Positions 1 through 64,000 are shown, counted from the stretch's first letter. The stretch is DNA of 64,000 bases from Mycobacterium sp. (GCA_035569455.1 DATMMZ010000285.1:9189-73188); one strand, 5' to 3'. Program-made: numbers and translations. Notes: generated from the sequence alone by a model not told the origin.

Positions 1-2477
<2,477 letters not shown>

Positions 2478-2481
<4 letters not shown>

Positions 2482-3824
2482 CGATACTCTTTCAGTCGGG
2501 GCCACAGGCCGAGGGCGACCGCGACGGCGGCGCCCAGGCTGAGTACCACGCCGCCGATCTGGGCGCCGGACAGCCCGCTGCGCGCATTGAGGACGTCGTT
2601 GCGAAGGTGGGTGCGGCTCTGGTCCATGACCTTGACCAACGATTCGTCGAGCTTGTCGAAGGCAGGGGTGGAGTCGTCCTCACCGCTACCCAGCGCAACC
2701 TCAGTGGCGGCCCGATAGTTGCCTACCGAGATGTAGGAGTTGATCCGGTCGTTGGCCTGCCGCCAGCGGACCAGCAGCTGGTCGGCGCCTTGCAGGTCGG
2801 ATTTGTCGACGGCGTCGGGGCGGGACATGTAGTGGTCGATCTGTTGGTGCATGGAGTCGATCCGCTGGTAGAAGGACTGCTTGCGGATCTCCTCATCGCC
2901 GCGCCGGATCAGCGACAGCGTCTCGTCGGCCCGCGCCTGCTGGGCGGTGATCTCGACGTTGGTAACCGTCCTCAGCGAATCGGCCGCAGTGTCCTTGGCG
3001 CTACGGCTGGCGGCCGTGGAAATGGTCAACGCTGTTCCAACCCACACCACCATGACGAGAATACCCAGCGCGCCCACCACAAGACCCGGGTTGATCCGGC
3101 GCCTGGTACGCCGAGCCAGCCAGCGGTGGGAGAACACGCCAAAAACCACGGTGGTGGCGACGATCAGGATCACCGGAGCCGGGAAATGAGTGGATGCGGT
3201 GGTTTCCGTGTCCACCCGTTCTGACGTCGCCTTGTAGAGCCGTTGCGCGTCGGGCAGGATCGTCGATTGCATCAGCCCCGATGCTTCCGACAGATACGAC
3301 GACCCGACCGGGTTGCCTTCCCGGTTGTTGGTCCGCGCGACCTCGATCAACCCGGTATAAACGGCCAGTTCGGCGTTCATCCGGCCGAGCAATTCCAGAC
3401 AGGTCGACGATGTCGGTGGCGGACACGTGATCTCGTCGGTCAGCCCGCTCGACGCCCGGGTGACGGCCACGGTGGCGTCGGTGATGGCCTGCTCGTAGCG
3501 CAGCCGGACCGTGCGCGGTTCGGCTTGGGCGATGAACGCGGTGGCCGCCGCGGCGTCGGCGATCGACAGCGTGGTGTAGAGCCGTCCGGCGGCGAACGAC
3601 AGCGGCTCGGTGTGGTTGAGGACCGTACTCAGCACTTGTTGCCGGTGGTTGATGGTCGTCGAGGTGGCGAACGCGCTGGCAACGCCGAGGCACGCCAGAA
3701 CGATGCCGATGGTCAGGATGCGGCCTGGAGTTGTGGCGGCGAACCACCAGCGGGGGTGCGCGGGTTCGGCCGGCGACCGCGTCCCCAGCGGCTCGGTCGA
3801 CGGGTGCGCCAGCTCAACCGTCAC
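2478..3824 (-). CDS. glnX: Membrane protein GlnX (Rv0412c orthologue)
   Basis: GTG start at VTVELAHPSTEPLG; hydrophobic segments flank two large soluble domains; operon position. Confidence 0.92.
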
Positions 3825-3969
3825 GTCTGCCTCGACCTCGTCTTTCGGCCAGTCTCTCGAACCTCTATAAGCGAATTCTAAGAGAATGTTCCGCCGGATG
3901 GGGGGAGGCGGACGCAATTGCCCGGCCGATCCTTTCAGCTGTCAGCATATGGCTGCATATCCTTAGCCG

Positions 3970-4611
3970 ATGCGGGGCGACGGTGACGGATGGGTGGTAT
4001 CCGACGGCGGCGCTCACTACTGGGGCAGGTATGGCGCGGCCGGTCTGCTGCTGCGGGCGCCGCGGCCCGACGGCACCCCCGCCGTGTTGTTGCAGCATCG
4101 GGCGGTGTGGAGCCACCAGGGCGGCACCTGGGGTTTGCCGGGCGGTGCGCGAGACAGCCACGAGAGTCCCGAGGAGACCGCGGTCCGCGAAGCGCGCGAA
4201 GAGGCTGGACTACTAGCCGAACAACTCGCTGTGCGGGCGACGGTGGTCACCGCCGAAGTCTCCGGGATAGCCGGTACGCGCTGGACCTACACCACGGTCG
4301 TCGCCGACGCCGGCGAGCTGCTGCACACCGTGCCTAACCGGGAAAGCGCCGAGCTGCGCTGGGTCGGCGAGAACGACGTCGCCGAGCTGCCGCTACATCC
4401 CGGGTTCGCGGCCAGCTGGCAACGGCTGCGCACGGCCCCGGCCAGGGTGCCGCTGGGCCACGGCGACGAACGGCGGCAGCGGCTGCCGCGCACCATGGAG
4501 ATCGAGGCCGGGGTTTTCATCTGGTGCATGCCGGGCGATCCAGTTCAGGCGGGTCAGGCATCGTCGCAGCTGAGTTCCCGAATCAGCTCGCTGCTGCAAG
4601 CGCTGACTTGA
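3970..4611 (+). CDS. mutT3: NUDIX hydrolase MutT3
   Basis: Nudix box [23 protein letters not shown]; N-terminal RGDGDGWV; TATCCT 6 nt upstream of ATG. Confidence 0.92.
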
Positions 4612-5266
4612 GCTGTTCGGCCGCGGCCCGTGGGTCCTCGGCCGCGGTGATCGCCCGTACCACCACGATCCGGCGGGCCCCGGCGTCGAGGACCTCGGGC
4701 AGACGCTGGGCGTCGATACCGCCGATCGCGAACCACGGTTTGTCGCCACCGAGTTCGGCGGCGGCACGTACCAGCTGCAGGCCCGGCGCCGCGCGGCCCG
4801 GCTTGGTAGGGGTGGGCCAGCAGGGGCCGACGCAGAAATAGTCGGCGCCCAAGGCCCCAAAACCGGCCACGGCCGCCGCAACCTGGTCCCGGTCATGGGT
4901 GGACAGTCCGATCAGCGTGGCCGGCCCGACAACCTCGCGCGCCAGGTCCAGCGGCAGATCCCCCTGACCCAGATGCAGCGCGTCGGCACCCGCCGCGCGG
5001 GCAATGTCGGCGCGGTCGTTGACCGCAAACAGGGCGCCATGCCGGCGGGCCGCGTCCGCGAGGATCTCGCATGCGGCGAGCTCGTCGCGTGCCTCGAGCG
5101 GGCCGAACCGCTGCTCACCGACCGAACCCTTGTCGCGCAGCTGGATGACGTCCACTCCGCCGCCCAAGGCGGAATCGACAAACGGGGCCAAGTCGCCGCG
5201 TTCTCGGCGGGCGTCAGTGCACAGATAAAGCCTTGCTGTGGCGAGACGGGAAGCAGATCCGTGCAC
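4583..5266 (-). CDS. thiE: Thiamine-phosphate synthase
   Basis: QLRDK, NDRAD, HLGQGD, GLSTH, PTPTK and AIGGI motifs. Confidence 0.96.
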
Positions 5267-5312
5267 ACGGCTGACGTTATCTCGGTTATCGCGCTAGCGT
5301 GGACCCCGAAGA

Positions 5313-5426
5313 GCACGGGAGTCCCGGGCGCGGGGCTGAGAGTGGGCTAAGCCCTTTGCAAGCCAGCTTGCAACGTGACCTGCCCTTACCGTCACACCTG
5401 ATCCGGATCATGCCGGCGAAGGGAGG
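5313..5426 (+). ncRNA. TPP riboswitch upstream of thiO-thiS-thiG
   Basis: GGGAG...GCTGAGAG...ACCTGATCCGGATCATGCCGGCGAAGGGAG consensus. The 3' end coincides with the GGAGG SD of thiO. Confidence 0.95.
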
Positions 5427-5432
5427 TCAAGC

Positions 5433-6427
5433 ATGCTGGCTGTCATCGGCGGCGGTGTCATCGGGCTGTCGGTGGCGCGCCGGGCAGCGCAGGCCGGATG
5501 GTCGGTGCGGGTGCACCGCACCGGCGAGCGCGGTGCGTCCTGGGTCGCCGGCGGCATGCTGGCCCCGCACAGCGAGGGCTGGCCCGGTGAGGAACGGTTG
5601 TTGCGGCTGGGTATCGAGTCGCTGCGGCTGTGGCGCGAGGGCGGCTTTCTGGACGGGCTGCCGCCGGAGGTGATCACCGCGCGCGAGTCGCTGGTGGTGG
5701 CCGTCGACCAGGCCGATGTCGCCGATCTGCGTACCGTCGCGGACTGGTTGTCCGGGCAGGGACACCCGGTGGTCTGGGAGTCGGCCGCCCGCGACGTGGA
5801 ACCCCTGCTGGCGCAGGGCGTCCGACACGGCTTTCGGGCCCCCACCGAGCTGGCCGTGGACAACCGCGCGGTGCTCGACGCGCTGCGGCTGGACTGCGAG
5901 CGGCTCGGAATTCGTTGGGCGGCACCGGTAACCGACCTGTCCGATGTCGAGGCCGACGAAGTTGTGATCGCCAATGGCATCGACGCCCCCGCATTGTGGC
6001 CTGGCCTGCCCGTGCGCCCGGTGAAGGGTGAAGTGCTGCGGCTGCGCTGGCGAAAGGGCTGTATGCCGCTGCCGCAGAGGGTGATTCGTGCGCGGGTGCA
6101 CGGCCGGCAGGTGTACTTGGTACCGCGCGCGGATGGGGTGGTCGTCGGCGCCACCCAGTACGAACACGGCCGCGACACCGCCCCGGTGGTGTCGGGCGTG
6201 CGTGACCTGCTTGACGACGCGTGTGCGGTGTTGCCGGCGCTGGGTGAGTACGAGCTGGCCGAGTGCGCCGCCGGGCTGCGCCCGATGACTCCCGATAACC
6301 TGCCACTGGTGCAGCGCCTGGATGCACGGACCCTGGTCGCCGCCGGGCACGGGCGATCGGGGTTTTTGTTGGCGCCCTGGACCGCCGAACAGATTGTGTC
6401 CGAACTTGTCCCGGTTGGAGCCCACCG

Positions 6428-6431
<4 letters not shown>
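5433..6431 (+). CDS. thiO: Glycine oxidase ThiO
   Basis: GGGVIG FAD motif, AGGMLAP, PVKGE, GLRP, GHGRSG. Confidence 0.96.
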
Positions 6432-8131
<1,700 letters not shown>

Positions 8132-8144
8132 ACCAATTGTGAGG

Positions 8145-8672
8145 TCAGCCGTTGGTCCGCCACCACTGGTATAGCGCGGGGACATCGGTGGTGGATGCGC
8201 GGATATAGCTCAACACGTTCTTGGCGTCCGTGGTCCAGATGATTTCGGCGCCATCCTGGTAAGTCCCGCAGGCCACCTGCCCCGCGTTAGTGGTGGCGTT
8301 GCCCTGGTGCCACGGAGCCGGTCCTTTGGTGCTGCTGTCCCCGCAAGTGGTCAGAACGTCGTCTTTGATGCTGGTTTTGAACCAGTTAGCCAAATCGTCG
8401 CCGCTGCTGAAGAGGAAGTACTTGGCCTGGACGGGCCCTTTGGGGTCGGGGCTTTGTCCGCAAGTTAGTGCGGCCAGTTGACTACCGGTAATCGGCTGGG
8501 CGGTGCAGTTGTTGAGGCCGTAGCCCTTCGACAGGTTGCCGGCAAGTGTGTTGACGTCCGACGAGTTACCGGTGTTGGGGTCTGCCGCCGCGGTGGTACT
8601 AGCCAGGCAGGCAAAACTGCCCATCAGCACTGCAGTTGTCGCGGCTCGCAGCGCATCGGCGAGATGAGACAT
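8145..8672 (-). CDS. Secreted Cys-containing protein resembling a stand-alone extracellular domain of actinobacterial Ser/Thr kinases
   Basis: AAGGAG SD; signal peptide ending AAA-DP; four Cys in the mature part; C-terminal LYQWW. The family call is from memory. Confidence 0.65.
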   Translation of the reverse strand: MSHLADALRAATTAVLMGSFACLASTTAAADPNTGNSSDVNTLAGNLSKGYGLNNCTAQPITGSQLAALTCGQSPDPKGPVQAKYFLFSSGDDLANWFKTSIKDDVLTTCGDSSTKGPAPWHQGNATTNAGQVACGTYQDGAEIIWTTDAKNVLSYIRASTTDVPALYQWWRTNG

Positions 8673-9126
8673 CCTTGGCTCCTTACGGTTGTCGGACCGG
8701 CGGTGCGGCTGCGCTGACATCCACGAGTGCATTTGCGTCGCTCACCGGAAACAGAGCTTTCTACCAAAAGGCATCGTAGGTCTATGCCCTGACCATGCAA
8801 CACATTCTGCTGTAAATTGTCTGTCTTGGCATCAATCAAGTCTACCGCGAGTAACTTTGCTGGCCAGTGGGGCGGTTTTGAAAATTCAAATTAGCCAGCC
8901 TATTTCCGCTATCGAGGGGATTCTGTGCGGCACAGAATCGGCGCGATGCGTTGACTTCTAAACCGCACGCAGGTGGCAAGTCAACCGTCGCGCCGCGGCG
9001 ATTTGCGTTTCTATGCCCGTTCTATGTCCGCAGCGAGATTTTTCAATTGCCGATGCCGCTGCGACGGCTGTCGGGTATGGTAAGCAACGCTTTTAGCCAG
9101 CTAACTTCTCTTGACTGGAGAACCGC

Positions 9127-9462
9127 ATGACTGCACAGCCTCCACCGCCACCACCTGGCTACCCGCCGCAGCCGCCCGCTGGGCAAGCGCCGAATAACCA
9201 CTTGGTGTGGTCGATTTTGGTGACGTTGTTTTGCTGCCTCCCCTTGGGGATCGTCGCGATCATCAAGTCCACCCAGGTCAACGGGTTGTGGCAGAGCGGT
9301 CAATACGCCGAGGCGCAGGCCGCCGCCGACAGTGCCAGGAAGTTCGTGATGTGGTCGGTGATCATTGGCATTGCGGTAGATATCATCTATGTGATCGTGA
9401 TGGTGGCGTCGGGTGGCTTTAATGCAGGGTCGAACGCGGCGATGCTTGCCGCGATGTTCTAA
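9127..9462 (+). CDS. CD225/dispanin-family membrane protein
   Basis: GGAG SD; Pro-rich N-terminus; PNNHLVWSIL..LFCCLPLGIVAI..S.QV...G.Y.EA signature. Confidence 0.88.
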   Translation: MTAQPPPPPPGYPPQPPAGQAPNNHLVWSILVTLFCCLPLGIVAIIKSTQVNGLWQSGQYAEAQAAADSARKFVMWSVIIGIAVDIIYVIVMVASGGFNAGSNAAMLAAMF

Positions 9463-9477
9463 GCAGGGGTTGAACTT

Positions 9478-9903
9478 ATGCTGACCCGGCTAGGGTCGGC
9501 GCCGCTGCGTTTGGGTGCGCCGGTGATGGTGGCCGCGTCCGCGACGTTGGCGTGCGCGGCCATCTGGGTTGGTGACCCGACCACCCCGCACGGCCCGCTG
9601 CCGGTATGCCCTACCAAGGCGCTGTTGGGTATCGACTGCCCCGGTTGCGGCAGCATGCGGATGTTGTATTCCCTCATGCACGGCAACCTGCCTGCGGCCC
9701 TCAGGTTTAACGCGCTGGGCGTGGCGGCGGTGGTGCTGTTGGTGTGGGCGTACCTGGCTTGGACCTATGGCCGCGTGACGGGCCGGCGGATCGTGAGCTG
9801 GCAACACCATCGCTGGTCTGCGGTGCTGACGCTGTCGTTGGTGTTGATTTGGTTCGTGGTGCGCAACATCCCTTTTGCGCCCTTCACCGGGCTGTATGTC
9901 TAA
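9478..9903 (+). CDS. DUF2752 membrane protein
   Basis: CP...LGIDCPGCG..R...L.HG...AA..FN signature. Confidence 0.88.
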   Translation: MLTRLGSAPLRLGAPVMVAASATLACAAIWVGDPTTPHGPLPVCPTKALLGIDCPGCGSMRMLYSLMHGNLPAALRFNALGVAAVVLLVWAYLAWTYGRVTGRRIVSWQHHRWSAVLTLSLVLIWFVVRNIPFAPFTGLYV

Positions 9904-10003
9904 ATAGGTCGCGGCGAGTCGAAAGCCCCACCCGTACAGCGAGTCTCAGCGCTACGCTGCGGCCGGGCGCGGCGCTACCACGGCCGCGGTCTAACCTGGG
10001 CGC

Positions 10004-11503
10004 GTGGTGAACAAAACATGGACGGTCGCGGTGGTGTTCGCCGTGCTCGCCCTCACTGCATTTCTGACGGGCTGCTCCCATCGGTCGGCTACCGCGCAGG
10101 AGCCGGCGACCAACACCGCCGCAGCCGAGTTTGCCAGCACGCTGCGTAAAAAGGTCACCGCAGATGCGATGATGTCGCATCTCTCCAAACTGCAGGACAT
10201 CGCCAACGCCAACAACGGCACCCGGGCCGTGGGCACCCCCGGTTACGAAGTCAGCGTCGACTACGTGGTCAACACGTTGCGCAGCAGCGGTTTTGACGTG
10301 CAAACACCCGAGTTTTCCGCCCGGGTGTTTCACGCCGACAAGGGGTCGGTGACGGTCGACGGGAAGAATTTTGAGGCGCGGGCGCTGGAATACAGTATCG
10401 GCACCCCGCCAGACGGGGTGAGCGGGCCGCTGGTGTCCGCGCCGGCCGACGATAGCCCGGGATGTACGGCCTCCGACTACGACAGGCAGCCAGTGCAAGG
10501 TGCGGTGGTGCTGGTGGACCGGGGCAACTGCCCATTCGCCCAGAAGGAAGACGCCGCGGCGCAGCGAGGCGCCGTGGCCGTGCTCGTCGTCGACAACGTC
10601 GACGAGCAGCAGATGGGCGGCACCCTCGGGGCGAACACCGACGGCAAGGTCCCGACGCTGAGCGTCACCAAGTCCGTTGGGATACTGCTGCGCGGGCAGC
10701 CCGGACAGGCAACCGTCAAGCTCAATGCGAGCACCCAAAGTGTGAAGGCCCGCAACATCATCGCGCAGACCAAGACGGGGTCGACCACCGACGTAGTGAT
10801 GCTCGGCGCGCATCTGGACAGCGTCCGGGAGGGGCCGGGCATCAACGACAACGGCTCCGGGGTGGCCGCGGTCCTGGAAACCGCCGTGCAGCTCGGAAAC
10901 TCGCCGCAAGTGCACAATGCAGTACGGTTCGGCTTCTGGGGTGCAGAGGAACTCGGACTGATCGGGTCGCGGAACTACGTCGAGTCGCTGGACCTGGACG
11001 CGCTGAAGAGCATTGCGCTGTATCTGAACTTCGACATGCTCGCGTCGCCCAATCCGGGCTACTTCACCTATGACGGAGACCAATCGCTTCCGGGGGACGT
11101 CCGCGGCCAACCGGTGGTGCCCGAAGGCTCTGCCGGTATCGAGCGCATGCTGGCCGCCTACCTGAAGTCGGCCGGCAAGACCGCGCAGGACACCTCGTTC
11201 GACGGTCGCTCCGACTACGACGGGTTCACCCTGGCGGGTATCCCGGCGGGTGGCCTGTTCTCCGGCGCGGAGAACAAGAAGACCGACGACCAGGTCAATC
11301 TGTGGGGCGGCACCGCCAACGAGCCGTTCGACCCCAACTATCATAAGAAAACCGACACCCTCGACCACATCGACCGGACCTCGCTGGGCATCAACGGCGG
11401 CGGCGTCGCCTACGCGGCGGCACTGTACGCGCAGGACCTCGGCGGTCGCAACGGGGTTCCGATCATGGACGACCGCACGCGCCACGTGCTCGCCAACAAA
11501 TGA
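10004..11503 (+). CDS. lpqL: Lipoprotein aminopeptidase LpqL (M28 family, PA domain)
   Basis: Lipobox LTGC; intact Zn and catalytic motifs GAHLDS, INDNGSG, GAEELG, NFDM, SDY, YH; TAACCT -10 6 nt upstream. Confidence 0.93.
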   Translation: MVNKTWTVAVVFAVLALTAFLTGCSHRSATAQEPATNTAAAEFASTLRKKVTADAMMSHLSKLQDIANANNGTRAVGTPGYEVSVDYVVNTLRSSGFDVQTPEFSARVFHADKGSVTVDGKNFEARALEYSIGTPPDGVSGPLVSAPADDSPGCTASDYDRQPVQGAVVLVDRGNCPFAQKEDAAAQRGAVAVLVVDNVDEQQMGGTLGANTDGKVPTLSVTKSVGILLRGQPGQATVKLNASTQSVKARNIIAQTKTGSTTDVVMLGAHLDSVREGPGINDNGSGVAAVLETAVQLGNSPQVHNAVRFGFWGAEELGLIGSRNYVESLDLDALKSIALYLNFDMLASPNPGYFTYDGDQSLPGDVRGQPVVPEGSAGIERMLAAYLKSAGKTAQDTSFDGRSDYDGFTLAGIPAGGLFSGAENKKTDDQVNLWGGTANEPFDPNYHKKTDTLDHIDRTSLGINGGGVAYAAALYAQDLGGRNGVPIMDDRTRHVLANK

Positions 11504-12981
11504 TCCGCCGGCTGGGCGCAACGTTGCTGTTGCTCACGGGGCTGCTGGCGGGGTGCTCACCACATCCCGGGTCGCGCCCAGGGTCCCCGGCTGCTGCGCC
11601 GGATCTGGGCCGGGGATTGGCCGGAAAGGTGACCGCGGAAGGGATGTTCGCGCACCTGCGCGCGCTGCAGGATATCGCCAACGCCAACCGGGGGAACCGG
11701 GCAGAGGGCACGCCGGGCTTCGATGCCAGCGTCGAGTACGTGGCAAAAGCACTGCGCAGCAGGGGTTTCGACGTGGCGACGCCGCAGTTCGACCGGTTGT
11801 ACGCCGCATCCCCGGGGAAGCCGACGCTGACAATTGCCGGCCGCAATTACCAGGTCGACCAGGCCTCGTTGCTGGTCCGGACACCGCCCGGCGGCCTGAC
11901 CGGCCCGCCGATCCGGCCCACCCAACCGGCCGGCTGTACAGCCAGCGATTACCCGTCCGTAATACCGAAGGGTGCGATCGCCGTCGTCGACGATAGCCGC
12001 TGCTCGGTGGTGGACAAGCAGAACAGCGCGGTGGCCAAGGGCGCCGCAGCGCTGATCGTTCTGAGTCAGCCCACTGGCGAGGGCGCCCCGCCCACGTTGT
12101 TCAGCCCCCGCTACTACAACCAGCTGAACGTGCCGGTCGCGGTTGTCGGTGGTTACGGAGCCAGCGCGCTGGCACGCTCCACCGATCCGGTGCGCCTGGT
12201 GCTGGACGCCGAGAACATCAAGATCACATCGCGAAACGTGCTGGCGCAGACCAAGACCGGCTCGCCGAATGAGGTGGTGATGGTCGGCGCGCATCTGGAC
12301 AGCTCGCGCGACAGTCCGGGCATCAACAATGCCGGGTCCGGGGTGGCCGCGGTGCTGGAAACCGCACTGCAGCTCGGCCCGTTGCCGCCGGTGAACAACG
12401 CCGTGCGCTTCGCGTTCTGGGGAGCCGGGGAGAACGGGCTCAACGGCGCCATGGACTTCCTCTTCAGCCTGGACAACGATCAACTCAACAACATCGCGCT
12501 ATACCTGAACTTCGACATGCTCGGCTCACCGAACGCGGGCTTCTTCACCGACGACGGCGACCAGTCCGGCCCGCCCAGTCCCGGTGTGCCATCCGGGGAT
12601 GTGCCCGAAGGTTCTGCGGGCATCGAACGCACCCTGTCCGGATATCTGAATCTGGCCGGCAAGCGGCCCGCCGACATGCCATTGAGCACCAGGACCGACT
12701 ACCATCCCTTCATGATTGCCGGAGTACCGATCGGGGGTGTAACCACTGGTGCTTCGCAGCCGAAAACCACTGTGCAGGGCCGACTCTGGGGTGGCCAGCC
12801 CGGCGTTTGGTTCGACCCGAATTACCAGAGCCCCCGTGACACCGTCGCCAACATCAACCGGGAAGCTTTGGCGGTCATGGGTTCTGGCGTGGGGTTCGCG
12901 GTGGGCTACTACGCGGAGTCAATCGGGGGAGTCAACGGCGTGCCGCCCCACGACAAGCGGCATCGCACCCGGGTGCCGTAG
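11500..12981 (+). CDS. LpqL-like M28 lipoprotein paralogue with degenerate active site
   Basis: ATGA-coupled to lpqL; lipobox LAGC; same architecture, but INNAGSG, GAGENG and NYQ replace the catalytic motifs. Confidence 0.88.
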   Translation: MIRRLGATLLLLTGLLAGCSPHPGSRPGSPAAAPDLGRGLAGKVTAEGMFAHLRALQDIANANRGNRAEGTPGFDASVEYVAKALRSRGFDVATPQFDRLYAASPGKPTLTIAGRNYQVDQASLLVRTPPGGLTGPPIRPTQPAGCTASDYPSVIPKGAIAVVDDSRCSVVDKQNSAVAKGAAALIVLSQPTGEGAPPTLFSPRYYNQLNVPVAVVGGYGASALARSTDPVRLVLDAENIKITSRNVLAQTKTGSPNEVVMVGAHLDSSRDSPGINNAGSGVAAVLETALQLGPLPPVNNAVRFAFWGAGENGLNGAMDFLFSLDNDQLNNIALYLNFDMLGSPNAGFFTDDGDQSGPPSPGVPSGDVPEGSAGIERTLSGYLNLAGKRPADMPLSTRTDYHPFMIAGVPIGGVTTGASQPKTTVQGRLWGGQPGVWFDPNYQSPRDTVANINREALAVMGSGVGFAVGYYAESIGGVNGVPPHDKRHRTRVP

Positions 12982-13120
12982 CGGTAGGTCCGCGCCGGCC
13001 GCCGAACCTGATGTGAGTTCCTGGTGAGCTGCGGCTCTTCTGCCGTGCCGGCAGTCCGACGGATTTAGACTGAGTTTCCCTTTAATGCTGCCGCGCAGGC
13101 CGGTCGGGATGAGGTTGGTC

Positions 13121-14581
13121 ATGAGTAACCAGGGGCGGCGCGGGCCAATCGCCGGGATGCGGGCGGTGATCGCCTGTGCCGGGGCGGTACTCGTGCTGGC
13201 GGGGTGCACGACTTTCGTCGAGGGGCGGGCGTTGTCGACGCTCAACGACCCGTTCCGGGTGGGGGATTTGCCCGCGGCCGACGGACCCAGCGGGCCCCGC
13301 CCGAACGCGCCTGCTACGACCGGCACGGTGGAAAACACCGACAACGGACCGATCGACAAGCTGGCGTTGCTATCGGTCAACGACATCCAGGAGTATTGGA
13401 AGCGGGTGTATAGCCAATCCCTGAAAGGCAAATTCAAGCCGCTCGACAAACTCATCTCCTACGACTCCAACGATCCCCGCAGCCCGGTCATTTGTCGCAG
13501 GAAGACCTACAAGTTCGTCAACGCCTTCTACACAAGCCGGTGTAACTTGATCGCCTGGGATCGCGGGGTGTTGTTCCCAGCCGGGGAGAAGTACTTCGGC
13601 GAGGTATCTACCACCGGGGTGTTGGCCCACGAGTTTGGCCACGCCCTGCAGAAAATGGCAAAACTGGCCTCGGCGGGCGACCCCACCATCGTCTTCGAGC
13701 AGCAAGCCGATTGCTTCGCCGGCGTCTATCTGTATTGGGTGGCATCTGGCAAGTCGCCGCGCTTCGCGCTGAGCACCGGTGATGGGCTGGACCACGTGCT
13801 CGCGGGACTGATCACCATGCGCGACCCGGTAGAGGACAGGGAAAGCGACAACGAGCATGGGTCGGCCCTGGATCGGGTCAGTGCCTTCCAGATGGGATTC
13901 GTGAGCGGCGCCTCGGCATGCGCGGCTATCAATATGAAGGAGATCGAGCAACGCCGTGGTGACCTGCCAAAGATCCTGCGGACCGATCCCGGCGGGGAAA
14001 CCGAGATCGGTGAGGCCCCGGTCAACGAGGACACCTTGTCGACGCTGATGGAGGTGATGGCAAAGATCTTCAACCCCAAGCAGCCGCCCACGTTGTCGGA
14101 CCAGCCGGCCGATTGCCCCGACGCGAAGGCCAGCCGACCGGCGTCGTACTGTCCGGCCACCAACACCATCGTGGTCGACCTGCCCGAGCTGGCGGCCATG
14201 GCGAGGGTCGGCGGCAGAAAGGAACACGAGCTGCCGCAGGGTGACGACACCGCCCTGTCGATTGTGATGTCGAGGTACACGTTGGCGGTGCAGCATGAAC
14301 GGGGCTTGCCGATGCAAAGTCCGTGGACCGCGCTGCGGACGGCGTGTTTGACGGGGTATACGCACCGCAAGATGGCCGAGCCCATCGACCTCCCGTCCCA
14401 CAAACAGCTACTGCTGTCCGCCGGTGACCTCGACAAGGCCGTCTCCGGCCTGCTCACCAACCACATGGTCGCCAGCGACGCCGACGGTGTCACCGTGCCG
14501 GCCGGCTTCACTCGGATAGCGGCGTTCCGCGGCGGCGTGGCCGGCAAGATGGACGCTTGCTACACACGGTATCCGGCATAG
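13121..14581 (+). CDS. LpqM-like neutral zinc metallopeptidase lipoprotein, copy 1
   Basis: Lipobox LAGC, NAFY, AHEFGH (HExxH), EQQADC, HGSALDR. Start uncertain (13085-13157). Confidence 0.88.
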   Translation: MSNQGRRGPIAGMRAVIACAGAVLVLAGCTTFVEGRALSTLNDPFRVGDLPAADGPSGPRPNAPATTGTVENTDNGPIDKLALLSVNDIQEYWKRVYSQSLKGKFKPLDKLISYDSNDPRSPVICRRKTYKFVNAFYTSRCNLIAWDRGVLFPAGEKYFGEVSTTGVLAHEFGHALQKMAKLASAGDPTIVFEQQADCFAGVYLYWVASGKSPRFALSTGDGLDHVLAGLITMRDPVEDRESDNEHGSALDRVSAFQMGFVSGASACAAINMKEIEQRRGDLPKILRTDPGGETEIGEAPVNEDTLSTLMEVMAKIFNPKQPPTLSDQPADCPDAKASRPASYCPATNTIVVDLPELAAMARVGGRKEHELPQGDDTALSIVMSRYTLAVQHERGLPMQSPWTALRTACLTGYTHRKMAEPIDLPSHKQLLLSAGDLDKAVSGLLTNHMVASDADGVTVPAGFTRIAAFRGGVAGKMDACYTRYPA

Positions 14582-14724
14582 CGGGCGACCGATCTCAACG
14601 AGCCTGGGACTGCACGTCGAGCCTGGTGAGCCGTGGTTTCGTTTGTGCCATGCCGGTAGTCCGACCGATCTAGAATTAGGTCCCTTTGATGCAGCTGGGC
14701 AGGCCGGTCGGGATGAGGTTGGTC

Positions 14725-16233
14725 ATGAATAACCGCGGGTGCAATCGACGTCAATTGCGGGGCGGTCGCTGGCTTAAGGCGATCGCGGCGGTGCGCGCGG
14801 CGATCGCCTGTGCCGGGGCGGTGCTCCTGGTGGCCGGGTGCGTAGCGGGGTGCAGCACTTTCGTCGAGGGCCGGGCGCTGTCGATGCTCAACGACCCGTT
14901 CCGGGTGGGGGGTCTGCCCGCCACTGATGGTCCCAGCGGGCCCCGCCAGAACGGACCGGCTCCGACAGGCACGGTGGTCAACACCGACAACGGACCGATC
15001 GACAAGTTGTCGTTGCTGTCGGTCAACGACATCGAGGAGTACTGGCAGGGAACTTACAGCGAATCGCTGAAAGGAAAATTCGTGCCAGTCGGCAAGCTGG
15101 TTTCCTACGACTCCAACGACCCCAATGGCCCGGTCGTTTGCCACAGCAACACGTACAAGCTCGTCAACGCCTTTTTCACAAGCCGGTGCAACCTGATCGC
15201 CTGGGATCGCGGGGTGTTCATGCCGGTCGCACAAAAGTATTTCGGCGACATGGCCGTCAATGGTGGTTTAGCACACGAGTTCGGCCACGCCCTGCAGCAG
15301 ATGGCGAAATTGGTGACCAGAAAAGACCCCACCATCGTCCGCGAGCAGCAAGCCGATTGTTTCGCCGGCGTTTATCTGTATTGGGTGGCATCTGGCGAGT
15401 CGCCGCGCTTCACATTGAGCACCGCCGGCGGGCTCGACCACGTTCTTGCGGGAATCATCACGACGCGTGACCCGGTTTTGGATTCCGATACCGAGAACGA
15501 CGACGAGCATGGGTCGGCCTTGGATCGGGTCAGTGCCTTCCAGATGGGCTTCGTCACCGGCGCCCCGGCATGCGCGGCCATCAATACGCAGGAGATCGAG
15601 CAGCGCCGCGGTGACCTGCCGCAGACGTTGCGGACCGATCCCAGCGGAGACCCGGAAACCGGTGAGGTCCCGATCAACGAAGACACCTTGTCGACGCTGA
15701 TGGAGGTGATGGGAAAGATCTTCAACCCCAAGCAACCGCCAACATTGACTTACCAGCCCGCCGATTGCCCCGATGCGAAGGCCAGCCCACCGGCGTCATA
15801 CTGTCCGGCCACCAACACCATCGTGATCGACCTACCCGGGCTGGCGGCCATGGCGAAAAAGGCCGGAACAAACGAAAACAGGCTGCCGCAAGGTGACGAC
15901 ACCGCCCTGTCCATCGTGATGTCGAGATACACACTGGCGGTGCAGCACGAACGCGGCTTACCGATGCAGAGTCCATGGACCGCGCTGCGCACGGCGTGCT
16001 TGACGGGGTATACGCACCGCAAGATGGCCGAGCCCATCGACACCGAAGACAACAAGCAGCTGTTGCTGACCGCCGGTGACCTCGACGAGGCCGTCTCCGG
16101 CCTGCTGACCAACCATATTGTCGCCAGCGACGCTGACGGTGTCAGCGTGCCGGCCGGTTTCACACGGATCGCGGCGTTCCGTGGCGGCGTGGCCGGCAAC
16201 ATGGACGCGTGTTTCAACCGCTATACCGGGTAG
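14725..16233 (+). CDS. lpqM: LpqM neutral zinc metallopeptidase lipoprotein, copy 2
   Basis: HEFGH, EQQADC, HGSALDR; highly similar to copy 1; position of Rv0419. Which copy is the true orthologue is uncertain. Confidence 0.85.
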   Translation: MNNRGCNRRQLRGGRWLKAIAAVRAAIACAGAVLLVAGCVAGCSTFVEGRALSMLNDPFRVGGLPATDGPSGPRQNGPAPTGTVVNTDNGPIDKLSLLSVNDIEEYWQGTYSESLKGKFVPVGKLVSYDSNDPNGPVVCHSNTYKLVNAFFTSRCNLIAWDRGVFMPVAQKYFGDMAVNGGLAHEFGHALQQMAKLVTRKDPTIVREQQADCFAGVYLYWVASGESPRFTLSTAGGLDHVLAGIITTRDPVLDSDTENDDEHGSALDRVSAFQMGFVTGAPACAAINTQEIEQRRGDLPQTLRTDPSGDPETGEVPINEDTLSTLMEVMGKIFNPKQPPTLTYQPADCPDAKASPPASYCPATNTIVIDLPGLAAMAKKAGTNENRLPQGDDTALSIVMSRYTLAVQHERGLPMQSPWTALRTACLTGYTHRKMAEPIDTEDNKQLLLTAGDLDEAVSGLLTNHIVASDADGVSVPAGFTRIAAFRGGVAGNMDACFNRYTG

Positions 16234-16287
16234 AAGGTTCGGCACGCAGCGGTTAGAGTAGCTGCCACTCGATCCCAGGAGGCGTCC

Positions 16288-16692
16288 GTGACGGAACAAC
16301 CGCCCAACTACCCGCCGCCACCGGGTGGTTATGGTTATCCGCCGCCCCCACCGGGCGGTTATGGTTATCCGCCGCCGCAAGGTGTCGGTACGAATAGCCT
16401 GGCCATCGCGTCGTTGGTGTGCTCCTTGTTCGGGTGGCTTTGCATCATCGGGCCGATTCTGGGTTTGATTTTCGGCTTTCTCGCGCTGGGCCAGATCAAG
16501 CAGACCGGCCAGCGTGGTCGTGGGATGGCGATTGCCGGAATAGTCATCGGCGGGCTGGTAATCGCACTCGGAGTGATCTTCGGAATCCTCAGTGCAATAG
16601 CCAAGCACTCGCCGGGCGGGGATTCGGGCGCGCCCGCTGTGGTGGTCATCGTTGAACCGCAGGCAGTTTCGCCTACCGTCGCCGCAGCATAA
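16288..16692 (+). CDS. DUF4190 membrane protein
   Basis: AGGAGG SD; Pro/Gly/Tyr N-terminus; TNSLAIASLV...LGQIKQTGQRGRGMAIAG signature. Confidence 0.88.
   Translation: MTEQPPNYPPPPGGYGYPPPPPGGYGYPPPQGVGTNSLAIASLVCSLFGWLCIIGPILGLIFGFLALGQIKQTGQRGRGMAIAGIVIGGLVIALGVIFGILSAIAKHSPGGDSGAPAVVVIVEPQAVSPTVAAA
16308..16377 (+). repeat. In-frame 30-bp tandem repeat encoding PPPPPGGYGY units
   Basis: ccaccgggYggttatggttatccgccgcc occurs twice in tandem. Confidence 0.75.
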
Positions 16693-16699
16693 AACCGTG

Positions 16700-17575
16700 T
16701 CAACCGATTTCGGCGAGCCTGGGCATTAGTTGATCGCCGAAGCGGCGGATGAAGCCCACGGGGTCGGGGTTTCCGGGAAGCGGACCGATATTGATCAACT
16801 CGATGCCAAGCTCGGCGTAGCGTTCGACGGTCTTCAGGTACTCGTCGGTGTCCTCGAACGGGTCGATCGGCAAAAGGCCGCCAGCCGTCTTGCCGATTTC
16901 GCCGGGATGTCGGCCCACGGTGTCGCAGTGGCGGTTGAGCACCTCGATCTTGTGTTCGAGCTCCTCGGCATCGGTCGCCATGCTGTTCCAGATGTCGGCG
17001 TACTGCGCGACCAGTCGCAGCGTCTTCTTCTCGCCGTCACCGCCGATCAGAATCGGGGGGCGCCGAATCGGTTGTGGCACACAGAGTGTCTCGGCCAGCT
17101 GGTAGTGCTCGCCGTGGTACGGCCCGTCATTGTCGCTCCACATCTGCAGGCAGATCTGCAGCGTCTCTTCGAGCATCTCAAAGCGTGTGCTTAGCGGCGG
17201 ATACGGAATGCCAAGGGCGGCATGCTCGCGGTCGTACCACGCCGCGCCCAGCCCTAACATCGACCGGCCCTGGGAAAGCACGTCAAGAGTGGTGACCGCT
17301 TTGGCCAGTACTCCGGGGTAGCGATAGGTGACCCCGCTGACCAGAAGGGTCAGGTCGATCGTTGTCGTCTGTGCTGCCAGGAAACCCAAAGATGTGTAGC
17401 CCTCGAGGAACGGATCCTCTGCGCGTCCAAGGTTTTCCATCTGGAAGAAATGGTCGGCCAAGGTGAACACCGTCGCGCCGCCCTGCTCGGCGGCCTTGGC
17501 CGCCCCGGCCAGTGTCGGACCCAGCCTGGCCGGGTCACCGGGTAGAAAATCGATGAAATGCACTCCGAAATCCAT
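16700..17575 (-). CDS. LLM-class (probably F420-dependent) oxidoreductase
   Basis: ADHFFQ, TLDVLSQGR, LGAAW..EH, GGDGEKKTLR motifs. Confidence 0.9.
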   Translation of the reverse strand: MDFGVHFIDFLPGDPARLGPTLAGAAKAAEQGGATVFTLADHFFQMENLGRAEDPFLEGYTSLGFLAAQTTTIDLTLLVSGVTYRYPGVLAKAVTTLDVLSQGRSMLGLGAAWYDREHAALGIPYPPLSTRFEMLEETLQICLQMWSDNDGPYHGEHYQLAETLCVPQPIRRPPILIGGDGEKKTLRLVAQYADIWNSMATDAEELEHKIEVLNRHCDTVGRHPGEIGKTAGGLLPIDPFEDTDEYLKTVERYAELGIELINIGPLPGNPDPVGFIRRFGDQLMPRLAEIG

Positions 17576-17591
17576 TGGAATTATTACCCTT

Positions 17592-18038
17592 TCATTGTTT
17601 TTCAGGCTCGCTCAACCGCTCGAGCAGGGACAAGGCGTCAAGGATGGTGCGGCGTTCGGATTCTGTGTATCGCTCATGGATGGCGCGCGCCAGCCATTCC
17701 GCACGCACTTGACGGTCGCTCTCGGCGCGTTGACGGCCCGCCTCGGTCAACGAGATCACTTGGCGCCGACCGTCTTCGGGGTCGGGTGTGCGCTCGACGA
17801 GCCCGCGTTGCTCGAGGGCGGCCACTATCGTGGCCATTGACTGTGGACGCACCCGCTCGGCATCGGCCAGTGCGCTGGCCGATGAGGGCCCCTCTTTCCA
17901 GAGCCGGGTGAGCACCGCCGTCTGCGACGGTGTCAGATCGCCATCAATCGCGAGACCCCGCAACTGACGTCGCAGCCGGCTGAACACCACCCGCAGATCG
18001 CGGGCCGCCGCTGCGGCCGATTCGGCGATACCCTCCAC
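17592..18038 (-). CDS. MarR-family regulator
   Basis: LTPSQ..VL, winged HTH, DPEDGRR...LTEAG. Confidence 0.92.
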   Translation of the reverse strand: MEGIAESAAAAARDLRVVFSRLRRQLRGLAIDGDLTPSQTAVLTRLWKEGPSSASALADAERVRPQSMATIVAALEQRGLVERTPDPEDGRRQVISLTEAGRQRAESDRQVRAEWLARAIHERYTESERRTILDALSLLERLSEPEKQ

Positions 18039-18044
18039 GCCACC

Positions 18045-18077
18045 AGCCTAAACTAGACAGCTAAAACTGTCCAGTTT
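18045..18077 (-). promoter_or_regulatory. Putative MarR operator plus leaderless -10 box
   Basis: Inverted repeat AAACTaGACAG-N6-CTGTCcAGTTT (18050-18077) abutting TAGGCT, 6 nt upstream of the GTG start. Confidence 0.7.
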
Positions 18078-18455
18078 GAACTGATCAAATTGGGATGAGG
18101 CGGATGCGGCTTTTTTTGATTGCTCGCTGTGTACCCAGACCGCCAGGAACCCGGTGACCAGCAGCCATCCGATGGCAACCGCGGGAATCGCCCAGGCGCG
18201 TCGGGCGCGCAGTGCGGTGTGGCATTGCGTGACGAGGTGGTGGCGGTCGGTCTGGGCGGCGTGGCTGAGGTCAGAACTCAAGCCTTTGCCGCGGCTGACC
18301 TTGATGCCATACACGTCGTATTGATCCAGGTAAATCGGATATACCAGCGCCGCCAGTCCGATGACCGCCGGCAGGAGGCCGGCGATTCCGATGTACATCT
18401 GACGATGCCTCCCAGCTTCCCCAAAAAAGTTAATCGCTGATTCGCGGCTCAGCAC
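18048..18455 (-). CDS. Rv0420c-like transmembrane protein
   Basis: RQMYIGI...YLDQYD.YGIKV...RRAWAIP...GFL..WVH; synteny. Start uncertain. Confidence 0.75.
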   Translation of the reverse strand: MLSRESAINFFGEAGRHRQMYIGIAGLLPAVIGLAALVYPIYLDQYDVYGIKVSRGKGLSSDLSHAAQTDRHHLVTQCHTALRARRAWAIPAVAIGWLLVTGFLAVWVHSEQSKKAASASSQFDQFKLDSFSCLV

Positions 18456-18692
18456 TCAAGTCATGCAGACGTTCGCGAACAACAGGACCGGCCACGACAC
18501 GATCGAACCCAGGAACGACACCGCCAGATCGATTCCGTGCATCTGGTGCAAATGCTCGGTGTGTGTTGTCGACCAGATGGTTCCCACCAGCAGATAAGGT
18601 GTGCCGACGATCAACCCGATGGCGAGCAGTTGGCCGATGGTGAGCCGGAAGTCGAGCACCTTGCGAAGTGTCTCCAACACATGCGTCAGCAT
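18456..18692 (-). CDS. Small two-TM hypothetical membrane protein
   Basis: AAAGGA SD; TPYLLVG.IW and IVSWPVLL hydrophobic segments. Confidence 0.7.
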   Translation of the reverse strand: MLTHVLETLRKVLDFRLTIGQLLAIGLIVGTPYLLVGTIWSTTHTEHLHQMHGIDLAVSFLGSIVSWPVLLFANVCMT

Positions 18693-18751
18693 ATGCGTCC
18701 TTTCGGCAGTCTTCCCCAGAGCGCTGGCGTGTGTGCGAAAGCTGATGGAGC

Positions 18752-19407
18752 TTACCTTGTTTGGCGCGCCGGTGATCCAAGCAGACGCAGTGCCGCGTCA
18801 ACCGCCAAGCCGGCGACGTCGAGGGTCTTCGAGCCCAGGTCGTGCCGCGCGCCGGTGATCTCGACGAGCTCGGTAGGCCCGGCGATCAGCGCCGCCGCGT
18901 CGCGTACCTCCGCCGGCGTGCCGAACGGATCCGACGTTCCGTGGGTAAACACCGTCGGCACCGCGATGTCGGGCAGGTGCTCGGTGCGGGGCCGCTCCGG
19001 CTTACCCGGCGGGTGCACCGGATAGGAGAACAGCGTCAGCACGTCGACCTTGATCGGGTGTGTTTCGTTGGCTGCGACCACCATCGACGTCTGCCGACCG
19101 CCGTAGGAGTGGCCGCCGGCTATCAGCGGGCCGTCGGCGAGGCCGCGGCACAACGCGATCGCCTCGACGATCCCCGCGCGGTCGGTTGCCGCCGACCCGG
19201 ACGGCGGACCCTTGGGCCGGCGCCGACGATACGGCAGGTTGTACCGCACCGCCAACCAGCCACGCCGTGCCCATTCGTCGCAAACCTGTTGCAACAGCTT
19301 GGATTCCCTGCTGCCGCCGGCGCCGTGCGTCAGCACGGCTATCCCTTTTGGGCGCCCGTTCGGGTCGCCGGTGGGTTCGTGCGCGACGCCGGCGATCTGA
19401 TCGAGGT

Positions 19408-19411
<4 letters not shown>
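18752..19411 (-). CDS. Alpha/beta hydrolase (Rv0421c orthologue)
   Basis: THGAGG, GGHSYGG, YPVHPPGK, D and H triad; ATGA overlap with thiD. Confidence 0.9.
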
Positions 19412-21965
<2,554 letters not shown>

Positions 21966-21981
21966 AGGACGGTGTTCGATT

Positions 21982-22027
21982 GCCGCGCTCCTCCTCGAAC
22001 CGCTGCGCGGTACGCGTCGTCGCCGGC
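21982..22027 (-). repeat. Single MIRU-like interspersed repeat unit
   Basis: Minus strand GCCGGCGACGACGCGTACCGCGCAGCGGTTCGAGGAGGAGCGCGGC resembles the MIRU pattern (CGACGATGC...GCAGCG...GAGGAGGAGC) recalled from mycobacteria. Confidence 0.6.
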
Positions 22028-22095
22028 TGTGTCCACGCTAGCGCAGCCAGGCCGCGAAGTCCCGCCCGGACTAGCGGGGTGCTGTCGGCGATGGA

Positions 22096-22845
22096 ATGAT
22101 TTTTGGGGTGCACGACACTGCCCCGACCGACCACGACATCGGCGACATCGGCGCTGACATGCCGCCGGTGGTCGACGGCGCCGGCAAGAACGTCAACGTG
22201 GGCACCTTCCGCTTCTGGTTCGTCGGTCAGCGCTGGGAATGGTCCGACGAGGTGGCCCGGATGCACGGCTACGAACCGGGCTCGGTAGTGCCGACGACGG
22301 AATTGCTGCTTTCGCACAAACATCCGGACGACCGGGCCCATGTCCAGGATCTACTCGATCGCGCCCTGCATTCCCGGAGATCGTTCTCCAGCCGTCACCG
22401 GTTCATCGACACCGCCGGAGTCGTGCACGACGCGATCGTGGTGGCTGACCGCATGTTGGACGAGACGGGTGCGGTGGTGGGGACAGCCGGTTACTACATC
22501 GACCTCACCAACACCTTCGACGAGAACCGGCGGGAGGTCATCGACGAGGCCCTGCCGGACCTCGTGGAGGCGCGCGCGGTGATTGAGCAGGCCAAAGGTG
22601 TGCTGATGGCCGTTTACCGGGTCAGCGCCGATCAGGCCTTCGGAGTGCTGCGGTGGAGATCGCAGGAGACCAACATCAAACTGCGCGAGCTGGCCAAGCA
22701 ATTGGTCGCCGAAATACCGGCGCTGCCAGCACCGGCGGCGGATGTGCAAAGCGCGTTCGATCACCTTTTGCTTACGGTGCACCAACGCATCCTCGCGGTG
22801 TCTGAAGCAGAAAACGGCGATCACGTTAAGCTCGGTACACCTTAG
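22096..22845 (+). CDS. PAS + ANTAR domain protein
   Basis: PAS_3-like WEWSDE...HKHPDDR; C-terminal ANTAR IEQAKGVLM...AFGVLRWRSQETNIKLRELA. Confidence 0.9.
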   Translation: MIFGVHDTAPTDHDIGDIGADMPPVVDGAGKNVNVGTFRFWFVGQRWEWSDEVARMHGYEPGSVVPTTELLLSHKHPDDRAHVQDLLDRALHSRRSFSSRHRFIDTAGVVHDAIVVADRMLDETGAVVGTAGYYIDLTNTFDENRREVIDEALPDLVEARAVIEQAKGVLMAVYRVSADQAFGVLRWRSQETNIKLRELAKQLVAEIPALPAPAADVQSAFDHLLLTVHQRILAVSEAENGDHVKLGTP

Positions 22846-22938
22846 ACGACGGGTCGGCCGGAAACGGCGGGTCGACACCGCGTTTCGGCTTACGGTCGAC
22901 TCCGCTGCAGCGGTCCACGGCCGGACGTATCGAAGCGG

Positions 22939-23307
22939 GTGAGCATGGAATCGTTGGTAGTCGACTGTGAGGTCCGCTCGGAGGCGGTCGTTGTCAGCGC
23001 CAAGGGCGAAGTGGACTCCAACACCGCCGAACAGCTCGTCTCCCAACTCAACGCCGCGCTGTGCCAGGCCGCGGCCCACGCGGAGCGGCTGCTCATCATC
23101 GATCTGGACGAGCTGGCGTATTTCGGCAGTGCCGGCTTGAACGCTGTGCTCGAATGCCACCAGCAGGGGCTCGAAGCCGGGACGCCGGTGCGGCTGATCG
23201 CCAGCAACCGCATAGTGGTCAACCCGATCGAAGTGACGAAGCTGGACAAGACGCTGGCGGTCTACCGGACGTATCCGGACGCGCTGCAAGGCCGTGGAGA
23301 TCCATGA
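22939..23307 (+). CDS. STAS-domain anti-sigma-factor antagonist
   Basis: GEVDSNTA, IIDL..LAYFGSAGL with the conserved Ser. Start may be ATG 22945. Confidence 0.9.
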   Translation: MSMESLVVDCEVRSEAVVVSAKGEVDSNTAEQLVSQLNAALCQAAAHAERLLIIDLDELAYFGSAGLNAVLECHQQGLEAGTPVRLIASNRIVVNPIEVTKLDKTLAVYRTYPDALQGRGDP

Positions 23308-26300
23308 CCGAAGACCATCGCGCGGGCCGGCCCAGCGACCCACCGGATTTGCCCCCCGACCTCATTGCAGCGGTCGCATTGGGCGATGAAATGGGACAGC
23401 TTTTCGCCGAATTCGACTGGGCCGCACACCCGTTGGGGCCACCGGCGAACTGGCCGGCCGAGATGCGGACGACGGTGGCGACGACGCTCACGTCGCGGTT
23501 TCCGATCATCCTGTGGTTGAGCCCGCAGGATCTGTTCACGATGTACAACGAGGCCTACATTCCGATCCTCGGCAACAGGCACCCGTCGGCGTTAGGACGG
23601 CGTGGCGAGGAGGTGTGGTGGGACATCTGGGACGACATCGGCCCGATGATCGCCAGCGTGATCGACACCGGCAAGGCGGTCTGGGTTGATGACCTGTTGC
23701 TGCCGGTGATCACCGGCGGCCGACGGCAGGAACGGTATTTCACCTTCAGTTACAGCCCGCTGTTCGGCGACAGCGGAGTCGTGTACGGAGTCGTCGCGAC
23801 GGTCGCCGAGACCACGGATCGGGTGTTCAGTGAGCGCCGCCTGCACGTGCTCAATGCGGTGGCCTCCGCCACGATGGAAACCCGCACCGTCGATGATGCG
23901 GTGAGTGCCGCCGTCTCGGCGTGCGCCCAGCAGCCCGCGGATCTGCCGTTTGTCGCCGTCTACGTCGGTGACGGCGAGGGTGATGGAGCGGCCGCTGAGA
24001 TCACCTTGCGTGGAGCCACAGCATCGGTGCTGCCGCTGCTGCCGCGCACGCTGGGGGAATTGACCGACTGGGATCCCACTCAGCGGTCACGTGCGGAGAC
24101 ACGGCTCATCGCGGACGTCGTCTCGGTAATACCGGGCATCGACGAAGTGCTGCAGGGCGATCACCCGGACCGGGCGCTGGTGTTGCCGCTGGGCGAGGTT
24201 TCGACGACCGGCGCGCTGGTGGTGGGAACCAATCCGCGTTGCCCTCTCAATGCGCAATATCGGGGCTTTTGCCAGTTGCTCGCCGACCAGTTGTCCTCCG
24301 CGCTGGCCTCGGCGGTCTCATACGAGCAGGAGCGGCGACGCGGAGATGCGCTTGTCGAACTGGACCGCGCGAAGACGGCGTTCTTGACCAATGTCAGCCA
24401 CGAGTTCCGCACTCCGCTGACGCTGCTACTGGGCCCGCTCGACGATGCGCTGTCAGAGGCCGGCTCGGACGCGGCGCTGACGGATCGGTTGAGCACGGCG
24501 CGGCGTAATGCACAACGCCTGCAACGGTTGGTCGACTCCCTGCTCGATTTCTCGCGGATAGAAGCGGGGCGCGCGACCGCGAAGTTCGTGTGTACCGATT
24601 TGGGCGCGTTGACGTCGCATGTCGCGTCCTCGTTCAGCGAATTGTGCGAGCGCGCGGGACTCGAATTGATCCTCGACTGCGATCGCGTGTTGGCCGACGT
24701 GGATCCCGGCATGTGGGAAACCGTCATGCTCAACCTGCTGTCGAACGCGGTCAAGTTCACTATGCGGGGATCGATCACCGTTGAGGTACACAGCGAATCC
24801 GCGGAATGTCGCATCGCCGTCCGCGACACCGGCGTCGGTGTTGCGCAGGCGGACCTCAGACGGCTGGGTGAGCGGTTCTTTCGTGGCGAGAACGCGCGCG
24901 GCCGCAGCGTCGAGGGGACTGGAATCGGCTTGTCGCTGGTGCACGGCCTGGTGGAGCTGCAGCACGGAACCGTGCAGATCGCCAGCGAACTCGACCACGG
25001 CACCACCATCACGATCCGGCTGCCGAGATCAGTCGACGGCACACCGGTCGAACTTCGACCCGCCGGTTTGGAGGACAGTCCCTACGTCGTCGAGGCAGAT
25101 CAGTGGTTAGCGTCACCGACCGTCGCCGCGTGGAGTGACGACAAGCGGGAGTTGGTGCTGGTCGCCGACGACAACGCCGACATGCGGGCCCACCTGGAGC
25201 GAGTTTTATCGGCGCACTGGAGAACGGTCCTGGTTGCCGACGGCGAGGCGGCGCTGCGCACCACCCGAGAGCTTCGCCCAGACGCCATCGTGACCGACGT
25301 GATGATGCCGCGGCTCGACGGCTTCAGCCTCGTCGCGGCCATCCGCGCCGATCCCGACTTGGCGGCCACACCGATCCTCATGCTGTCCGCCCGTGCCGGC
25401 GTGGAGGCCGTCAGTGAAGGCTTCGCCGGCGGGGCCGATGACTACCTGCCTAAACCGTTTCGGTCGCACGAGCTGGTCGAGCGGGTGTCGGCACGATTGT
25501 CGGCGGCTGCCCGGGAACGTGAGAGCCGACGGTCAAGCGACGCCGAAGCCCAGGTTGCTACCGCGTTTGTGCAACTCGATACCGCCTTGCAGGCCGCCGA
25601 CTCCGTTACCGGAATTGTGGAGGCGCTGTTCGATTCTCCGGTCGGTTCAGGCGGCGCCAACGCCATCGCGATCGGCGTGCTGGACGCCGAAACGAACAAT
25701 GTCCGGTTCGACTACGCCGGAGCGGTGCCCGGCGAAATGCGAGACCGCTATCACCTTGTCTCGTTGGACACGCCGCTGATACCGGTCGACGTCATCAAGA
25801 CCGGTGAGCCGAGGATCATCACCGACACTTTCAGCCTCGCCCCGCGCTACGAGCACGTGGTACGGGAAACGACCGACAGCGTCCGGGCATGCGTCAGCCA
25901 GCCGTTGCGGGGCCAGGACGGAAGCGTCATAGGTTCGCTTGGCCTGTTGTGGTCCACACCGCGCGAGTTCGACCCCGATGAGCTGGAAATATTCGCTCGA
26001 ACTGCTGTCATGACCCAGTCCGCGCTGGACCGCGTTCGCATCATGCAACGCGAGCACCGGATCGCCGTCGACTTCCAGGAGCATCTGCTCGACTTGGACC
26101 GCGCTTCGACCGCCGCCGTCGTGGCGGCGTCCTATCAACCGGCGGGGAAGGCGATGCGTGTCGGCGGTGACTGGTATCTGGTGGTGCCGCTCGACATTCC
26201 GGGACGGATCGCGATATCGGTCGGCGACGTGGTCGGCCACGGCCTGCCCGCGGCAACCGTGATGAGCAGGCTCCGCGCCGCGGTGGCCGCCACCGCCCTG

Positions 26301-27224
26301 ACCGACCCGGATCCCGCAGCGGTGCTCGCCACGCTGGACAGGTACGCGGCGACAATGCCCGGCGCGCGCTGCGCGACCGTGAGCTACGGCGTGATCGACA
26401 CTGACTCGCAGACGGAGAGCGGCGACGGTGCCGCGAGCATCAGTTACACCTGCGCGGGCCATCCGTACCCGTTGATTGTGGCTCCCGATGGGACGCCGGC
26501 TTTCCTGCGGGCCGGGCGGCGTCCGCCGCTGGCGGCGTGGGAAGACGACGGCGAGCACAACACCGCCGAACACCCGCTGCCGCCGGGCAGTTTGGTTCTG
26601 TTTTATACCGATGGACTGATCGAAAGGCCTGGCGAGACCCTCGATCAAGGATTCGCGCGGCTGCAGGCCGCGGCTGCGCGCTGCGTTGACCTGCCGGTCG
26701 GGGATACCTGTGACGAGCTGATCGACAGAATGGCCCCGCCCGGGGGCTACACCGATGACGTCGTCGTCTTGGCGTTGCGTCCCAGCCACACCACGGCGCA
26801 CAGTTTCGCCGACGCCCTGCCGGCCGCGCCGGCCCATATCGCCGACGCGCGGCACCGGCTGCGGCGCTGGCTGAGAGGAATCGGCGCCGAGCCGCCGCGG
26901 GAAGTCGACATCCTGCTGGCGACAGGGGAAGCGCTCAGCAATGCGATCGAGCACGGCAACCGTGGCGCGTCCGGCCAGTCAGTTTTCGTCGAGGCCTTCG
27001 TGCGCGGTAGCGCCGTCACGACGACAGTCACCGATGCCGGCCGATGGTCGGGTGATTCGTCCGGTAGTCGGCGCGGTGGCCAGCGCGGACGCGGGCTGAC
27101 CCTGATCAACGGGCTGGCCGACTGCGTCGAGACCGTGCGCACCACGCAGGGCACCCGCGTCACGCTGCGTTTCGACCACGCACTCGCCACCGATTCCAGT
27201 CTGGCCGATTGGGGGAAACAGTGA
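23304..27224 (+). CDS. Multidomain signalling protein: PAS/GAF-like input, HisKA-HATPase, REC, GAF, SpoIIE/PP2C phosphatase, RsbW-like ATPase
   Basis: ATGA overlap with STAS. SHEFRTPL; NLLSNAVKF/DTGVG/GTGIGL; ADDN..TDVMMP..KP; GGDWY/GDVVGHG/AGH/YTDGL/DD; EALSNAIEHG/GRGL. Confidence 0.92.
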   Translation: MTEDHRAGRPSDPPDLPPDLIAAVALGDEMGQLFAEFDWAAHPLGPPANWPAEMRTTVATTLTSRFPIILWLSPQDLFTMYNEAYIPILGNRHPSALGRRGEEVWWDIWDDIGPMIASVIDTGKAVWVDDLLLPVITGGRRQERYFTFSYSPLFGDSGVVYGVVATVAETTDRVFSERRLHVLNAVASATMETRTVDDAVSAAVSACAQQPADLPFVAVYVGDGEGDGAAAEITLRGATASVLPLLPRTLGELTDWDPTQRSRAETRLIADVVSVIPGIDEVLQGDHPDRALVLPLGEVSTTGALVVGTNPRCPLNAQYRGFCQLLADQLSSALASAVSYEQERRRGDALVELDRAKTAFLTNVSHEFRTPLTLLLGPLDDALSEAGSDAALTDRLSTARRNAQRLQRLVDSLLDFSRIEAGRATAKFVCTDLGALTSHVASSFSELCERAGLELILDCDRVLADVDPGMWETVMLNLLSNAVKFTMRGSITVEVHSESAECRIAVRDTGVGVAQADLRRLGERFFRGENARGRSVEGTGIGLSLVHGLVELQHGTVQIASELDHGTTITIRLPRSVDGTPVELRPAGLEDSPYVVEADQWLASPTVAAWSDDKRELVLVADDNADMRAHLERVLSAHWRTVLVADGEAALRTTRELRPDAIVTDVMMPRLDGFSLVAAIRADPDLAATPILMLSARAGVEAVSEGFAGGADDYLPKPFRSHELVERVSARLSAAARERESRRSSDAEAQVATAFVQLDTALQAADSVTGIVEALFDSPVGSGGANAIAIGVLDAETNNVRFDYAGAVPGEMRDRYHLVSLDTPLIPVDVIKTGEPRIITDTFSLAPRYEHVVRETTDSVRACVSQPLRGQDGSVIGSLGLLWSTPREFDPDELEIFARTAVMTQSALDRVRIMQREHRIAVDFQEHLLDLDRASTAAVVAASYQPAGKAMRVGGDWYLVVPLDIPGRIAISVGDVVGHGLPAATVMSRLRAAVAATALTDPDPAAVLATLDRYAATMPGARCATVSYGVIDTDSQTESGDGAASISYTCAGHPYPLIVAPDGTPAFLRAGRRPPLAAWEDDGEHNTAEHPLPPGSLVLFYTDGLIERPGETLDQGFARLQAAAARCVDLPVGDTCDELIDRMAPPGGYTDDVVVLALRPSHTTAHSFADALPAAPAHIADARHRLRRWLRGIGAEPPREVDILLATGEALSNAIEHGNRGASGQSVFVEAFVRGSAVTTTVTDAGRWSGDSSGSRRGGQRGRGLTLINGLADCVETVRTTQGTRVTLRFDHALATDSSLADWGKQ

Positions 27225-27547
27225 ACCGCGCGGTGTTCACGCTGCGCAACGTCGGTGGTCGGCCGACACCCGAGGTCACCGTCACCGGCGAGATCGACGT
27301 CAGCAACGCCGACGACTTCGCGCAATCGGTGGGGGCGTTACCGGGCGGCCGCCCGATCATCCTGGCATTGAGCCGGCTGCAATACCTGGACAGCGCGGGT
27401 TTCGCCGCTCTGGATCGTCTACTTGCGCAGGGCACCGCCGTCGTCGTCATCTCACCGGAAAGCCTCGTGCACAAGGCGGCCGAGTTGATAAACCTGCCTT
27501 TTCACCACGATGCCGAGACCGCGCGCCAAGTGCTGCAGCAGGGCTGA
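27221..27547 (+). CDS. Second STAS-domain anti-sigma-factor antagonist
   Basis: GTGA overlap; GEIDVSNA; YLDSAG. Confidence 0.88.
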   Translation: MNRAVFTLRNVGGRPTPEVTVTGEIDVSNADDFAQSVGALPGGRPIILALSRLQYLDSAGFAALDRLLAQGTAVVVISPESLVHKAAELINLPFHHDAETARQVLQQG

Positions 27548-27549
27548 AG

Positions 27550-27828
27550 CTAGACCTCTTCCATCGCGTCGCCGAGTTCCTCGAGGAGCCGGTTGTGATG
27601 GTTGCTGGCCAATAGGTGGCCGGCGGCGATGACCAAAGCGACCGGCCAATCAATGAGTTCGAGAGCTGCCAGGGCGGCCAGACCGCCGTAGTACGCCAGT
27701 TGTTCGGGCCGCGGAATCTCGGTCTGGCCCAACAGCGGCAGGTTTACCACGAAGGTTTCGCCTTCGCGGACCTTCTCCACGGCCTCACGCTGAGACGTTG
27801 CCCGGCGAGCCTTCTTTTCCGCCATCAT
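27550..27828 (-). CDS. Conserved hypothetical protein (Rv0424c orthologue)
   Basis: EQLAYYGGLAALAALELIDWPVAL; GAAAGG SD; synteny. Confidence 0.85.
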   Translation of the reverse strand: MMAEKKARRATSQREAVEKVREGETFVVNLPLLGQTEIPRPEQLAYYGGLAALAALELIDWPVALVIAAGHLLASNHHNRLLEELGDAMEEV

Positions 27829-27888
27829 TTGCCTTTCAGTAACGGAGGGTTTGCCAGTGAGCCGGATGGTGCGGTCACCGTCGGACGT

Positions 27889-28191
27889 ATGGCGACGTCC
27901 GAGGCCCTGGCGGACCCCCTAGCTTCGACGTTCATTTGGGTATTGACCCGGCCGCTGCGGGAGCTTTATGCGCTGCTGTGGCGTGTCGGGGTGGTGGAAA
28001 TCGTGGAGACCGAGCGGGCGCCTCGCCGTTCGTCGAGGGCATATTCGGCTCTGGTGGCTCCGTGTCCGATGTGCCCCAACGTTCCAAAACAGCGTTCAGA
28101 ACCGCTATCGCAATGGTCGCAGCACCCGCGGCTCCCAGAGCCTGCGCCCACCCAACGGGGTCAAGCGGGACGCAGCCAAGCAGTTGGCTGA
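27889..28191 (+). CDS. Rv1535-like small protein, antisense-overlapping the ctpH 3' end
   Basis: DPL......LTRPLRELYALLWRVGVVEI resembles the recalled Rv1535 C-terminal motif (DPL...LSIPLRHLYAALWRVGLLEV). Confidence 0.5.
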   Translation: MATSEALADPLASTFIWVLTRPLRELYALLWRVGVVEIVETERAPRRSSRAYSALVAPCPMCPNVPKQRSEPLSQWSQHPRLPEPAPTQRGQAGRSQAVG

Positions 28192-31100
28192 CGACCGGAA
28201 TACTGATCAACGTCCCCATCACCGCAAGCGAGCCTACCGCCGTGAGCACAACCAGCGGGGCGTGAGACTCCAGCAGTGTTTGGCCTAATTCGGCGCCCAC
28301 CAGTGCGACCAGTGCCGTGGTGGATGCGCGCTGCGGAAGCGGAGGCCCGGTGACGCCCGCCATCACCCACGCTCCGGTCGCCGCGGCGGCCGTGGTCGCG
28401 CCGCGGATCGCGACAGCACGCCACAGCGCAGGCTGATCTGCGCCGCGCACGCCTGGGTCGGCCGGCCCCCTTGGCTTGCTGACCGCAAGGGCGGCGGCCG
28501 GCAGCGCATCGGTCATCATGTTGACCAGCAGCAGCTGCCGGGTGTTCAGCGGCGAGGTCCCGGTGATCGCGCTGCCGATGATGGCGAACAGGACCTCGCC
28601 GGCATTGCCGCCGAGCAGCACGGACACCGCCGCCTGCACCCGCCGCCAGAGTTGGCGCCCTTCCTCGATGGCGTGCACGAGCCCCTCGATGCGAGCGTCG
28701 ACCAGCACCACGTCGGCGGCCATATGAGCCGGGTCGCTACCTCCCGCGACCACCCCGATACCGACGGTGGCCGCCCGGATGGCGGCGGCGTCATTCGAGC
28801 CGTCGCCGACCATCGCGCACAGCACTCCGGCGGCCTCGAGCGTCTGGACGACCTGGACCTTGTTCTCCGGAGTCATCCGGGCGAAGATCACCCGCTCGGT
28901 CACAACGCGCTCTTGGTCTTTGCGCGACAGCGAGTCCCACTCGGAACCGCTGATGACCTGCTCGGCGGTCACCGACAGTCCCAGCTCCGCGGCGATCGCC
29001 TTGGCGGTGATCGGATGATCGCCGGTGATCAGCTTGACGCCCACCCCTTGCTGCCGCAGATTTGCCAGCAGGCCGGCGGCTTCGGCGCGCGGGGTATCCG
29101 ACAAACCGAGGAACCCAAGCAGTGCCAACCCGTCTTTGCAGAATTCGGCGATGGCATCGGGATCTTGCTGTAGCGCCTGGGCCTGCTTTGGCGTCAGCCG
29201 GCGGCGCGCCACCGCAATCACCCGCAACCCGTCGGCGGCCAGTTGAGCGACCGTGTGCTCCGGGGTCGAACCGACGTCCCCGCAGGCGGCCAACACCACT
29301 TCGGGCGCGCCCTTGACGGTCAGCTCCCTGCCGGTGACCGAGGCCGAGAACGACCTTCCGGAGCGGAACGGGAGGTGAGCAGTGGGAGCTACGGAGTTCG
29401 AGCCGTCGGCGGCCCCGTTGTTCTCCATAGCCGCCTCGACAATCGCGACGTCGGTGGCGTGCACGTGTGGGCCGCCGTTCGACACTGGCGCCGCATGCGC
29501 GGCGCAGTGCAGCACCTGCTCGCGCGAGTACCCCGGCGCCGCGTGGACCTGTGCCACCCGCAGGCGGTTCTGGCTGAGTGTTCCGGTCTTGTCGAAGCAG
29601 ACCACGTCGATACGGCCGAGCGCCTCCACCGACCGCGGAACCCGGACCAGCGCACCGAACTTCGTCAGGCGTCGCGCCGACGCCGACTGCGCGAGGGTTG
29701 CCACCAACGGCATCCCTTCGGGGACCGCGGCGACGGCAATGGCGATGCCGCTGGCCACCGCCTGGTGTAAGCCGGTGCGGCGCAACAGCCCAAGCGCGCC
29801 GACCAGCGCACCGCCGGTCACGCTGACGGGAAACGCCTGATTGGTCAGCTGGCTGAGCTGGTGCTGCAGGCCGATCTCGGATGACAGGTCGGCGGACACG
29901 AGCTCGGCGGCGCGCCGCTCCTGGGTGTCGGCCCCGACGGCGGTCACCAGCGCGACGGCGGTACCTGCCACCACGGTCGTCCCGGCGTACAGCATGCAGC
30001 GCCGCTCGGCGAGGTCCGCGCCCGGCGTGGCCTCGACCTGCTTCTCCACCGATAGCGACTCACCGGTGAGCGTGGACTCGTCGACCTCGAGATCGACCTC
30101 TTCGATGAGTCGGGCGTCGGCGGGCACCACCTCGTGGGTCCGCACCTCGATGACGTCGCCGGGCCGCAGTTGCGCCGCGATGACGTCGGTGTACAGCCGC
30201 TCGCCGCCCGGACCGGTCGAGACCACCCTGGCCGGCGGAATCTGCTGAGCCAGCAATCGGTTCAGCCGGCTCTCGGCGCGCAGCCGCTGACTGGCCGCCA
30301 GTACGGAGTTCCCGGCCAGCACCGAAAAGACCAATACCGCGTCGACGGGCGAACCGAGCACCGCACTGGCCGCCGAGCCGAGCGCCAGGATGGGTGTCAG
30401 CGGGTCGGACAGCTCGGCGCGCACGGCCTTGGCGAGCTGCCACAGCGTGATGGCGGGCGACGCGGCCAGTTCCGCGACTCGATGGGTCGCTTCGGGGGCG
30501 CTTGCCTCGGAGTCCGGCGGCGGCAATATCTTTCGGGCCTGCTCGACCGACATCGCGTGCCATTCGTGCACGGCCGCCGGGCGCGGCGTGTCCGCGTTCA
30601 TGACCCCGCGTGCCAGCAGGTATCCGGAGACCAGGCCGGCCGCCGCACCCAGGTTCACCGGCCCGGGCCCGATGCCGCGGACGGTCGGGATCATCAGCAG
30701 CGATCCCATGGCGGTGGCGCCGGCCGCCAACAGGGTGCCTCGCTCGGTGGCGGTCCTGGCCGCCGGCAGCGCGTGCAGCAACCGCCAGGCGGCGGCCAGA
30801 TCGGGCAGCAGCAGATCGGCAAACCACAGGGGCGCGCCGGTGTAGTGGGCCGGCATCACGGCCAGCGCCAAGTCGGCTGACGAAATCGCTTGTGCGCCAG
30901 ACGATGACAACACCGCGACGGTGTGGCCCGCCTCCTTCAGGTCGGTTACCGCGCGGGCGAGTGCGTCGTCGATGGAGCCGTCGAGGGGCCGGATGTCGTC
31001 GAACGCCGTTCGTAACTCGCCCAGCGAGTCGTCATCGACCGAGATCAGATCCGCTCCGCTGCGGTGCGCCTCGGCAACTACTGCCGAGGCTAACGGATCG

Positions 31101-32461
31101 TGTGCGGGGCGGAAAAGGGCCTGCACTTTCGAATTGGGCCGGCTGCCCGATATCCCGGGCACGCGGTGCCAGCCCGGGCGCAGGCTGTTTTTCTCCAGCA
31201 TGAGCTGGGCGCGGTTCCACCCTGCGGACAGCTCGCTGTCATCGGCGCCGCGGATGCGTGCCACGCGCAGGGTGTCGGCACACAACACCCGGGGGTCGAT
31301 GACGATCGCGTCGACTCTTTGCAGGCGGCGCAGGCTCGCCGGCCGCAGCGCCAACACTGCATGCCGATCGGCCAATTCCCTTCCCAGCGTGGAAGCGAAC
31401 GCCTCGGGTGTGCTCCGGGTGGCCTTAGGGGTGGTCACCTGTACCGCGGTGGCGGCCATGTTGACGTTGCGGGTGCCGATGCCGAGCAGTCCGGCACTCA
31501 GGGCCTGCAGGAGCGCGAAACGCTCGACGTTGGTATCCGGGGACTTCCCTGCCGTGGGTCGGGGTGCCACCGACATGGGTGGTTGGTCGGCGTGCAACGC
31601 CAACTGGGGTTCGTGGGCTCGCCAGACGAGTGCCTGGGCGTGTGCCTCACCGGCTTTCAGCGCTTGCAGCGTCAGCCCCAGCGCCAATGACGTCGGCGAC
31701 TGGCCGAGGGTCTGCGTCGCCGCCATGACGAGCGTCATGACGGTGTCGGCGGCGGGCGCGCCGATGGCGTCGTCGAGCAGACGGCGCAGCCGGGGCTGGT
31801 AGTCGAAGAACGTCACGCTCGCGACGACAGGGTTCGGCAGTCGGCCCCAGCGCAGCATTCGGCCGGTGAGGGCGATGCCCAGCCCCGCCGCGGTGGCGGC
31901 GACGGTGACCGCGCGGGTCGCCAGTACCACGCCGTCGCCCGGCAGGCTTGCCGGTGATGACGTCGGCGCTTCGGGCTCTCGGTATGGGCTGCAACACTTT
32001 TCGGCGTCGTCCAGCACGCGGCAAAGCTCACTCAGCGATGTGTTCTGATCGCTGATTTCCACGACCACGCGCGACAAGGGGTAGTTCAGTTTGGCCGACG
32101 TGACACCGGGGTGGGCCCGGACCGCATCGAGCACGATGGGCCCGAGTTCACCGCCGCCGGCGCCGTCGAGTCCGCGCACCTCGATCCAGGCGCGGTTCTC
32201 GCCACGCCAACAATGCCGGCTCAGTGTCTCGCGGGAGAGGTCGCCGGAAAGGGCCCTGGCTCCTTCTCGCAGCGGCATAGTGGCGATGTTGAAACCCGCC
32301 TCAGCGACCGAGCCCGCGGTCTTGCCCAGGGTTCCCGCGACAGCTGCCGCGGTGCTTACCGATGCACTGGTTACGGCATTGGTTGCCTGAAGACCTGTTA
32401 TGGCGGCGCGCATCGGCAGGGATCGCCGTATGGATGCGCCGATGTTCAAAAGATTACTCAA
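27932..32461 (-). CDS. ctpH: Large P-type cation ATPase CtpH
   Basis: LTGES, VPEG, DKTGT, TGD, GDGSND; ~1500 aa with long N-terminal extension; lies between Rv0424c and Rv0426c orthologues. Confidence 0.93.
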   Translation of the reverse strand: MSNLLNIGASIRRSLPMRAAITGLQATNAVTSASVSTAAAVAGTLGKTAGSVAEAGFNIATMPLREGARALSGDLSRETLSRHCWRGENRAWIEVRGLDGAGGGELGPIVLDAVRAHPGVTSAKLNYPLSRVVVEISDQNTSLSELCRVLDDAEKCCSPYREPEAPTSSPASLPGDGVVLATRAVTVAATAAGLGIALTGRMLRWGRLPNPVVASVTFFDYQPRLRRLLDDAIGAPAADTVMTLVMAATQTLGQSPTSLALGLTLQALKAGEAHAQALVWRAHEPQLALHADQPPMSVAPRPTAGKSPDTNVERFALLQALSAGLLGIGTRNVNMAATAVQVTTPKATRSTPEAFASTLGRELADRHAVLALRPASLRRLQRVDAIVIDPRVLCADTLRVARIRGADDSELSAGWNRAQLMLEKNSLRPGWHRVPGISGSRPNSKVQALFRPAHDPLASAVVAEAHRSGADLISVDDDSLGELRTAFDDIRPLDGSIDDALARAVTDLKEAGHTVAVLSSSGAQAISSADLALAVMPAHYTGAPLWFADLLLPDLAAAWRLLHALPAARTATERGTLLAAGATAMGSLLMIPTVRGIGPGPVNLGAAAGLVSGYLLARGVMNADTPRPAAVHEWHAMSVEQARKILPPPDSEASAPEATHRVAELAASPAITLWQLAKAVRAELSDPLTPILALGSAASAVLGSPVDAVLVFSVLAGNSVLAASQRLRAESRLNRLLAQQIPPARVVSTGPGGERLYTDVIAAQLRPGDVIEVRTHEVVPADARLIEEVDLEVDESTLTGESLSVEKQVEATPGADLAERRCMLYAGTTVVAGTAVALVTAVGADTQERRAAELVSADLSSEIGLQHQLSQLTNQAFPVSVTGGALVGALGLLRRTGLHQAVASGIAIAVAAVPEGMPLVATLAQSASARRLTKFGALVRVPRSVEALGRIDVVCFDKTGTLSQNRLRVAQVHAAPGYSREQVLHCAAHAAPVSNGGPHVHATDVAIVEAAMENNGAADGSNSVAPTAHLPFRSGRSFSASVTGRELTVKGAPEVVLAACGDVGSTPEHTVAQLAADGLRVIAVARRRLTPKQAQALQQDPDAIAEFCKDGLALLGFLGLSDTPRAEAAGLLANLRQQGVGVKLITGDHPITAKAIAAELGLSVTAEQVISGSEWDSLSRKDQERVVTERVIFARMTPENKVQVVQTLEAAGVLCAMVGDGSNDAAAIRAATVGIGVVAGGSDPAHMAADVVLVDARIEGLVHAIEEGRQLWRRVQAAVSVLLGGNAGEVLFAIIGSAITGTSPLNTRQLLLVNMMTDALPAAALAVSKPRGPADPGVRGADQPALWRAVAIRGATTAAAATGAWVMAGVTGPPLPQRASTTALVALVGAELGQTLLESHAPLVVLTAVGSLAVMGTLISIPVVSQLLGCVPLDPVGWAQALGAAGAATIAIAVLNAVLERWGTSDTEPPEPNMPSTNGEAPARSPRFPPPRHATAAHKAPAAAGSIPK

Positions 32462-32470
32462 CGGTGCCGA

Positions 32471-32911
32471 TCAGTTGGTGCTGCGCAACTCCGCGGTGCC
32501 CGCCCGCCGGCCGGCGGTCTTCTTGGCCGCCGGTTTGGGTGTGGCCTTCTGCGGCGGGGGTTTTTCTGGCGCCGGTTCGCTGGGTACTGGTTTGAGGTTC
32601 GCCTTCGGCGCCGGTGCCTCTGGTTTGCGGCTCATCCTACGCAACAACAGCGCACCGCCGCCAACGGCCAACAGCACCGGCCATTCGACCAGGCCCGCGA
32701 CGCCGAGCGCACCCAAGGCCAAGGCGGCGGCCGGGGTCGAGTGACTGCCCGTGCTGACACCGCGCTTAATGCCTTGCGCGGCTCCCGTCACGCCGCCGAC
32801 AACCCCATTCACCGCCGCGCCACCCACAGCGCCCGCGGCCTCCGTAGTCACCGTCGCCGCACGACTCACCGTTTTACCAACGCCGCGGACTGCTCCGCCG
32901 ACGACACTCAT
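32471..32911 (-). CDS. Membrane protein (Rv0426c orthologue)
   Basis: MSVVGG..., GSHSTPAAAL..GLVEWPVL; GGGAG SD. Confidence 0.85.
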   Translation of the reverse strand: MSVVGGAVRGVGKTVSRAATVTTEAAGAVGGAAVNGVVGGVTGAAQGIKRGVSTGSHSTPAAALALGALGVAGLVEWPVLLAVGGGALLLRRMSRKPEAPAPKANLKPVPSEPAPEKPPPQKATPKPAAKKTAGRRAGTAELRSTN

Positions 32912-33135
32912 GATGACTCCCTGGCTTTCATTCGCTCTCGTTGCAAACCGCGTTGACAACGCCTGTATACCCGTTGAATGCAAAGTTAACAGCTACAACG
33001 AAATAGTTCTCGGCATCTAACAAGCGAAAGCCTGCCACGTTACAAACCCGCAGACAACGAGCAGCCGTATACAATTTCCGCCGCTTAACCTGCGGGTGGG
33101 CGATCTTAACGTCGGCGAACCGTCGTTTAGGTGAT

Positions 33136-33957
33136 TCAGTCGCGCCTTACATCGATCAGCACCGGTGCGTGATCACTGGGGGCCTTGCCTTTGCGCTCCT
33201 CTCGGACGATCTGTGCATCGGTCACCCGTCCGGCCAACGCCGGTGAGGCCAGGATGAAGTCGATACGCATGCCCTGTCTCTTCGGGAACCGCAGCTGCGT
33301 GTAGTCCCAGTAGGTGTAGACGCCCGGTCCCGGGGTGAAAGGCCTTACCACATCAGTGAATTGCGCGTTGACGATCGCGTTGAATGCCTGACGTTCCGGC
33401 TCGGAGACGTGCGTGCAGCCGGCATAGAATTCGGTGCTCCAGACGTCTTCGTCGGTCGGGGCGATGTTCCAGTCGCCGACCAGAGCAATCTTTGCTGTGG
33501 GGTCGTCATGTAACCAGCCATCGGCCGTACCACGCAGCGCGGCAAGCCAATCCAGCTTGTAGTTGTAGTGGGGGTCGTCCAGGGTGCGCCCATTGGGGAC
33601 GTACAGACTCCACACCCGCACGCCACCGCAGGTGGCGCCCAATGCGCGGGCTTCCGCCGTAGCGGCCACCTCTGGCTTGCTGCTCCAGCTGGGTTGGCCG
33701 TCGAAGCCGATCTGCACATCGTCGAGGCCGACCCGGGAGGCGATGGCTACGCCGTTCCACTGATTAAAGCCGACATGTGCGACCTCGTAGCCGAGTTCGA
33801 AGAGCGGCAGCGTCGGGAATTGACTATCGGAGCATTTGGTCTCCTGCATGGCCAGCACGTCGACGTCGGCGCGGGCAAGCCAGTCGGTGACGCGGTCCAG
33901 TCGGGTGCGGATCGAATTCACATTCCAGGTGGCCAGCCGCAGCGTGCCGTCGGGCAT
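33136..33957 (-). CDS. xthA: Exodeoxyribonuclease III
   Basis: WNVNS, QETK, YVPNG, GDWN, RID, SDH. Confidence 0.96.
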   Translation of the reverse strand: MPDGTLRLATWNVNSIRTRLDRVTDWLARADVDVLAMQETKCSDSQFPTLPLFELGYEVAHVGFNQWNGVAIASRVGLDDVQIGFDGQPSWSSKPEVAATAEARALGATCGGVRVWSLYVPNGRTLDDPHYNYKLDWLAALRGTADGWLHDDPTAKIALVGDWNIAPTDEDVWSTEFYAGCTHVSEPERQAFNAIVNAQFTDVVRPFTPGPGVYTYWDYTQLRFPKRQGMRIDFILASPALAGRVTDAQIVREERKGKAPSDHAPVLIDVRRD

Positions 33958-33959
33958 GG

Positions 33960-34778
33960 CTAGACGGTATCCCAAGTGCCTGCCGGGACCGGAAAGTAGC
34001 GGGTCCGGTGGTGCAGCCGGAACCGCAGGGACTCGGCAAGGGCGTTCGCGTTCGTGTCGTGCTCACCGACCCGCATGTAGCCGCGGGTCGCGCCGCGACA
34101 CGCGCCCCAAGCCAGAAGCGCCTCGCAGTCCCGGCTTGCGCCGCGGTGGTCGTCCGCCGCGCGGATCTCGGACAGGCCGACCCACCGGCTGCCGTCGGGC
34201 GCGTCGGTCACCGCCGCGCGGGCGAACTCGCCGAATGTCACGCCAGCATCGCGTTCGTTGTCGAGGGCCACGCCAGGGTGACCCTCGGGCGCGTCGCGCA
34301 CCAGGATTTTCTCGGTGTGCTCGCTCTCCAAGCCCACCGGCGGCCGCAGCAAGCGGTCGGGGATGGCCAGCCGCGGCGTGAGCTCGCGGTGCGCATACCA
34401 CGCGACGATTGCCGGGATCGCGTAAGGCCGAGCTGAAATATCCAGCGGGACAGCTGAATTGGCTTCGAGTGTGGCCCCTTGCGCGGCCCGGAGCAGCCAG
34501 CCGTCCAGCCAGGCCCGCTCGACGGCGGGGCTGGCCGCGGCGGCCGCATGTTCCAGGGCGCGGATCTGATCGGTGCGCACCGGAGCATCGGTCAATTCCC
34601 GCAGCGCCACCACGTCGGCGGCCGCGCACTCGACCACCGCGCCCGTCTTCGTCCGCACCCGAACCACCGGATCGACAGCCAACAGGTGGCCTACGGCATC
34701 GGTCAGCGGCGGGACCGACCCGGCGGGACGGCGGTAGCGAACCGTCACCCGTGTTCCGAGGTCCGGCCACGAGACCAT
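33960..34778 (-). CDS. GNAT-like acetyltransferase (Rv0428c orthologue)
   Basis: ATG coupled to the def stop (TGATG); LGTRVTVRYR, LDGWLLRA, ANSAVPL. Confidence 0.82.
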   Translation of the reverse strand: MVSWPDLGTRVTVRYRRPAGSVPPLTDAVGHLLAVDPVVRVRTKTGAVVECAAADVVALRELTDAPVRTDQIRALEHAAAAASPAVERAWLDGWLLRAAQGATLEANSAVPLDISARPYAIPAIVAWYAHRELTPRLAIPDRLLRPPVGLESEHTEKILVRDAPEGHPGVALDNERDAGVTFGEFARAAVTDAPDGSRWVGLSEIRAADDHRGASRDCEALLAWGACRGATRGYMRVGEHDTNANALAESLRFRLHHRTRYFPVPAGTWDTV

Positions 34779-35371
34779 CAGTGGCCGAACGGGTCGGGCC
34801 CTTCGCCCGGCATCCACGAGAGCCCGGGAACTCCCCAGCCGTGTGACTTGACCGCGCGTTTCGCGGCGCGGGCGTGCCGGCCGACCAGACGGTCCAGGTA
34901 CAGAAGTCCATCCAGGTGCCCGGTTTCGTGCTGCAGCATGCGGGCGAACAGGCCGGTGCCCTCGATAGCGACCGGGTTGCCGTCGGCGTCGAGCCCGGTG
35001 ACCCGTGCCCATTTGGCCCGCCCGGTGGGGAACGATTCGCCGGGAACCGACAAGCATCCTTCGTCGTCATCGCCCGGGTCGGGCATGGTTTCGGGTATTT
35101 CGGAAGTTTCCAGGACCGGGTTGATGACGACGCCGCGGCGCCGGTCCGTCAGTCCGCGGTCCTCGGAACAGTCGTACACGAACAACCGCAGTCCGTACCC
35201 GATCTGGTTGGCGGCCAGACCCACCCCGTGCGCGGCGTCCATGGTGTCGTACATGGTGGAGATCAACGCGGCCAGATCAGCCGGGAGCGAACCGTCGGGG
35301 CCGACCTGCACCGGCATCGTAGGAGTGCGCAAGACCGGATCTCCCACGATGCGAATGGGTAGGACTGCCAT
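34778..35371 (-). CDS. def: Peptide deformylase
   Basis: [20 protein letters not shown]. Confidence 0.97.
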
Positions 35372-35617
35372 GGTCGGCTAGCTTAAGCCTGGTGACTCTG
35401 CAATCCTGCGGCCGTTGGCGATTTGTCGCTGCGGGGCGGGCAACAACTGTGATCAATGCGACCCAGTCGGCAATCCAACTAAGTCGGCCGACTCGCGGGT
35501 CTAGATGACAGCTTGAGGGTTGGGGGCGTGGTTCAATATTCGCCGAAACACCCCCCTATGTAAGTCAAGTCATTCAAGCAATTTGAGAATTCGCCGGAAG
35601 GGTCCAGGGGAAGCGAT

Positions 35618-35926
35618 ATGGACAGCGCCATGGCGCGGGCAAATCGAGCGGGGGACGACTCTGAGATCGCCGATGGGCTCACCCGCCGCGAACACGACAT
35701 CCTGGCATTCGAACGGCAGTGGTGGAAATTTGCCGGTGTCAAGGAAGAAGCCATCAAAGAGTTGTTCTCAATGTCGGCGACGCGCTACTACCAAGTGCTC
35801 AACACGCTGGTCGACCGGCCCGAGGCGCTGGCCGCCGATCCCATGCTGGTGAAGCGACTGCGACGATTGCGCGCCAGCCGCCAGAAGGCGCGGGCGGCGC
35901 GGCGCCTCGGCTTCGAGGTGACCTGA
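35618..35926 (+). CDS. DUF3263 DNA-binding protein (Rv0430 orthologue)
   Basis: LAFERQWWKFAGVKEEAI...RYYQVLN. Confidence 0.9.
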   Translation: MDSAMARANRAGDDSEIADGLTRREHDILAFERQWWKFAGVKEEAIKELFSMSATRYYQVLNTLVDRPEALAADPMLVKRLRRLRASRQKARAARRLGFEVT

Positions 35927-35990
35927 CGCCCGTTCGTCCTTGTAAAGCGCCTTTGCAGGTTCTGGGTCCTTCCTGGCTACAGTGGGCTCG

Positions 35991-36467
35991 ATGAATGAGC
36001 GCGTCCCCGACTCTTCGGGGCTTCCCCTGCGGGCCATGGTGATGGTGCTGCTTTTCCTTGGCATCATTTTCCTGCTGCTCGGGTGGCAGGCTTTGGGCTC
36101 CTCCGGGAACTCCGATGACGACTCGGCGTCGCCGGGGTCGAGCGTGACCTCCAGCACCGGCACCCCGTCCTCGACGAGCGCCAAGCCCGCCCCGAACCAG
36201 GCCGAGGTACGCGTGTACAACATCTCCTCGAAAGAGGGCGTTGCCGCGCGGACGAGGGACCAGCTCGCAGCCGCCGGTTTCAAGGTCAGCGAAGTCGGGA
36301 ACCTGCCGATGCCGGATATCTCGGCCACCACGGTGTACTACACGGATGCGGACGACGAGCACGCCACCGCGGATGCGGTGGGCCAGAAGCTGGGTGCACC
36401 GGTCGAGGCGCGAATTCCCGCACTGACCAACCAGCCTCCCGGCGTCATCGTCCTCGTCGCGGGCTGA
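35991..36467 (+). CDS. virR: LytR_C-domain membrane-anchored protein (Rv0431/VirR)
   Basis: N-terminal TM, Ser/Thr linker, VRVYN..GVA..LAAAGF..VGN; TACAGT -10 7 nt upstream. Confidence 0.85.
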   Translation: MNERVPDSSGLPLRAMVMVLLFLGIIFLLLGWQALGSSGNSDDDSASPGSSVTSSTGTPSSTSAKPAPNQAEVRVYNISSKEGVAARTRDQLAAAGFKVSEVGNLPMPDISATTVYYTDADDEHATADAVGQKLGAPVEARIPALTNQPPGVIVLVAG

Positions 36468-36529
36468 CTCCCCGACTCTCCCCCCCGCAAGTCGTTTCGG
36501 ACCGCATGTCGCCGGGATAGGCTCACGCT

Positions 36530-37255
36530 ATGCCTAAACTCGCCGGTCACCGCAATGTCGCTGCCTCCACCATGTCTGCGCTGTCCCCGTTGTTTTTGGC
36601 CGGCTGCGTCGCGCTGGTAAGCGCGTGCTCGTCGCCCCAACACGCCTCGACCATCCCGGGTACCACGCCCCCGATCTGGACCGGATCACCCGCGCAGTCA
36701 GCGAAAACCCCGGCCGCCGAGGCCGCGCCGGCGGCGTCACGGAGCATGACGACCCATCTGAAGGCACCCGACGGCGCCCAGGTCGCGACTGCGAAATTCG
36801 AGTTCAACAACGGCTACGCCACTATCACGATCGAGACGACCGGTGTTGGTCAGCTGACGCCCGGCTTCCACGGAGTACACATCCACAAGGTGGGAAAGTG
36901 TGAGCCCAACTCGGTCGGCCCGACCGGCGGCGCGCCCGGCGACTTTCTGTCGGCCGGCGGGCACCTCCAAGTGCCCGGGCACGCGGCCATGCCTGCCAGT
37001 GGTGACCTGACCTCGCTACAGGTGCGCAGAGACGGTACCGCGATGCTGGTGACCACCACAGACGCCTTCACCATGGACGACCTGTTAACCGGCGAGAAGA
37101 CCGCAATCGTCATTCACGCCGGTGCCGACAACTTTGGCAACATTCCGCCGGATCGCTACAACCAGGTCAACGGGACACCGGGTCCCGACGAGACGACGAT
37201 GAGCACCGGCGACGCTGGCAAGCGGGTGGCGTGCGGTGTCATCGGTGCCGGCTAG
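36530..37255 (+). CDS. sodC: Cu(,Zn) superoxide dismutase lipoprotein
   Basis: Lipobox VSAC, HGVHIH, SAGGH, IHAGAD, RVACGVI. Confidence 0.96.
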
Positions 37256-38387
37256 CGCGTCGGGCAACACGGCAGGCGCCCATATCGACTTCGCCGGCTC
37301 TCCCCGGCCGACGATCGGGGTGGAATGGGAATTCGCGCTCGTCGACGCGCAGACCCGCGACCTGAGCAACGAAGCCACCGCGGTCATCGCCGAGATCGGC
37401 GAAAACCCGCGCGTGCACAAGGAATTGCTGCGCAACACCGTCGAAGTGGTCAGCGGCATCTGCGAATGCACCGCAGAGGCGATGGAGGATCTTCGTGAAA
37501 CCCTTGGCCCCGCCCGCCGGATCGTCCGGGACCGCGGCATGGAACTGTTCTGCGCCGGCACCCACCCGTTCGCGCGGTGGTCGACCCAGAAGCTCACTGA
37601 CGCGCCGCGCTACGCCGAGCTGATCAAGCGCACCCAGTGGTGGGGCAGGCAGATGTTGATCTGGGGCGTCCACGTACACGTGGGGATCTCGTCGGCCGCC
37701 AAAGTCATGCCGATCATGACGTCACTGCTCAACTACTACCCGCATCTGTTGGCGCTGTCGGCGTCCTCGCCGTGGTGGGGCGGCGAGGACACCGGGTACG
37801 CCAGCAATCGGGCGATGATGTTTCAGCAATTGCCCACTGCCGGGTTGCCATTTCACTTTCAGACCTGGGCGGAGTTCGAAGGCTTCGTCTACGACCAGAA
37901 GAAGACCGGCATCATCGACCATATGGACGAAATCCGTTGGGACATCAGGCCGTCGCCACATCTGGGAACCCTCGAGGTGCGGATTTGCGACGGGGTGTCC
38001 AACCTACGCGAGCTGAGCGCGCTGGTCGCATTGACACACTGTCTGGTTGTCGACCTGGACCGTCGGCTGGACGCCGGCGAGACGCTGCCGACCATGCCGC
38101 CCTGGCACGTCCAGGAGAACAAGTGGCGCGCCGCTCGCTACGGCTTGGACGCGGTGATCATCCTTGACGCCGACAGCAACGAGCGCCTGGTCACCGACGA
38201 CCTGCCCGATTTGCTCACCCAACTGGAGCCGGTCGCGAAGTCGCTGCACTGTGCGGAGGAACTCGCCGCGGTGTCCGACATTTACCGCGAAGGTGCGTCA
38301 TACCAGCGGCAGCGGCGGGTCGCCGAGGAGCACGACGGCGACCTCCGCGCGGTCGTCGACGCGCTGGTTGCTGAGTTGGATATCTAG
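37236..38387 (+). CDS. Glutamate--cysteine ligase-like (YbdK/GCS2) protein, Rv0433 orthologue
   Basis: TIGVEWE, GTHPF, GVHVHVG, WDIRPS, EVRICD, WRAARYG. Confidence 0.92.
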
Positions 38388-39025
38388 TGTTCACCCGGCT
38401 GGCCATGTTCCCGCTCGAGTCGGCGCTGCTGCCCGACGAGGATCTGCCGCTGCGCATCTTCGAGCCGCGCTACGGCGCGCTGGTGCGGGACTGCGTTGGC
38501 AATGGCGATCCTTTCGGTGTTGTGCTGATCTCCCGCGGCCGCGAAGTCGGTGGTGGCGACTCGCGATGCGATGTCGGCGTTCTGGCCCGCATCACCGAAC
38601 ACGCCGATCTCGGCTCGGGCCGGTATGTGCTGCAGTGCCGGACGGGTGAGCGAATTCGAGTAAACGAGTGGCTACCGGACGATCCCTACCCGCGAGCGTC
38701 CGTGCGGATCTGGCCCGACGAACCCGCGGATCCGGTGACCCCGGCGCAGTTCCTTGATGTCGAAGACCGGGTGATGGCCTTGTTCGAGCGGGTCGCGGCC
38801 GCCCGAGGTGCTCAGTTACCCGGCCGCGATGTGTTGCTGGGCAGCGGTCGGTCCGACGCACCCGATGCCGGAGAGCGGCTGTACGCGTTGGCATCTCGTA
38901 TACCGATCGGCACGGCCGACCGCTATGCCGTGCTGTCGGCACCGTCGGCCGCCGATCGGCTGGCCGCGCTGCGCGAGGCCGTGGACTCTGTTACCGAGAT
39001 GGTGAAGTTTCAGCTGTCCGAATAG
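38387..39025 (+). CDS. LON N-terminal substrate-binding domain protein (Rv0434 orthologue)
   Basis: MFPL..LLP...LPLRIFEPRY, FGVVLI..GREVGGG. Confidence 0.88.
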   Translation: MFTRLAMFPLESALLPDEDLPLRIFEPRYGALVRDCVGNGDPFGVVLISRGREVGGGDSRCDVGVLARITEHADLGSGRYVLQCRTGERIRVNEWLPDDPYPRASVRIWPDEPADPVTPAQFLDVEDRVMALFERVAAARGAQLPGRDVLLGSGRSDAPDAGERLYALASRIPIGTADRYAVLSAPSAADRLAALREAVDSVTEMVKFQLSE

Positions 39026-39510
39026 CCGAGTTCATGTTCCGACAGCGACTTCAACGTGAGCAGCTGCTTTCGCATCATCACCAGGTCACCCAGCGCGAGA
39101 ACACGACCAGTTAGCCGAGGCCCGCCGAACAACACGCGTGCGTGCAACCGTGAACCCGCTCCTTCGGGCCGAACCAGATACGTCACGGCCACGCCTTTGG
39201 ACCGCAATGTGATCTGCTCGCCGTCAACGAAGGACTGCAGCACGAACAGGGTCATGAACCGCTGCCCGACTTCGAGGTGAACGAGTTCGGTGTCGCGTTT
39301 CCGGGGGCTGCGGCGGCCGAGATTGTCGATGAGGTCGTAGCTGTACGGCGCGACGCGTAGCTGGCACAACCAGGAGTACACGATCGGTGGCGGCGCGTCG
39401 ATGCTGATCGCGCGGTCCGTCCGCACGCCGGCGCGCGGACAAAGCCCGTCGCATGGTAGCAACGCCGTTCGTTCCGACTGCGTTGCTCCCCAATTCAGCC
39501 CGGGTATCAC
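39010..39510 (-). CDS. Hypothetical protein, SRPBCC/polyketide-cyclase-like
   Basis: GTGA overlap with the upstream gene; WGAT..E....PCD, RAISIDAP...WLCQL...YSYD. Confidence 0.7.
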   Translation of the reverse strand: MIPGLNWGATQSERTALLPCDGLCPRAGVRTDRAISIDAPPPIVYSWLCQLRVAPYSYDLIDNLGRRSPRKRDTELVHLEVGQRFMTLFVLQSFVDGEQITLRSKGVAVTYLVRPEGAGSRLHARVLFGGPRLTGRVLALGDLVMMRKQLLTLKSLSEHELGYSDS

Positions 39511-39905
39511 GACACCGCTGCTCCGCGTGGACGTGCTTGTGCCGCAATCCGTTTGAGTATCAATCTTACCGCGACGCGGTGTCCGCCGGTGCCGATGACG
39601 AGCGCGCGATAGACCTTGCCGTGTATGCCAGGAAAGTCTGCCCAGGTCAGCGCGCGCACTCGGGTCCGTGCCGGGTCGCCTGGCCCGGTTGCCAATTCGA
39701 AGACCAACCGGTAGACCGCGAACGGGTGGCGGCCTTTCAGCGCGAACCGCCGGGGTGGTCGCGCCTCGTCCAGGACGAAACCAATCGGCACCGTGGCGGG
39801 GTCGTGCGGGTCGCGGCACATCACCCGCAGCAGCGCCGACCATGTTTCTTCGCGATTCGCGGCAATGGTTGTGGCATGCTCATCGATATAGGGCAATCGC
39901 TCCAT
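39507..39905 (-). CDS. Conserved hypothetical protein
   Basis: MERLPYIDEH...GRHPFAVY.L...A.FPG..G..YRALVIGTGGH; coupled to the downstream gene. Confidence 0.7.
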   Translation of the reverse strand: MERLPYIDEHATTIAANREETWSALLRVMCRDPHDPATVPIGFVLDEARPPRRFALKGRHPFAVYRLVFELATGPGDPARTRVRALTWADFPGIHGKVYRALVIGTGGHRVAVRLILKRIAAQARPRGAAVS

Positions 39906-39926
39906 ATAGAAGGAATGTACTAGATC

Positions 39927-40523
39927 GTGGCACCCCCGCGGAAGCACGAAACCCATGTGATCCTCGACGCCGCGCGAGCGCTGGTCCTTGCCGGCGGACC
40001 CCGCGCGGCGAGCGTGGCGGCGATCGCGACATCCAGCGGGGCGCCCGCCGGCACGCTGTATCACCGCTTCGGCAACCGCGACGGCATCTTGGCCGCAGCG
40101 TGGCTGCGCGCGCTTGAACGCTTCCAGGCGCGGGCGATGGCGGCCGAAGCCGATACGCCGGCCGAAACCGCTGTCGCCATGGCCGTGGCCGGCATCAACT
40201 TCGCGCGCAAACTGCCCCAGGACGCCCGGCTGCTGCTGACGATCCGGCCGGCTGACCTGCTCGACGGCGAGCCCGACGCGTCATTCCAAAAGACCCTTGC
40301 CGCGATGAACGCGCCGCTCATCAAGCGGATCCGCGAGTTGGCCCGGCAGCTGTATGGAAGCAGCGACGCCCGATGCATCGACGCCGTCGCGCGAGCGGTT
40401 TCCGACCTGCCCTATGCCGTTGTCCGGCGCCACGCCCACGACGAGCCGATGCCGTCCTGGCTCGAAGCCGATGTCGCAGCGTCGGCGCGGGCGGTGCTAG
40501 AGAGATTTGGTGAACGCCCGTAG
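39927..40523 (+). CDS. TetR-family regulator
   Basis: ILDAAR...SVAAIA..SGAPAGTLYHRFG. Confidence 0.9.
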   Translation: MAPPRKHETHVILDAARALVLAGGPRAASVAAIATSSGAPAGTLYHRFGNRDGILAAAWLRALERFQARAMAAEADTPAETAVAMAVAGINFARKLPQDARLLLTIRPADLLDGEPDASFQKTLAAMNAPLIKRIRELARQLYGSSDARCIDAVARAVSDLPYAVVRRHAHDEPMPSWLEADVAASARAVLERFGERP

Positions 40524-42671
40524 CGACTCAACCTGAACGGGATCCAGCGAGGGGCGCACGTTTTTGCGGGCCGCCGCGAGGTCGAAGGCGGTGACGTCGG
40601 CGGCGTCGATGGAACGCCGCATCGCAGTGAGCGCCGCCTCGCGTAGCAGGGCCACACAGTCGGCGGCGCTGTAGCCGTCGAGTCCGGCGGCCACCTTTTC
40701 CAGGTCGACATCGGCGCTGAGCGGAATCGATTTGCCTGCGGTGCGCAGGATTTCGAGGCGCGCCGCGGCGTCGGGCGGTTCGATGAACACCAGCCGCTCC
40801 AGCCGGCCCGGCCGCAGCAGCGCCGGGTCGATCAGATCGGGCCGGTTAGTGGCGCCCAGCACCACGACGTCGCGCAGCGGGTCGATGCCGTCGAGCTCGG
40901 TCAGCAGCGCGGCCACCACCCGATCGGTCACGCCCGAGTCGAAGCTCTGCCCGCGCCGGGGCGCCAACGCGTCCACCTCGTCGAGAAACACCAGCGACGG
41001 CGCCGAATCACGGGCCCGCCGGAACAGCTCGCGGACCGCCTTCTCCGAGGCGCCCACCCACTTGTCCATCAGCTCGGAGCCTTTGACCGCGTGCACGCTC
41101 AGCTGCCCGGTGCTGGCCAGCGCGCGCACCACGAAGGTCTTGCCGCAGCCGGGCGGGCCGTACAGCAGCACCCCGCGCGGCGGATCGACGCCCAACCGGG
41201 CGAACGTGTCGGGGTGCTGCAACGGCCACAGCACCGCTTCGGTCAGGGCCTGTTTGGCCTCGGCCATGTCGCCGACATCGTCGAACGTGACGTTCCCGAC
41301 GGTCAGCTCCTCGCTGGCCGAGCGGGACAGCGGCCGGATGACGCCGAGCGCACCGACCAGATCGTCCTGGTTGAGCTTCGGTGGTTGGCCGTCGGAGCTG
41401 GCCCGCGACGCCGCCCGCAGCGCCGCCTCACGCACCAGCGCCGCCAGGTCGGCAGCGACGAAACCCGGTGTGCGGCCGGCGATCTCGTCGAGATTCAGAT
41501 CGCCGGCGGGCACCGCCTTCAGCAGCGTCTCCAGCAGTGCCTTGCGGGTGGTGGCGTCGGGTAGCGGCAGGCCCAGCTCCCGGTCGCACAGCTCGGGCGC
41601 GCGCAGCCTCGGGTCGAGCTGGTAGGGTCGCGCGGACGTGGCGATCAGCGCGACGCCGTCGGAGGCCACCGCGGTGCGCAGCTCGGCGAGGATCAATGCG
41701 GACACCGGCTCAGCGGTTTCCGGCAGCAGGGCGTCGACATCGGTGATCAGCAGCACGCCGCCGCCGTCGCGCAGCGCCGTCACCGCCGAGGCCACGGTTT
41801 TGAGCCGGTCTTCGGCGGCCAGCGCGCCGACTTCCGGGCCGTCGAGCTGCAGCAGCCTGCGGCCGGCGCACACGGCGCGCACCAGCGTCGTCTTGCCGAC
41901 GCCGGCCGGGCCCGACACCAGCACACCGAGGTTGGTGCCCGCACCCAAGGTTTTCAGCAGGTGCGGTTCGTCGAGCGCGAGCTTGAGCCACTCGGTGAGC
42001 TTGGCGGCCTGCGCCTGCGAGCCCTTCAAGTCGTCGACCTGAATCTCCGGTTTCGCGACGCTGACCGATTCGTGCCTGGATGTCGTGGCGCTGTGTGGGA
42101 TCCCCGTGCCCCAGGTGACCATCGAGTTGGGCTGCACGCTTACTGGTCCGTCGGGGTCGACGCCGGTGACGGTCAGCAGCTCCGAGGTCCAGCTGATCCC
42201 GACCGCCGACGCCAGTGCACGGCTGGCGGCCGACGTCGATGTGCCGGGGCCGAGGTCGCGGGGCAGCAGCGAAACCGCGTCGCCCACGGTCATCACCTTC
42301 CCGAGCAAGGCCTGCCGCAGGGTGAGCGGCGAAAGCGACTGGGTGGCAAGCCCCGAGCCGCTCAGCGTCACCGTCCGCGCACCGTAAACGATGACCGCGC
42401 TGACGATCACCTCGGTGCCCTCCCGCAGCCCGGCGTTGGACAGCGTCACGTCGTCGAGCAGAACTGTGCCGACCGGGGCGTCCTGGCTGGCTAATCCCGC
42501 CACCGCCGCCGTGGTCCGCGATCCGGTCAGCGATATCGCATCCCACTCCCGGATACCAAGGGCCGCAACGGCATTCGGGTGCAACCGGACCACACCGCGA
42601 CGGGAATCCACCGCCGAGGTGTTCAGCCGGGCGGTGAGAGTGAGTTGGCCGGTCCCTGAACCGGAAGTCAT
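40497..42671 (-). CDS. CDC48/VCP-like AAA+ ATPase (Rv0435c orthologue)
   Basis: ATG coupled to the pssA TAA; Walker A GPAGVGKT and GPPGCGKT; FLDEVD; ATNRPD..DPALLRPGR. Confidence 0.92.
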   Translation of the reverse strand: MTSGSGTGQLTLTARLNTSAVDSRRGVVRLHPNAVAALGIREWDAISLTGSRTTAAVAGLASQDAPVGTVLLDDVTLSNAGLREGTEVIVSAVIVYGARTVTLSGSGLATQSLSPLTLRQALLGKVMTVGDAVSLLPRDLGPGTSTSAASRALASAVGISWTSELLTVTGVDPDGPVSVQPNSMVTWGTGIPHSATTSRHESVSVAKPEIQVDDLKGSQAQAAKLTEWLKLALDEPHLLKTLGAGTNLGVLVSGPAGVGKTTLVRAVCAGRRLLQLDGPEVGALAAEDRLKTVASAVTALRDGGGVLLITDVDALLPETAEPVSALILAELRTAVASDGVALIATSARPYQLDPRLRAPELCDRELGLPLPDATTRKALLETLLKAVPAGDLNLDEIAGRTPGFVAADLAALVREAALRAASRASSDGQPPKLNQDDLVGALGVIRPLSRSASEELTVGNVTFDDVGDMAEAKQALTEAVLWPLQHPDTFARLGVDPPRGVLLYGPPGCGKTFVVRALASTGQLSVHAVKGSELMDKWVGASEKAVRELFRRARDSAPSLVFLDEVDALAPRRGQSFDSGVTDRVVAALLTELDGIDPLRDVVVLGATNRPDLIDPALLRPGRLERLVFIEPPDAAARLEILRTAGKSIPLSADVDLEKVAAGLDGYSAADCVALLREAALTAMRRSIDAADVTAFDLAAARKNVRPSLDPVQVESLRAFTKSL

Positions 42672-43570
42672 TACAATCGCCCGCCCGGCTTGCGCAGTCC
42701 CAGCCGTGCCATCGAACGCCCGCCCGGCTTCCCCAGCCCGAGCCGCCCTATCGGCCGGCGGTTCGGCTGGGCCCGGCGGTTGGCCCGCCGCGCGGCGCGC
42801 CGTTGCGCGGGTTTTTCGTCCCACGCCTCGGGGTGCTTGGCGAGCCAGCGCTGGTTGCGGACCGCGAACGGGACGTGGCACAGGTAGGCGATGATGATCA
42901 CCCAGATCAAGATGTAGGGGGCCAGCACCGCCGCCGCCGCGCAGATCGCCAGGATTGCCAGCAGCGGGGCCGCCCAGTTTGGTGGTACCGCCACCGCGTG
43001 CATCTTCCGCATCGGGATCTTGCTGACCATCAGCATCGACGTCCCCGCTATCCAGATGCACAGGAACACGGTCGACGTCCACCAGCCCTCGCCGAACTGC
43101 AGCTTGAGCCCGATGAGACCGATCATCGAGACCGCGCCCGCCGGCGCGGGCATCCCGACGAAGAATTCGTGCGCATAGGCGGGCTGGGTTCCGTCGTCTT
43201 GCAGCGCGTTGTACCGCGCCAGCCGCAACACGACGCACACCGCGTAGAGCAGCACCACCATCCAACCCGCCGGTGACGTCGACAGCAGCGTCACGTAGAG
43301 CACGATCGCGGGTGTCACCCCGAAGTTCACCGCGTCGGCCAGCGAGTCGATTTCCTCGCCTAACCGTGACTGGGCGTCCAGGATGCGCGCCACGCGGCCG
43401 TCCAGTCCGTCCAGGATCGCGGCCGCGGCGATCAGTGCCATCGCGGCCTTGGGCTGATGCTCCAGGGCGAATTTGATCGCGGTCAATCCCGCGCAGATGG
43501 ACAGCACGGTCATCGCGCTGGGCAGGATCTGTAGGTTGACCGCGCGCCTGTTCCGGGGCTTGTTGATCAT
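42671..43570 (-). CDS. pssA: Phosphatidylserine synthase
   Basis: CDP-alcohol motif DGLDGRVAR...G..IDSLAD. Confidence 0.95.
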
Positions 43571-44298
43571 GGGAGCTCGGCCAGCACAGTCTCGCCGGCG
43601 ACCGCGCGCTGCCCCACCTTGACGATCGGCTCCGCGCCCGGCGGCAGATAGGTATCCAGCCGGGAGCCAAACCGGATCAAGCCGTAGGTGTCACCGATCG
43701 ACAGCTTGTCCCCGACGTGTGCATCGCACACGATGCGGCGCGCCACCAGCCCCGCGATCTGGACGACGACCACCTCGGCACCTCCGGGCGTTCGGATCCG
43801 CACACTGGTGCGCTCGTTCTCGGTGCTCGCCGAGGCGAGATCGGCCGACCCGAAGCGGCCCGGCCGGTGTTGCACGGCGATCACCTCCCCGCTGACCGGG
43901 GCGCGCTGCACGTGGGCGTCCAATATTGACAGGAAGATACTCACCCGCCGCAGCGGTGCTCCTCCCGTCTCTGAGCCCATGCTGAGTTCGGCGGGCGGGG
44001 CCGCGGAGTCGATCACGCAGATCACGCCGTCGGCGGGCGCGACGATGGCGCCGGCCCGAGTCGGTGGCACCCGCGGGGGGTGACGGAAGAAGCCCGCGCA
44101 CGCACCCGCCGCCAGCAGACCCGCACCACGCAGCCACCGAAAGTCGCGCCCGGTGAGCGCCCCGCCCAACGCCCCGGCGGTGGCCACTGCCAGGCCGGCG
44201 GAGATGAACGGCCGCCCGGCGGGATGCACCGGCGGAATGGCGGAACGCACCAAGTCCAATACGTGCTGCGGGCCTTCTAGGCGGGGGCGTCTTGCCAC
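43567..44298 (-). CDS. psd: Phosphatidylserine decarboxylase
   Basis: FFRHP, APADG, IFLS..DAHV, NER, IRFGSR self-cleavage site. Confidence 0.95.
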
Positions 44299-44322
44299 GC
44301 GGTCATCTTACGGAGCTGGGGC

Positions 44323-45570
44323 TTAGGTGAGATCCCAGACCTGCAGCTGGGTTCCGGCCGACACCTCCACGACGTCCTCTGGGATGTCCAGCAGCCCGTT
44401 CGCCGAAGCCAGCCAGCGCAAGTGGTGTGACGCCGGCGGGCCGTAACTGACGACGGTGCCCACCCCGCCTTCCCCGCTTTCGGGCGGATTGAATATCGCG
44501 CGCCGGAACTGCCGCTTGCCGTCCGGCGAGGTCAGCGTCTCGGTGAGCACCGCGCTCCGCAGCGGGCGATCTGGATCCGGTAGGCCCATGGCGGCCCGCA
44601 GCGCGGGACGGATGAACACCTCGAAGGACACCAGGGCGCTTACCGGGTTGCCGGGCAGCGTGACGATCGTGGTGTCGGCTCCATTTGTCCGCAAGCGGCC
44701 TATGCCCTGCGGCATTCCCGGCTGCATCGCCACCTTGACGAACTCCACTCCTTGCTCGCCGGCACGGCCGAATGCGTCTTTGACGACCTCGTAGGCGCCG
44801 GCGCTGACTCCCCCGCTGGTGATGATCAGGTCAGCGTCGGCGGCGTATCGGTCAAGGATCGAACTGAACTGCGCGACGTCGTCTCCGGCGGTCGCAGTGG
44901 CGACCACGGCTGCGCCCGCGTCGCGAACGGCCCCGGCCAGCATGATCGCGTTGGATTCATAGATCTGCCCCGGCAGCAGCGGGCCACCCGGCGACACCAG
45001 CTCCGACCCGGTGGATATCACCAGCACCCGCTGGCGCGGGATCACCGGGAGCTCGGCCATACCCAGCGCGGCGGCCAGGCCCAGCATCGCCGGCGTCACG
45101 AGTTGGCCGTTGCGGAGCACGGTGGTGCCTGCGGCAACGTCTTCACCGGCGCGCCGGATGTGCTTGCCGGGCTGGGGGGCCTCCCGGATCGCCACCGATG
45201 CCCCGCCGTTTTCCGAGCCGCCGTCGGTGGCTTCGACCGGCACGATGGCTGTCGCCCCGGCCGGTACCGGCGCGCCGGTCATGATCCGGTGCGCGGTACC
45301 GGGTTGCAGCGTCAATTCGTCGGTGCGCCCGGCGGGAATGTCCTCGGCGACCGGCAATCTCACCGGGTGTTCCGGTGTGGCATCCACGGTGTCCACGGCG
45401 CGCACCGCGTACCCGTCCATCGCGGAGTTGTCGAACACCGGCAACGAGAGCTGTGCGACCACATCGTCGGCCAGGACCAGCCCTTGGGCCTCCGTCAGCG
45501 AAACCGTGGCCGCCGGGCGGGCACGGATCATCTCCGCTACGACACGCTGATGTTCTTTGACGGACCGCAC
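44323..45570 (-). CDS. moeA2: Molybdopterin molybdenumtransferase MoeA2
   Basis: SAMDGYA, IMTGA, STGSEL, SGGVS, LPGNPVS. Confidence 0.94.
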   Translation of the reverse strand: MRSVKEHQRVVAEMIRARPAATVSLTEAQGLVLADDVVAQLSLPVFDNSAMDGYAVRAVDTVDATPEHPVRLPVAEDIPAGRTDELTLQPGTAHRIMTGAPVPAGATAIVPVEATDGGSENGGASVAIREAPQPGKHIRRAGEDVAAGTTVLRNGQLVTPAMLGLAAALGMAELPVIPRQRVLVISTGSELVSPGGPLLPGQIYESNAIMLAGAVRDAGAAVVATATAGDDVAQFSSILDRYAADADLIITSGGVSAGAYEVVKDAFGRAGEQGVEFVKVAMQPGMPQGIGRLRTNGADTTIVTLPGNPVSALVSFEVFIRPALRAAMGLPDPDRPLRSAVLTETLTSPDGKRQFRRAIFNPPESGEGGVGTVVSYGPPASHHLRWLASANGLLDIPEDVVEVSAGTQLQVWDLT

Positions 45571-45599
45571 CCTGCCATTATCCGGCCGGCGGCGGGGCG

Positions 45600-46541
45600 T
45601 CAAACAGGGAACGTGACTCCGGTGAGTTCTTCGGAGACGGCCCACAGCCGGCGTTGCAGGTCCTCGTCGTGCGACTGCGCGCTGGAGTTGACCAACTTCG
45701 GGTGGCCGCGCTGCTCGGCGATACCGTCGGGGCCGTAGTACTGCCCGCCCCGCACGGCCGGATCGGTGGCGGCCCGCAGCGTCGGCAGGGCACCCATGTG
45801 TGAGCTCTGGAACAGGATCGGCCCGAGCAGGCTGGCGGCGGGCCTGATGATTGCCGGCAGGTTGCGGGTCAGCTCGGTGTTGGAGGTGCCGGGGTGTGCG
45901 GCGACGGCGATGGTGGACTTGTCCGCACCGGGCCGCGCGCTCAGCCGGCGCTGCAGTTCATAGGTGAACAGCAGGTTGGCCAGCTTGGACTGCCCGTAGG
46001 CGGCGATCCGGTCGTAGTGACGTTCCCACTGCAGGTCGTCGAAGTGGATCGAGGCGCGGATCCGGTGGCCCATGCTGCTGACGGTCACCACCCGCGACCC
46101 GCGCACCGGCAGCAGGTGGTCGAGTAGCAGCCCGGTCAGGGCGAAATGACCGAGATGGTTTGTGCCGAACTGCATTTCGAAGCCATCCTGGGTGATCTGT
46201 TTCGGCGTATACATCACCCCGGCGTTGTTGATCAGCAAGTCGATGCGTGGGTAGGCCGACCGCAACGCATCGGCGGCGGTGCGCACCGAGTCCAGCGAGC
46301 TCAGGTCGAGTGCCTGGAGTGTGACGTCGGCGCGCGGGCTGGCCGCGACGATGCGCGCCAGGGCGGTGTTGCCTTTCTCGAGGTTGCGCACCGCAAGCAC
46401 GACATGCGCACCGCGGTAGGCGAGCACGGCCGCAGTGTGGTAGCCGATGCCGGTGTTGGCGCCGGTGACGACGACGACGCGACCGCTCTGATCCGGGACA
46501 TCGGCTTCCACCCACTTGCGGGTCTCGACGTTTGAATTCAT
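45600..46541 (-). CDS. SDR oxidoreductase (Rv0439c orthologue)
   Basis: TGANTGIG, NNAG, YGQSK; TATGTT -10 6 nt upstream. Confidence 0.92.
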   Translation of the reverse strand: MNSNVETRKWVEADVPDQSGRVVVVTGANTGIGYHTAAVLAYRGAHVVLAVRNLEKGNTALARIVAASPRADVTLQALDLSSLDSVRTAADALRSAYPRIDLLINNAGVMYTPKQITQDGFEMQFGTNHLGHFALTGLLLDHLLPVRGSRVVTVSSMGHRIRASIHFDDLQWERHYDRIAAYGQSKLANLLFTYELQRRLSARPGADKSTIAVAAHPGTSNTELTRNLPAIIRPAASLLGPILFQSSHMGALPTLRAATDPAVRGGQYYGPDGIAEQRGHPKLVNSSAQSHDEDLQRRLWAVSEELTGVTFPV

Positions 46542-46610
46542 GGCCACAACATACTCATCGCCGCCCCGATCGGCATCGGCGCGTAGTCAGGCTTGAGTAA
46601 GGTTGAGAAC

Positions 46611-47087
46611 GTGATTACCGGGTTGGCCCACAGCGGGGTGTGCGTTCCCGACTGTGAGGCCGCGGTGGCGTTCTACCGCGATGTGTTAGGCCTGCGTGTG
46701 CTCTCGCCGCCGTATGTCATGGCCGGTAACGCCATTCGCAACGACATGGGTGAGCTGGTGTCGGATCCCACCATGAAGGCGGCCGTCGTCGGATTCGGGG
46801 ACGACGGCGACCGCGTCGTCGAGGTGATCGAGTATCTCAACGTCGAAGGTGGCGCTGAAGGCCGGGCCCTGACCGATCACGGACTCTCGCACGTCGGGCT
46901 GATCTGTGAGGACATCGACGCCACCCGGGCGGAACTCGAGAGCAAGGGAGTGCGCTTCCTGGTCAGCGGGATCGCGGACGTCGCGTGCGTTCGCACGACT
47001 TGGTTCGTCGATCCCTGGGGCTTGGTTTTCATCCTGGTGGAGAAGAGCAGGCCCGAGCGACCCTACTTTTCGCAATCGGGGGCGTGA
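46611..47087 (+). CDS. VOC/glyoxalase-family protein
   Basis: H, E, H, E metal ligands (AHSG, VEVIE, SHVG, DPWG..ILVE); TAAGGT -10. Confidence 0.85.
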   Translation: MITGLAHSGVCVPDCEAAVAFYRDVLGLRVLSPPYVMAGNAIRNDMGELVSDPTMKAAVVGFGDDGDRVVEVIEYLNVEGGAEGRALTDHGLSHVGLICEDIDATRAELESKGVRFLVSGIADVACVRTTWFVDPWGLVFILVEKSRPERPYFSQSGA

Positions 47088-48529
47088 TGCCCCGAAAAAT
47101 CACTGTCGGCGTCATCGGTGCGGGCGCCGGCGGCATCGCGATGGGAATCCAGCTGGCCGACGGCGGATATGACTTCACCATCTTCGACCGCGCCGACGGC
47201 TTCGGCGGGACCTGGCGCCACAACACGTTCCCTGGTGCGGCCTGCGATGTCCCGTCGCATCTGTACTCGTACTCTTTCGCGCTCAACCCGCGGTGGAGCA
47301 AGACCTATGCCAACCAGCCCGAGATCCTGGCCTACCTCGAGCAGGTGGCCGCCGACCACGGGCTTGGCGCACACTTGCGGCCCAACACCGCGATCACCGC
47401 GGTGCGGTGGTCGGACAGCCGGCGGCGCTGGACGCTTGGCACCGGCGACGGCCGGGAGCACGAGTTCGACGTGGTGGTGAGCGCGGTCGGGATGCTCGAT
47501 GTGCCCCATATTCCGGATATCCCTGGGGCGCAACGGTTTCAGGGCCGCCGATTCCATTCGGCGCGCTGGGACCACAGCAAGTCGACGGCGGGGGAGCGGG
47601 TCGCGTCGATCGGCACGGGCGCCAGCGCGGTTCAATACGTTCCCGCGATTGCCCCAAAGGCGGCGCGTCTCACCGTGTTTCAGCGCACCCCGATTTGGAT
47701 TTCGCCCCGCTTCGACTTCCCGTTCACCCCCCAGCAGCACGAGGAGTTCGAACGCGACCCGGCGCTGGCGCAAAAGCTGCGCGACGAAGCCTTCGATGCC
47801 TACGAGTCATCCAGCTTCGACGTCGACGCGACGCAGACCCGCGAGGCGACGGAACTGGCCCGCAGCTACCTCATGCGCAAGGTGGCCGACCCCGAGTTGC
47901 GCGCGAAGCTGACGCCGGACTATCCGGTCGGCTGCAAGCGGCCGCTCATGTCGCGCGAGTGGTACCCCACTTTCGGGTTGCCGCATGTCAGGCTGGAGAC
48001 AACCGCTATCGCCGAGCTGACCGAGCGGGGGGTGCGCACGGTTGACGGCGTCGAACACTGCGTCGACACCATCATCTACGGCACCGGGTTCAAGGCCGCC
48101 GACTACCTGTCCAGCATCGACGTGTACGGAGCCGGCGACCGTCACCTTCGCGACGACTGGAGCGACGGCGCGGAGGCCTACCTCGGCACGCTGGTGGCCG
48201 GGTACCCGAACTTCTTCATGCTCTACGGCCCCAACACAAACGGGGTCAACTCAATCATCTACATCCATGAGGCGCAGACGACCTTCATCCGTCACATTCT
48301 CGACGTGATGGCTAGCGGCGGGGCGCGCAGCATCGAGGTGACTGCCGCGGCGCAGCGGCGCTACAACGACGAGATCCAGACAGCCATGGCGGGCAAAGTT
48401 TGGCTTGCCAACTGCAACAATTACTTTCGCCATCCCAGTGGCAAGGTGGTGACCCAATTGCCGTACAGCGGCCGGACATTCTTCGAACGCACCCGCGCGT
48501 TGATACCGGATGATTACGCCCTGCGCTAA
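47087..48529 (+). CDS. Flavin-containing (Baeyer-Villiger-type) monooxygenase
   Basis: TGATG coupling; GAGAGG, GGTW..N.FPGAACD, FQG..FHSARW, GTGASA, GTGF. Confidence 0.92.
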   Translation: MPRKITVGVIGAGAGGIAMGIQLADGGYDFTIFDRADGFGGTWRHNTFPGAACDVPSHLYSYSFALNPRWSKTYANQPEILAYLEQVAADHGLGAHLRPNTAITAVRWSDSRRRWTLGTGDGREHEFDVVVSAVGMLDVPHIPDIPGAQRFQGRRFHSARWDHSKSTAGERVASIGTGASAVQYVPAIAPKAARLTVFQRTPIWISPRFDFPFTPQQHEEFERDPALAQKLRDEAFDAYESSSFDVDATQTREATELARSYLMRKVADPELRAKLTPDYPVGCKRPLMSREWYPTFGLPHVRLETTAIAELTERGVRTVDGVEHCVDTIIYGTGFKAADYLSSIDVYGAGDRHLRDDWSDGAEAYLGTLVAGYPNFFMLYGPNTNGVNSIIYIHEAQTTFIRHILDVMASGGARSIEVTAAAQRRYNDEIQTAMAGKVWLANCNNYFRHPSGKVVTQLPYSGRTFFERTRALIPDDYALR

Positions 48530-48555
48530 GGGTCGCGTCTGCTCGCGGTGCGCTG

Positions 48556-49497
48556 CTATGGTGCGCCGGCGCTGCGTATGTGACTGAGCAGGTCCCGGAT
48601 TGCGCCGGCCGGTGGAGTGCGCCCGCCCGCCCAGATCGCCCTCAGCTCGCGGCGCAGGTTCAGCTCCGGCACTTCGACAGCGCGTAGCCGTCCGACGGCC
48701 AGGTCGTCGGCCACGGTCAATCTGCTCATCACCGCCGGCCCCGCACCCGCCAGGACAGCGCCGCGCACCGCTGCCGCAGACGATAATTCCAGCGCCGGGC
48801 TTGCTTGTTCGACAGCATCGCCCAGGACGCTCCGTAGTGCCGCATTCAGGCAATCGCGTGTACCTGAACCCAGTTCACGTGTGACAAGCGGTGTCTGGCT
48901 GAGTTCATATGCGGTCACAGGTTTCGAGCGGCGGGCCCACTTGTGGTCGGGCGGCACGATCGCCACGAGTTCGTCGCGCGCAACAACTGAGCTACGCAGC
49001 CCGCTGGGCACGCCGGGGCTCTCGATGAATCCGAGGTCCGCAGCCCCGTCGCGGACCGCCGCGATTGCGTGGTCGCTGTTGGTGGCGGTAAGAATCACCT
49101 CCGGTGCGGTGCGGCCACTGCGGGTTGCCGCGGCTTGCAGTGACACCAGCCACCGGGGCATCAGCTGTTCGGCGATCGTCAGGCTCGCGACCACCTTGAC
49201 GCGCTTGCGGCTTTCGGTCCGCAGCGAGGCCAGGCCGGCGTCGACTTGCTGGGCGACATCCAGCAACCGGTCCGCCCACTGCGCGACGACGACCCCGGCG
49301 GGGGTCAGATGCGAGCCGCGCGCGGTACGCACCGCAAGCCGCACGCCGGTCTGCGCCTCGATCGAGGTGAGCCGCGCCGACACTGCCTGCTGGGTCAGTC
49401 CGAGTTCCCGGCCCGCGGCGCCGAGGCTGCCCGTCTTGGCAACCGTCAGAAAGACTTCGAACGCGGACAGTTCAGGCATGCGGGAGCTCAGCGCCAT
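48556..49497 (-). CDS. LysR-family regulator (CysL-like)
   Basis: GSLGAA..LGLTQQAVS HTH; DLGFIE; RELGSGTR. Confidence 0.92.
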   Translation of the reverse strand: MALSSRMPELSAFEVFLTVAKTGSLGAAGRELGLTQQAVSARLTSIEAQTGVRLAVRTARGSHLTPAGVVVAQWADRLLDVAQQVDAGLASLRTESRKRVKVVASLTIAEQLMPRWLVSLQAAATRSGRTAPEVILTATNSDHAIAAVRDGAADLGFIESPGVPSGLRSSVVARDELVAIVPPDHKWARRSKPVTAYELSQTPLVTRELGSGTRDCLNAALRSVLGDAVEQASPALELSSAAAVRGAVLAGAGPAVMSRLTVADDLAVGRLRAVEVPELNLRRELRAIWAGGRTPPAGAIRDLLSHIRSAGAP

Positions 49498-49508
49498 GAT
49501 TCATGCAA

Positions 49509-49527
49509 CCACAAGTCCGCCTTGTGG
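49509..49527. promoter_or_regulatory. Putative LysR binding palindrome
   Basis: CCACAAG-tccgc-CTTGTGG, 11 nt upstream of the LysR ATG. Confidence 0.6.
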
Positions 49528-49553
49528 GTCCACAACCACGACGTCTATAAATT

Positions 49554-50603
49554 CTACGGCAGCCGTGCGCGCAGCCAGGCGATGATCTTCGGCACCACCT
49601 CGGCCGCCTTGCTCATCGCGATGTGGCCGGTGCCGTCGATCAGGTGCACTTCGGTGTTCGGGCGGCCTTCGAAGACGAGCGTGTCCGACTGCGGGATGAA
49701 GTAATCGTCGGCGCCATTAATCACCAGCATCGCCGAATTGCGATGCTGGGCAAGAAGGTCCCGTCGGTTCAGCTGTCCGAGTCCGGCGCTGAGCTCGTCG
49801 AGGGTGGGCGAGTGGTCCCAGTGCATGGCGTTGCCGACGATGTCGTGCATGCCATAGGGCAGGTTCTTCACGTTCTCCGGTTCGAACGAATCGACGACCG
49901 GACCGCCGAGATCGACTGCGGCGTCCACGATCCCCGCCAGCCCCGACATCGCCGAGAAATTTCCGCCGAACGAAGCCCCGAAGTGAGCGACCCTGCCGTC
50001 GCCGAGTGACCGGGCGTAGTCGGCGATTCCGCGGATCACCTCGTCGGCGTGCTTGTCGAGCGGGATCGACGTTTCACCGGTGCCGGGGTGGTCGAAGGCC
50101 AAGGTGGTCACGCCGGCACCCTCGGTGAATCCGACCCACCACGGATGGATGTCCATCTTCCAGGTGTCCACCCCGCCGCTGGCGATCAGAACTGGCCGGG
50201 CCGCATAGTCGCCGTCGGTAGAGTACAGGTGGACCGGCACGTCGACGGTGCCGTCCCGGTAGGGCACGGTGATGATGCGGCGCTCGAAGGCCACCGGGAA
50301 ATCCTTGGCCGCCAACAGGAATTGCTCGAGCTGGTTTTGCAAGGCGCGCACCCGGGCCTGGTCGGTCAGGCAAGGGAACTTCGCGCAGCCATAGACCAGT
50401 GCCGCAATGCGGTGGTCGCCGCGGTCGGCGTATTCCTCGGCGACCTTCGACCATTCGTAAACCCAGCCGCCGGGCGCGTCTGCCCACATGTCGGTGGTGG
50501 CGGCCCGAACGCGCTCGACATCGTCGAGCGGGATGCCGAACTTCTCGAATTGGTGGCTGCGGTCCTCGAACATGTCCGCGGCGGAGACGTCGTAGGTGTA
50601 CAT
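49554..50603 (-). CDS. Alpha/beta hydrolase (FrsA/DUF1100-like)
   Basis: GGVDTWK, D.PGTGE, GASFGG, NGADD, GH. Confidence 0.85.
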   Translation of the reverse strand: MYTYDVSAADMFEDRSHQFEKFGIPLDDVERVRAATTDMWADAPGGWVYEWSKVAEEYADRGDHRIAALVYGCAKFPCLTDQARVRALQNQLEQFLLAAKDFPVAFERRIITVPYRDGTVDVPVHLYSTDGDYAARPVLIASGGVDTWKMDIHPWWVGFTEGAGVTTLAFDHPGTGETSIPLDKHADEVIRGIADYARSLGDGRVAHFGASFGGNFSAMSGLAGIVDAAVDLGGPVVDSFEPENVKNLPYGMHDIVGNAMHWDHSPTLDELSAGLGQLNRRDLLAQHRNSAMLVINGADDYFIPQSDTLVFEGRPNTEVHLIDGTGHIAMSKAAEVVPKIIAWLRARLP

Positions 50604-50609
50604 GGCAGA

Positions 50610-52172
50610 TCAGCCCCTAACCTTGGCGAAGTAGTCGGCGACCGTTGTGGTGTCGTCGAGGGAGGCGACGGCGCCGATGTAGCCGTCCGGACGGATCACG
50701 ACGCGCCCACCGTTTTTGAGTCCGAATCGCTGTGCCACAACACCATTCGGATCTGCGATGACGGTGTCGTACCCGGCGACCGGGATGTCGTCAGCGGTCA
50801 CCAGCACCTGCACCTGACCTTCCCCCGCGGCCGGGGCCACGTGGCCGGAGGCGACGGTGAGCAGGACGTGACCGGTGTTCTGAACGCCGCACACCACGGA
50901 GAGTTGCTTCTGCACCGCCGCATCGACCGCATGCGGAAGATGATCGCCGGCAGCTACTTTGGCGTGCTTCGGAGCTGAACCCACGGCGATCGGGCTGTCG
51001 CGGTAGTTGATGTTGACCTCTTCGGCCATGTTGGCCATGAATCGCCGCGCCGCAGGGACGTGCGACAGCATCCGAATCACGACGTCGCGGATCCGGCGCG
51101 GCACACCGGACAGCGTGCCGGCCCTGGTGAGCCGATCGGTGAACGCGATGACGCTGTCGGCGACCGGGATGCGCTCGGCCTCGTAGCTGTCGAGCAGGGT
51201 GTCACCGGCTTGGCCGTTGACCACCGCCGCCAGCTTCCAGGCCAGGTTGAACGCGTCCTGCATGCCGGTGTTCATGCCCTGGCCGCCGGCCGGGCTGTGG
51301 ATGTGGGCGGCGTCGCCGGCCAAAAAGACCCGGCCCCAGCGGTAGGCCGGCACCCGCGCGTGGTGGATCTCGAAGCTGGTCAGCCAGTGCGAGCGCACCA
51401 CCCGAATGCCACCAATGCGCCGGTCGAGGATCGCCTGCAGCTCGTCCTGCGTCGGGTGCATGTTCATCGGGGTACCGGGTGCGTCGTGCACCTCCGCGAG
51501 GAACCGCATCCGGCCGTCCAGCATTGGCAGCACCACCACCGGCCCGTGCGGGGCGAAGAAGGTGTGCATGCTGTCCAGGTCCAGCCCGTGCTCGGCGTCG
51601 ACGTCACCGAGCAGGAAGCGTTCGCCCACGAACGACCCGGCGAGCTTGGTGCCGACCACTTTTCGCACGGTGCTGTGCGCGCCGTCGGCCCCGATCACCC
51701 AGGAAGTGCTGACCTGCTCGGTAGACCCGTCGTCGTGGCGCACGGTGAGTTCCGCGGCGCCGCCGTCCTGGGCCAGCGCGACCAGCTCGACACCGCGCTC
51801 GACGATGACGCCGAGCGACTGCAGGTGATCGCCCAGCACGCGCTCGGTTTCGGTCTGCGCCGTGGTCAAGGTGAAGGGGAACGCGCTATCTACCCCACCG
51901 AGCGGGATGCGGAACAGCCTGCTGTGCCCGGCGTAGAGCTGCATCGCGGTGGCTTTGATCCCGGTGCTCACCATCTCATCGACGATGCCCATCCGGTCGA
52001 ACATGTCCAGGCTGCGGGCGTGTACCGCGATCGCGCGGGACTGGTCGGTGGGTTGTGCCAACTTGTCGATCACCCGGACGCGAACGCCGCGGCGGGCGAG
52101 CTCGGCGGCGGCGACCAGGCCAGCGGGTCCGGCGCCGACGACTACGACATCGGGGTTTGGGTTGGTGTTCAT
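50610..52172 (-). CDS. FAD-dependent monooxygenase (aromatic hydroxylase type)
   Basis: GAGPAG, GADGAHS.VR, GDAAHIHSPAGGQGMN, C-terminal RPDG; AAGGAG SD. Confidence 0.92.
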   Translation of the reverse strand: MNTNPNPDVVVVGAGPAGLVAAAELARRGVRVRVIDKLAQPTDQSRAIAVHARSLDMFDRMGIVDEMVSTGIKATAMQLYAGHSRLFRIPLGGVDSAFPFTLTTAQTETERVLGDHLQSLGVIVERGVELVALAQDGGAAELTVRHDDGSTEQVSTSWVIGADGAHSTVRKVVGTKLAGSFVGERFLLGDVDAEHGLDLDSMHTFFAPHGPVVVLPMLDGRMRFLAEVHDAPGTPMNMHPTQDELQAILDRRIGGIRVVRSHWLTSFEIHHARVPAYRWGRVFLAGDAAHIHSPAGGQGMNTGMQDAFNLAWKLAAVVNGQAGDTLLDSYEAERIPVADSVIAFTDRLTRAGTLSGVPRRIRDVVIRMLSHVPAARRFMANMAEEVNINYRDSPIAVGSAPKHAKVAAGDHLPHAVDAAVQKQLSVVCGVQNTGHVLLTVASGHVAPAAGEGQVQVLVTADDIPVAGYDTVIADPNGVVAQRFGLKNGGRVVIRPDGYIGAVASLDDTTTVADYFAKVRG

Positions 52173-52188
52173 CGCCATCTCCTTGATT

Positions 52189-52270
52189 TTTCACGCCTCG
52201 TTGAAATTATGAGTCTCACGCTACGTTGAATCTAGTTTCAACGCAAGAGGAAATTCACGCTATGATGAAA
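52189..52270. promoter_or_regulatory. Four 18-bp operator-like boxes between the divergent monooxygenase and TetR genes
   Basis: tttcacgcctcgttgaaa (52189), tctcacgctacgttgaat (52214), tttcaacgcaagaggaaa (52236, inverted), attcacgctatgatgaaa (52253). Confidence 0.72.
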
Positions 52271-52273
52271 CTC

Positions 52274-52882
52274 ATGGCGAAGAGAGCGATAACTCCCGGT
52301 CCTCGAGATGAACGCGGGGTGCTGGCCGCGCGGATCCTTGCCGCCGCCCGCGACGAGTTCGCCCAGCATGGCTGGGCCGGAAGCACCATCCGGGCGGTTG
52401 CGCGCGCCGCCGACGTCGACCCCGCGCTGGTCTACCACTACTTCGGATCGAAGGAAGGCCTGCTGGACGCGGCGACGAACCCGCCGCAGAAATGGCTGGA
52501 AAGCGTCGCCAAGGTCTGGACCACGCCCGTCGACCAGCTGGGCGCCGCGCTGATCACGCTGCTGCTGGCCAGCTGGGCCGACGACGAGATCGGGCCGACG
52601 CTGCGCGCCATCCTGCAGACCGCCGCGCACGAACCCGCCACCCGCGAGAAGCTGCGGCGGGTCGTCGAGGGCAGCCTGATGGGGGTCTCGGGGCTCGGCA
52701 CCGACGAACGAGAGCGCCTGGTCCGCAGCGGGCTCATCTCGTCACAGATGATGGGCTTCGCGCTGATGCGCTACGTCTGGAAGATCGAGCCCATCGCGTC
52801 GATGAGCGACGACGAGGCGATCGCCGCGGTCAGCCCCAACCTGCAGCACTACGTCGATGGTGATCTGACTACTGGATCGTGA
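52274..52882 (+). CDS. TetR-family regulator
   Basis: ILAAAR..F...G...TIRAVARAADVDPALVYHYFGSKEGL; TATGAT -10 7 nt upstream of ATG 52274. Confidence 0.93.
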   Translation: MAKRAITPGPRDERGVLAARILAAARDEFAQHGWAGSTIRAVARAADVDPALVYHYFGSKEGLLDAATNPPQKWLESVAKVWTTPVDQLGAALITLLLASWADDEIGPTLRAILQTAAHEPATREKLRRVVEGSLMGVSGLGTDERERLVRSGLISSQMMGFALMRYVWKIEPIASMSDDEAIAAVSPNLQHYVDGDLTTGS

Positions 52883-52939
52883 GCAGACGCAGAATCGCAC
52901 AATTCGCCGCGTAGGGATGCCATTCTCTGTCTGCTCGCG
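52878..52939. repeat. Mycobacterial REP-like palindromic element between convergent genes
   Basis: cgtGAGCAGACgcagaat...attctctGTCTGCTCgcg; a right-arm-only copy lies at 48535-48547. Confidence 0.65.
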
Positions 52940-52948
52940 AAGGGTGAA

Positions 52949-53443
52949 TTACTCGATGAAGAAGTTGTCGTGGCGCACGAGCCACTCCCGGCGTTCGTCG
53001 TCGGTCATGTCAGCCAGGGCACCGAAACCCTCGAAGTAGGCCTCGCGCGGCGAGCCCGGGGCGAAGAGCATCAGCATCGATGCGGGTTCGTCTGCCTCAT
53101 TGCGGAAGCCGTGAATCCCGCCGGGCGGGACATAGAGGAAGTCGCCTTGACGGCCGTCGGTCCAGTCGTTGCCGTCGTAGAGCTTGATCGTCCCGGACAG
53201 CACGAAGAACGCCTCGGACATGGTGCGGTGGAAGTGTGCCGGAGGTCCGCCGCCGGCCGGGGCGATGTCGACCCGGTACAGGCCGTAGTCGCCGTCGGTG
53301 TCCTGCTGATTGGCCAGGTAGTGATGGTTGACGCCGGGCGTCTGGTGATCGGGCGGCTGGTCCGCTCGCTTGAACCAGGCGCTGACTTCAGGTTCGTCTC
53401 CGGTGTAACGGGGCGGCGGATACGGCGGCACGACGAGTGACAT
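52949..53443 (-). CDS. Cupin-domain protein
   Basis: P.HFH....EAFFVLSG and VPPGGIHGFRN cupin motifs. Confidence 0.9.
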   Translation of the reverse strand: MSLVVPPYPPPRYTGDEPEVSAWFKRADQPPDHQTPGVNHHYLANQQDTDGDYGLYRVDIAPAGGGPPAHFHRTMSEAFFVLSGTIKLYDGNDWTDGRQGDFLYVPPGGIHGFRNEADEPASMLMLFAPGSPREAYFEGFGALADMTDDERREWLVRHDNFFIE

Positions 53444-53596
53444 CAACCCAGTCTGCCGAACTTGCCTGCGCCGACCGGCACCCCGCAGGATTTCGAATTC
53501 TCGTACCCGGCGGCATTCCCGTCGGTCATATCGGTCGCCGTCCCTGAGGGTGCGATGGCATTGGTGGCGATGCCCCGCTCGGCGAGTTCGGGGGCC
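53443..53596 (-). pseudogene. SDR C-terminal remnant
   Basis: ELAERGIATNAIAPSGTATDM...GRLG; no Rossmann or YxxxK part upstream. Confidence 0.6.
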
Positions 53597-53621
53597 CGAG
53601 GGTGAGCACCATCGCCGAACG

Positions 53622-53828
53622 GTGGCCCAGCTTGGCGTCGACGACGACGACCGCCGGATGCGCAGCGGGCTGGTTTCGACCCAGATGATCGGATTCGCGC
53701 TGATGCGTTACGTGTGGAAGATCGAGCCGGTGGCCTCGATGACCGAGGACCAGGTACTGGCCGCCGTCGCGCCGAACGTGCAGCGCTACATCGACGGGGA
53801 ATTGTCAGAACCGCCAACGGCGGGCTGA
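53622..53828 (+). pseudogene. C-terminal remnant of a second TetR paralogue
   Basis: RSGLVSTQMIGFALMRYVWKIEPVASM aligns with RSGLISSQMMGFALMRYVWKIEPIASM of the intact TetR; no HTH. Confidence 0.8.
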
Positions 53829-53867
53829 GCGACGCGGGCGACGCGTCGCAGTCGTAGCATCGCTGCT

Positions 53868-54569
53868 GTGGAGACGTCGGTCGCCGAGGAACGGGTAAGG
53901 GCGCAAAAGCTTCTCGACGCCCAGGACAAGGCGGCGCGACTGTTCGACGAGATCGAGCGGCGCGCCATGATCCGCGCCGGAGTCGGTGAGCAGGAGTTGT
54001 CCGACGAGATCCGCGACCTGGCCGCGGACATGTTCGGAGTGACCCGGCATTGGCATCGACGGATTGTGCGGGCCGGCGAGAACACTTTGCAGCCTTTCAA
54101 GGAACACCCGCCGGACCGGGTGATCGCCGACGACGACATCGTGTTTCTCGACCTCGGCCCGATATTTGAGGAGTGGGAGGCGGACTTCGGGCGCACGTTC
54201 GTCCTGGGCCCCGATCCCGACAAGGCGGCCGTCCTGGATGCGCTGACGCGTGTGTGGCAGGCGGGCCGTGAGCATTTCGAGCGCCACCCCGAGATCACCG
54301 GTGCCCAATTGTTCGACTACACCGTGGAGGTGGCCCGGGCCGAGGGTTTCGAGTGGGGCAGCCACATTGCGGGCCACCTCGTCGGAGAGTTCCCGCACAA
54401 GAAGATCGCCGGGACAGCTACCGAGTGGTACATCATGCCCGGTTCCGACAAGCCGATGCGGCGCGCGGATCCGAGCGGCCGTCGCTGTCACTGGATCCTT
54501 GAAGTCCATTTGATCGACCCAACCCGCGGCTTCGGCGGTTTCTACGAGCAACTGCTCGACCTGCCCTGA
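53868..54569 (+). CDS. M24-family metallopeptidase (single domain)
   Basis: DLGP, ADFGRT, GHLVG..H, LEVH, YEQ; TAGCAT -10. Confidence 0.87.
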   Translation: METSVAEERVRAQKLLDAQDKAARLFDEIERRAMIRAGVGEQELSDEIRDLAADMFGVTRHWHRRIVRAGENTLQPFKEHPPDRVIADDDIVFLDLGPIFEEWEADFGRTFVLGPDPDKAAVLDALTRVWQAGREHFERHPEITGAQLFDYTVEVARAEGFEWGSHIAGHLVGEFPHKKIAGTATEWYIMPGSDKPMRRADPSGRRCHWILEVHLIDPTRGFGGFYEQLLDLP

Positions 54570-54635
54570 AGCCGGGCCCCGCTTTCTGCAGCCGCCTATC
54601 TCCACGGCTGGCCGGTCGGGCGGCGCTGGGTGTTC

Positions 54636-54662
54636 CTTGCACTCGGCATGGGCGAGTGCTAA
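54636..54662 (+). promoter_or_regulatory. CIRCE element 1 (HrcA operator)
   Basis: CTTGCACTC-N9-GAGTGCTAA. Confidence 0.93.
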
Positions 54663-54670
54663 GAATGACG

Positions 54671-56424
<1,754 letters not shown>

Positions 56425-56437
56425 GTCCCACTCCTCA

Positions 56438-56478
56438 ACGGAAAAGCCCGGTCCCCTTGTGGGGCCGGGCTTTTCCGT
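56438..56478. terminator. Bidirectional intrinsic terminator after groEL2
   Basis: ACGGAAAAGCCCGGTCCC...GGGGCCGGGCTTTTCCGT hairpin between convergent genes. Confidence 0.9.
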
Positions 56479-56493
56479 ACACGCAGCTATGGC

Positions 56494-56937
56494 TTAGGCC
56501 GGCTCAGTGAACACCACGCAGTCATGCAGGCAGCCCTTGGCCGCCGCGGGGGAGTCGGGGTCGGCCTCGCGGTGCAGCAAGGCGCGGGTGGGCACGACAC
56601 CGCAGCGGGCGGTCTCGTCAGCTGAGTTTTCAGGGTCGGATAACTCGACGCAGCCGTCGACGATGAGCGAATAGCCGCCGGGCTGACGCGGGGGCCACAG
56701 CAGAGTGACGTCGCGGTGGTGGGCCAGGTTTTTCCGCGTGCGGCCCCCAATGAGGCCGACGTCGACGATTGCGCTGGGTCCGGCCGGGTCGTCGGAATGA
56801 TCGCGCAGCACCGGTTCCACCGTCACGGTGTGCGCGTGGTAGCCGTCATCGACGGTGATCAGGTAGGCGAACGGGTAATCGGTGAGAGCGGCGGCCAGCC
56901 GCTTGAGGTCCACCTTCTTTGCGGTCTTGGCGCCCAT
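56494..56937 (-). CDS. Rv0441c-like protein (possible PNPOx-like split barrel)
   Basis: [12 protein letters not shown]....FAYLITV; GGYSLIVDG; PTRALLHR; synteny. Confidence 0.82.
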
Positions 56938-56965
56938 GAGTTCGAGGATAGGCGTTGATGTGGCG

Positions 56966-58390
56966 CTACTCCGAAGAGTTGGGCTGCGAAAGGACCGGGT
57001 TGGGGATGTCGGGGTTGCGGTCGCTCCTGAAGAAGCCCGAGCTGGGGATGCCCTCGGCAGCTGCGTCACCGATGCCCGCGTCCCCGGTGCCTACGTTCCG
57101 CAATCCCGAGTCATTACCGCCCGAGGTGACCAAGCCCGAGGGGAGTGTGGTTCTGAGGAGCGGGGTGGTGGCGTTCTGGCCATTGGCCGCGCTGACGATC
57201 GGGTTCGGCGGACTGGTAAAGGCCGGGGTTTCCGGGGCCTGGTTGAACACGTCGGAATTTGCGAAGCCCGGGTTGAAGCCGCCCGCACTTCCGCCGGCCG
57301 GGTTGACGACGCTCGGGCTGAGGTTCGCCGCGTTCAACCCGCCCGTGACGTTGCCGGGGTTGAGGAGGCTCGTGCCCGGGCTCGGGGCCGCAAACCCGGG
57401 TCCTGCGAGTCCAGGGTTCCCCAAGCCCGCGTTCATGGCGCCGTTGACGGTGTTGAACGAGCCCGAGTGCCCGATGCCCACGTTTCCGGTGCCGGAGTTG
57501 AAAAGGCCGATGTTTCCGGTTGCGGAATTCCCCACGCCGATGTTGCCGCTACCCCAATTCAAGCCGCCGAAGCCCGGCTGATGATTGCCGGTAAGCCCGA
57601 ACCCGAAGTCCGCGTTGCCGGTATTTCCGAGGCCGATATTTGCGCTGCCGAAGCCTGTGCCGTTGTTTCCCGTGCCCCCGTAGCCCGCACTTTGGCTGCC
57701 GGCGTTTCCGGGGCCCGAGTTCGAACTGCCGTCGGTGGAGCCCGTGCCAAAGAGTGCGTTGTACAGGCTGCTCAGGTTTGATTCGCCAACGCCTGGGGCC
57801 ATACCGACGCGCCGGGGGCTGTGGCTGATGTGGTGGCCGCTGTTGCGGCCGCTGCCGAGGGTGTGCAGCAGCTGTCGCCAAGGCGCCAATCGCGCTGCCG
57901 CCGCCGACGCGTCGAAGTGGTAACCCGACATCGCGGCCACGTCCAGAGCCCACATCTGCTCGTACGCGGCCTCGATGTCCGCGATCGCCGGAGCGTTTTG
58001 CCCCAACCAGTTTGTGTTTGCCAACACCTGCATCAGGCCACGATTGGCCGCTACCACCGCGGGCTGCACGATGACCGCCAGCGCCGCTTCGAACGCGCCT
58101 GCGGCGACCGAGGCCTGCCCGGCGGCCTGCTCCGCCTGGACGGCCACCTGGCCGAGAAACGCCGCATACTGGGACGCCACTGCCATCATCGCCGCCGACG
58201 AAGGACCCAGCCATGAACCGCTGGCGAGGTCCTGTGTGACCGACCTAAAAGAAGCCGCCGACGACGCTAATTCCGAGGCCAGCGAGTCCCAGGCCGCGGC
58301 CGCGACAAGCAGCGGCCCCGAGCCGGGGCCGGCGAACATTAGTGCCGAATTGATCTCTGGCGGCAACCACGCAAAGTGCGGGTTTGTCAC
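56966..58390 (-). CDS. PPE10: PPE-MPTR family protein (PPE10 position)
   Basis: [21 protein letters not shown]; NxGxGNxG repeats; synteny with Rv0442c. Confidence 0.85.
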
Positions 58391-58430
58391 CAATCCAAAC
58401 TACCGGGCGAGGCCCGCCGTCGTGGCCGTT

Positions 58431-60167
58431 TCAGCTGGAGATAGGAGCAGGTTGTCGGCCGCGGACCAACTTTCCGGGGCGTGCCTGGGTCGGCACCCCG
58501 TTCGCGGCGATCACCTCACCGGAGACCACCGTCGCGACGTAGCCGTCAGCCGTCTGGTCGAGGCGTCGACCGCCGGCCGGCAGGTCGTAGCTGATCACAG
58601 GTTTGTGCAGCCGCAGCGCGGCGTGATCGATGACGTTGAGGTCGGCCTTGTAGCCCACGGCGATGCGCCCGCGATCGCCCAGCCCGGCCACGCGGGCCGG
58701 CACGGAGGTGAGTTCGCGGACGGCCTGCGACACCGTGAACCGACCCGACGCGCGGTCCCGCGCCCAGTGCGCCAAGAAGTACGTCGAGTAGCTGGCGTCG
58801 CAGATCATGCCGTAGTGTGCGCCGCCGTCGCCCAGCCCCAGCACGACGTCGTCACGGTGCAGCAGCTCGCCGACGGTGTCCAGCGAGTTCTTCTCCAGGT
58901 TGCTCGTCGCGACCAAGAGCATGGCGCGCCCGTCGTCGTCGAGCAGCCGGTCGTAGGCCTCTTCCATCGGGTTCACACCCTTGGCCCGGGCCCGGGCCCC
59001 GATGCTGTCCGACGGGTTGGGTTCGTAGTTGGGGTTGTCTCCCAGCGCGAAGATCCAATCCCACATCTGGGCCACGTACAGGATCGGGTGCCCGACGCCG
59101 GGCTTGTCGGCGAGTATGCGGGCACGGACCTCGGGCTTGCGCATCTCGGCCACCCGCTCGGCCAGCGGCAGGTGTGCGATCTCGCGATAGCTGGGGTAGA
59201 GCACGAACGGGTTGGCGCTCAGCTGCAGCCCGATGATCAGCCCGATCGGGCGCGGCAGCAGCTGCGCGGTAAATCGGACCCCGCCGCCCGCATTTTTATT
59301 CGCCTTCTCCACCATGGTGATGGCATCCGGCCATGTGGGGTCACCCGAGTTGGCGACCACCAGTGTGAAGGTGACCGGCAGCCCGACGTCTTCGGCGACG
59401 TCGAAGACCGTCTGCAGCACCGGCTGGTAGCCGCCGGCCGGGATGTCGGGCACGAATTGGAGCAGGCCGCCGCCGGCGTCGACCACGCCCCTGGCGATCT
59501 CCTCGATCTCCTCGCGGGCGGCGTCGTAGCTCGGGATCGGCGAACCGCTTTCGGTCTTGTGGATCGTCAATCGCGAGGACGCGAAACCCAGCGCCCCGAT
59601 CTCAATGGCCTCCTTGGCCAACGCCCGCATCTTCGCGAGGTCCTCGGCGGTGGCCGGCTCGCGGTCGGCGCCGCGCTGGCCCATCACGTAGACCCGCAGC
59701 GGGGAGTGCGGCAGATAGGCGGCCACGTCGATGTCGCGCTTGCCGGCCTCCAGCGCGTCCATGTATTGGGGGAAGGTCTCCCAGGACCACGGCAGGCCGT
59801 CGGTCATCACGACGCCGGGAATGTCCTCCACCCCGGCCATCACGTCGACCAGGACGTCGTGGTCTTCTTTGCGGCACGGCGCGAAGCCGACGCCGCAGTT
59901 GCCCATTACCACCGTGGTGACCCCGTGTGCCGACGACGGCGTCAGGCGTTCCGACCAGATGGCCTGGCCGTCGTAGTGGGTGTGCAGGTCGACGAAGCCC
60001 GGGGTGACCAGCAGCCCGGTGGCGTCGATCTCGTGCTCGGCAGAATCGCCGTTGATGTGTCCCACTGCCGCGATGACGCCGTCGCGCACCGCGACGTCGC
60101 CCACGTACGGCTCACCTCCCAGCCCGTCGACGATGGTGCCATTGCGGATGAGGAGGTCGTAGGTCAT
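58431..60167 (-). CDS. N-acyl-D-amino-acid deacylase-like amidohydrolase
   Basis: PGFVDLHTHYD, GNCGVG, DGGAH, GYKADL. Confidence 0.9.
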   Translation of the reverse strand: MTYDLLIRNGTIVDGLGGEPYVGDVAVRDGVIAAVGHINGDSAEHEIDATGLLVTPGFVDLHTHYDGQAIWSERLTPSSAHGVTTVVMGNCGVGFAPCRKEDHDVLVDVMAGVEDIPGVVMTDGLPWSWETFPQYMDALEAGKRDIDVAAYLPHSPLRVYVMGQRGADREPATAEDLAKMRALAKEAIEIGALGFASSRLTIHKTESGSPIPSYDAAREEIEEIARGVVDAGGGLLQFVPDIPAGGYQPVLQTVFDVAEDVGLPVTFTLVVANSGDPTWPDAITMVEKANKNAGGGVRFTAQLLPRPIGLIIGLQLSANPFVLYPSYREIAHLPLAERVAEMRKPEVRARILADKPGVGHPILYVAQMWDWIFALGDNPNYEPNPSDSIGARARAKGVNPMEEAYDRLLDDDGRAMLLVATSNLEKNSLDTVGELLHRDDVVLGLGDGGAHYGMICDASYSTYFLAHWARDRASGRFTVSQAVRELTSVPARVAGLGDRGRIAVGYKADLNVIDHAALRLHKPVISYDLPAGGRRLDQTADGYVATVVSGEVIAANGVPTQARPGKLVRGRQPAPISS

Positions 60168-60214
60168 CTAAATAATCTACGACCGCTCCGGTGGATCGTG
60201 CCAGGATCGATCGT

Positions 60215-60597
60215 GTGATCGACCACACCGGAATCAACTGCGCCGACTACGCGAGGTCGCAGACGTTCTACGACGCGGTGCTCGGGGTGCTCGGCTTCTC
60301 ACGTCAGATGGATTTCGGCAGGGCCGTCGGCTACGGGCGCGACGGCAGGCCGGCCTTCTGGATCTCCGAGGGTGCCGGCATGGGGCCCAATCGGGAATCC
60401 ACCTCGCCTTCGAGGCGGCCGACGAAAACGCGGTGCGCGGGTTCCACGAGGCCGCGGTGGGGCTGGGTGCCGAGTCGTTGCACGCACCTCGGCTCTGGCC
60501 CGAATATCACCCCGGTTACTTCGCTGTCTCCCTGGCGCCGACGCGCTGCGATCCCGATGGCAACAACGTCGAAGCGGTCTGGCACGGGGGTCCGTAG
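60215..60597 (+). pseudogene. Frameshifted VOC/glyoxalase-family gene
   Basis: IDHTGI...FWI...PNRE, then a shift near 60397 into HLAFEA...PEYHPGYF...DPDGNNVEAV, ending at TAG 60595-60597. Confidence 0.8.
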
Positions 60598-60607
60598 GGT
60601 CGCTGGT

Positions 60608-61123
60608 ATGGCAAACACCGACGCCGCCGCCCAAGAACTGCTTCGCGACGCCTTCACCCGGTTGATCGAACACGTCGACGAACTCACCGAGGGGCTGACC
60701 GACGAGATAGCCAACTACCAGCCGACCCCGGCCGCCAACAGCATCGCCTGGCTGATCTGGCACAGCGCCCGGGTGCAGGACATTCAGCTGGCGCATGTGG
60801 CCGGTGTCGAGGAGGTGTGGACCCGCGACGGCTGGGTGGACCGGTTTGCGCTGGACCTACCTCGCCATGACACCGGCTACGGCCACGGTGCCCGAGAGGT
60901 GGCGAAGGTACGGGCACCCGCCGACCTGCTGTCCGGCTACTACCACGCGGTGCACAAGCTCAGCCTCGAGTACATCGCCACCGTGACCGCGGACGAGTTG
61001 TCCCGCATCGTCGATACCAGCTGGGATCCGCCGGTGACCGCCAGCGCGCGGCTGGTGAGCATCATCGACGACTGCGCACAGCACCTCGGGCAGGCCGCCT
61101 ACGTGCGGGGGATCGCACCGTAA
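60608..61123 (+). CDS. DinB-family mycothiol S-transferase (Rv0443 orthologue)
   Basis: NSIAWLIWH.ARVQD, D..QHLGQAAY; TAGGGT -10 7 nt upstream of ATG. Confidence 0.9.
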   Translation: MANTDAAAQELLRDAFTRLIEHVDELTEGLTDEIANYQPTPAANSIAWLIWHSARVQDIQLAHVAGVEEVWTRDGWVDRFALDLPRHDTGYGHGAREVAKVRAPADLLSGYYHAVHKLSLEYIATVTADELSRIVDTSWDPPVTASARLVSIIDDCAQHLGQAAYVRGIAP

Positions 61124-61132
61124 ATTGGCGGC

Positions 61133-61990
61133 GTGCGATTCGCGCTGACGGTTGTGCTGTGGCTGGCCACCACGGTTGCGCTGGCAGTGGCGGTCCCGGC
61201 GGTGTGGGCACAGCTGAACGTCGTCGGCGAGGATGGCTACGCCACGCTCGCCCAGAAAGCGGCGGGCGATCCTGCGCTGCAATCCGCCGCGGCGACCGAA
61301 CTCACCACGCGGGCGATGGCACTCATTGCCGCGCACGGTGGGGGAAAGTACTCGGTCGACAGCTCTCAGGTGCACGACACCGCCACCGCATTCACGGCCA
61401 GCCCGTCGTTTCCGCCGCTGTTCGCAAACGCGAACCGGGCGGCGCACCGCTGGTTGTTCTCCGACGCCCGACCCGGCGATTCGTGGGTGGTCGACGTGGC
61501 CCCGATGCTCAACGACAGCTCGTTTCAGCCGATTTTGAGCGCCTACAACGTGAAGGTGCCCGCGACGCTGACCGTTCCGCTGACGGTATCGGTTCCTTCA
61601 ACGGGTCAGTCGGTGCGGCAGGGACAGCTGAGCAGGCTCGCCGCGTGGGGCCCGTGGGTGAGCATCGTCGCGGTAGCGGTGAGCGGTTTCTGCGGGCTGC
61701 TGACGGTTGCCGCCGCGCGCCGCCGCGGCAAGGCGATGACCAGCCTCGGCGTTTCGGCGCTGCTCGTCGGCGCGGCCGGATGGGCGGGCATCGAGGTCGG
61801 TCGCCGCTATATCGGCGACGCGCTGAATCGGACTGGCGGCGATATCCGCCAGATCGCCGACGTGATGGTCCACCACGCCGAGGCCAGCCTGCACCAATGG
61901 CTGAACGTGACGCTCATCGCGGGGGTCGTGCTGGTCGGATTCGGGGTGATCGTTGCGATGCTGGGCAGCGTGCGGCGCCCGTCAAGTTAG
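61133..61990 (+). CDS. Hypothetical membrane protein
   Basis: One N-terminal and three C-terminal hydrophobic segments; GTG start 9 nt after the Rv0443 stop. Confidence 0.75.
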
Positions 61991-62680
61991 CGGCAACTCG
62001 GCCAATATCGCACTCGTCGGCTGCGGCGACCCGTTGCCGGGTTCGACGGTGAACGCCAGCGCCGTCGAGCCTGAAAGGTTGGTGAGCGTCGCGGTCGTCG
62101 AGGGCGCCACGGCCGCGGTGCCCATCGTCCCCGCCGATGTTGGGCCCTTGTCGCCTATCAGCCACATTTGATAGACGGTGCCCGGGGACGGCGGCGGCAC
62201 GTTGTTCATCACCAGCACGCCCTCGTTGCGGTCGCGGGAGAACATCACCGTGGCCATCCCGTTGGCGAGTGGGCGGGAGACCGTGCGCACATCCGGAGCC
62301 GACAGGATCTGCTCGGCGACGGTCTGCGTTGCGTGCGGCCGCGTCAGCACCCCGATGCCGAACGCCGCGGCACCCACCACGATCGCGGCCGCCGCGGACG
62401 CGAAAGCAGCTGTACGCCAACGCAGCTGGCGGCCGGAATCGGGCTTGACGGCGGCGAGCGTCGCCGCGCGCAGGTGTGCGGGTGCTTCGGCTGCGGTCGC
62501 CGCCGACACGATCGCCATCGTCTCGCGGACGCCGCGAACTTCGTTGGCGAAGGCCGCCGCGACCGGCGCGGGCGCGGCCGCGACCCGCCGGTCGATGTCG
62601 GCTCGCTCCGCATCTGACATCGCATGCAGGGCATACGGTGTGGCCAGCTCGAGCAGTTCGAAGTCGGTCGGCTCGGTCAT
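61982..62680 (-). CDS. rskA: Anti-sigma-K factor RskA
   Basis: ELATPYAL, central [20 protein letters not shown]; ATGA overlap with sigK. Confidence 0.94.
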
Positions 62681-63240
62681 GATACGTCCAGGCAATTGCG
62701 CAGGCCGCGTAGCGCATCGCGCATGCGTGACTTGATCGTCGACAAATTGGCGGCTAACCGCCGCGACACCTCGGCGTAAGTCAGGCCGCCGTAGTAGGCC
62801 ATTTCGATGCACTGCCGCTGCGCATCCGTCAACGCGTCCAGGCATGCGATCACCCGGCGACGCTCGTCACCGGCGATCGCCGATTCGGCGACGACATCTC
62901 TTGCGGGGTCGACATTGGCCGCGCCGTAGCGCGATTCCCGCGCAGTGCCGGCTTGCTCGGTGCGAACCCGGTCGATGGCGCGCCGGTGCGCCATGGTCAG
63001 CAGCCAGGCGAGGGCGGAACCCTTGGCGGAATCGTATTCCGACGCGGACCGCCACACCTCGAGATAGACCTCCTGGGTGGTTTCTTCGCTGTAGCCGGAA
63101 TCACGCAGCACACGTACCACCAGCCCATACACCCGCGAATTGGTCTGGTCGTAGAACGCGCCGAACGCGTTGCGGTCCCCACGCGCGACCCTGCGCAGCA
63201 AGGCGTCCAGGTCGCTGCTCAGCCGTGCCGGTCCGGTCAT
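62677..63240 (-). CDS. sigK: ECF sigma factor SigK
   Basis: [25 protein letters not shown]...QC, IKSRMRD...CL. Confidence 0.95.
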
Positions 63241-63261
63241 CGATCGGTAGCTTATCGCCTG

Positions 63262-64000
63262 TCATCGAGGTACCGATCTGGGTGGCCGAGGGAAGAAGAA
63301 CGCCGTCCGTGCCTGGTACTCGGCGAACCCGGGGCGGCCGGCCATCAACTTCTCGGTGAGCCGGGCGCCGGTCACATACACCAGGAAGTACGTCATGAGC
63401 AGTGGCGAGCCCACCGTGGCCAACGACAACCAGCCGTTGATGGTGATCAGCCACAACCCCCACCAGACGGTGGCGTCACCGAAATAATTGGGGTGCCGCG
63501 TCCAGGCCCACAGGCCACGATCCATCACCACACCGCGATTCGCCGGGTCCGATTTGAAGACCCGCAGCTGCCGATCGCCGACGGCTTCGAAGGTGACACC
63601 CACCAGCCAGACGGCCACGCCCAGCACCGTGACGGCGGTGAGCGGTTTCGGCGTGGGGCCGGTCACCGCCGACAGCTGCAGCGGGAATGAGACGAACCAG
63701 GTGATGAAGCCTTGCAGCAGAAAGACCTTGCGCACCACCTGGGTGGGTGTGGTGTCCCGCAGCAGGGCCGCGTAGCGCGGATCCTCCCCTTTGCCGACGG
63801 TCTTGCGCTGTATGTGCCAGCTCAGCCGCAGACCCCAGATCGTCACCAGTGCCAGCAGCAGCCACCGCCGGGTCGGGTCGCCGTGGCCGAGTGTCGCGGC
63901 GACGGCGGCGATGGCCACGAAGCCCACACCCCAAGCCACGTCGACGACGTTGTAGCGCCCGATCCGCCTGCCGATCGCGAACGTGACCGAATGCACCACG
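63262..64000 (-). CDS. DUF1295 membrane protein (Rv0446c orthologue; 5' end outside the window)
   Basis: VVDVAWG, GEDPRY, GLWAWTRHPNYFG. Confidence 0.9.
   Translation of the reverse strand, partial: VVHSVTFAIGRRIGRYNVVDVAWGVGFVAIAAVAATLGHGDPTRRWLLLALVTIWGLRLSWHIQRKTVGKGEDPRYAALLRDTTPTQVVRKVFLLQGFITWFVSFPLQLSAVTGPTPKPLTAVTVLGVAVWLVGVTFEAVGDRQLRVFKSDPANRGVVMDRGLWAWTRHPNYFGDATVWWGLWLITINGWLSLATVGSPLLMTYFLVYVTGARLTEKLMAGRPGFAEYQARTAFFFPRPPRSVPR

Follow-up and report, generated by a model that had tools for sequence, protein, structure and literature searches.

Results

In a soil Mycobacterium, four co-oriented open reading frames occupy positions 22096-27547 (+ strand) of the window, the whole 64-kb stretch of DNA that was analysed, in the order PAS-ANTAR, STAS1, a 1306-aa protein nicknamed MEGA, and STAS2. 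They lie between thiC (20232-21872, - strand; NCBIfam ThiC, 890 bits) with its TPP riboswitch (21856-21967, - strand) and a conserved 92-aa gene without family match (27550-27828, - strand), after which comes a CtpH-like P-type ATPase gene. An earlier note on this DNA had described four co-oriented genes after thiC, the last three coupled by ATGA/GTGA overlaps, and both points hold. Read from the sequence, the STAS1 stop and the MEGA start share an ATGA at 23304-23307, and the MEGA/STAS2 junction is a GTGA at 27221-27224 with GGGGGAAA ahead of it; these stop/start overlaps are kept in relatives. The same note implied a further overlap between the ANTAR gene and STAS1, but this junction is a gap of 93 nt (22846-22938, + strand) with no recognisable regulatory RNA. 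The gap folds no better than random sequence (z-score 0.16), and neither a terminator-like site nor a dual ANNGNN hexaloop motif, both of which were looked for, was found within it; the equivalent gap is just 17 nt in loci L023 and L117.

The first gene (22096-22845, + strand) encodes 249 aa from the first ATG, with a PAS_3 domain (41 bits) and an ANTAR domain (69.1 bits; Pfam cut-off 27.3). Its start is uncertain, since conservation is lacking over the first ~30 residues, and translation may in fact begin at the ATG at 22159. Mean column identity over 21 orthologues is 70%, and the C-terminus forms a short conserved helix (FDHLLLT). Given that a profile of these orthologues matches PAL (PDB 6HMJ) with E = 2.4e-27, gene 1 is, as judged by homology, a counterpart of PAL's PAS-ANTAR portion that lacks LOV. 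A simple scan for dual ANNGNN hairpins, the ANTAR target, detected none at 20-29 kb of the window and, over the whole window, 0 on the + strand and 2 on the - strand, which is not above shuffles (3.25); the scan covered the window, and mycobacterial ANTAR targets may sit elsewhere in the genome.

STAS1 (22939-23307, + strand; 122 aa) is of the anti-sigma-antagonist type, with matches to Pfam STAS (43.8 bits) and TIGR00377 (54.8 bits; cut-off 53.45), and its profile matches RsfB (8IH8, 4.4e-12) and SpoIIAA. STAS2 (27221-27547, + strand) comprises 108 aa from the GTG start, with an alternative TTG start at 27209; it scores over the Pfam cut-offs of STAS_2 (33.4 bits) and STAS (29.5 bits) and under that of TIGR00377. 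Both proteins retain the candidate phospho-serine earlier assigned to them, namely Ser64 of STAS1 (codon 23128-23130) in FGSAGLN, where FGSAG is invariant across 15 STAS1 sequences, and Ser58 of STAS2 (numbered from GTG) in YLDSAG, which is conserved in 13 STAS2-type sequences. They thus combine the STAS fold and the conserved Ser motif of SpoIIAA/RsbV/RsfB-type antagonists; pairwise comparison of the two revealed no significant similarity.

MEGA (23304-27224, + strand) has the domain order PAS/GAF-HisKA-HATPase-REC-GAF-PP2C-RsbW-like kinase, and Pfam places all of these domains over the curated cut-offs, in agreement with the earlier domain reading. The N-terminal sensor region (23520-24368, + strand), ~40% identical to hybrid kinases from other phyla, consists of PAS_4 (aa 73-173; Pfam) and a GAF-like stretch matched by GAF families in homologues. 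It is followed by the histidine-kinase core (24369-25028, + strand) with HisKA (356-422) and HATPase_c (472-575), and by the receiver (Response_reg 618-728; 25155-25487, + strand). Between receiver and phosphatase, Pfam finds GAF_2 (785-903; 25656-26012, + strand), besides which MEGA has a second GAF stretch; clade II relatives carry an additional PAS of ~100 aa in the GAF_2 region. The C-terminal half contains a PP2C/SpoIIE phosphatase (SpoIIE 966-1159, 133.7 bits; 26199-26780, + strand) and an RsbW/SpoIIAB-like GHKL serine kinase of anti-sigma type (HATPase_c_2 1172-1290, 99.3 bits; 26817-27173, + strand). Together, residues 937-1289 align with positions 6-357 of 374 in the Rv1364c structure 3KE6 (E = 4.1e-39) and share its catalytic motifs.

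The catalytic motifs named previously (the His, ATP boxes, receiver Asp, PP2C Asps and N-box) are intact, and in a check against 12 homologues all were present and invariant: H366 in SHEFRTPL, N481 of the N box, and the DTGVG and GTGIG boxes (G1, G2) in the kinase core; D622/D623, the acceptor D665, S695 and K717 in the receiver; GGDW (D956), GDVVGHG (D975), YTDGL (D1103) and DD (1151/1152) in the phosphatase; and E1209/N1213/H1217, D1244-x-G and G-R-G (1262-1264) in the RsbW-like domain. With an H-box His, N/G1/G2 boxes and a C-terminal receiver with acceptor Asp, MEGA has the make-up of a hybrid histidine kinase, and it holds every domain and motif needed for the previously proposed role of writer and eraser of STAS phosphorylation under His-Asp control, which it would combine in one protein. 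No hydrophobic segment was found in MEGA (maximum Kyte-Doolittle 19-aa mean 1.45), which is probably a soluble cytoplasmic sensor protein, and Pfam detected no Hpt domain in MEGA or the neighbouring genes. Its best NCBIfam matches are partial (LvrA-type, 220 bits versus a cut-off of 1200), and it therefore falls outside every named equivalog.

More than 6000 database relatives of MEGA exist, with full-length forms throughout Actinomycetota including Streptomyces, each time followed by a STAS2-type gene. A STAS2-type gene lies directly 3' of MEGA in Streptomyces, Kutzneria and every mycobacterial clade II locus examined; only in one MAG (L036) is the STAS fused to MEGA. By this distribution, STAS2 is the ancient cognate STAS of the family, and MEGA with a downstream STAS is an ancient arrangement, widespread in Actinomycetota without an ANTAR gene. 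Upstream of MEGA, the PAS-ANTAR and STAS1 pair is found in Mycobacteriaceae only and is the new element of the locus.

Co-conservation of the ANTAR gene had been set as a point on which the earlier reading could fail, and the PAS-ANTAR/STAS1 pair proved tightly co-conserved with the MEGA family. Among 121 genus genomes, whose relatedness means that counts overstate independence, STAS1 adjoins this PAS-ANTAR clade in 51/60 cases, and the pair accompanies MEGA in 28/30 of clade I and 14/59 of clade II, two deeply diverged clades. Most exceptions to the ANTAR linkage retain a remnant of the ANTAR gene, either frameshifted or truncated, and in L144 the whole cassette decayed jointly. The four-gene order also occurs at another chromosomal place, where the MEGA is only ~40% identical and 17 nt separate the ANTAR gene from STAS1. 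The cassette is absent or decayed in many related genomes examined. PAS-ANTAR persists alone at the same locus, without STAS1 or MEGA, in 13/64 loci counted, and it lies by itself between thiC and the 92-aa gene in at least eight sequenced loci; these lone genes are intact and highly conserved (70-78% identity), and PAS-ANTAR must therefore act in its own right, independently of the switch. STAS1 is present without a full MEGA in nine further loci, and an ANTAR neighbour is missing from 41/59 clade II MEGA genes and from all non-mycobacterial ones examined. None of 13 paralogous PAS-ANTAR genes (~50% identity) adjoins a MEGA, and L140 alone among them has a weak STAS-like match (E about 1e-6). 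The MEGA tree, from a quick search with midpoint root and a long clade I stem, fits a single or double origin of the ANTAR association.

No sigma gene lies near the operon, as previously noted: the sole Sigma70_r2 match in the 64-kb window (~62953-63153, - strand) belongs to an ECF-type gene ~35 kb away, and sigF (SigB/F/G-type) sits with a usfX-like anti-sigma gene on contig C20 of the same genome. In soil metatranscriptomes from four studies, short contigs with 98-100% identity represent parts of each of the four genes; they span no gene junction, and DNA carry-over is a possible source.

Discussion

Partner switching is a textbook route to sigma-factor control, and the canonical rsbV-rsbW-sigB and spoIIAA-AB-sigF operons hold their sigma gene, whereas the present operon has none. 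Overall, the four genes are best explained as a single operon for a partner-switching input module that has no sigma factor of its own, which we consider likely, and it is with good confidence, given the intact motifs, that we expect MEGA to act as kinase and phosphatase on the STAS proteins. Gene order, overlaps, domains, motifs, homology, co-conservation and RNA-library fragments were observed directly, whereas we infer each of the enzymatic steps, the sense in which the receiver exerts control, and the two outputs. The N-terminal PAS/GAF region would receive signals in the cytoplasm that set autophosphorylation of H366, from where the phosphoryl group would pass to receiver D665 inside the same protein. 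The receiver state would be relayed via a helical linker and then GAF, shifting the balance between PP2C phosphatase and RsbW-like serine kinase. Both are predicted to act on the conserved serine of STAS2, which is the ancestral partner and is translationally coupled to MEGA, and on that of STAS1. Whether the STAS proteins are phosphorylated or not would then be the output of the module. We favour a branched output, in which a SigF/anti-SigF network encoded elsewhere would take its input from STAS2 and the RsbW-like domain, as from Rv1364c and RsfB, while STAS1, nearly exclusive to the PAS-ANTAR neighbourhood, would couple the switch to the PAS-ANTAR RNA-binding regulator. Both branches can hold, as they are not exclusive; the SigF branch and the ANTAR branch are put forward equally tentatively, each at somewhat less than even chances.

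The locus had been put forward as a candidate for an uncharacterised system, yet the logic of its switch is known from RsfS-RsfR-RsbW2-RsfB, HsbR/CrsR (PMC6482189) and Rv1364c (3KE6), and MEGA reads as a one-polypeptide version of these three characterised systems (the second being HsbR-HsbA/CrsR-CrsA). In M. smegmatis, where control of SigF by RsfS-RsfR-RsbW2-RsfB was studied experimentally (PMC10950880, PMC7693655), the histidine kinase RsfS phosphorylates RsfR (REC-PP2C) and thereby alters dephosphorylation of RsfB, whose kinase is RsbW2 (PMC10950880). The operon would unite these four activities too, and in a member of that organism family, a likeness drawn from activities: a histidine kinase would act on a receiver that tunes a PP2C, an RsbW-like kinase would oppose it on a STAS serine, and the sigma gene is absent from the cluster. 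It differs in that the three enzymes reside in one 1306-aa polypeptide, with GAF between receiver and phosphatase, in its soluble PAS/GAF sensor as opposed to a membrane-bound CHASE3 sensor, and in its two unrelated STAS genes and ANTAR gene.

HsbR-HsbA of P. aeruginosa (with HptB) and CrsR-CrsA of Shewanella resemble MEGA in that REC, PP2C and GHKL domains are united in one protein, and in HsbR and CrsR receiver phosphorylation toggles kinase versus phosphatase activity on the STAS partner (PMC6482189). The STAS protein there has partners other than sigma factors, namely HsbD, which is a diguanylate cyclase, and FlgM (PMC6482189, PMC5085249). The STAS substrate gene is adjacent there as well as here, where MEGA overlaps STAS1 at its 5' end and STAS2 at its 3' end. 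However, HsbR and CrsR receive phosphate from separate hybrid kinases via Hpt, whereas MEGA has its own HisKA and HATPase_c upstream of the receiver; it also has the extra GAF between receiver and PP2C, stems from a different phylum, and a close sequence relationship to HsbR/CrsR was not detectable. With its fused kinase core and no Hpt, MEGA would thus work like the HsbR/CrsR family without being a member of it. As phosphorylation of the receiver turns the phosphatase on in HsbR and RsbY but has an inhibitory effect in RsfR (PMC10950880), the sign of control in MEGA is not predictable.

The closest solved relative of the PP2C and kinase half is M. tuberculosis Rv1364c (PAS-PP2C-kinase-STAS; 3KE6), which, as far as the summary in PMC7693655 goes, adds phosphate to its own STAS domain, removes it again, and can bind SigF in vitro. 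The order phosphatase-kinase-STAS is that of the operon; the STAS of Rv1364c is fused, whereas STAS2 is a separate, translationally coupled gene (fused in L036), and Rv1364c has no histidine kinase, receiver or GAF. The genome analysed here carries a separate Rv1364c-like gene of its own on contig C184. In the outline given in PMC10950880, the Bacillus cereus hybrid kinase RsbK, with a GAF sensor, controls the receiver-PP2C RsbY acting on a STAS antagonist; the operon shares this logic but differs from RsbK-RsbY-RsbV-RsbW-SigB, which consists of separate proteins, has its sigma gene in the cluster and lacks an ANTAR gene. PAL, a PAS-ANTAR-LOV photoreceptor of the actinobacterium Nakamurella multipartita (6HMJ), has PAS and ANTAR domains homologous to gene 1, and its RNA binding is autoinhibited through non-covalent contacts between ANTAR and another domain (PMC12797116); gene 1 is without LOV, and any gating partner must act in trans.

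With its consistent tie to an ANTAR regulator, the operon arranges a familiar bacterial switch in a new way. It is conceivable, though on balance improbable, that the Mycobacteriaceae switch was rewired, with the RNA-binding ANTAR regulator as output instead of or besides a sigma factor; one phospho-form of STAS1, or else the RsbW-like domain, would then bind the PAS-ANTAR dimer and gate RNA binding. Carried further, PAS-ANTAR might be a sequestered output that replaces the sigma factor, its RNA binding blocked by the RsbW-like domain or a STAS1 phospho-form, a rather unlikely reading to which co-conservation and operon coupling with STAS1/MEGA lend support, as does the position of the gene in the slot of the sigma gene in canonical rsbV-rsbW-sigB operons. 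AmiR and NasT are likewise ANTAR proteins kept inactive by partners, AmiC and NasS. The nearest solved relative, PAL (6HMJ), is autoinhibited by another domain (PMC12797116). That the switch frees ANTAR, so that the pathway ends in translation or antitermination control and not transcription initiation, is again open to considerable doubt, as ANTAR-only loci imply that the protein works without the switch, no canonical dual-hexaloop target was found near the locus by the simple scan, and MEGA-STAS2 in its ancestral form lacks an ANTAR partner.

In another reading the switch feeds the SigF network only, the STAS proteins antagonising a UsfX-like anti-sigma factor or the RsbW-like domain sequestering SigF, with ANTAR as bystander. 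The closest studied relatives, Rv1364c and RsfB, act on SigF (PMC7693655, PMC10950880), the genome carries sigF and usfX-like genes, and MEGA with STAS2 occurs without ANTAR throughout Actinomycetota. PAS-ANTAR, alone at the thiC locus in at least eight sequenced loci (13/64 counted), would be an older resident sharing its promoter with the inserted module, which we think questionable. Yet the four-gene order recurs elsewhere on the chromosome with a MEGA ~40% identical and a 17-nt gap, STAS1 is rarely away from this ANTAR clade (adjacent in 51/60, with ANTAR pseudogenes in several of the others), and a chance neighbourhood leaves the joint decay in L144 unexplained, so an exclusive SigF output seems to us improbable. 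Very unlikely is regulation of STAS1-MEGA-STAS2 by PAS-ANTAR itself through binding of the 22846-22938 leader and control of read-through or translation. Mycobacterial ANTAR proteins repress translation at ORF starts (bioRxiv 10.1101/660928), ANTAR proteins often regulate adjacent genes, and 93 nt are available ahead of STAS1; but the fold of this gap (z = 0.16), the lack of a terminator or dual ANNGNN hexaloops in it, its reduction to 17 nt in L023 and L117, and the retention of PAS-ANTAR where the supposed targets are deleted all speak against it.

Orphan PP2C, RsbW-like and STAS proteins number in the dozens in mycobacteria and streptomycetes. In the MEGA family a single soluble polypeptide, encoded beside its substrates, combines sensor and relay with kinase and phosphatase and thus provides a compact system to ask how receiver phosphorylation selects kinase versus phosphatase. 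If ANTAR is a true output, the locus would be the first link found between a STAS phospho-switch and RNA-level regulation, and would supply an upstream signal for one of many unstudied mycobacterial PAS/GAF-ANTAR proteins; under the rewired reading, a His-Asp-Ser phosphorelay would be tied to post-transcriptional control. If ANTAR is not an output, the locus would be one more SigF-network input in environmental mycobacteria.

Results

Annotation of the island bears out the earlier description of four plus-strand genes as to gene order, overlapping start and stop codons, domains of the large protein and STAS serines. A gene for a PAS_3-ANTAR protein (22096–22845, +; Pfam domains) precedes STAS1 (22939–23307, +), the 1306-aa protein termed MEGA (23304–27224, +) and STAS2 (27221–27547, +). 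The STAS1 stop and the MEGA start have an ATGA in common, and the MEGA stop shares a GTGA with the GTG start of STAS2, which is preceded by the ribosome-binding site GGGGGAAA. The serine of the D/G-S-x-G motif is kept in STAS1 and STAS2, which are not recent duplicates of one another. The island is flanked on one side by thiC with a TPP riboswitch ahead of it (21856–21967, −; 60.4 bits), and on the other by a conserved 92-aa gene and, beyond it, a CtpH-like P-type ATPase. Between riboswitch and PAS-ANTAR gene lies a divergent promoter space of ~130–190 nt. The source genome is a draft of 402 contigs, ~80% complete, and Mycobacterium species are the nearest relatives with a name. None of our claims draws on the unpublished genome G031, one of 41 genomes that gave a generic match. 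We reject a recent horizontal insertion of the island, as its GC content of 0.65–0.69 is like that of the flanks and variants of the locus resemble progressive deletion.

MEGA carries seven Pfam domains, each above cut-off: PAS_4, HisKA, HATPase_c, Response_reg, GAF_2, SpoIIE and HATPase_c_2. Every residue of MEGA named in the earlier note is present, and all of them are invariant across 12 aligned homologues of just 37–70% identity. Since MEGA has no hydrophobic segment, we regard it as a cytoplasmic sensor. Residues 1–750 (23304–25550), which comprise sensor, kinase and receiver, show ~40% identity to hybrid kinases outside Actinomycetota, namely from cyanobacteria, Acidobacteriota, Chloroflexota, Planctomycetota and proteobacteria; judged from these matches, this part is a soluble sensor module of wide distribution. 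The best structural relative of the C-terminal half is the solved PP2C-kinase fragment of Rv1364c from M. tuberculosis (E = 4e-39), which it matches motif by motif.

Relatives of MEGA are numerous, with more than 6000 found in a large protein collection. More than 100 of these are orthologues that share its domain list at 65–97% identity; they stem mostly from soil metagenomes as well as from M. numidiamassiliense, M. kyorinense and M. cookii, and their annotation reads merely 'SpoIIE family protein phosphatase'. Full-length MEGA also occurs in Streptomyces, Actinacidiphila, Kutzneria, Actinoplanes and Actinomycetospora. When genome contigs were searched with a profile of the MEGA alignment, generic hybrid kinases made up most of the best 80 matches, among which were at least seven full-length actinobacterial MEGA loci and none from Mycobacterium; neighbourhoods in Mycobacterium were therefore counted by a separate genome search. 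A quick maximum-likelihood tree with midpoint root divides MEGA into two groups. Clade I, to which the window's protein belongs, has a long stem and comprises only sequences found in Mycobacterium, whereas clade II spans actinomycetes and carries, behind the receiver, an additional PAS domain. The source genome holds a second MEGA of clade II (1380 aa, contig C120:2388–6865), with its own STAS2-type gene downstream and neither ANTAR nor STAS1 as neighbour.

In every clade II locus examined, Streptomyces included, the gene next downstream of MEGA is of STAS2 type. In an uncultured Actinomycetospora MAG (L036:1888–7353), the MEGA homologue runs on at its C-terminus into a STAS2-type domain (positions 1733–1792) within one frame of 1822 aa; by this sequence, enzyme and presumed substrate are naturally fused here. 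Together, the downstream genes and this fusion argue that MEGA and STAS2 form an old core unit. MEGA plus STAS2 has the same phosphatase-kinase-STAS order as Rv1364c. At the thiC locus of another genome (L107:7811–9400, G097), ANTAR and STAS1 are followed only by the GAF-PP2C-kinase half of MEGA (aligned residues 759–1295); with the kinase-receiver half absent, this is a natural Rv1364c-like short form.

The earlier note would have taken an ANTAR gene that is not co-conserved with the cluster as refuting its proposal; the neighbourhoods counted here do not refute it. Our tally covers 121 genomes from the genus, with proteins at least 63% identical taken as one PAS-ANTAR clade. Among its 64 loci, 28 have STAS1 and clade I MEGA, 14 have STAS1 and clade II MEGA, nine have STAS1 only and 13 stand alone; STAS1 adjoins this ANTAR clade in 51 of 60 loci. 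Seen from MEGA, the ANTAR-STAS1 pair accompanies 28 of 30 clade I and 14 of 59 clade II genes, where the genomes are related and the counts thus do not represent independent events. None of 13 loci checked with paralogous PAS-ANTAR genes (~50% identical) has a MEGA neighbour, and the only STAS found beside these paralogues is one weak STAS-like match (L140). Close relatives of the window's PAS-ANTAR protein are almost confined to Mycobacteriaceae.

Several apparent exceptions to the pairing are remnants, i.e. a PAS-less ANTAR stub (L120) and frameshifted PAS-ANTAR genes (L143 in G016 and L144 in G124). At L144, no gene of the trio ANTAR, STAS1 and MEGA is intact, with a TGA within STAS1 and an internal deletion in MEGA that removes profile positions ~170–800. 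The cassette hence seems, from these sequences, to decay as a unit. At a further locus (L016:7141–10949, G008), MEGA is broken into two frames around residues 708–750. Variants of the thiC locus form a graded series: the ANTAR gene may stand alone, be joined by STAS1, or be joined by STAS1 and the C-terminal MEGA half, and other loci have all four genes or all but STAS2. Clade I MEGA without the ANTAR gene is almost never seen, while the PAS-ANTAR protein is equally conserved where alone and where linked, which indicates that it works without the switch. Clade II cassettes occupy another chromosomal place, away from thiC, with the same four-gene order, an ANTAR-STAS1 gap of down to 17 nt and one-base overlaps further along. 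The quick midpoint-rooted tree does not separate one from two origins of the ANTAR-MEGA pairing.

The PAS-ANTAR profile matches PDB 6HMJ (E = 2.4e-27), the PAS-ANTAR-LOV protein PAL from Nakamurella, an actinobacterium. Non-covalent contacts with the LOV module, including its helices, autoinhibit RNA binding by this protein (PMC12797116). PAL thus sets a precedent for gating of an ANTAR protein by protein contact. Further ANTAR proteins are held by partners, as in AmiC-AmiR and NasS-NasT. Unlike PAL, the island's protein has no LOV domain and ends in a short conserved helix; by analogy, a partner acting in trans is plausible. These precedents are, however, no evidence that STAS1 is that partner. 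An AlphaFold2 model of the PAS-ANTAR protein is confident for the PAS domain only (mean pLDDT 63, ANTAR part ~50).

The 93-nt gap between the ANTAR gene and STAS1 contains no Rfam family, terminator, sigma-70 promoter consensus or dual hexaloops, and its fold is not better than random. We thus find no support for a role of the ANTAR protein in controlling, by way of this gap, the genes that follow its own, and in relatives the gap nearly vanishes.

Discussion

The earlier note proposed that MEGA writes and erases STAS serine phosphorylation under His-Asp control. This is well founded by homology; as a principle, it is not new. Rv1364c both adds phosphate to its own STAS domain and removes it, and in vitro it binds SigF (according to the summary in PMC7693655). 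In M. smegmatis, phosphorylation of the receiver-PP2C protein RsfR by the kinase RsfS lowers its phosphatase activity on the STAS protein RsfB, RsbW2 acts as the opposing serine kinase on RsfB, and the system controls SigF (PMC10950880). HsbR of Pseudomonas and CrsR of Shewanella unite receiver, PP2C and kinase/anti-sigma domains in a single protein, which switches between phosphorylation and dephosphorylation of its STAS partner (PMC6482189). By analogy, MEGA is best read as one chain that combines parts with a logic already established in other systems. Our literature search found no paper on the fused form, and nothing relevant that connects ANTAR in mycobacteria with anti-sigma antagonists, with STAS or with partner switching.

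We consider it probable that the island encodes, as an operon, a partner-switching module without a sigma factor. MEGA would sense a cytoplasmic signal, pass it through an internal His-to-Asp relay and thereby set the serine phosphorylation of STAS2 and STAS1. Where the signal leads is a matter of two branches, which are not mutually exclusive. An output to the SigF network is a tentative proposal modelled on Rv1364c and RsfB. Within the window, the sole sigma gene is of ECF type (~62953–63153, −; Sigma70_r2, 57.5 bits) and lies ~35 kb from the island; a sigma gene of SigB/F/G type is located on contig C20, next to an RsbW-like gene and close to a STAS gene. Although incomplete, the source genome has no fewer than 14 STAS genes along with several other PP2C/RsbW-like proteins, one of them Rv1364c-like, which points to a dense partner-switching network. 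An output through the ANTAR protein, putatively bound by STAS1 or the RsbW-like domain, is about as tentative, and it is this link that could be the new part of the system. The fused architecture with its conserved ANTAR partner makes experiments worthwhile, yet it is less exceptional than the earlier note judged.

Pieces of all four genes (window 22131–27547) occur with 98–100% identity on short contigs of soil metatranscriptomes from four studies; none of these bridges a gene junction, and uncovered parts carry no meaning. The matches fit expression in soil, with DNA carry-over as a further possible source. Their high identity indicates that several soil RNA libraries contain this organism or one closely related to it.
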